Assembly: GCF_035285525.1 (NCBI RefSeq)
Contig: NZ_JAYKGW010000186.1
Location: 20,671-52,670 of the forward strand
Reading direction: 5' to 3'
DNA: 32,000 bases
From: Okeania sp.
GTDB lineage: Bacteria > Cyanobacteriota > Cyanobacteriia > Cyanobacteriales > Microcoleaceae
Part shown: positions 1 to 32,000 of the stretch, piece after piece
How positions within the stretch are numbered: position 1 is the stretch's first letter
Layout of the letters: the number at the start of each line of letters is the position of its first letter
Position numbers and translations under genes: made by a program
The notes under the pieces: generated by a model
Told to the model about the DNA's origin: nothing
The model's database searches: none
Seen by the model: the letters and a program-made list of their open reading frames with translations, nothing else

Positions 1-2
1 TT

Positions 3-1976
3 GCCATTGATGCCGATCGCATTTTTCAACCCATCGAAACAGTCAACATTGCTCCTAATAAATGGTTCGTCGATGCTACCCCTGTCGTAACAACTCAAGC
101 AGGTTTGGATTTTATTCTCGACGGCGAAGAACCAGATTTAGTGATATCCGGTATCAATGAACGAGCAAATATCGGTACTAATATTGCTATTTCTTCTGGC
201 ACTGTTAGCGCTGCTACCACTGCTATCCGTCGAGGTATTCCGGCGATTGCAGTCAGTGCTGGAGGAAGTGATGAAGAAGCTACCGATAGAGCATACACTA
301 TTGGTTCTCAGTTTGTAGTAGATGCAATCGACCAGTTGATTGCCACTCAAACCCCAGGAGAAGAACTACTACCAGAAGGTGTAGGGTTGAACATCAACAT
401 TCCAGGGGAGTTTCCGGAAGGAATAGAGGGCGTGCGAGATGTAGCATTTACCAGGTTAGACGAAACTACAACTTTTAATATCTTTTTTGGCGAACTTCCC
501 TCCAGTTTTGGAGAGGGGGCAGGGGTATTGGTGAGCGGTGTCGAGCCTATAGAACCTAGTGCTATCAATGACCCGACTTCCGAAGGAGAACAATTTCTCT
601 CCGGTGCAATAACTGTTACTCCCATTGATGGCAACTGGAGTTCATCAGAAACTGTATTACAAAACTTGAGCGATCGCTTTGCTGCTGCACCCGCTAATCC
701 TACTGTCACTCCCCTCAATATTCTCATTACCAATGACGATGGTTTTGACGCTCCTGGTATAGCAGTCTGGCGCGATGCCTTAATTGCTGATGGTCACAAT
801 GTTACTTTAGTTGCTCCCAAAGAGCAGCAAAGTGGTCAGGGAACTCGTCTGGATGTAAACGCCATTTTACAACCTGTAGAAATAAGTAACTTTTCCGAAA
901 ACGAATGGTTTGTTGATAGTAGTCCCCGCACCGTTACCTGGGCAGCTTTGGATTTCATTCTCGCCGACCAACCACCAGATTTAGTAATTTCCGGTATCAA
1001 TGAAGGACAAAATATCGGTCCTGGGGGTGCGGTTTCTTCAGGAACTGTGAGTGCTGCTGTTACGGCTCTTTTGCGGGGAGTACCATCAATTGCATATCTA
1101 GGGGAAGACGACAGTCGCCCTAGTACAGAAATTGCTTATCAAATCGGCGCAGACTTTGTGGCAAACACAATCGCTCAATTACAAGCAACTCAGGGAAGCG
1201 ATTCTGGGATTTTGCCTCCAGGAACTGCCCTCAGTGTTAATATTCCAGTAGATTTCCCAGAGGGAGTCGAGGAAATACAGGGTGCTGTATTGACTTTACC
1301 CGATGCTATTACTCCCCTTGAGATTACTTTCGGTCCTCTTCCCGAAAATTTTGGTGGTGGCGTGGGATTAGGCATTGCTACTACATCACCAGATGATATT
1401 ACTAACATTCCGCCACTCTCGGAAGGGGGGCAGTTTTTGTCTGGGTTTATTACTGTATCTCCCTTAGATGGAGATTGGACAGCTCCCGACGATCTACGTT
1501 TAGCGACGAGCGATCGTCTCGCTGCTCTTAATGTTCCCCAACTGCCTGATACCGCTTTCGATCCAGTGACTGGCATTTCCGTGGAGGAACTCTATAACGA
1601 TGAGTTTTATCTGAGTAACAACCCTAGCGTTGCTTCTGCGGTAAATGAAGGAACTATATCTGATGGTTTGACTCATTTTCTTCAGTTCGGTCAAGCTGAG
1701 GGTCGCGATCCGAGCATTTTCTTCAATACGGATTTTTATTTAGCTAATAATATAGATGTAGCGACAGCAATAGCAGCAGGAGAAACGACTGCGGTTAATC
1801 ATTTCGTCAATTTTGGCGAATCGGAAGGTCGCTCCCCTAGTGCTAGTTTCGACGAAGGTTTCTATTTAGAGAACAATCCCGATGTTAGCGCTGCTGTTGC
1901 GGGTCGGGAATTTGGCAATGGTCTCCAACACTTTGTTTTATTTGGAGAAAACGAGAACCGTTTGGCAGTAGGATAA
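3..1976 (+). CDS. 5'-truncated multi-domain SurE-like 5'/3'-nucleotidase/phosphatase with C-terminal repeat region
   Basis: The frame is open from base 3 with no stop before the TTG at 105, so the gene enters from upstream of the window. One complete SurE-type domain is present (ILITNDDGFDAPGI, SGINEGQNIG, SGTVSAAV). It is preceded by the C-terminal part of a paralogous SurE domain (SGINERANIG, SGTVSAAT). Confidence 0.8.
   Translation, partial: AIDADRIFQPIETVNIAPNKWFVDATPVVTTQAGLDFILDGEEPDLVISGINERANIGTNIAISSGTVSAATTAIRRGIPAIAVSAGGSDEEATDRAYTIGSQFVVDAIDQLIATQTPGEELLPEGVGLNINIPGEFPEGIEGVRDVAFTRLDETTTFNIFFGELPSSFGEGAGVLVSGVEPIEPSAINDPTSEGEQFLSGAITVTPIDGNWSSSETVLQNLSDRFAAAPANPTVTPLNILITNDDGFDAPGIAVWRDALIADGHNVTLVAPKEQQSGQGTRLDVNAILQPVEISNFSENEWFVDSSPRTVTWAALDFILADQPPDLVISGINEGQNIGPGGAVSSGTVSAAVTALLRGVPSIAYLGEDDSRPSTEIAYQIGADFVANTIAQLQATQGSDSGILPPGTALSVNIPVDFPEGVEEIQGAVLTLPDAITPLEITFGPLPENFGGGVGLGIATTSPDDITNIPPLSEGGQFLSGFITVSPLDGDWTAPDDLRLATSDRLAALNVPQLPDTAFDPVTGISVEELYNDEFYLSNNPSVASAVNEGTISDGLTHFLQFGQAEGRDPSIFFNTDFYLANNIDVATAIAAGETTAVNHFVNFGESEGRSPSASFDEGFYLENNPDVSAAVAGREFGNGLQHFVLFGENENRLAVG
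1605..1973 (+). repeat. Three in-frame coding repeats of about 42-43 aa (FYLxNNxxVxxAxxxG....HFxxFGxxEGRxPS)
   Basis: The FY codons recur at 1605, 1734 and 1860 (spacing 129 and 126 nt), with the same motif order in the translation. Confidence 0.75.
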
Positions 1977-1982
1977 TTTGAG

Positions 1983-2044
1983 GGAAGGGAAGACAGAAAA
2001 ATCAAGGAAAAATTATTTCTCCTACTTTATCTGTCTTCCTTTCC
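1983..2044. other. Long-loop inverted repeat directly after the SurE-like stop codon
   Basis: ggaagggaagacag (1983-1996) pairs with ctgtcttcctttcc (2031-2044), 13/14 complementary. Confidence 0.35.
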
Positions 2045-2173
2045 TGGAAGCAGAGTCTATATTATTCTGACTAAAGAAAATTGACAAATTATTATGCTAA
2101 ATATCAGGAGTATTAGCGATCGCTTATCTGCTACAAAATTGTCAATCTGTCAAACTGCTAATAAAGTCAAAAT

Positions 2174-2201
2174 GTAGGGGCAAACGGCGGTTCGCCCCTA
2201 C
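2174..2201. terminator. GC-rich hairpin between convergent genes (possible bidirectional terminator or dispersed hairpin repeat)
   Basis: gtaggggcaaac-ggcg-gttcgcccctac forms a 12-bp stem with one mismatch. It lies between the SurE-like gene (+) and higA (-). Confidence 0.4.
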
Positions 2202-2285
2202 TGTTTGCTGCACTGAATTATTAGACTGGATCAAGGCAAATCAAATAGCAGACAAACGCTTGACTTCAATATCACCAATGGTCAT

Positions 2286-2528
2286 TTATGCTTGCCAGAG
2301 ATCGTACTGGGTTTGCTGTTTAAGCCAACTTTCAGCGGATGTACCAAAAGCTTTAGAAAGTCGTATGGCTATCTCAGGGGTTATGTTTGCCTTACCATTC
2401 AAGATGGCAGACAATGTTTCTTGGCTTACGCCCAAAGCTTCTGCAACCTCAGTAACGGTTAGATTCAAAGGTTCAATGCAGAGTTCTTTCAGCACTTCCC
2501 CTGGGTGGGGTGGGTTGTACATTTTCAT
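2286..2528 (-). CDS. higA: HigA-type antitoxin (XRE-family HTH)
   Basis: The translation [78 protein letters not shown] is a typical HigA. The ATG at 2528 overlaps the upstream higB-like stop (TGATG). Confidence 0.85.
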
Positions 2529-2802
2529 CAATGGTAGTCCTCAAGATTAACATCAAAGGCATCAACTTCATTAAATTTGAAGGTGATACGCCAATTTCCA
2601 GATACTTTGACTGACCAAGTTCCTTTACGTTAGCCAGATAATTCGTGAAGTGCCAATCCAGGCAAATTCATATCTTGTGGGCAAGTTGCTACATTCAGAC
2701 GTGCTAAAATCAGTCTGATGCGATTAACATATTTAGCTTGAATACCACGAGTTCCGATTCAAAAAATCGCTCTAAACCACGATGCTTGAAGTTAATTATC
2801 AT
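2528..2802 (-). pseudogene. higB: HigB/RelE-type toxin pseudogene (one frameshift plus one in-frame TAA)
   Basis: Minus-strand reading gives MIINFKHRGLERFFES. After a 1-nt shift it continues [74 protein letters not shown]. The length is 275 nt, not a multiple of 3. Confidence 0.8.
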
Positions 2803-2865
2803 TATTATCTTACATGAAAAATAGGAGCTAATTATAACTCTTATTTAAACTGAGAACTTCAACCT

Positions 2866-3276
2866 TTAGAAGACAGGAATATAAACCTTAGCACCAGAAA
2901 ACTGGAAGTAAAACTCATCTCCAACTCGTCTCCACGAACCGTCAATTCTATCCACATAACGTCCTTGATAAACTTCTATAATCGCATCACCGCTTTTACC
3001 TGCATAAATAGTTGCTCCTTCATCTGTATGTGGAACACCAACTTTGTAAATAGCTCCATTCTGATTGCGCTCTCTACCGATCAAACAGTATCGAGTCCTA
3101 TGACCGTTTCTAGCTATTAGATCAACTTCTAAATAATTAAATCTTTTGCAATTTACAGGACGAGAAAAACTTGGCTTTGCCATTCTTAACAAGGATACAA
3201 AGATAAGTATTGGAACAATCTTTATCCCACCTCCTTGCATAATTTTATGAATTAAATGCACCATAATAGCCTCCAA
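2866..3276 (-). CDS. Hypothetical small protein with a hydrophobic N-terminus (possibly exported)
   Basis: 136-codon ORF. An internal start at MQGGGIKIVPILIFVSLLRMAKP looks signal-peptide-like. I recognise no family. Confidence 0.45.
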   Translation of the reverse strand: MEAIMVHLIHKIMQGGGIKIVPILIFVSLLRMAKPSFSRPVNCKRFNYLEVDLIARNGHRTRYCLIGRERNQNGAIYKVGVPHTDEGATIYAGKSGDAIIEVYQGRYVDRIDGSWRRVGDEFYFQFSGAKVYIPVF

Positions 3277-3478
3277 AATAAGTAAATTGTACCTATATAA
3301 TTAATCAGGTTACTGTACGATTAATTATGCAGAAAAATCGGAATAGACTATAAACTATTATTTCTAATACCTAGAGAACTGAGGGAAAAAATAAAATTGT
3401 GCTCAATGTTTAGGGATGAATGGGCAGCTATAATCTATATATAGAGCCTTGGTGCGTTACGAACTGGGCTAACAAACC

Positions 3479-3651
3479 CTAGTGGCGCGTCAAGACTAAA
3501 ATTCTGGTTTAGAAGCAAGCAACAAGCGAAGACCTCTCCCCCAACCCCTCTCCTGCGAGGAGAGGGGGGTTCTCTCCCCCTTCCCTTGCAGGGAAGGGGG
3601 TTGGGGGGTTAGGTTTTTTAACCTACATTTTCAAGCTTGATGCGCCACTAG
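3479..3651. mobile_element. MITE-like element with 16-bp terminal inverted repeats and nested G/C-rich palindromes
   Basis: ctagtggcgcgtcaag (3479-3494) matches cttgatgcgccactag (3636-3651) at 15/16. Internal hairpins are cccctctcctgcgaggagagggg and ccccttcccttgcagggaagggg. Confidence 0.6.
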
Positions 3652-3788
3652 CAATAGTAAGTCTTGTTTGTGTGACGAAATTTTCAGCAAAGAATAGTAC
3701 CACAAGAATAAAGTAATTCTAGTTGTCAACTAAAGGTAATAAAACTGATAGCTAATAGCTCACTGCTAAATAGCTAAATGTTTACCTA

Positions 3789-4116
3789 TTAATAAACAGC
3801 AAAATCAGTAATCTTACGTCCCTCAGGTGTTTTGAAAGCAAGTACAATTTGGTGATGAGGTACACCTAAATTAACAAGTTCATTATCAACACCATCTTGT
3901 TGTATCTAAAATTTTTTGGTTGATCATCTCAAGATGAATTAAAGTTCTATAAAATCGTCTACTTTTTTGCCAACCTATTTATATTAGTAAGTAATGATTT
4001 CGAGTTTCATCTATAACTAATTGACATTGCATTTCTGGGTCATTTCCAATATATTCAATATAGTCTTCTAAGACTTTAATAATTACTTCCTTAAGTTCAA
4101 TATTTAACATATCCAT
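3789..4116 (-). pseudogene. xisI: XisI-family protein pseudogene (in-frame TAA plus frameshift)
   Basis: Translation: MDMLNIELKEVIIKVLEDYIEYIGNDPEMQCQLVIDETRNHYLLI*IGWQKSRRFYRTLIHLEMINQKI, then frame change, then IQQDGVDNELVNLGVPHHQIVLAFKTPEGRKITDFAVY*. This matches the XisI pattern. The length is 328 nt. Confidence 0.8.
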
Positions 4117-4160
4117 CTAACGGGATTAAAGCTAAAAAGATGTAATATTTGATTGAGGTA

Positions 4161-4178
4161 CTGATAACTGATAACTGA
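4161..4178. repeat. STRR-like heptamer tandem repeat (CTGATAA/TTATCAG)
   Basis: The sequence ctgataactgataactga is present. The same unit recurs at 6857-6874, 26067-26084 and 27873-27897. Confidence 0.85.
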
Positions 4179-4340
4179 ATTTAACGTATCCATTTAACAA
4201 TTACCTCTTCAGTAGGATTAAAACTAAAAAGACGTAATATTCGATCTTCTATTAACATTATTCCAGCTTCTTCTTCAAAAACTGATTGACGTACTTTTTC
4301 AGAAACAGCTAAATATAATTTTCCCTCAGATTATTCAGCA

Positions 4341-4602
4341 ATTAATAATTAGGGTTTGCTGATTAAATATGACAACATTAACAGATAAAGGTAAGTGCCT
4401 TTTTTAGTCCGGAAAAAGTACCAGCTTTTAGGTCTTGAAAGCTAAAAAGTCTAGTATTTTTGGCTAATTGTGACAGAAAATCCAGGGATAAGTCTTCCTC
4501 CTACCTCTTCTGTAATTCCCATTCCTCCTGGATTGCTGGATTGCTGGATTCTGACTCCTCCCCCTACCACTCATACTTTTTCAGCAAACCTTAATTAATA
4601 AT
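4341..4602. mobile_element. 262-bp MITE inserted in xisH
   Basis: The terminal inverted repeats are attaataattagggtttgctga (4341-4362) and tcagcaaaccttaattaataat (4581-4602). The left roughly 85 bp recur at 15591-15677. Confidence 0.6.
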
Positions 4603-5091
4603 TATATTACCCCTTCTTCAAAGAAGAGGATTGACTAATCAGGAAAATTTTTATCCCCTTAAAAGGGGAGGCTTCCAGGCGTGAATTGTTGAATGAATAA
4701 TTATTGACTATCAACTTTGAATTATTAATTATTAACTATTAATTATTAATTATTCGGTAACGATTTAAAATATGTTCATACAACACAAAATGACCAATAG
4801 CTTGTTCTAAATCCTTCATTTCCGAAGCACTCCGAAAACTTTTGACTTCAATAGCAATTTTTTCTAGTCCTTTTGCTGCTCCAATGAGACGTTCTGCACC
4901 TAAATCGACAAATAAATTTTTGCCCCTTGTAAGTTTAGGACGATATGGATCGTGAGTAATTGTCTATCCATCTTTTAAAAGAGCAGATTTAACAGTATTA
5001 TGATAATAATCGCGGGCTGGCATTATGGCTATTTTCCTTAACAGTAATTAGCTATGATTAATTATAGCTTTTTGTTACTGCTTTGATATAA

Positions 5092-6855
5092 ATGCAATCT
5101 AAAATTCAAACCTTACCAAAAGAAGTTGTCAATTTAATTGCTGCTGGAGAAGTGATAGATTCTTTAGCAGCGGTAGTCCGAGAATTAGTAGAAAATTCTC
5201 TGGATGCTGGTGCAACTCGGATCATAATTTCTATCTTTTCTGAACAGTGGCGAATCCAAATTTCTGATAATGGAATGGGTATGAATTTAGTTAATTTAAA
5301 ACAAGCAGCAAATCCTCACAGTACGAGCAAAATTACTAATCTTAAAGACCTGACAAAAATTACCAGTTTAGGATTTCGGGGAGAAGCACTTCATAGTTTA
5401 GCAAATCTCTCCAATTTAGAAATATTAAGTCGTCCTAAATTACCTATTTCGGAAAAGGAAAATGAAGGTTGGCGAGTTCTTTATAATCAACAAGGAAAAG
5501 CTATTAAAACTGAAAGAGTTGCTATTGCCCCTGGTACTATTGTCAAAGTTTCTAATCTCTTTGGGAAATGGCCTGTACGTCGTCATGCAATGCCTTCTCC
5601 AGGACAACAAATGCGCGGCATACAATTAATTATTCAGCAAATATCTCTTTGTTATCCTGATGTGACTTGGCAAGTTTGGCAGGGTAGTAAATTATGGATA
5701 CAAATTAGTCCTGGCGCTACGGCAAAACAAATTTTACCTCAATTTTTATCGACAGTAAGATTGAATGATTTACAATATATTCAACAAGAAATTGATGAGG
5801 AAGAACCAAAAGAATTAAATGCCGAAATATCAAATTTTTCCGAATATAAAGATTCTCAAATTTTGGATAGACAATCATTAGAATTAGTCTTAGGTTTACC
5901 TGATAGATGTCATCGCCGAAGACCAGATTGGGTAAAAGTTGCTATTAATAATAGGGTAGTAAAAGTTCCAGAATTAGAACAAACAATTATTAGTTCTTTA
6001 GCGCGGACTTGTCCTCGCGATCGCTATCCTGTCTGTTTTATTCATTTACAAATTTTTCCCTATCAAATTAACTGGAACCGTCATCCGGCAAAAACAGAAA
6101 TTTATCTAGATAATTTGAAATTTTGGCAACAACAAATCAATCTAACAATTGGGAAAGCATTACAATTTAGTTCACAGATTATGCCAGAATTTCCTTTATC
6201 AGAAAGAGTGGAAAAAATCTTAAAAGTCTCAGAAAATACAGGCAATTATCAAAGTCGTCGAGTTCTAGAAAATTCACCAGATAATTCTGAACAAGAAAAT
6301 CAAGAATTAGGATTAATAGAATTAAAAGCGATCGCTCAATTACACAAAACTTATATATTAGCTGAACATCCCAATGGAATTTGGTTGATAGAACAACATA
6401 TTGCCCATGAAAGAATTTTATATGAAAAATTATGCGATGCTTGGCAAATAATTTATTTAGAAACTCCGATTATTTTACATCATTTATCTTCTGTTCAAAT
6501 AGAACAACTTCAACGGTTAAATATAGAAGTAGAAATCTTTGGAGATTTTCTTTGGGCTGCTCGTACTGCTCCGGCAATGTTAGCTAAAAGAAATGACTGT
6601 GCCGATGCTTTAATTGAACTTAGTAAAGGTGGCGATTTAGAATCAGCTAAAGTAGCTACAGCTTGTCGTAGTGCTATTAGAAATGGAACTGCTTTAAGCC
6701 TACCACAAATGCAAAGTTTATTAAATAAATGGCAACTTACTCGAAACCCTCGTACTTGTCCTCATGGTAGACCAATTTATTTATCTTTAGAAGAATCAGC
6801 TTTAGCTCGTTTCTTTAGAAGAAATTGGGTAATTGGAAAAAGTCATGGCATTTAA
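5092..6855 (+). CDS. mutL: DNA mismatch repair protein MutL
   Basis: The N-terminal GHKL ATPase motifs are present (LIAAGEVIDSLAAVVRELVENSLDAGATRI, ISDNGMGM, TSKI, GFRGEAL). The C-terminal dimerisation region ends in CPHGRP. Confidence 0.95.
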   Translation: MQSKIQTLPKEVVNLIAAGEVIDSLAAVVRELVENSLDAGATRIIISIFSEQWRIQISDNGMGMNLVNLKQAANPHSTSKITNLKDLTKITSLGFRGEALHSLANLSNLEILSRPKLPISEKENEGWRVLYNQQGKAIKTERVAIAPGTIVKVSNLFGKWPVRRHAMPSPGQQMRGIQLIIQQISLCYPDVTWQVWQGSKLWIQISPGATAKQILPQFLSTVRLNDLQYIQQEIDEEEPKELNAEISNFSEYKDSQILDRQSLELVLGLPDRCHRRRPDWVKVAINNRVVKVPELEQTIISSLARTCPRDRYPVCFIHLQIFPYQINWNRHPAKTEIYLDNLKFWQQQINLTIGKALQFSSQIMPEFPLSERVEKILKVSENTGNYQSRRVLENSPDNSEQENQELGLIELKAIAQLHKTYILAEHPNGIWLIEQHIAHERILYEKLCDAWQIIYLETPIILHHLSSVQIEQLQRLNIEVEIFGDFLWAARTAPAMLAKRNDCADALIELSKGGDLESAKVATACRSAIRNGTALSLPQMQSLLNKWQLTRNPRTCPHGRPIYLSLEESALARFFRRNWVIGKSHGI

Positions 6856-6856
6856 A

Positions 6857-6874
6857 CAGTTATCAGTTATCAGT
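6857..6874. repeat. STRR-like heptamer repeat immediately after the mutL stop
   Basis: The sequence cagttatcagttatcagt is present. Confidence 0.8.
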
Positions 6875-6879
6875 AATTT

Positions 6880-7036
6880 TAAGGTTACTCTCAGATTTAT
6901 ATAAACCTGCCCTCATGCACATTTTTAACTGTGTCAGTAATAGTGCAATAGTAGGGGCAGGTTTTTGCTAGAACTTTAATGGTTAATCTCAGATTTATAT
7001 AAACCCGCCCTCATGCACATTTTTAACTGTGTCAGT
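6880..7036. repeat. Two direct copies of a roughly 59-bp repeat; the first forms a hairpin with a downstream arm
   Basis: The sequence ctcagatttatataaacc[t/c]gccctcatgcacatttttaactgtgtcagt occurs at 6891-6938 and 6989-7036. aaacctgccc pairs with ggggcaggttt at 6954-6964. Confidence 0.7.
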
Positions 7037-7307
7037 CTAGTAGAATAAATTAAAAAACTTTCAAATTTTTTTATATATTTTTGATTTCCAAATCCACAGA
7101 AATAATGGAGAATAAGTCAGAAATTTGTCAGATTTTTTCTTAGGGCTTTCCTTACCAAACTCAAAGTAAGAAGGTAAGCATTCAGCTATTAGCGGTCAGC
7201 AATAATATTCTGTCTTAAAGCTATCGATTATAAAGTTCTATGTCAATAGAGATGTTTATTAAAGTATAGTTTTAAAACAGGGGTTGAAATCTCAAACAAA
7301 AATAATG

Positions 7308-7341
7308 GTTGATAGCTAATAGCTGACGGCTGAATGCTGAC
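7308..7341. repeat. Degenerate heptamer (GCTGAxx-type) STRR block
   Basis: The sequence is ggttgatagctaatagctgacggctgaatgctgac. Near-identical blocks are at 8525-8560, and related ones at 11581-11609, 11652-11684, 24285-24310 and 27577-27615. Confidence 0.75.
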
Positions 7342-7529
7342 AATAAGGTTTAATAGTATTAGCGATCGCTTCATGGTACAATTATAATTCTGACGATTTC
7401 ATAATTAGGTAGTTTGATAAATGATGTAATTATAAAATTATAGTAAGACAATTAGCTGACTGTAAATTTACGCTAAAGCTTGATTATAACCTAGTCAAAA
7501 ATAATTTTAATTATAATTGGGTACTAAAT

Positions 7530-8354
7530 ATGAATGATTCTCCATATCGACAGTTATTTTATTCAGAAATTAATCAATCTGATGAACAAATAGATTTAGC
7601 TAAAGCTGCTCTTTATTTAGCATTAGAAGATGATAGAGAATTTGACCCCGATGAATATCTAAACGCTCTTGATACAATGGCAAATGAAGTGCAAGAAACA
7701 TTGCCAGAATCTCTCTATCCTTTACGAATTATTAAAAGTATAAATAAGTATCTTTATAATGATTTAGGCTTGACTGGAAATACAACTAATTATTACGACC
7801 CTAAAAATAGTTTCCTCAATCAAGTAATAGAAAGACGTACTGGCATCCCAATTACTTTATCCCTAGTTTATCTGGAAATTGCTAAAAGAATTAATTTTCC
7901 TATGGTTGGTATTGGAATGCCAGGACATTTCTTAATTCAACCTGATTTTGAAGAAGCTGGTATATTTGTAGATGCTTTTAACCAAGGAGAAATTCTTTTT
8001 CCTCAAGATTGTCAAGAAAGATTGGCCCAAATTTATGGTCAACCAGTGGAACTGCAACCTCAGTTTTTCGCAACTATAAGTAATAAGCAGTTTCTAGCAC
8101 GAATTTTGACAAATCTTAAGGTAATATATTTAAACAGAAATGAAGGGTTAAAAGCTATTGCAGCCATTGACCGAATTTTACTATTATTTCCAAATGCAGT
8201 TGTCGAAAAGCGAGACCGAGGCGTATTATATTGTCAGCTAAATTTTTGGGCAGAAGCTCGTCAAGATTTAGAAAGTTATGTAGTTAATATTCCTCAAGCT
8301 GAGGATGCAGAGATAATTAGGCAATTATTGGCTAAAATGATAACTGATAGCTGA
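7530..8354 (+). CDS. SirB1/UPF0162-like protein (transglutaminase-like N-terminus plus TPR-like C-terminus)
   Basis: 274-aa ORF with a family-typical core (NYYDPKNSFLNQVIERRTGIPITLSLVYLEIAKRINFPMVGIGMPGHFLI) and a helical-repeat tail. Confidence 0.75.
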   Translation: MNDSPYRQLFYSEINQSDEQIDLAKAALYLALEDDREFDPDEYLNALDTMANEVQETLPESLYPLRIIKSINKYLYNDLGLTGNTTNYYDPKNSFLNQVIERRTGIPITLSLVYLEIAKRINFPMVGIGMPGHFLIQPDFEEAGIFVDAFNQGEILFPQDCQERLAQIYGQPVELQPQFFATISNKQFLARILTNLKVIYLNRNEGLKAIAAIDRILLLFPNAVVEKRDRGVLYCQLNFWAEARQDLESYVVNIPQAEDAEIIRQLLAKMITDS

Positions 8355-8614
8355 TTTTAACCTCTTTTATTATCAGCATTTTCTGCGGAATACTTTCCTA
8401 CGGGATGCTACGCTTTCCGCAAACATAACTTTTAATTTTCGAAGGTTAGCTGACAGAAATGTTTCATTATTATTCACACCTTGACTACTAATTCCTTCTA
8501 CCAGGATAATGAGTTAATAACTTATAGCTGATAGTTAATAGCTGACGGCTGAATGCTTACCAAAAAAAACTATTGAACAGTAATGTAATCATTAAAATTG
8601 TGAGGAATAACACC

Positions 8615-9262
8615 ATGAAAAGTCTTTTAAATTTAGGAGCATCTATCAAAAAATTATTTCAATTTGCTGGTTTCAGTAAACAATCATCCAAATTGTTATA
8701 CATTTCTTTAGCAGGATTTTTAACAATTATTTCTAGTATTTTAATTTTTACTTCTCAACCAGCAAATGCGATAGATGAAATTAAAATTACCTATGGCTCT
8801 ATTAATATACCTTTAGCTATTGCTGATTTAGAGAAATTTGCCGATACAGGAGAACAGTCCGAGCAATTAAAATCACTATTTTTAACAGCGGATGCTACCC
8901 AGGAAAATATTAAAACAGTCCGGCAAATTTTAACTTATAAGTTAAAGGTTGAACCTGATTTTATAACGAATTTATTAGAATCACGTTATGGAGGACTTGC
9001 TGTTGTAGAATTTAGTCGCTATTTTGCTCCAGATAGTGATGTCTCTCAAATAACCGATGATATTTTGGCTACAATTGACGAAATTATTGATGATGGAGAA
9101 GTATCGTTTTTAGAACTGGTACAAAAGTTTAAGTGGACTGATAAAGTGGTCATTAATGCTAAAGGTATTGAAACATTCTTTGTAGAAGCTATAGAATTGG
9201 CCAAAAGAGGAGTAGAATTTTTGAAAGAACAACCACAAGTACAAGAAGTTATCTGTGAATAA
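8615..9262 (+). CDS. Cyanobacterial DUF1400-like exported protein
   Basis: ATG at 8615 (the track ORF starts at an upstream TTG). There is a hydrophobic signal or anchor, then IKITYGSINIPLAIADLEKFADTGEQSEQLKSLF, which is typical of the DUF1400 N-terminal module. Confidence 0.65.
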   Translation: MKSLLNLGASIKKLFQFAGFSKQSSKLLYISLAGFLTIISSILIFTSQPANAIDEIKITYGSINIPLAIADLEKFADTGEQSEQLKSLFLTADATQENIKTVRQILTYKLKVEPDFITNLLESRYGGLAVVEFSRYFAPDSDVSQITDDILATIDEIIDDGEVSFLELVQKFKWTDKVVINAKGIETFFVEAIELAKRGVEFLKEQPQVQEVICE

Positions 9263-9394
9263 CTTATTTTAAGTAGTGTGGGAAGTATAATGACTGTGGG
9301 AAGTGCTGGTAGAAACTATTTTATCTTGACTATCTAGGAATTTTGTATATAACTTTCCTACCCACTCCCTACTCCCTCACTCCTCGACTACTCC

Positions 9395-9850
9395 CTAATT
9401 ATAAAAATACTGCTCTTCTGCTACTCTCTTCAAACGTCGTAGTTGAGCTTCCATATCTGCTTTAGTCCATGAAGCAGCAAACTGATTAAAACCAAATCTG
9501 ATTATAGAATTAGGTATCTCAAATTCAAAACGATTGAATAAACGAGTACCTTCAAGTTCAGGTTGACATTCCCAGCGATCACGACCTTGGAAAAAACCCT
9601 GAAATTCCCAAACAATTAAACCAGGTTCTCGTTCCACCACGATACTATATAAAGATGGTTCCAAAAAAGGAATATTAATAATAAATCTACTACGACTCCC
9701 GACAAAAGTATTCCAACTACCTATAGCTTCACAACGTAGCATGGGATTTAACCACTTGTGCATGAGAATGTTATCTGTAATACAACGCTCTACAGTCGTG
9801 GCACTAGCATGGATAAAAATATTTTGCTCGAAAACTTGACTAAATGGCAT
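9395..9850 (-). CDS. SRPBCC-superfamily (polyketide cyclase/dehydrase-like) protein
   Basis: 151 aa. The size and pattern (IHASATTVERCITD...W...W.C.P...GTRL...FEFE) fit SRPBCC ligand-binding folds. Confidence 0.65.
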   Translation of the reverse strand: MPFSQVFEQNIFIHASATTVERCITDNILMHKWLNPMLRCEAIGSWNTFVGSRSRFIINIPFLEPSLYSIVVEREPGLIVWEFQGFFQGRDRWECQPELEGTRLFNRFEFEIPNSIIRFGFNQFAASWTKADMEAQLRRLKRVAEEQYFYN

Positions 9851-9939
9851 AGTTACCGAAAAATTGGGTGTAAAGTCTCGCCTTTCTAGGTGGACTTTAA
9901 ATAATTGCTAATTAAAACTTACATTAACTCAAAAAAACC

Positions 9940-11577
9940 ATGAATGGCACTTGGCAAATTATTGCAAAATCAATCAATATTATGGAGCCAATCCAAGCTA
10001 ATTCGATCTTAGTTTCAGATTTTTTGGCACAAACTAATCTAAATCCACTAGAACTGTCCCAAAGTATTAATCAAGCTAGAATTTGGGACACAGTTGCAGC
10101 TATTGTAATTTTAGTTATAGGTTGGATAGTTGCTGGGATTATTGCCAGCATAATTGGTGGACTATTCAAGAAGACCAATATTGACAATAAAATTGCTGGT
10201 TGGGTTTCAGGTAATCAGGAACAAGCTCAAAGTCTAGCTGTAGAGAAATGGATATCCTCTTTGGTGTTCTGGATCGTAATGATCTTTGTTCTGATTGCTT
10301 TCTTTGACAAACTGAACCTGACAGCAGTTTCTGAACCTCTAAATGCTTTCCTTACAGAAATTACTAGCTTCTTACCTAGTATAGCTGCTGCCCTAATTTG
10401 GCTAGGTATTGCCTGGTTAATAGCAACTATAGCTAAATTAGCAGTAAACAAAGGACTTAAAACATTTGGTCTAAATGACCGTTTGAGTCAACAAGTTAGT
10501 GATGGACAATTAGACAGTCAAGTAGATATTAGCAATACCATTGCTAATGCTATTTACTGGCTGATTTTCTTGCTATTTTTACCAGCAATCTTAGAAGCTT
10601 TACAACTACAAGTTGCTCTGCAACCTGTGCAAAACATTGTAGACCAAATCTTACAAGCTCTACCTAAGATTCTCAAGGCTGTTATCCTAGTTACAGTTGG
10701 TTGGTTAATTGCTACTGTAGTCAAGAAAGTTGTTACTAATTTACTTGCTGCTACTGGTTTAGACCAAATGGGTAATAAGTTCGGTATGAGTCAAGAGAGT
10801 GGTAGTCAAAATCTTTCTGGGATTATTGGTACTTTTGTTTATGTATTGATATTAATTCCTATAGCGATCGCTGCTCTGAGTGCTTTGGATATTGAGGCTA
10901 TTACTACTCCAGCAGTGGCAATGCTTAACAATATTCTGACATTTGTTCCTAAAATCTTTGCGGCTGCTGTAGTTCTGGTTATTGCTTATTTTGTTGGTCA
11001 ATTTCTGCAAGATTTAATTACCAATCTTCTTACCAGTGTTGGTTTTAATAATCTTTTCAATTGGCTTGGTTTAAATTCAACCCCATCTAGCGATCCAAGT
11101 GCAACTGTACTTCAGAAAGAAGGTACTACTCAACGGACTCCCTCAGAAATTGCTGGTCTAGTAGCTTTTGTAGGTATTATTCTTTTTGCTACAGTTTCAG
11201 CTACTCAAATTATGCAGCTTGAAGCTTTGACTTTAATAGTCAATGTAGTAATTGGAATTGGTGGTCGGGTTTTCTATGGTTTGGTAGTTTTGGCTATAGG
11301 TCTATATTTGGCTAACCTTGCTTATAATTTAATTACCAGTTCTGGTAATTCTCAGGCTAAACTTTTAGGCCAACTTGCTCGGATTGGAATTATTGTTTTA
11401 GTCTCAGCTATGGCTCTGCAACAAATGGGTATTGCTCCTAGTATTGTTAATTTAGCTTTTGGATTGTTTATGGGAGCTATGGCAGTAGCTATTGCTTTGG
11501 CATTTGGTTTGGGAGGACGAGATATTGCTTCTTCTCAAATTCAAGATTGGTTAGAACAGTTTAAGACGAAGAAATAA
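9940..11577 (+). CDS. Polytopic membrane protein built from repeated conserved-TM-helix (MscS N-terminal-like) modules
   Basis: At least three internal repeats have the form LPKILKAVILVTVGWLIATVVKKVVTNLL...GLD / LPSIAAALIWLGIAWLIATIAKLAV..GLKTFGLN / VPKIFAAAVVLVIAYFVGQFLQDLITNLLTSVGFN. No MscS beta-domain is seen. Confidence 0.7.
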   Translation: MNGTWQIIAKSINIMEPIQANSILVSDFLAQTNLNPLELSQSINQARIWDTVAAIVILVIGWIVAGIIASIIGGLFKKTNIDNKIAGWVSGNQEQAQSLAVEKWISSLVFWIVMIFVLIAFFDKLNLTAVSEPLNAFLTEITSFLPSIAAALIWLGIAWLIATIAKLAVNKGLKTFGLNDRLSQQVSDGQLDSQVDISNTIANAIYWLIFLLFLPAILEALQLQVALQPVQNIVDQILQALPKILKAVILVTVGWLIATVVKKVVTNLLAATGLDQMGNKFGMSQESGSQNLSGIIGTFVYVLILIPIAIAALSALDIEAITTPAVAMLNNILTFVPKIFAAAVVLVIAYFVGQFLQDLITNLLTSVGFNNLFNWLGLNSTPSSDPSATVLQKEGTTQRTPSEIAGLVAFVGIILFATVSATQIMQLEALTLIVNVVIGIGGRVFYGLVVLAIGLYLANLAYNLITSSGNSQAKLLGQLARIGIIVLVSAMALQQMGIAPSIVNLAFGLFMGAMAVAIALAFGLGGRDIASSQIQDWLEQFKTKK

Positions 11578-11712
11578 GGAGTCAGCAGTTAGCGTTCAGC
11601 AGTCAGCATAATTTTTTTGGCAGAAGCCCTTGGAGGAAATTTCCACTAAAAGTTGATAGCTGATAGCTAAAAGCTAATAGCTAGTTCAAAGTTCTGTCAA
11701 AATTTTAACTCT

Positions 11713-11760
11713 GGGAGAATAGGGAAATTTTAAAATGTAACCTATTCTCCCTATTTTTAT
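11713..11760 (+). terminator. Rho-independent terminator candidate
   Basis: gggagaatagg (11713-11723) pairs perfectly with cctattctccc (11741-11751) and is followed by tatttttat. Confidence 0.5.
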
Positions 11761-13215
11761 ATCAATAGGAATGATACCACTAAATATAGCGCTTAAAACT
11801 GTAACGATCTAGTTTTTTGACTCTATATATAGTACCTACCGTGTAAGTCAGGATTTATCGCTACCTCTATAGTTACTAAATCTATAGAAAAATATTCTTT
11901 GACTTAGTTTTAATTAAGTGTTACCTTAATGGGGTGAACTACAACACCCTCTATCCCATTGCTAAAAGCGTTTGGGACTGCTTTTCGTAATATATTTAAA
12001 CTGCCATTGACATCAGCATTATATTTGACACCATTTGAAGCTTGATAAAGTCCTCTTTTCACTCGTTTACCACTAAATCTCTGTTTGACACCTTTTTGAT
12101 AAACTGGTAAATCGTCCCAATCTAAAAAACTAGCTTTTGACGTATAACTTTCTTCATTGATTATTACTTTGATTCCTACTAATTTAGCTTTGTATTTTAG
12201 TTGTTCAATTAACTTGAAAAAAGGAATTTGAACAAAATTTTGATTGTTTTTTCTTCCCAGATTTATACCTTGTTTCCAGTTAGGGTTATTTCCTATTACT
12301 AAAATTCCTATCTGGTTCTCTATGAGACGATTAATAATATATCTGCTAGTCTTATGCAAATAATCATCAATCTTTAAATTTCTTTTTGTCGATAATCTTT
12401 TGATTCGGTTACTACTTTTAGCTTCTTTTAATTCTGATTGTAGTTTACCCTTTTTCTTATTATAGAATTGATTAATTGATTTGACTGGTCTGCCGTTAAT
12501 AATAAAGGGTTGAAAACCTTTTTTATTTGATGTTACAGTCGCCAAATTATTCACTCCCAAATCTACAGAAGCTACATGATATTCTGATAAATCTAATTTG
12601 ACTTCAAGGCATTCGTAAACCACTTCTATCACATAGTAATTCAGCTTAGGAATAATCCTTACTTGTTGCAGAGAATCATAATTTATTTTACTGTCAAAAA
12701 ATAGCTCACTTTTTGATAGTAATATCTTTTTATTTTTAACTAATTGAGGTTTACTAATCGCCTGTTTTGTATAGACTAGAATATTCCTTCCTTTCTTTTT
12801 ATCTTTATATTTTGGCAGTTTGGGACGGCTTTTAAACTTACTTGGGCATTCATTATAAGCTCTTATCGCTTGAAAAAAACTTTGCCAATTTTTATCTAAA
12901 AGAATCAAAACCTGCGCTCGTAACTTTGGCTGGTATTGCTTGATAATCTACTCCCGATTGTAATAATTTTTGAACTTTTTTATAATCTAGATAATTTCCT
13001 TTATTAATAAACTCTTGTCTAACTATGTAGTTAGCCATGTTATAGAGATTTTTCGACAAGAAAGCTAGAGCATCAAGTGATTTATAATTGGGATGATTTT
13101 TTTTAATAATAGTACGTTCTACTAACTGCATTATCCCTCCTTTAAACATTTAACGAGCTATTCTGTTTTCCTTGTTCTTCTTCTGATTCCATAAAAAGGT
13201 AAAAACTCGTATCTT
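11760..13215 (-). mobile_element. TnpB-only (IS1341-like, IS200/IS605 superfamily) insertion sequence; the ends are approximate
   Basis: It contains only a TnpB/OrfB gene and no Y1 transposase gene. The non-coding flanks of roughly 85 bp (5') and roughly 150 bp (3') include a palindromic hairpin, tctatagatttagtaactataga. Confidence 0.5.
11910..13131 (-). pseudogene. tnpB: TnpB (IS605 OrfB-type RNA-guided endonuclease family), frameshifted around 12892-12908
   Basis: The two track ORFs (12892..13149 and 11910..12908) join into one TnpB-like protein: ...IPAKVTS / AQVLILLDKNWQSFFQAIRAYNECPSKFKSRPKLPKYK.... The RuvC-like D (SVDLGVNN), E (INEESYTSK) and D (NADVNGSLNI) are present. The usual CxxC...CxxC zinc finger is absent. 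Confidence 0.85.
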
Positions 13216-13253
13216 TAGGGTAATATTGTGAATAGTGTTTTGTCAAAAATCAA

Positions 13254-13991
13254 ATGGGAAATAACAATGACGAAAATCATCCATCCCGTGATGGAGAAGC
13301 TCAAAAAACAATAACTTGGACGCAGAAAAGAGAAGGACCACGCATCAATCCAAATAGCCCTCAAGAGCGGGCATACAATATAAATCCAGTTGAAAGACAG
13401 CAAAATAGTAAAGTCGTTTCAGGAAAACACGCAGGAGAACATAAGTGGTACGATCCAAGAACTGCAAGAGAGGGTTGGACTCCACCGAAAGCTGTAGGAC
13501 GAGGCCAACGTTATGTTCCTACATCTCCGTCTCAATCTGGGATTAAAAATTCTCAATCACCAAAAGGTATAAACGCTAATCTAAGTCAAGGTCAAGACCA
13601 ACCCAAAATAACAGCCTTTCGTTCGGCTAAAGCTGGTAAGAGTGAGATGGGTATTTTTAACGATTTAAGAAGATATCATCCAGAACAAAATCCAACAACC
13701 ATGCGAGAACTTGCCAAGAATACCCATCAAAGTTATCAGCAAAGGCAAAAGAGTGAAGGACAATTACAACAAAAAAATGGCTCTAAAGGCAAAGAAGAGC
13801 CAAAACAAGGTCAGAACCTCAAAAAAGGAGTTGATCAAAGTCAACAAGGTACTAGCAAATCTTCTCAACCTTCTCAACCCCCCTCTAAATCCGCTAAACC
13901 TTCAGTTAGTCAGGGAGATACAAAGAAATCAACACAGACAAAGCAACCTAGTCAAGTCTTTTTTTCTAGCCAAAGCTCAAATTGTTCGTAG
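13254..13991 (+). CDS. Hypothetical low-complexity, Q/K/S/P-rich (probably disordered) protein
   Basis: An uninterrupted 245-codon ORF is notable in AT-rich DNA. No motif is recognised. A second open frame (13711..13998) overlaps it, as expected for compositionally biased sequence. Confidence 0.4.
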   Translation: MGNNNDENHPSRDGEAQKTITWTQKREGPRINPNSPQERAYNINPVERQQNSKVVSGKHAGEHKWYDPRTAREGWTPPKAVGRGQRYVPTSPSQSGIKNSQSPKGINANLSQGQDQPKITAFRSAKAGKSEMGIFNDLRRYHPEQNPTTMRELAKNTHQSYQQRQKSEGQLQQKNGSKGKEEPKQGQNLKKGVDQSQQGTSKSSQPSQPPSKSAKPSVSQGDTKKSTQTKQPSQVFFSSQSSNCS

Positions 13992-14137
13992 TTCATAAAA
14001 ATAAAAAATGTCAGTAAATAAAAAATGTTGTAATTCTCAAGAAATACTCAAAGTTTCTGGAGATAATAATACTTCTAGATATTCAAATTGTACAGAACTT
14101 ACACCAAAGATATAGAAAGATTTCTTATCCTCCTTAC

Positions 14138-15583
14138 TTATTCTTGCCTATTGCCTTTTTCAAAACTAGAATCTTTAATTTTCAACTTATTAATTAACTC
14201 ATCTTTAATCCGACTCATAATCGAATTTTCATCCAAAGATTCCAAGATATTATTCACCACAGCTTTCGGACCTTCCTCTCCCCAAGATGCACCATTAGCA
14301 AGATATGTTTTAGTTATTTGCCCTATTCCATAAGATGATAAACCTCCCACTGCTGCTTGAGTCACTGCTACAGACAAATAGGGTGCTAAAGATAACCCAC
14401 CAGTCACAGGTGCAGCTAAACCCAATAATCCTTTCACAGAACTTAATCCCAAATTTGCTAATAATTCACCAGCAGTTATACCACCCATACTAATAGCTAT
14501 CTTTTGTAATAAATCTACTGCTCCAGTTTGGCTCATCTTGATACCATATAACTTAGATAAAGTCAATATCATAGCCACATCAATTATCGCCCCAGTGAGA
14601 ATATCTACCACAGTTACAGGATTAAGAGCGATCGCCATTGCCTTAGTCATTACTCCCCTCCAAATAACCCCATCTGCACTTTGGGAGCGAATTTCCATTT
14701 TCCGGCGTACCAACTGGTCATTCACATCATCAGCATAGAGCATACTATTGAGTGCCACTAAAGACTTACCTTCTCGTTCTAAAATTTCTAATATTTTCAG
14801 TTTTAAATCCTCTATTTGAGGTTCGCCTCTTACCATCTCTACCTTAAGACTACCATCGGGACGTTGCACCGCTTTAGCGACGAGAGGAGAAGCAGCAGCC
14901 ATAACTATTTCATTTGGTGAAAGTAACTCACGGACTCGTTCATCACGAATTTTATTATATATGGCTAACCTATCTGCTTCTGGATATTGGTCTATTTTGT
15001 TAAACACCAGTAAAATTGGTTTACCAGCATCTCGCAGGAAAGAAAGAGCTTCATATTCTACTTGAGTAATATCTCCTGCTACAGCAAATAAAAGTAAATC
15101 TGCCTGTTTTGCAACTTGGCGAGCCATTAATTCTCTAGTTTTTCCATCTACCTCATCTATACCAGGAGTATCAATTAATTCAACTTGAGATATTCTATAG
15201 GAAGTTAGAGAATTTGTAGAAGGTGATTCTATTTCAGTTAAATTATTTTTTCCTAATTCCCATTGTTTAATTGTAGTGGTTTTAGTCACACCATGAATCG
15301 GACCTGTGGCAAATACTTTTTCTCCTAATAAAGCATTAAGAAGAGAAGATTTACCTCTACCAACCATGCCAAATACAGCAATATAAACAGAAGCTTTTTC
15401 TAACTTTTCTAACATTGATTCTAACCCAGAAATTTCTGAGTCTAAACCTACTTTTTCTTCTGGAGTTAAATCGAGATTAGTTACTATTTCTTTCAGAGCA
15501 TCTTTAGCGTCACAGATATTAAGTTCGGCTTGAATATCAGTAAAACTTGAGATTGTTTTTTCTAGTTCTTTATCTAAATTCAT
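14138..15583 (-). CDS. GTP-binding protein with a C-terminal DUF697-type membrane domain
   Basis: P-loop GMVGRGKSSLLNALLG, G3 DTPGIDE and G4 NKID are present. The glycine-rich hydrophobic C-terminal half (AIALNPVTVVDILTGAIIDVAMILTLSKLYG) is typical of DUF697. Confidence 0.85.
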   Translation of the reverse strand: MNLDKELEKTISSFTDIQAELNICDAKDALKEIVTNLDLTPEEKVGLDSEISGLESMLEKLEKASVYIAVFGMVGRGKSSLLNALLGEKVFATGPIHGVTKTTTIKQWELGKNNLTEIESPSTNSLTSYRISQVELIDTPGIDEVDGKTRELMARQVAKQADLLLFAVAGDITQVEYEALSFLRDAGKPILLVFNKIDQYPEADRLAIYNKIRDERVRELLSPNEIVMAAASPLVAKAVQRPDGSLKVEMVRGEPQIEDLKLKILEILEREGKSLVALNSMLYADDVNDQLVRRKMEIRSQSADGVIWRGVMTKAMAIALNPVTVVDILTGAIIDVAMILTLSKLYGIKMSQTGAVDLLQKIAISMGGITAGELLANLGLSSVKGLLGLAAPVTGGLSLAPYLSVAVTQAAVGGLSSYGIGQITKTYLANGASWGEEGPKAVVNNILESLDENSIMSRIKDELINKLKIKDSSFEKGNRQE

Positions 15584-15590
15584 TTTAATA

Positions 15591-15677
15591 GTTAATAATG
15601 GATAATTAGGGCTTGCTGATTAAATTTAACAGTCTTAAAAGATAAAGGTTTTAGACTTTTTTTAGTCCTGAAAAAGG
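15591..15677. repeat. Partial copy of the 4341-4602 MITE (left end only)
   Basis: gttaataatggataattagggcttgctgattaaat...gataaaggt...tttttagtcctgaaaaaggg aligns with 4341-4425. Confidence 0.55.
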
Positions 15678-15695
15678 GCGGATTTCAGCATCCCT

Positions 15696-15763
15696 GTAGG
15701 GGCGGGTCTGGTCAGTAAGTTAACGAGTCTTCATGTTAAGGTAGCTAGACCCGCCCCCACTAC
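15696..15763. repeat. Long GC-rich hairpin (dispersed gtaggggc-type repeat)
   Basis: gtaggggcgggtct (15696-15709) pairs with agacccgcccccactac (15747-15763). Confidence 0.55.
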
Positions 15764-15813
15764 AGCAGAGTGTAGAGGGTTTGGAGACTAAACCCCTACT
15801 CCCTACTCCCTTT

Positions 15814-17109
15814 TTAATGAAGAAAAGATAAATCAATCTTGCCAAAATTTGTACTTAAAGCAACTTGTGTATTTTCTAATGCTTTCACCAGCCAAATTAC
15901 TCCATCTCTGGTAGAGCTTTCATAATGATTAAATAGTATTGCAAATCTCTTTTCCAAGTATGGCTTAACTTTATGACAAACCAAAACTATTTTTAGAAGG
16001 AGACAAGTAGTTGCGATGGGACCTATATTCGACATTAGATTAAGAAATAAAAAATGCTGTGGTTTTTGAACGCTTTCGACAACTAAAAACCCTAATATTT
16101 GGTCACAGGTTCTCATCAGTAAAAAATCGTTAAATGGTTTATCATTATTATGAGGCATAGTATTTTTTAATTGTTTATATAATTTGTTTTTAAACTGATA
16201 ACTAAAGCTCCTAGAATCTGCATTAAATGATGTACTCAAGTATTGATAAAAACTATCTTTAAAGCAACTATAGGACTGAATTTGTTTTGTATAAGTTATG
16301 AAACTTTTAGCATAATCTTGGTAGTTATAACCATTTTCAACTTTGCCGACAAATTGTTTAATAGCTGATAAGAGTTCTCGATCGTTTAAAAGAGTAGGAT
16401 TTTGAATTTTGTTGAGATTTTGACAACTAGATTGTGTCAACTCTGAAGTAGTTATTATCCCATGTCTAATTTGATAAGTCACATAGTGGGATAAGTCTAT
16501 TTCAAATTTTTTCTGCTCTTGTCGTTGGATTTTTCTAATAGCTTTTTGATGTTCATAGCTATTGTCTGAAGTAATTAAACAATGTTGGTATAGGTAAGGA
16601 TAACGTGGAATTAGAGTTCTTAAAGGTTGAGCTAAAGCACTATGACTATTTCTATAACTTCTTCCTTCTTGGTTAATTACTTCTGCTAAACGTTTTAAAG
16701 CTAAATATTGCTGACTTGTTGTGAATGTTTGAACTAGGTCAAATAGTTTTTTACTATTCCGCGAACCGTAGTAAGGTGGCATTGATTTATTACTGATTTT
16801 ATCAAATAATTTAATTAAGTCTAGCAATACATCTTTTTTATAGATATAGCGCTCTCTATTAATAACAATATAACAACAGCGATTTAGAATGAAATTAAAT
16901 TCTTCTTGATTTTGTAATAATGGGATAATTTTTATTAGTGCTTTAGCTACTTTTTGATCGGGATATCCAGAACTATTAAGAAATAAAATCCTAAATCTTT
17001 CAATTATTTCTTCTGATGATTCTATATCTATTAACTGAAGAAAATGGTTATAGATATATTGCTCATAATGAGATTTATTTTGTTTATATTCATCTAGAGA
17101 GTTTTTCAT
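15814..17109 (-). CDS. Hypothetical protein, 431 aa
   Basis: A long uninterrupted ORF in AT-rich DNA. No family is recognised. Confidence 0.65.
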   Translation of the reverse strand: MKNSLDEYKQNKSHYEQYIYNHFLQLIDIESSEEIIERFRILFLNSSGYPDQKVAKALIKIIPLLQNQEEFNFILNRCCYIVINRERYIYKKDVLLDLIKLFDKISNKSMPPYYGSRNSKKLFDLVQTFTTSQQYLALKRLAEVINQEGRSYRNSHSALAQPLRTLIPRYPYLYQHCLITSDNSYEHQKAIRKIQRQEQKKFEIDLSHYVTYQIRHGIITTSELTQSSCQNLNKIQNPTLLNDRELLSAIKQFVGKVENGYNYQDYAKSFITYTKQIQSYSCFKDSFYQYLSTSFNADSRSFSYQFKNKLYKQLKNTMPHNNDKPFNDFLLMRTCDQILGFLVVESVQKPQHFLFLNLMSNIGPIATTCLLLKIVLVCHKVKPYLEKRFAILFNHYESSTRDGVIWLVKALENTQVALSTNFGKIDLSFLH

Positions 17110-17146
17110 TTTATAGATGTTGGAATTTAGTTTTTTATCAGCATTT

Positions 17147-17325
17147 AGCTATAGCAATCCCATTTAAGTCGTTTACAAAATTTCGTTGCTTTTAGGATAG
17201 GCAAAAGGAAATGGTGAAAAATGAATAGGCGGGAATTTTAGTTTTTTTTATTTACTTTTTAATTGGTTACATAAGTATTTCCTGCTGAATCCTTACGTTA
17301 CAACTTATTTAGGATTGCTATATTA
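17147..17325. repeat. Inverted-repeat pair (MITE-like or regulatory) just upstream of the 431-aa gene
   Basis: agctatagcaatcccatttaagt (17147-17169) matches acttatttaggattgctatatta (17303-17325) at 17/23, with an 11-nt perfect core, ggattgctata. Confidence 0.35.
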
Positions 17326-17902
17326 ACCGTCAGTTCTCAAAAATAAAACTTTGCTTTTGTAGTAAGATTTAAGTTAATCTTAATAGCAGCTCAAGTAATA
17401 GTTGATTACTTAGGTTTTGTTGTATTCCATTACCCTGATATATAGGAAAAATAACTAATATTGAGTTTTGAGATAGCTGTCTGTAGGATTTCTTACAAAC
17501 AGGGCTATTTTACTTACTAAAGATAGTTTCTTCCTCAAAAGAAATTATATCGCAATTTTATTTCAAGTGGTTAATCAAAGTTTTCTAAGTTTTCCTGACT
17601 TATGGAAACTAGCACCTGTTCCCTACTTGCCACCAGCACCAAAAATATTCTCTAGAACTTTTGATTTCGGTGTATGTCATAGCGTGCCAAAATACTTTTT
17701 TTCTTATCCCCTATTCCCTCCATACCTATTCCCTGTCTTGGTCGATTAGATATGGTCAGGAAACTTGACCATCTTTCGACCGCTTTTCCCTAAAAGCGAT
17801 AAATTTTTGGCTTTCTGTAAAATTGAGATTTACCCTTTAATTTTGCCTTTAAACCCCAAAAAATAATTTGAGTTCAACAATAACAAATATTCTTATATAA
17901 TT

Positions 17903-19345
17903 ATGACAAATATTTCAGGAGAACTACCAATAACTATGGTTTGTCATATTACTTTACTCCAACTGACTAAAATATTAACTTCTACAACACTTACAGGTTT
18001 TGATGTTCCAGAAAAAACATTAATTACAGGTATAAATACAGATACTCGTAGTTTAAAATCTGGTGAAGGATTTTTAGCATTACAGGGTGAAAACTTTGAT
18101 GGTCATAATTTTGTTAAGCAAGCAATCGAAAAGGAAGCTGGTTGTATAATTGTTGAACAAGAATATATCTTAAATAATGAAGTTAAAGAACTATCAAAGA
18201 ATATACCTATATTACAAGTAGAAAATACTTTAAAAGCTTATCAAAAAATTGCTCGTTGGTGGCGAGATAGATTTGATATTCCTGTAATTTCTATCACAGG
18301 TTCTGTAGGTAAAACTACTACTAAGGAATTAATCGCTGCAGTTTTGGGAACTCAAGGTCAAGTTATCAAAACTGAAGCTAATTATAATAATGAAATAGGT
18401 GTACCTAAAACTCTATTACGACTTTCTGATAATGATAATTATGCGGTGATAGAAATGGCAATGCGAGGACCTGAAGAAATTGCAGAATTAACAAATATTG
18501 CTAATCCAACTATTGGTTTAATTACAAATGTTGGTACTGCTCATATTGGTCGTTTAGGTTCTGTGGAAGCGATCGCTAAAGCTAAGTGTGAGTTATTAAG
18601 AGAAATGTCTCAGGATAGTATTGCGATTCTAAATTATGATAATAAAAGGTTGATAGAAACTGCTGCTAAATTTTGGTCTGGAGAAACTTTTACTTATGGT
18701 TTAGAAGGTGGAGATTTACAAGGAAAATTAATTGATTCTCAAACTATAAATGTTGATGGTTTAGATTTACCTTTACCTTTATCTGGCAGTCATAATGCTT
18801 CTAATTATTTAGCAGCATTAGCAGTGTTGAAAGTTTTGCATGGAAAAAATATTTCGACAAAAAATTTATTTGAACCTTTGACTAATAATTTCTCAGTTCA
18901 GTTACCAGGAAGTAGGGCAAAAAAATATGATTTAGACAATGATATTGTGATTTTAGATGAAAGTTATAATGCTGGATTAGAATCAATGATAGCTGCTTTA
19001 AATTTATTAGCTGAAACTCCAGGTAAACGTCATATTGCTGTTTTGGGAACTATGAAAGAATTAGGAGATCAATCAGTTTTATTCCATGAACAAGTTGGCA
19101 ATGTTGTGAGAAATTTAAAGATAGATGGTTTATTTATTTTAGCTGATTTTGAAGAAGGAAAAGCAATCGTTAAAGGTGCTGCTGGTTTAAAATTTATAGA
19201 AGTAGAAAATATTGCTGCTGATGATGCTCACCAGAATTTAGCTAGACATTTACAAGAGTTTTTAAGAGCAGGCGATCGAGTTCTTTTTAAAGCTTCTAAT
19301 GCTGTAGGGTTAAATAAAGTAGTCGAACTTTTAATTAATAAGTAA
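17903..19345 (+). CDS. murF: UDP-N-acetylmuramoyl-tripeptide--D-alanyl-D-alanine ligase
   Basis: The motifs DTRSLKSGEGFLALQGENFDGHNF, ITGSVGKTTTKELIAAVL, NYNNEIGVPKTLL and DESYNA form a typical MurF set. Confidence 0.95.
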   Translation: MTNISGELPITMVCHITLLQLTKILTSTTLTGFDVPEKTLITGINTDTRSLKSGEGFLALQGENFDGHNFVKQAIEKEAGCIIVEQEYILNNEVKELSKNIPILQVENTLKAYQKIARWWRDRFDIPVISITGSVGKTTTKELIAAVLGTQGQVIKTEANYNNEIGVPKTLLRLSDNDNYAVIEMAMRGPEEIAELTNIANPTIGLITNVGTAHIGRLGSVEAIAKAKCELLREMSQDSIAILNYDNKRLIETAAKFWSGETFTYGLEGGDLQGKLIDSQTINVDGLDLPLPLSGSHNASNYLAALAVLKVLHGKNISTKNLFEPLTNNFSVQLPGSRAKKYDLDNDIVILDESYNAGLESMIAALNLLAETPGKRHIAVLGTMKELGDQSVLFHEQVGNVVRNLKIDGLFILADFEEGKAIVKGAAGLKFIEVENIAADDAHQNLARHLQEFLRAGDRVLFKASNAVGLNKVVELLINK

Positions 19346-19360
19346 TATATTTTCTGTAGC

Positions 19361-19377
19361 ACAGGCATCTTGCCTGT
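19361..19377. repeat. Short hairpin acaggca-tct-tgcctgt after murF
   Basis: A 7-bp perfect stem. A related hairpin, acaagcaagatgcttgt, is at about 24186-24202. No T-tract follows. Confidence 0.4.
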
Positions 19378-19425
19378 CATGGGTGTATCTTATCTGAAAC
19401 ACCCTGCAACATTAAATCCATTAAA

Positions 19426-19674
19426 TCATATAAGAAAAAACATCATCAAAAATAACACTTGTATCACCAAAATTATTGTGTAAGTTCGCTTAAATGCACC
19501 GTCATATTTTTTATAATTTATATATGACATTGCAAGTCCAGTACCATAAGAACCTCCAATTATCGTATAAAAACGTAAAATATATTCTGGAATATCAAAA
19601 ATAGAATAGTTATCGAAATAACACATAACAAAAGTTACCGTATTAATATAAAAATAATAGATAAATATTGCCAT
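19426..19674 (-). CDS. DUF1294-like small membrane protein
   Basis: MAIFIYYFYINTVTFVMCYFDNYSIFDIPEYILRFYTIIGGSYGTGLAMSYINYKKYDGAFKR follows the DUF1294 layout (TM, D-x..., GG.xG, basic patch, TM), though it is divergent. Confidence 0.55.
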   Translation of the reverse strand: MAIFIYYFYINTVTFVMCYFDNYSIFDIPEYILRFYTIIGGSYGTGLAMSYINYKKYDGAFKRTYTIILVIQVLFLMMFFLI

Positions 19675-20138
19675 GTGAAGCATAAAAAAACATCAGCAGT
19701 TTTTTCTTGGTAAAAAGAACTGTAAATACCTGTAAAACAACACATCATCAAAATTAGAGGTATATGTGTAACTATAGCCCAAAAAAATCTGCTATTTCTT
19801 GTGTTTTTATTTTGCCCTAGAATATAAAAAAATCTGATTATGCTAACAAAAATTATTCCAATTATAATCCTTTGAGAAAATATTTGAGGGCTATCCCCCA
19901 ACAAATCAAGAATTGAAGGATTTCTTGAATTTAGTGGTGTTAATAATAGAAATGGCACAAAATAAGATATTACACATAAAAGTACTGTTCCGATAACTGC
20001 TTTTATTAGATTTATTGCTGAGTAGAAGAAAAAATAAACCAGGTATAATGAGAAAATAATTAATGAAATAAAGAACAAATTTTCTGAAAGACTTATAATG
20101 CTACTGGGAAATGTAGCTACGATGTCAGGAGATTGCAT
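19635..20138 (-). CDS. Hypothetical polytopic membrane protein
   Basis: 167-aa ORF with 4-5 hydrophobic segments. It overlaps both neighbouring ORFs and may be part of a longer frameshifted gene. Confidence 0.45.
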   Translation of the reverse strand: MQSPDIVATFPSSIISLSENLFFISLIIFSLYLVYFFFYSAINLIKAVIGTVLLCVISYFVPFLLLTPLNSRNPSILDLLGDSPQIFSQRIIIGIIFVSIIRFFYILGQNKNTRNSRFFWAIVTHIPLILMMCCFTGIYSSFYQEKTADVFLCFTWQYLSIIFILIR

Positions 20139-20385
20139 AAATACATAAATAAACCCTGTTAGAATATAAACAAATAAAATGATGAAAAAAAGCTTTTACT
20201 TGCCAAGTTATCGTTAACGTTATTCTTTCCCAAATTTCCCCTATCGTCAGGTTTCTTGAAGATATTTTTCTATCTTCTGCTATTTTATTTAATCTATTTA
20301 TTCTTTCTTGTTCTCGCCTTTTTTTCTTGTTCTCGCTTTTGCTCTTGCCTTTTTTGTTCTCGCTTTTCTTCTTGCTTTTCTTCAT
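20125..20385 (-). CDS. Hypothetical K/E-rich ORF (may be the continuation of the 20294..20615 reading frame)
   Basis: Track ORF of 86 aa. It overlaps out of frame with an upstream start-less open frame. Confidence 0.3.
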   Translation of the reverse strand: MKKSKKKSENKKGKSKSENKKKRREQERINRLNKIAEDRKISSRNLTIGEIWERITLTITWQVKAFFHHFICLYSNRVYLCIYAIS

Positions 20386-20615
20386 CTTTTTTAATTTCAG
20401 CTTCTTTTCTGTGAATTTTTAAATCAACCTGATGAAGTCGTCCTTTCCAATGGTTTATTTCTTGCTCTATTTCATAATTTTTTTCAGGAGAATTTTCATT
20501 AATAGCAAATGGTGGATTTCTTTTACATTCTAAATGCCATATATCATTTTCTATTTGTTTTTTTTTCAGAAATAAGTGAAGAAAACTCAGATTCTAATTT
20601 TTGCAAGTTATTCAT
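20294..20615 (-). pseudogene. K/E-rich coiled-coil-like ORF interrupted at an A9 (T9 on plus) homopolymer
   Basis: The ATG at 20615 gives MNNLQKLESEFSSLISEKK and stops 4 codons after the run at 20558-20566. The +1 frame is then open without any start codon for about 85 codons (QIENDIWHLECKRNPPFAINENSPEKNYEIEQEINHWKGRLHQVDLKIHRKEAEIKKDEEKQEEKREQKRQEQKREQEKK...). Confidence 0.4.
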
Positions 20616-20839
20616 TTTGGTTTTCGTATTTTGCGTGCGACAAATATATAATATTTACGAGCTATTATTTTAATGTTTAAATATTTATGGTTGAATGGAA
20701 TTTAACAAATACTTTACTATTTTAGTACCAGTTTAATAGCAAATTGCTAAGGCGATCGCTCATACCTTACTAAAAACTATGGAACTTTATTGATAACTTA
20801 TAAATAATAATTAATTTTATTTTTGATTTTGGGAAAAGT

Positions 20840-21263
20840 CTAATCTAAAGCAGGATGCCAAACAACATATACCCAAGGTTTTCTAGCAGCAACTATAACT
20901 AGATTATTAGTTCTTAAAGCTGTAACTCTAGCTCTGGAAACAGCAGTTATACCTTCATTTTTTTCCATCAGAACTCCATTTAAAATGATGCGACCATTCT
21001 TGTTGACGTGGATTAAATAAAGATACTTTTTCCCCAGTCAAAGGATCGATACATTCAATCGTATTACCTTTAAATTCATTGCAGCTTTGACAAGCTAAAC
21101 AAACATTTTCAAAGTTGGTTTCTCCACCTTTTGAAAGAGGATAAATATGGTCGTATGTCATACGAATACCACTATTTATTTCACTGGTTAAACAATAACA
21201 GCAAGAGTGGCGATCGCTTTCTGCTATCTGAAGTCGTAGAGTTTGAGAAATGTAAGAAGACAT
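20840..21263 (-). pseudogene. HNH endonuclease, frameshifted in an A7 run (or a homopolymer sequencing error)
   Basis: The HNH core is CCYCLTSEINSGIRMTYDHIYPLSKGGETNFENVCLACQSCNEFKG. The frame stops at 20955. Removing one A from the run at 20958-20964 continues it as NEGITAVSRARVTALRTNNLVIVAARKPWVYVVWHPALD*, the usual C-terminus of this cyanobacterial HNH family. Confidence 0.8.
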
Positions 21264-21451
21264 AATTCTTGATTTTTCGTTAATTAATTAAGACGCTAAA
21301 CTTTATATCTCCGCCAGTGAAGTAAAGCTACTGCCTGGGCTTTTTTTTAAAATAAATAAATCTGCTTCCTGTCTCATTTTCTTAATTCTAATTGTTCATT
21401 TTATGTTAATCATCTACTATAATTAGCCTCAAGTAAACTATTATATTTTTT

Positions 21452-21691
21452 TCATTTATACGTCTGTTTTTGAATGTAAATAATCCGCCATAAACTATCA
21501 TCATCTAGTCTATATAATCCAGCAATATCTACTAAAAATTACTCTGCAATATCCTCATTAATAGTAGTATTTTCTACTTTAAAAGTAGGAATTACTATAT
21601 CTTCCACAGAAGATTTCATTCCTATGGCAGTGTTAACTAAACGTTGATAAATTGCTTCTGGAATTTCTAAAGTAACTGTTTGTGTTTGCAT
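21452..21691 (-). pseudogene. Remnant of a small antitoxin-like gene with an in-frame TAA
   Basis: MQTQTVTLEIPEAIYQRLVNTAIGMKSSVEDIVIPTFKVENTTINEDIAE*FLVDIAGLYRLDDDSLWRI... resembles N-termini of small cyanobacterial proteins (MQT.T..LP..IYQRL...LDD..LW). The family name is uncertain. Confidence 0.3.
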
Positions 21692-21805
21692 ATTTTTTAG
21701 TCAGAAATTATCTTTTTTATTAACTAATGGTACAATATTAAATCTGATAATATTAATCCAGTAAAATTTGTAGTAGACTGTTTCATCTAAAACTGTGCAT
21801 TAGAT

Positions 21806-21909
21806 TGTCTCCCTTGTCTCCCTTGTCTTGCTTCTTGCTTCTTGCTTCTTCCTTCTATCATCGGCAATTTTATTCTCCTTGTTCCCTGTTCCCTGTTCCC
21901 TGTTCCCTG
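21806..21909. repeat. Cluster of short tandem repeats (CTCCCTTGT x2, CTTGCTT x3, GTTCCCT x4)
   Basis: Read directly: tgtctcccttgtctcccttgtcttgcttcttgcttcttgcttc ... gttccctgttccctgttccctgttccctg. Confidence 0.85.
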
Positions 21910-21943
21910 CGCGCAGCGCTATAATACAAAAAAAACTAATTTA

Positions 21944-22630
21944 ATGATGAGAGAAACTTCACTTAATATTATTGCCATTGGTATTTTTGTTCTGACCATG
22001 TTTAGTCTACTTGGACCAATGTTTAATGTATCTCCAGTAATACCAGCGATCGCTACTTTTTCTATCCTGGTATTAGCAACTATAGATGTTTTGGGATGGC
22101 AAGGACAGGGAGGTACAATTATTGTAGATTTAGTAGAAGGAACATCTTCAGAAAGACGGGAGCGGATCGTTCGTCACGAAGCAGGACATTTTTTAGTAGC
22201 TTATTTGTTAGAAATTCCTATTAGTGGTTATGCTTTGAGTGCATGGGAAGCATTTCGCCAAGGACAGTCAGCTCAAGGGGGAGTTAGGTTCGAGGACGAA
22301 AAGTTAGCTGCTCAATTAAATAAAGGTATGATTTCCGAGGAACTCTTGAACAAATATTTTACTGTCTGGATGGCAGGTATGGCAGCAGAAGATTTTGTTT
22401 ATGGTAACTCTCAAGGTGGAGCAGAAGATAGAACTAAAATTACAGCAGTTTTGACACAATTAAAACGTCCTGGACAATCTAAAATTAAGCAAAGTTGGGC
22501 ATCTGCCCAAGCTCGTACTTTACTAGAAAATAATCATTCTGCTTATGAAGCTTTAGTGAAAGCAATGACAGAAAGAGCGTCTGTTTCTGATTGCTATCAA
22601 GTTATTCAGAATACAGGGAGTGAAGAGTAG
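21944..22630 (+). CDS. Membrane protein with an FtsH-peptidase-like HEAGH zinc-metalloprotease motif
   Basis: The ATG at 21944 is the likely start, because the track ORF's first 34 codons run through the tandem repeats. Two TM segments are followed by RERIVRHEAGHFLVAYLL and GGAEDR, which resemble the M41 protease domain without the AAA module. Confidence 0.75.
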   Translation: MMRETSLNIIAIGIFVLTMFSLLGPMFNVSPVIPAIATFSILVLATIDVLGWQGQGGTIIVDLVEGTSSERRERIVRHEAGHFLVAYLLEIPISGYALSAWEAFRQGQSAQGGVRFEDEKLAAQLNKGMISEELLNKYFTVWMAGMAAEDFVYGNSQGGAEDRTKITAVLTQLKRPGQSKIKQSWASAQARTLLENNHSAYEALVKAMTERASVSDCYQVIQNTGSEE

Positions 22631-22768
22631 AGAATAGGGGGGCAGAGAGAGGTGTGCTGCACATCTAACTAAAAATGTAGGTTCGGTTGTAGCTTACTTC
22701 TGTCTGACAGTACGACACTGAAATAAAAAAACTTTTGTTGAGGCGATCGCTTCTTCAACTTCATCAAA

Positions 22769-23185
22769 TTAATCTTTTTCAGATGCTATTATTTCTAATA
22801 AACAACTATAGAAAATTTGAAAACTTTTTGAGGTATTTTCCGTAGAGTTCATATATGGTGAAATATCTCTAGCAGCTCTCAATTTTTCTAATCCTTCTTG
22901 ATGATAACCTTTTCTTTGAAGCACCTCTTGTAAAGCTTCCCAAGTACCACCTTTAATGTTATCTGGGTCAAGATATTTAGATTTTTTATCGAGACTTTTA
23001 GGTACTTTAGGATAAGCTTTAGTCAAAGCTAGAATATCTCCAAAAAACCAAGCTTCTAATTCTTAAATCATAATTTTATTGATTAATTGATATTTCTTTT
23101 TAGCTTTACTTTTTGCCAGAGTTTTTGTCATAAATCCAGCTTCTATAGCAATTTCTTCTAAGTCTTTCTTTAATTTTTTACACCT
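22769..23185 (-). pseudogene. DUF4276 C-terminal fragment (5'-deleted, in-frame TAA at 23063-23065)
   Basis: ...KKLKKDLEEIAIEAGFMTKTLAKSKAKKKYQLINKIMI*ELEAWFFGDILALTKAYPKV...SFQIFYSCLLEIIASEKD is paralogous to 28377..28800. Confidence 0.8.
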
Positions 23186-23247
23186 ACTTCCAGCATTTTA
23201 TAACACTCATCTACAGTAAATAATCGTCGCGATAATTGTACAGACAC
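23183..23247 (-). pseudogene. 5' fragment (about 22 codons) of a Uma2-family gene fused to the DUF4276 fragment
   Basis: It reads VSVQLSRRLFTVDECYKMLEVG. The 53 bp upstream of it (23248-23300) are nearly identical to 24098-24150, upstream of the full Uma2 gene. Confidence 0.65.
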
Positions 23248-23320
23248 TATTAACTCCTTGAGAATAATTACATGAATTTGTTGAGTGTGAAAAATTATAT
23301 TTATTCTAAATATTCTAATT

Positions 23321-23356
23321 AAAAATTTCTGTTAATCTCCCAATATTTCATCAACA
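23321..23356 (-). pseudogene. Isolated 3'-terminal fragment of a Uma2 gene
   Basis: 34 of these 36 nt (23323-23356, aaatttctgttaatctcccaatatttcatcaaca) are identical to 23525-23558, which covers the stop and last codons of the gene at 23534..24097. Confidence 0.7.
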
Positions 23357-23457
23357 AGCGTAGGCCATTGTTGTTCCCGTTAGGGTTGCGCAGCATGGAA
23401 CCGAAACCCAACACAACACCAACAATAGTAAGCTTTTGTTGGGTTGAACGATATACA

Positions 23458-23514
23458 GGATTTTATTTGAAATTATGGTTACAAAATAGAATAAATTTAT
23501 ATAGTATTTAGTAA
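23458..23514 (+). pseudogene. 3'-terminal fragment paralogous to the restriction-endonuclease gene end at 28237-28293
   Basis: GFYLKLWLQNRINLYSI* compares with GFDLKVWLQNRRHLYSIQ*. The adjoining nucleotides tggttacaaaatagaa..atttatatagtatt are shared. Confidence 0.55.
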
Positions 23515-23533
23515 TTCATGTCGAAAATTTCTG

Positions 23534-24097
23534 TTAATCTCCCAATATTTCATCAACAGTAAAAGTCACATTAGGGAAAACTTGAATAGTCATAGTTTCA
23601 CCCTTTTTAAAAGTCTGCATATTCTCATAACCATTTCCTTTAGGTTGTCGATAAACTTCCAGACATTTTTCATTCAGATTTACCAACCAAACTTCCACAA
23701 TATTATTCTCAGCATATAAAGGAACTTTTACTTCTCTGTCATATTTAATTGTTGTATCTGACACCTCTATAAGGAGAAATACATTTTCTGGTTGAGGTTG
23801 TTGAGTCCGATAAAAATCTGGTCGTCGTTGCAGCAAACTTATATCTGGTTGTGGTTCAGAAGTATTATTCAATCTTACAGAATCTTGAATTCCCACAGTA
23901 ACAGTCTGTGCTAAACGCAAAATGAAAAGTTCGGCAAGACATTTCACACAAGCTGAGTGATGAATACCCATAGGGGACATTTTGACAATTTCTCCTCTAA
24001 TTAGTTCTACTCGTTCGTTTTCAGTAAATACTCCTGCATCCAGAATTTTATTATACTGATCTACAGTGAATAGTTTTCGTGATAATTGTACAACCAT
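23534..24097 (-). CDS. Uma2-family (DUF820) PD-(D/E)xK endonuclease
   Basis: 187 aa with the typical pattern (LIRGEIVKMSP, EPQPDISLL, FLLIEVSDTT..YDREVKVPLYAENNIVEVWLVNL). Confidence 0.9.
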   Translation of the reverse strand: MVVQLSRKLFTVDQYNKILDAGVFTENERVELIRGEIVKMSPMGIHHSACVKCLAELFILRLAQTVTVGIQDSVRLNNTSEPQPDISLLQRRPDFYRTQQPQPENVFLLIEVSDTTIKYDREVKVPLYAENNIVEVWLVNLNEKCLEVYRQPKGNGYENMQTFKKGETMTIQVFPNVTFTVDEILGD

Positions 24098-24103
24098 TAT
24101 TAA

Positions 24104-24109
24104 CTCCTT
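24104..24109 (-). promoter_or_regulatory. Shine-Dalgarno AAGGAG, 6 nt upstream of the Uma2 ATG
   Basis: The minus strand reads aaggagttaataATG. Confidence 0.5.
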
Positions 24110-24312
24110 GAGAATAATTACATGAATTTGTTGAGTGTGAAAATTTATATTTATTCTAATCGTAACACAGCCTAGAAGGCTGTAACAAGCAAGATGCTTG
24201 TGTTACTATTAATAATGTAAAACTTAGTTTTTTTTTAAGTTGATAAAATTATTGTAAGTAGTTAGCTCTCATCTTTCTTCTAGGTGAATGCTGACAGCTA
24301 AATGCTTACAAA

Positions 24313-25866
24313 TTATTCAACATAATCTCCTCCTGAACCATATTTCCATTGTTCCATTAAACGACGATAAAAATATCTCTGTTCTTCTGACATTTTTGCT
24401 ATCAAATTTTCCATTTTTCCCCCTACAGGATATAACAAACTATAAACTCCTAAATTAACATAATGTTTCATCCAGTCTAATAAATTTCCTACTCCAACTT
24501 GAGGGATAATTTTTATTACTAAACCTGGTTGTTTTAAGGAAGTAACAAATAAAGTTTTTGCCAAAGCAGGAAACTTTACGACATCTTGTAAAAAAGGTTT
24601 CAAAACAGGTTCACCTAACTGTTCCATTACCTGAAAAACACCTGCTAATAATTGATTAATTTGCTCTGATGCAACTTTTTGATTTACCCCTATACTCATA
24701 GAACGTTGAAATAACCAAGTAACTGATACATTAGGTTGATAAGGTTGTAAAAGTGTCAAAGATTTTAATGATAAATTATCAGTTTGCAAAGCTTCATCAA
24801 TACCCAAAGTTAGACGTGGCAAATGACGTACCATAGCTCCAAAACCGCCAAAACTCAGAGGTGACTGACTGCCACTACTATCGCCCACTGGCAAAATACG
24901 ATTCCAAGGAGTTTGCAGAGGACTTTGACGATAACAAGGAAAGAATCCAAATAAAGCACGTTGGAATGTAAGTTGACTAAGTTCGACTTTTTGATATTCT
25001 GGTAATAAACGTAGATATTCTTCAAAGAAAAATTCTAAGGAAAATCTATCTGGATGAGCATCTAAATAAGTAAATAAATAAGTAGTGCGCCCGTCTCTGG
25101 CAGGAAATGCTTCCCAAAAATATTGACATTGATTTTCTATCGGAGTAAAGGAAGCAAAAATATCTCCCGTATCATTTTTCGGATATCCAGTCGCACAAGT
25201 ACCAACTACTAAACAGACAGCATCAGGTTTTTTGCCTTTCCTTGCTTGTTGCACAATAGGAGAAGAATGCCCCATGGCATCCAGGAGTAGTCGAGTTTTG
25301 AACGATCGCCCATTGCTAGTCTGGATATTGACTCCATCTGGATGAATGGTTGCTGTTTGATAAGCTGTATTTTCAAATAGTTGACCTCCTACTTCTAAAA
25401 ATCGTTGTTTCAGAGTTTCCAATAAATAAACAGGATCGACTCCAATATTGAGAACGTCTTTTACCCAGATGTCAGGAGTATTGGGAAAACTGATGCGAGC
25501 GGGGTTATATTCAGTAGCGATCGCTTTTTTTAGTTCTTCTGAAGAGAGGAGATTTAATTCTACAAATGTTTCTATTTCTTTGCGGGAAATATTCCATTCT
25601 TGGATTCTACCTTTGAGAATGCCTCTTTCTAAAAGGGCAACGCGCCAACCTTTTTTTGCCAAAGTAGCACCAATTAAAATACCTAAAGTTCCTCCGCAAA
25701 TTATTACATCCCAGTCAGAAGTTTCTAATAATTTAGATTCAGTTTTAACAGTAGTAGGAATAGGTATATTTTCGGCTCGAAGTTTTTGCCAAATTTTATC
25801 GACTCGTCGTAGAGTTTCTAAAGGGTTTCCGGGAATTTGAGAAAGAATTTGTTCTGTTAAAGACAT
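24313..25866 (-). CDS. FAD-dependent oxidoreductase, CruA/CruP (lycopene-cyclase-like) family
   Basis: The dinucleotide-binding motif is WDVIICGGTLGILIGATLAKKGWRVALLERG. The size and the conserved middle region (DAMGHSSP, GDSSG) resemble the cyanobacterial CruP/CruA family as I recall it. Confidence 0.6.
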   Translation of the reverse strand: MSLTEQILSQIPGNPLETLRRVDKIWQKLRAENIPIPTTVKTESKLLETSDWDVIICGGTLGILIGATLAKKGWRVALLERGILKGRIQEWNISRKEIETFVELNLLSSEELKKAIATEYNPARISFPNTPDIWVKDVLNIGVDPVYLLETLKQRFLEVGGQLFENTAYQTATIHPDGVNIQTSNGRSFKTRLLLDAMGHSSPIVQQARKGKKPDAVCLVVGTCATGYPKNDTGDIFASFTPIENQCQYFWEAFPARDGRTTYLFTYLDAHPDRFSLEFFFEEYLRLLPEYQKVELSQLTFQRALFGFFPCYRQSPLQTPWNRILPVGDSSGSQSPLSFGGFGAMVRHLPRLTLGIDEALQTDNLSLKSLTLLQPYQPNVSVTWLFQRSMSIGVNQKVASEQINQLLAGVFQVMEQLGEPVLKPFLQDVVKFPALAKTLFVTSLKQPGLVIKIIPQVGVGNLLDWMKHYVNLGVYSLLYPVGGKMENLIAKMSEEQRYFYRRLMEQWKYGSGGDYVE

Positions 25867-26066
25867 AATTTTTTTTATTATTAATAATATTAGTTATTAA
25901 ACTTGGTTGTATTTATGTACTTAGCATTTTATCATTTATATCAAGTCTTGTTAATAGAACTTACCGACAATAAATTTCGTGGATCAACCTATTTTATGTG
26001 TAAGTCCTAATTAATCAACTATAATAAAAATAATATTCTATTTATGGAGAATATTTTTTTGAGATA

Positions 26067-26084
26067 CTGATAACTGATAACTGA
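26067..26084. repeat. STRR-like heptamer repeat in the divergent intergenic region
   Basis: The sequence ctgataactgataactga is present. Confidence 0.8.
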
Positions 26085-26116
26085 AATAACCTTGGTTCTC
26101 TACTAGCTAGTTTTTT

Positions 26117-27448
26117 ATGATAAATCAACTCGAACAAAAGCAAAATTTATATTTACATATAGACGGAGATATACCTCAAGGTTTAAAGAAAGGTACTTTA
26201 ATTTCATTACAGAGAAGTACCCCAATGAAAATTTATAACTTAGGGTTTCAACCAGCAAAATCAATACCAGAAATACCTCGTTGGTTTCTGCAAAAATATG
26301 CCTCTTTTCCATTTAAAGTTTTAGAACCTTTTGCCGGATCTGGAACCACAATCATAGAATCAATTAAATCTGGAATATCAATTGATTGGCTAGATTATCA
26401 TCCACTGAGTCGTTTAATTTGCCAAGTTAAAACAACTATATTTTCAGTAACCGAAGTTAAAGAGGAAATAAATAAAATCCTTCAGAGTGCTTATAACCAT
26501 CAAAAAGCACCAGAAACTATAGACTTTGCCAATAAAGATTTTTGGTTTCAACAGGGAGTACAAGAAGGTTTAGAAATCCTCAGATATTATATTTTAAATT
26601 CTCCCAAAACTATAGAACCTATTCTGTGGTTAGCATTCGCTTCTACTGTCAGAAAAACATCAAATATGAACGATGGAATGTTACTAGCAGCTAGGCGATC
26701 GCATATTAAAGAAATACCAAATTTATCTAGTTCAGATGTGTTTAAATATTTTGAATTTTATGGCAATAAAGCAATAGATGCAGTTATTGAATGGCATCCT
26801 TTTATTAAGAGAAATATTTCTCTAGTAAAACAATTAGCTATAGCAGATGCTAGAAAAATTACAGGAGATAAATATGATGCAATAATTACCTCTCCACCTT
26901 ATATAAATGCCATAGATTATGTGTGGGCTTCAAAATTTGAACTGCACTGGTTAGGTATGGTAAAAAGTAATCAAGAGAGACTTAATTTATATTCTCAAGA
27001 AATAGGTACAGAAAGAATACCCAAACAAGAATGTAAAGAGCTTGGTAAAACTGGTTATGAATATCTCGATAAGTTAATAGAAGATATTTTCTTTGGTAAA
27101 AAGTATCAAGCTTCTCAAGGACAAAATCAACTTAGAGCAAGAGTTGTATACAAATATTTTATGGATATGCAGCAACATTTTAAAAGCTGTTTTTCCTGTT
27201 TGAAACCGGGAGGATATTATTGTTTTTCCATCGGCGATTTGAGTAAAATTTGTGGAGTTGATATTCCAGTTGCCAGTATTTTAACAGAAATTGCTTGTGA
27301 TGTTGGTTTTCAGGAAGAATTTCATTTTCATTTATTGTTGAAAAACCGCAAATTGAATATTCCTAGAAATGTAAATTGGGCAAGTACAATCAAACATGAT
27401 ACGATAGTTGTTTTAGAAAAACCTCTTTCATTAATGGATAATGGATAA
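26117..27448 (+). CDS. Amino-DNA methyltransferase (N6-adenine or N4-cytosine), motif order I then IV
   Basis: The AdoMet motif LEPFAGSGTTIIES is at aa 69-82 and the catalytic motif IITSPPYINAIDY is at aa 256-268. The roughly 185-aa spacing suggests alpha-class architecture. Confidence 0.88.
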   Translation: MINQLEQKQNLYLHIDGDIPQGLKKGTLISLQRSTPMKIYNLGFQPAKSIPEIPRWFLQKYASFPFKVLEPFAGSGTTIIESIKSGISIDWLDYHPLSRLICQVKTTIFSVTEVKEEINKILQSAYNHQKAPETIDFANKDFWFQQGVQEGLEILRYYILNSPKTIEPILWLAFASTVRKTSNMNDGMLLAARRSHIKEIPNLSSSDVFKYFEFYGNKAIDAVIEWHPFIKRNISLVKQLAIADARKITGDKYDAIITSPPYINAIDYVWASKFELHWLGMVKSNQERLNLYSQEIGTERIPKQECKELGKTGYEYLDKLIEDIFFGKKYQASQGQNQLRARVVYKYFMDMQQHFKSCFSCLKPGGYYCFSIGDLSKICGVDIPVASILTEIACDVGFQEEFHFHLLLKNRKLNIPRNVNWASTIKHDTIVVLEKPLSLMDNG

Positions 27449-27606
27449 TTGATAATTGCCTATCTCTAAAAAGGATAAAATTGACTAAAAGGAAAAAAAA
27501 ATAAATTTTTTCCCATTGACAAGGAGAGGCTGTTAATTTGACTTAATTAATAAAGCCTTTATCTAAAACTAAAATAAATAGCTGATGGCTAAATGCTTAC
27601 TGCTGA

Positions 27607-28293
27607 ATGCTTATAATGAATAATAATCAACTTAATAATTCTTTAGATATAATTTTACAAAAATATAGCCAATCTTTTGCCAGCAAAGTATTTCCTCAAG
27701 AGTCTTTAGAGGCAGATGATTTGATGCTTGTATTTGGATTAAATCAAGAAATTAAAGCTAGAAATAAACAATATTGGGGAAGAGAACTAGGAATGTGTTG
27801 GGAAAGAATAGTTAAAGAAATTTGTAGACAAACTTGCTATCATTTTAATGAAGCTATTCGAGATGGTCATTTCAGTTATCAGTTATCAGTTATCAGTACC
27901 TCGTAGTTGTTGCCAGAAACTTGAAATACTGAAGTTAATTTTTTTTCATTCCCTTAAAAGGGGAGACTTTAGACCAAATTTTTCGATAATGATGAATTAT
28001 GTGACTTTATCGTTGGGTTAGATACAATAGATACAAAATATAGAATTGGTTCAGGAGATTCAGGAACTCTCAAGAAATTCAGGCAGTATGCAGCTAGACT
28101 AAATACTCTAGGATATAATCCTGTTTTACTAATACTCAGAAATGATAGCTTGAGGCAAACTATCAATACTTGTTCTATAGCAGGTTGGCAAGTAATGTCA
28201 GGAAATGATACCTTTAATTACATAAATAAAACTACAGGATTTGACTTAAAAGTATGGTTACAAAATAGAAGACATTTATATAGTATTCAGTAA
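27607..28293 (+). pseudogene. Putative type II restriction endonuclease (PD-(D/E)xK-like) interrupted by a roughly 105-nt repeat insertion
   Basis: The first half (27607-27867) ends ...CYHFNEAIRDG. Then come the heptamer repeat and a hairpin carrying four in-frame stops. The same frame reopens at 27973 without any start codon for 106 codons: TKFFDNDELCDFIVGLDTIDTKYRIGSGDSGTLKKF...VWLQNRRHLYSIQ*. The segment D..(x9)..DTK is nuclease-motif-like. The gene sits immediately downstream of the methyltransferase. Confidence 0.65.
27868..27972. repeat. Insertion: (CAGTTAT)x3 STRR plus a cccttaaaagggg hairpin
   Basis: ttcagttatcagttatcagtacctc also occurs (reverse complement) at 4148-4175. tttt.at.cccttaaaaggggag also occurs at 4657-4679, inside the disrupted xisH. 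Confidence 0.65.
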
Positions 28294-28294
28294 T

Positions 28295-28349
28295 TAATGT
28301 TGGAAATTTGTATTAATTTACTAATATTTCATAAACAGTAAAAGTTACA
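28295..28349 (-). pseudogene. 3'-terminal remnant of a Uma2 gene
   Basis: aatatttcataaacagtaaaagttaca (28323-28349) matches the 3' end of the Uma2 gene at 30311-30337 at 25/27, and also 23545-23571. Confidence 0.6.
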
Positions 28350-28376
28350 GGCGATCGCTTCTTCAAATCCATCAAA

Positions 28377-29007
28377 TTAATTTTTTTCATATTCGATTAT
28401 TTCCAATAAACAACGATAGAAAACTTGAAAACTTTTTGAGGTATTTTCTGTAGGATTCATGTGGGGTGAAATATCTCTAGCAGCTCTCAATTTTTCTAAT
28501 CCTCCTTGATGATAACCTTTTCCTTGAAGCACTTTTTCTAAAGCTTCCCAAGTACCACCTTTAATGTCATCTGGGTCACGATATTTAGCATTTTGACTGA
28601 GACTTTTAGATACTTTAGGATAAGCTTTAGTCAAAGCTGGAATATCTCCAAAAAACCAAGCTTCTAATTCTTCAATCATAATTCTATTAATTAATTGATA
28701 TTTATTTTTACTTTGACTATTTGCCAGAGATTTTGTGAAAAATCCAGCTTTGATAGCAATTTATTCTAACTGTTGTTTCAATTTTTGACAATCTTGATTA
28801 TCTCTATCTAATAAAACTATAATTATCCAATCATTAGGTATCCATTTTTTATATCCTTTTAACCGTCCTGGTAGCTTAGAAAGTAAATCTTGTTTACCCT
28901 GAAAAGAGTGGGTATCAAAACTTATCAAATCACCCATAATTTTTGGTAATAAGTTACAGAGAGTTTGCTTCGTTGAAAAAATCTTCCACTAGAAATTCAA
29001 TATGCAC
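28377..29007 (-). pseudogene. DUF4276-family protein (Toprim-like by inference), with a frameshift in the 28976-28981 run and TAA at 28761-28763
   Basis: It reads VHIEFLVEDF, then frameshift, then STKQTLCNLLPKIMGDLISFDTHSFQGKQDLLSKLPGRLKGYKKWIPNDWIIIVLLDRDNQDCQKLKQQLE*IAIKAGFFTKSLANSQSKNKYQLINRIMIEELEAWFFGD.... Confidence 0.8.
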
Positions 29008-29029
29008 TCGTTAGTTACTCCTATAATCA

Positions 29030-30253
29030 CTAATTTCTAGCTTGATTTTTACGCGGTGCGCCTTGATTTTTTAAAGGATTTCCAAATTCAAATTGGTCTT
29101 CCATCCATAAATTACCTAAAGATGCACCTTGCTCAATAAATTCTTTAATACCTAGCATTTCGCTAGCACGTTTAGCCTGAGTATAACCATTTTCATCTCG
29201 GTAAAGTATCCATAATTCTTGGGATCTAATCCCATCAATAAAAAATGGAGAATGAGTTGTTACCATAAGTTGAGTATTAGCTGAAGCTGCACGACATTCT
29301 TCAGCAAGTTCCGGTAATAAACGAGGATGCAAATGATTTTCTGGTTCTTCAATACCAATAAGTTGTGGTGGTTCTGGGTCATGTAAAAAAGTGAGATAAG
29401 CTAACATTTTTAAAGTACCATCAGAGGCAAATTTTGCTAAGATTGGTGTAGCAAAAGGAGCATCTTTTATTTGTAATAAAAGTCTGCCATCTTGCATCAT
29501 TGAAGCTTCAACATTTTCTAAACGAGGAACTCGACAAGAAAGAATATTAAGAATTTTTTCGAGTCGTTCTGGATGCTGTTCACTAAGATATTGAATAACA
29601 TTAGGTAAATTATCACCTGTTGATGATAATCTTTCTTGGGCACCAGCTTCAGGAGTGGTGCGAGTATTATCTGCACTTAAATAGGAAAGATGCCAACCTG
29701 TAATAAATTTTCTCAAGGCACTAACACGAGGATGTTTAGCAAATTGTCCGAGGGTACTTACTGCTAAAAATTCAGCAGATTCTAACTTTTCATCTATACG
29801 TTCATCTTTTTCATCAGGCATTTCTCCAGTAATTACTTTTCCTTCCCCTTCTTTAAAGTTTAAAAACTTAAAAATTCCTCCTCTTTTTCCTCTTCTCCAT
29901 TGTAGCCATTCTTCGGCAACATAAGGACCTTTTGTTCTTTCCGCAATGGCAAGATGATATACAATTAAAGGAGAGTCTTTTGTTTCTCGATATTTAAGTT
30001 CAAATACTATATTTCCTTCAGAATCTCTAGTTCTTAATTCTCTAAATCTACCCCTTTTTTCCCAAGCTTTCCTGAGTCCATCTGTAAAACATTCCGATAA
30101 AAATGCAAAGACATCAAATATGGTAGATTTACCACTACCATTAGGACCTAAAAATACAGTTAATGGAGTTATTTTTTTTAGCTCTAAATCACGCAAAGCG
30201 CGATAGTTTTGCACTCGTAGATATTCAATTCTGGGAATAGATTGTTTAGCCAT
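29030..30253 (-). CDS. ABC/AAA_21-type ATPase (OLD/AriA/GajA-like N-terminal ATPase architecture)
   Basis: Walker A is [13 protein letters not shown]. Walker B/D-loop is [15 protein letters not shown]. The H-loop is [11 protein letters not shown]. The start [17 protein letters not shown] is typical of this family. The ORF is intact at 407 aa. Confidence 0.88.
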
Positions 30254-30297
30254 TATTTTAGTTTAACTTTACTTTTTTGATCCGATTTTTTTACGGC

Positions 30298-30864
30298 TCA
30301 AGATTCTCCCAATATTTCATCAACAGTAAAAGTTGCATTAGGCAAAGCTTGAATTTTCACAGTTTCACCCCTTTGAAAATTCTGCACAATTTCATAACCA
30401 TTTGCAGTAGGTTTTCGGTAAACTTCCAGACATTCTTGAGTTAGATTTACTAACCAAACTTCAACAATATTATTCTCAGCATACAAAGGAACTTTTACTT
30501 CTCTGTCATATTTAATTGTTGTATCTGAAACCTCTATCAGGAGAAATACATTTTCTGGTTGAGGATGTTGAGTCCGATACAAACTTGGCCCTCGTTGCAG
30601 CACACTGATATCTGGTTCTGGTTCAGAATTATCGTTCAATCTTATAGGATCTTGAATCCCAACAGTAACAGTCTTTGCTAAACCCAAAATGAAAAGTTCG
30701 GCAAGATGTTTCACACAATTTGCGTGACGAATACCAACTGGGGACATTTTGATAATTTCTCCTCGGATTAGTTCTACTCGTTTATTTTCAGTTAAAATTC
30801 CTGCTTCCAGCATTTTATAATAGTCGTCTACAGTAAATAGTTGTCGCAATAATTCTACAGACAT
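30298..30864 (-). CDS. Uma2-family (DUF820) PD-(D/E)xK endonuclease
   Basis: 188 aa, a paralog of 23534..24097. It lies 44 nt upstream of the ATPase start on the same strand. Confidence 0.9.
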   Translation of the reverse strand: MSVELLRQLFTVDDYYKMLEAGILTENKRVELIRGEIIKMSPVGIRHANCVKHLAELFILGLAKTVTVGIQDPIRLNDNSEPEPDISVLQRGPSLYRTQHPQPENVFLLIEVSDTTIKYDREVKVPLYAENNIVEVWLVNLTQECLEVYRKPTANGYEIVQNFQRGETVKIQALPNATFTVDEILGES

Positions 30865-30870
30865 TACAGA

Positions 30871-30876
30871 CTCCTT
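30871..30876 (-). promoter_or_regulatory. Shine-Dalgarno AAGGAG, 6 nt upstream of the Uma2 ATG
   Basis: The minus strand reads aaggagtctgtaATG, within the 22-nt spacer after the ATP-grasp stop. Confidence 0.5.
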
Positions 30877-30886
30877 GAAAATAACT

Positions 30887-31792
30887 TTAACTTGTTAATA
30901 ACTCTATCAAATTTTGAGTTATCGGACAACCTGTTTGCTTTTCAAAATGAAGAAACATCGGACTAAAATTCGCCTCTAGAAAAATATATTCTCCATTAGG
31001 TTGCAATCGCCAATCAATACCAGTCCATTTTAAACCGAATGCTTTAGTAATAGTTAAACATTGTTTTTTAATATCCTTCGGTGTTTCTAAATAGATTAAT
31101 TTTGCTTGTTTATCTTCCCGAAAATCTAAAGAACTACTCCTAATTTCAGCAGAATAAACTTTTTCCCCAATAACGTAACTGCGAATATTTGTACCAGGAA
31201 TATATTCTTGAATAGTTACAGGAGAAATGCTTAAAGCTAAATTCATTCGATTAATTTCTAAATGTTCTTTCGTTAAAAACTGAGCATGAGAACCACCATA
31301 AACAGGTTTAAAAATTACCTCCGAATAAGATTGATAAAAATTGAGAATTTCCTCCGCATCATTAGTTACTAATGTCGCTGGAATATTCACACCTATTTTA
31401 TTAGCCAAACTTAATTGCAATGGTTTCTCTTTATGAAATTGGTAAGCTTCCCAATCATTCACCCATTTCTCTGGTTTTGAGCGCATAAAAGAACGTAACA
31501 AACTAATAGAATCATTTATTGCTATTGTGTTTGGATATGAATTAGTTGATTTAGGAACATTTACTCCAGAAAAAGTCCGCCAGAAAATTTTATTGATATC
31601 TGCTAAATCCCATTTTTTACCATCTGGAAATGTTAAACATCCTGTCTGAATAATAGGTTGCCAAGATATTTTTAATTTAGTCGGAAATAAACGAGTATCT
31701 AAATATTCAACAGTTATTCCTTTTTCTATCAGAGATTGTTTTAAATGAGCAGCATGAATATCTTCACTACTACTCAAAATTAAAATTTTCAT
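30887..31792 (-). CDS. ATP-grasp enzyme resembling MvdC/MvdD/MdnC-type ribosomal-peptide (graspetide) maturases
   Basis: The pattern matches my memory of MdnC: N-terminal ILILSS..D.....L...L..KG..V.YLDTRLFPT, then HKEKPLQLSLANKIGVNIPATLVTNDAEEILNF, PVTIQEYIPG.NIRSYVIGEKVYSAEI, DFRED, and GEYIFLEANFSPMFLHFEKQTGCPI. Confidence 0.75.
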   Translation of the reverse strand: MKILILSSSEDIHAAHLKQSLIEKGITVEYLDTRLFPTKLKISWQPIIQTGCLTFPDGKKWDLADINKIFWRTFSGVNVPKSTNSYPNTIAINDSISLLRSFMRSKPEKWVNDWEAYQFHKEKPLQLSLANKIGVNIPATLVTNDAEEILNFYQSYSEVIFKPVYGGSHAQFLTKEHLEINRMNLALSISPVTIQEYIPGTNIRSYVIGEKVYSAEIRSSSLDFREDKQAKLIYLETPKDIKKQCLTITKAFGLKWTGIDWRLQPNGEYIFLEANFSPMFLHFEKQTGCPITQNLIELLTS

Positions 31793-32000
31793 AATTTAAT
31801 TAACTGGCTACATCTCAATTTTAATTAAAGCCAAGATTTATTGCTATTAAGGAACCGGGAACAGGTATGAAAAAAATAGATATAGAAGAAATCAAGTATT
31901 TTGGCAAATATGAAATCCACCCAATTAACTAAACAAAATTAATCCTCAAATTATCTAGAGATGGTAAGTTTTCTATAATCGCAATTAAATCTCCCGATTG

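Follow-up and report, generated by a model that had tools for sequence, protein, structure and literature searches.

An Apparently Decayed Copy of the Candidate Anti-Phage Module HEC-01 in an Okeania Genome

Identity of the Locus

The window, i.e., the whole 32,000-nucleotide stretch of Okeania sp. DNA that was analyzed, carries, judged by homology, a decayed copy of HEC-01, a catalogued candidate anti-phage module. It is thus an ordinary locus and not a new system. The full reading, in which the nuclease of a HEC-01 cassette is dead, the ATPase is intact, the neighbouring genes are bystanders, and intact copies of the module act in an OLD/PARIS-like manner, is considered very probable.

Four minus-strand genes are found at 28377-31792. 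They encode an ATP-grasp protein (30887-31792, 301 aa), a Uma2 protein (30298-30864, 188 aa), an intact 407-aa ATPase (HEC-01A, 29030-30253), and a DUF4276 protein (HEC-01B, 28377-29007, with a GTG start at 29007). The last is a pseudogene, represented on the same strand by ORFs of 58 aa (28761-28937) and 100 aa (28377-28679). The spacers are 22 nt (with AAGGAG), 44 nt, and 22 nt (with TAGGAG), as tight as the first-pass annotation of this DNA had reported. That annotation knew of no experimentally characterized combination of ATPase and DUF4276, and named an existing catalogue entry as grounds for giving up its claim. The pair is, however, listed in PADLOC as HEC-01, and has been published and tested in two studies. 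The underlying idea of an ABC ATPase with a separate Toprim nuclease still appears to hold.

The ATPase matches Pfam AAA_21 (E 7.4e-29) and AAA_15 (E 6.6e-21), which confirms the earlier view of it as an ABC-type ATPase. Residues 7-392 align to positions 2-404 of the 406 in the PADLOC HEC-01A profile PDLC04182 (E 3.2e-170). The protein displays a Walker A motif (residues 36-44), a signature-like SDGT (277-280), a Walker B motif LIGIEEPE (298-305), and an H-loop TTHS (332-335), and it is identical to MEB3342660.1 from Okeania sp. at NCBI. An alignment of 67 orthologs contains 156 columns that are at least 95% conserved, and the ATPase keeps 155 of these.

When the DUF4276 gene is repaired it encodes a 209-aa protein that matches Pfam DUF4276 from end to end (E 1.7e-29) and the PADLOC HEC-01B profile PDLC04202 with an E-value of 1.2e-90. 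It shares 81% identity with the intact ortholog P0001, keeps all 65 conserved columns, and retains both IEFLVED and DRD. The homologies show these to be genuine genes and not chance ORFs.

The early glutamate and the DxD that were first taken as a Toprim signature are borne out, as E8, D67, D69, E112, E113, and E115 are invariant among 71 DUF4276 homologs; E8, D67, and D69 are also present in the DUF4276 copy of the window. An AlphaFold model of the 81%-identical intact ortholog (pLDDT 85, pTM 0.82) has strands at residues 2-7 and 60-67, and the glutamate follows strand 1 and the DxD strand 3, as expected for a Toprim domain. The second-best PDB match found by Foldseek is the Toprim-containing C-terminal region of the Burkholderia pseudomallei OLD protein (6nk8). 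This match is moderate (probability 0.99, E 3.8e-3, TM 0.49-0.50), and it agrees with the proposed likeness to OLD Toprim domains. Viral structures give weak matches, namely to a phage RloB-like protein and to DnaG Toprim. Searching the PDB sequences with a profile of the DUF4276 alignment returned no Toprim protein, only spurious weak matches (CBF3 subunit, E 0.03), and sequence alone therefore does not link DUF4276 to solved Toprim structures. A publication of 2025 counts DUF4276 among the members of the Toprim superfamily (PMC12065111).

The Pair as a Cassette

An ATPase ortholog is found directly upstream of, and co-directional with, DUF4276 in all 76 related loci that include upstream DNA. 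These loci belong to cyanobacteria, other bacterial phyla, and Methanothrix, and the conservation is that of a strict pair. The nucleotide sequence tells the same for a segment of about 1.93 kb (28349-30275, minus strand), which is 87-90% identical to copies in Trichodesmium, Dapis, Okeania, and Microcoleaceae that are situated in unrelated flanks. The identity stops at the limits of this segment, which consists of a 22-nt leader, the ATPase gene, a 22-nt spacer, the DUF4276 gene, and a 28-nt trailer ending in the HIP1 element GCGATCGC (28351-28358).

A Trichodesmium contig (L082) has counterparts of the window genes for the methylase, the restriction enzyme, Uma2, and the ATP-grasp protein, but not the ATPase and DUF4276 pair. 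Since L082 keeps these neighbours without the pair, the pair is a cassette of about 1.9 kb that is present in this Okeania genome and absent from the Trichodesmium site, by either insertion or loss. A 33-nt direct repeat flanks the cassette on the minus strand. Its left copy (30305-30337) is the intact Uma2 gene's 3' end, and its right copy (28317-28349) is a Uma2 3' end in degenerate form, after which comes the native downstream sequence of Uma2. Positions 5895-5927 of L082 align with both copies. In four close relatives the cassette is bordered by no target-site duplications, and the repeat is thus specific for the insertion in this genome and not a general signature of transposition. The comparison of sites with and without the pair gives clean boundaries for a mobile HEC-01 cassette of about 1.93 kb in marine filamentous cyanobacteria.

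Decay of the Nuclease Gene

The DUF4276 gene of the window was aligned with four orthologs that are intact or nearly so. Relative to these (L002-L007), each of which has one base fewer, the T6 homopolymer at 28976-28981 (minus strand) holds one extra T and causes a +1 frameshift. An in-frame TAA at 28761-28763 (minus strand) replaces a lysine codon, which is AAA in three of the four (L002-L004); DUF4276 homologs read LEKIA at this point. The inactivation by a frameshift and a stop codon that had been noted from the letters is thereby upheld. A frameshift in a T-run might, taken by itself, be due to a sequencing error; this does not apply to the TAA. A complete HEC-01 requires both genes to be intact, and the copy in the window falls short of this owing to the two lesions. 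With DUF4276 inactivated the effector step cannot occur, and the module, although its ATPase is intact, is most likely non-functional. The decay is most likely recent, since the conserved columns of both the ATPase and the repaired DUF4276 protein are preserved almost without exception.

Broken copies are not confined to this genome. Comparable DUF4276 lesions are found in about 11 of the 80 related loci. Of the roughly 37 loci in cyanobacteria, about 10 are broken. The codon of a catalytic glutamate in DUF4276 has been struck three times independently. The frequency of broken cyanobacterial copies may indicate that the nuclease carries a fitness cost, and HEC-01 nucleases may be recurrently inactivated in filamentous cyanobacteria because of self-toxicity.

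Self-comparison of the window revealed that the module occurs a second time, in truncated form, at 22741-24097 (minus strand, 85-89% nucleotide identity), where the ATPase gene has been deleted. It comprises an intact Uma2 gene (23534-24097) and a 5' fragment of Uma2 (23183-23267) fused to the 3' half of DUF4276 (22741-23182), which contains a TAA at 23063-23065. Common descent was considered as the origin of the Glu112 stop shared by this second copy and Dapis, and was rejected as the second copy is no closer to Dapis than it is to the first copy.

The intact ATPase ORF might instead indicate that the module is still active, either with the orphaned ATPase re-paired with the nuclease Uma2, a PD-(D/E)xK family protein (Pfam Uma2, E 2.3e-33), or with the ATPase acting alone. 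The Uma2 gene is likewise intact, is co-directional with the ATPase gene 44 nt downstream, and has its start directly upstream in both module copies of the window. However, these two copies stem from one duplication and thus count as one event, and in L082 Uma2 holds the same site without any ATPase. Uma2 is also absent from this position, upstream of the ATPase, in 76 of 76 other loci; within 10 kb it is found in only three of the 80 related loci, at other positions. Since the remnant of DUF4276 also keeps all its conserved columns, the intactness of the ATPase points to recent decay and not to retained selection. An active module is therefore considered very unlikely, and the same applies to the proposal that the ATPase was kept after the loss of its Toprim partner by working with Uma2. 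If true, this would be a case of natural effector swapping on an OLD/PARIS-type sensor.

It has also been considered that DUF4276 is expressed after all, by programmed frameshifting in the T-run combined with stop readthrough, or that the lesions are assembly errors. A T6 homopolymer is a classic site for slippage and error, and every catalytic residue is retained. Against this, the orthologs with one T fewer read straight through, so that no recoding site is conserved, and the substitution of TAA for a lysine codon is no error of the homopolymer kind. Over 28643-30514 a Logan contig (SRR19514071) matches the window with 100% identity, both lesions included; it may share reads with the NCBI assembly and is not proven to be an independent confirmation. 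Decay is also evident nearby, in the truncated second module copy and in a restriction enzyme gene split by an insert (see below), and the comparable lesions of related loci weigh in the same direction. Expression of DUF4276 is thus highly improbable, and inactivation of the nuclease gene is the preferred reading. Both this nuclease gene and that of the adjacent restriction enzyme should be flagged as pseudogenes.

Neighbouring Genes

The ATP-grasp protein matches Pfam RimK (E 1.9e-11) and, below the cut-off, NCBIfam TIGR04187 (E 2.4e-42). It is an unrelated neighbour, a ligase of the RiPP-maturase type (RimK/MvdD-like), and it gave no match in PADLOC. Its gene adjoins that of Uma2 in L082 also. 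On the plus strand at 26117-27448 an intact type II DNA methyltransferase of 443 aa is encoded (PADLOC MTase_II, E 1.9e-47), and this region is 92.6% identical to L082 at the nucleotide level. It is followed by a candidate for the cognate restriction enzyme (27612-28293, plus strand), for which no family was found in Pfam or PADLOC. This gene is a pseudogene, interrupted by a MITE-like insert of 116 nt (27871-27986) across which stops run in its reading frame, and L082 encodes an intact 185-aa ortholog directly after the methylase. Scans of the window for tRNAs, Rfam families, and promoters or terminators gave nothing relevant.

The Uma2, ATP-grasp, and restriction-modification genes thus look like bystanders. 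Uma2 and ATP-grasp probably were there before the pair, as the site of the relative has both without it. The notion of a defence island is also thin, because the window otherwise contains housekeeping genes and the restriction-modification genes, one of them broken, adjoin the pair only in this genome. That ATP-grasp, Uma2, ATPase, and DUF4276 form one operon and a new composite defence system, as their short spacers, ribosome-binding sites, and common strand might suggest, is hardly credible given that the similarity of the cassette to other genomes ends 22 nt upstream of where the ATPase gene begins, that only the ATPase and DUF4276 travel together, that neither ATP-grasp nor methylase genes are found within 10 kb in any of the 80 related loci, and that the ATP-grasp protein resembles RiPP maturases rather than defence proteins. 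The four-gene cluster is no functional unit and does not merit annotation as a system.

Proposed Mechanism of Intact Copies

The mechanism proposed for intact HEC-01 copies is modelled on the relatives PARIS (AriA/AriB), OLD, AbiL, and MADS (Mad3/Mad4), and the step in which a sensor releases a nuclease is borrowed from PARIS. By analogy, an oligomer of the ATPase would act as infection sensor and would hold or regulate the Toprim nuclease. A phage cue would lead to ATP binding or hydrolysis, upon which the nuclease would be released or activated. It might then cut nucleic acid by means of a metal site formed by Glu8, Asp67-x-Asp69, and Glu112/113/115, and phage growth would stop. The intact orthologs in Scytonema, Gloeothece PCC 7424, and Geminocystis are suited to mechanistic work on HEC-01.

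Relationship to Known Systems

HEC-01, or Hma-embedded candidate 01, was described as an ABC ATPase together with a TOPRIM protein with an OLD-like metal site, and no protection was found in that study (Payne et al., 2024, bioRxiv 10.1101/2024.01.29.577857). According to a cold-seep study, one HEC-01 representative protects against one or more of the phages T4, T5, and T7. Both window proteins fit the HEC-01 models nearly full length, with the ATPase followed by a small, adjacent, and co-directional TOPRIM-like protein. The window copy differs in that its B gene is a pseudogene and in that the cassette is located outside any Hma system. In the sampled clade type I HsdR accounts for only nine of 69 downstream neighbours, and the majority of contexts consist of non-defence genes.

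The OLD family (P2 Old, BpOLD, GajA) likewise combines an ABC ATPase with a Toprim domain whose metal ligands are Glu and DxD. In OLD and GajA the two are fused into one polypeptide, whereas the window and all 76 loci have the ATPase and DUF4276 as separate ORFs, and a profile search detects no sequence similarity of DUF4276 to OLD Toprim.

AbiL and MADS3-4 have been listed by authors on PARIS, together with that system, among the ATPase-Toprim systems (PMC11464382), and Mad4 has been called a DUF4276 homolog (PMC12065111). Both Mad3/Mad4 and AbiL are pairs in which an ABC ATPase goes with a Toprim-type partner. The ATPase of the window matches the PADLOC models mad3 (E 6e-21) and AbiLi (E 9e-27), but against NCBIfam MAD3 (NF047739) it scores 121.8 bits and fails the cut-off of 420. 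The other MADS genes are absent, the window neighbours being Uma2, ATP-grasp, and the type II methylase only. The AbiLii partner is of the RloB type and is not known as a DUF4276 protein.

When it comes to PARIS, the ATPase matches the PADLOC AriA models with an E-value of 1e-29, no better than the generic AAA_21 match. The AriB nuclease belongs to DUF4435, while the partner in the window is DUF4276, which gave no match to AriB or DUF4435 in PADLOC or Pfam. PARIS does, however, consist of an AAA_15/21 ABC ATPase (AriA) and a stand-alone nuclease of the Toprim superfamily encoded as two genes, and it is the best mechanistic analogue of the ATPase and DUF4276 pair.

Identity of the Gene Pair

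[quoted passage not shown] What the first-pass annotation observed is confirmed, and its interpretation is partly supported: it was correct in proposing a split ATPase and Toprim pair, but HEC-01 is already found in PADLOC and has been published. The HMM and PADLOC searches it suggested identified both genes. The PADLOC HEC-01A model PDLC04182 matches the 407-aa ATPase (29030-30253, minus strand; NCBI MEB3342660.1) near full length with an E-value of 3.2e-170, and the HEC-01B model PDLC04202 matches the repaired DUF4276 partner, also near full length (E 1.2e-90). The Pfam families AAA_21 (E 7e-29) and AAA_15 (E 7e-21) match the ATPase, and DUF4276 matches the repaired partner (E 1.7e-29). Every other PADLOC defence ATPase model (AriA, AbiLi, mad3, PtuA) gives the ATPase a far lower score. 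In one HEC-01 subtype the A and B labels of PADLOC are swapped; PDLC04144, labelled HEC-01B, matches the ATPase (E 8e-119), while PDLC04143, labelled HEC-01A, matches the DUF4276 protein (E 9e-30).

The Walker A, Walker B, and H-loop layout that had been proposed for the ATPase could be located, with a Walker motif at residues 36-44, Walker B (LIGIEEPE) at 298-305, and the H-loop (TTHS) at 332-335. A signature-like SDGT is found at 277-280.

DUF4276 had been proposed to be a Toprim protein with an early Glu and a DxD. An alignment of 71 DUF4276 homologs agrees with this, as E8, D67, D69, E112, E113, and E115 are invariant, and the copy in the window keeps all 65 columns with at least 95% conservation; at the sequence level it carries the Toprim motif. 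The intact ortholog P0001, 81% identical to the repaired protein, was modelled using AlphaFold2; the model is confident (mean pLDDT 85, pTM 0.82) and displays strands at 2-7, 29-34, 60-67, and 105-111, alternating with helices. The two top matches of this model when compared to the PDB using Foldseek were the uncharacterised Pyrococcus protein 2p62 and 6nk8, the Toprim-containing C-terminal region of B. pseudomallei OLD (probability 0.99, E 3.8e-3, TM 0.49-0.50). Among viral models the weak matches include a phage RloB-like protein (probability 0.77) and the DnaG Toprim; a sequence-profile search of the PDB with DUF4276 gave nothing relevant. The predicted Toprim fold is supported, if only moderately, and agrees with two independent papers, that of Payne et al. 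and the Menshen paper. The latter explicitly assigns DUF4276 and RloB to the Toprim superfamily and terms Mad4 a DUF4276 homolog (PMC12065111). DUF4276 also appears as a domain annotation in the ATPase tree of the PARIS paper (PMC11464382).

Genomic Context and the Cassette

Four genes are found on the minus strand at 28377-31792, encoding ATP-grasp (30887-31792, 301 aa), Uma2 (30298-30864, 188 aa), the ATPase, and the fragmented DUF4276 protein (GTG start at 29007). The ORF positions and spacer sequences confirm the spacing described earlier: 22 nt containing AAGGAG, 44 nt, and 22 nt containing TAGGAG. The further claim that these genes form one cluster does not hold; the arrangement is a juxtaposition rather than a system. 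A Trichodesmium sp. contig, L082, has orthologs of the genes neighbouring the pair in the window, in identical order, but lacks the pair. These are the methylase (92.6% nucleotide identity), directly followed by an intact 185-aa ortholog of the restriction-enzyme candidate (L082 5314-5871), Uma2 (88%), and ATP-grasp (90%), and nothing separates the restriction gene from Uma2. The 185-aa protein, encoded in the window by the pseudogene at 27612-28293 (plus strand), matches no Pfam or PADLOC family and may represent an unclassified restriction endonuclease family.

Relative to L082, 1955 nt (28350-30304) are extra in the window, and the final 33 nt of Uma2 occur on both sides of this segment (30305-30337 and 28317-28349). 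When loci from Trichodesmium, Dapis, Okeania, and a Microcoleaceae MAG were compared, the 87-90% nucleotide similarity to HEC-01 loci was confined to 30275-28349, with a HIP1 site (GCGATCGC, 28351-28358) where it stops and unrelated sequence on either side. The pair therefore constitutes a distinct ~1.93 kb cassette, placed differently in different genomes. The 33-nt repeat would fit either single-crossover integration through short Uma2 homology or recombinational loss in the relative; in four other genomes the cassette has no comparable repeats around it.

The DUF4276 alignment was used to scan one genome per species, and the 80 best loci were kept. All 76 loci that have upstream DNA contain an ATPase ortholog (54-90% identical) as the adjacent upstream gene in the same orientation, and these loci range over cyanobacteria, Nitrospirota, Acidobacteriota, Planctomycetota, candidate phyla, and Methanothrix archaea. 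The proposed conservation of the neighbourhood thus holds for the ATPase, but not for Uma2, which is found within 10 kb in only three of the 80 loci and does not take the upstream position in any of them. ATP-grasp and methylase genes were absent from the same 10-kb scan. A Pfam scan of the immediate neighbours showed varied upstream genes (sensor kinases, transporters, methyltransferases), while the gene directly downstream of HEC-01B on the same strand encodes a type I restriction HsdR subunit in 9/69 loci; L006, L038, L040, L047, L054, L061, L073, L074, L077, and L078, among others, were named as such. Members of the sampled clade thus lie within type I R-M operons in some cases. Most contexts are non-defence genes, above all in cyanobacteria.

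The window itself offers a methylase and a restriction candidate beside the pair, but the "defence island" is small. The remaining genes are mainly housekeeping (SurE, MutL, Mur ligase, a mechanosensitive channel, a GTPase), together with a TnpB/IS605 OrfB-like ORF (11910-12908, minus strand, 332 aa) and an ORF for a small HNH endonuclease (20955-21263, minus strand, 102 aa). No tRNA or Rfam family was detected across the 32 kb.

Decay of the Module

The DUF4276 reading frame is broken twice, as the first-pass annotation had noticed. The T run at 28976-28981 is six long, one T longer than in the orthologs, causing a frameshift, and a TAA is found at 28761-28763 where three close orthologs have AAA (Lys). 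The GTG start is not counted as a lesion, since the orthologs likewise start with GTG or TTG. With one T removed and the TAA read through, the 209-aa protein aligns end to end with intact homologs of 203-210 aa (best identity 81%). Logan contig SRR19514071 matches 28643-30514 with 100% identity and shows both lesions, although its reads are possibly common with the NCBI assembly. As the nuclease effector cannot be made, the module is most likely inert in this genome, in line with the earlier suggestion. The ATPase keeps 155 of 156 highly conserved columns, which indicates that the nuclease-gene lesions are recent; there is no positive evidence that it has acquired a new role.

The restriction-enzyme candidate carries a MITE-like insertion of 116 nt (27871-27986) that splits it; this element has a (TTATCAG)n head, and related pieces are found in the Okeania/Microcoleaceae loci L035, L003, and L004. 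Compared to the Trichodesmium ortholog, another 176 nt (27436-27611) are extra between the methylase and the restriction gene.

A second, truncated module, copy B (22741-24097, minus strand), contains an intact Uma2, after which a 5' fragment of Uma2 is fused to DUF4276, of which the 3' half remains and carries an internal TAA; its ATPase is deleted. Its right boundary coincides with that of the main copy, at the same HIP1 site. In three separate copies the invariant Glu112 codon of DUF4276, which encodes the first E of IEELEAWFFGD, is changed from GAA to TAA: copy B (23063-23065), a Dapis sp. locus (L005, about 10346), and an Oscillatoria sp. locus (L031, about 10340). Copy B is 88% identical to the Dapis copy at the nucleotide level, i.e., not specially close, so the common stop is not obviously due to descent; a rough estimate puts chance at about 0.1.

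HEC-01A and/or HEC-01B carry internal stops or frameshifts in 11/80 loci (L002, L003, L005, L012, L015, L023, L031, L032, L035, L056, L070), some being possible MAG errors, and ten of these are among the roughly 37 cyanobacterial loci, with a concentration in filamentous species. In L035 (Okeania SIO2F4), an insertion of about 4 kb splits the DUF4276 gene.

Possible Mechanism and Relation to Known Systems

The analysis establishes what the module is, that its two genes are strictly paired, that the acidic residues are conserved, and that the pair is a cassette, here inactivated. If HEC-01 is analogous to PARIS, OLD, AbiL, and MADS, an ATPase oligomer might sense infection, ATP binding or hydrolysis would then free or activate the Toprim nuclease, and this could cut DNA or RNA through a Glu/DxD/EExE metal site. 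No HEC-01 biochemistry was found in the searchable literature. The representative studied by Payne et al. gave no protection against the phages tested (bioRxiv 10.1101/2024.01.29.577857), while in a cold-seep metagenome study E. coli B carrying one HEC-01 representative is reported to be protected from at least one of the phages T4, T5, and T7.

The PARIS paper names AbiL and MADS3-4 as additional ABC ATPase and Toprim systems (PMC11464382). The nuclease of PARIS is AriB, whereas the repaired partner in the window matches DUF4276 and has no match to the AriB model of PADLOC. The ATPase reaches 122 bits with the NCBIfam MAD3 model of MADS, far under the cut-off of 420. The "embedded" contexts that Payne et al. 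describe for HEC-01 are echoed by the HsdR neighbours in the sampled clade.
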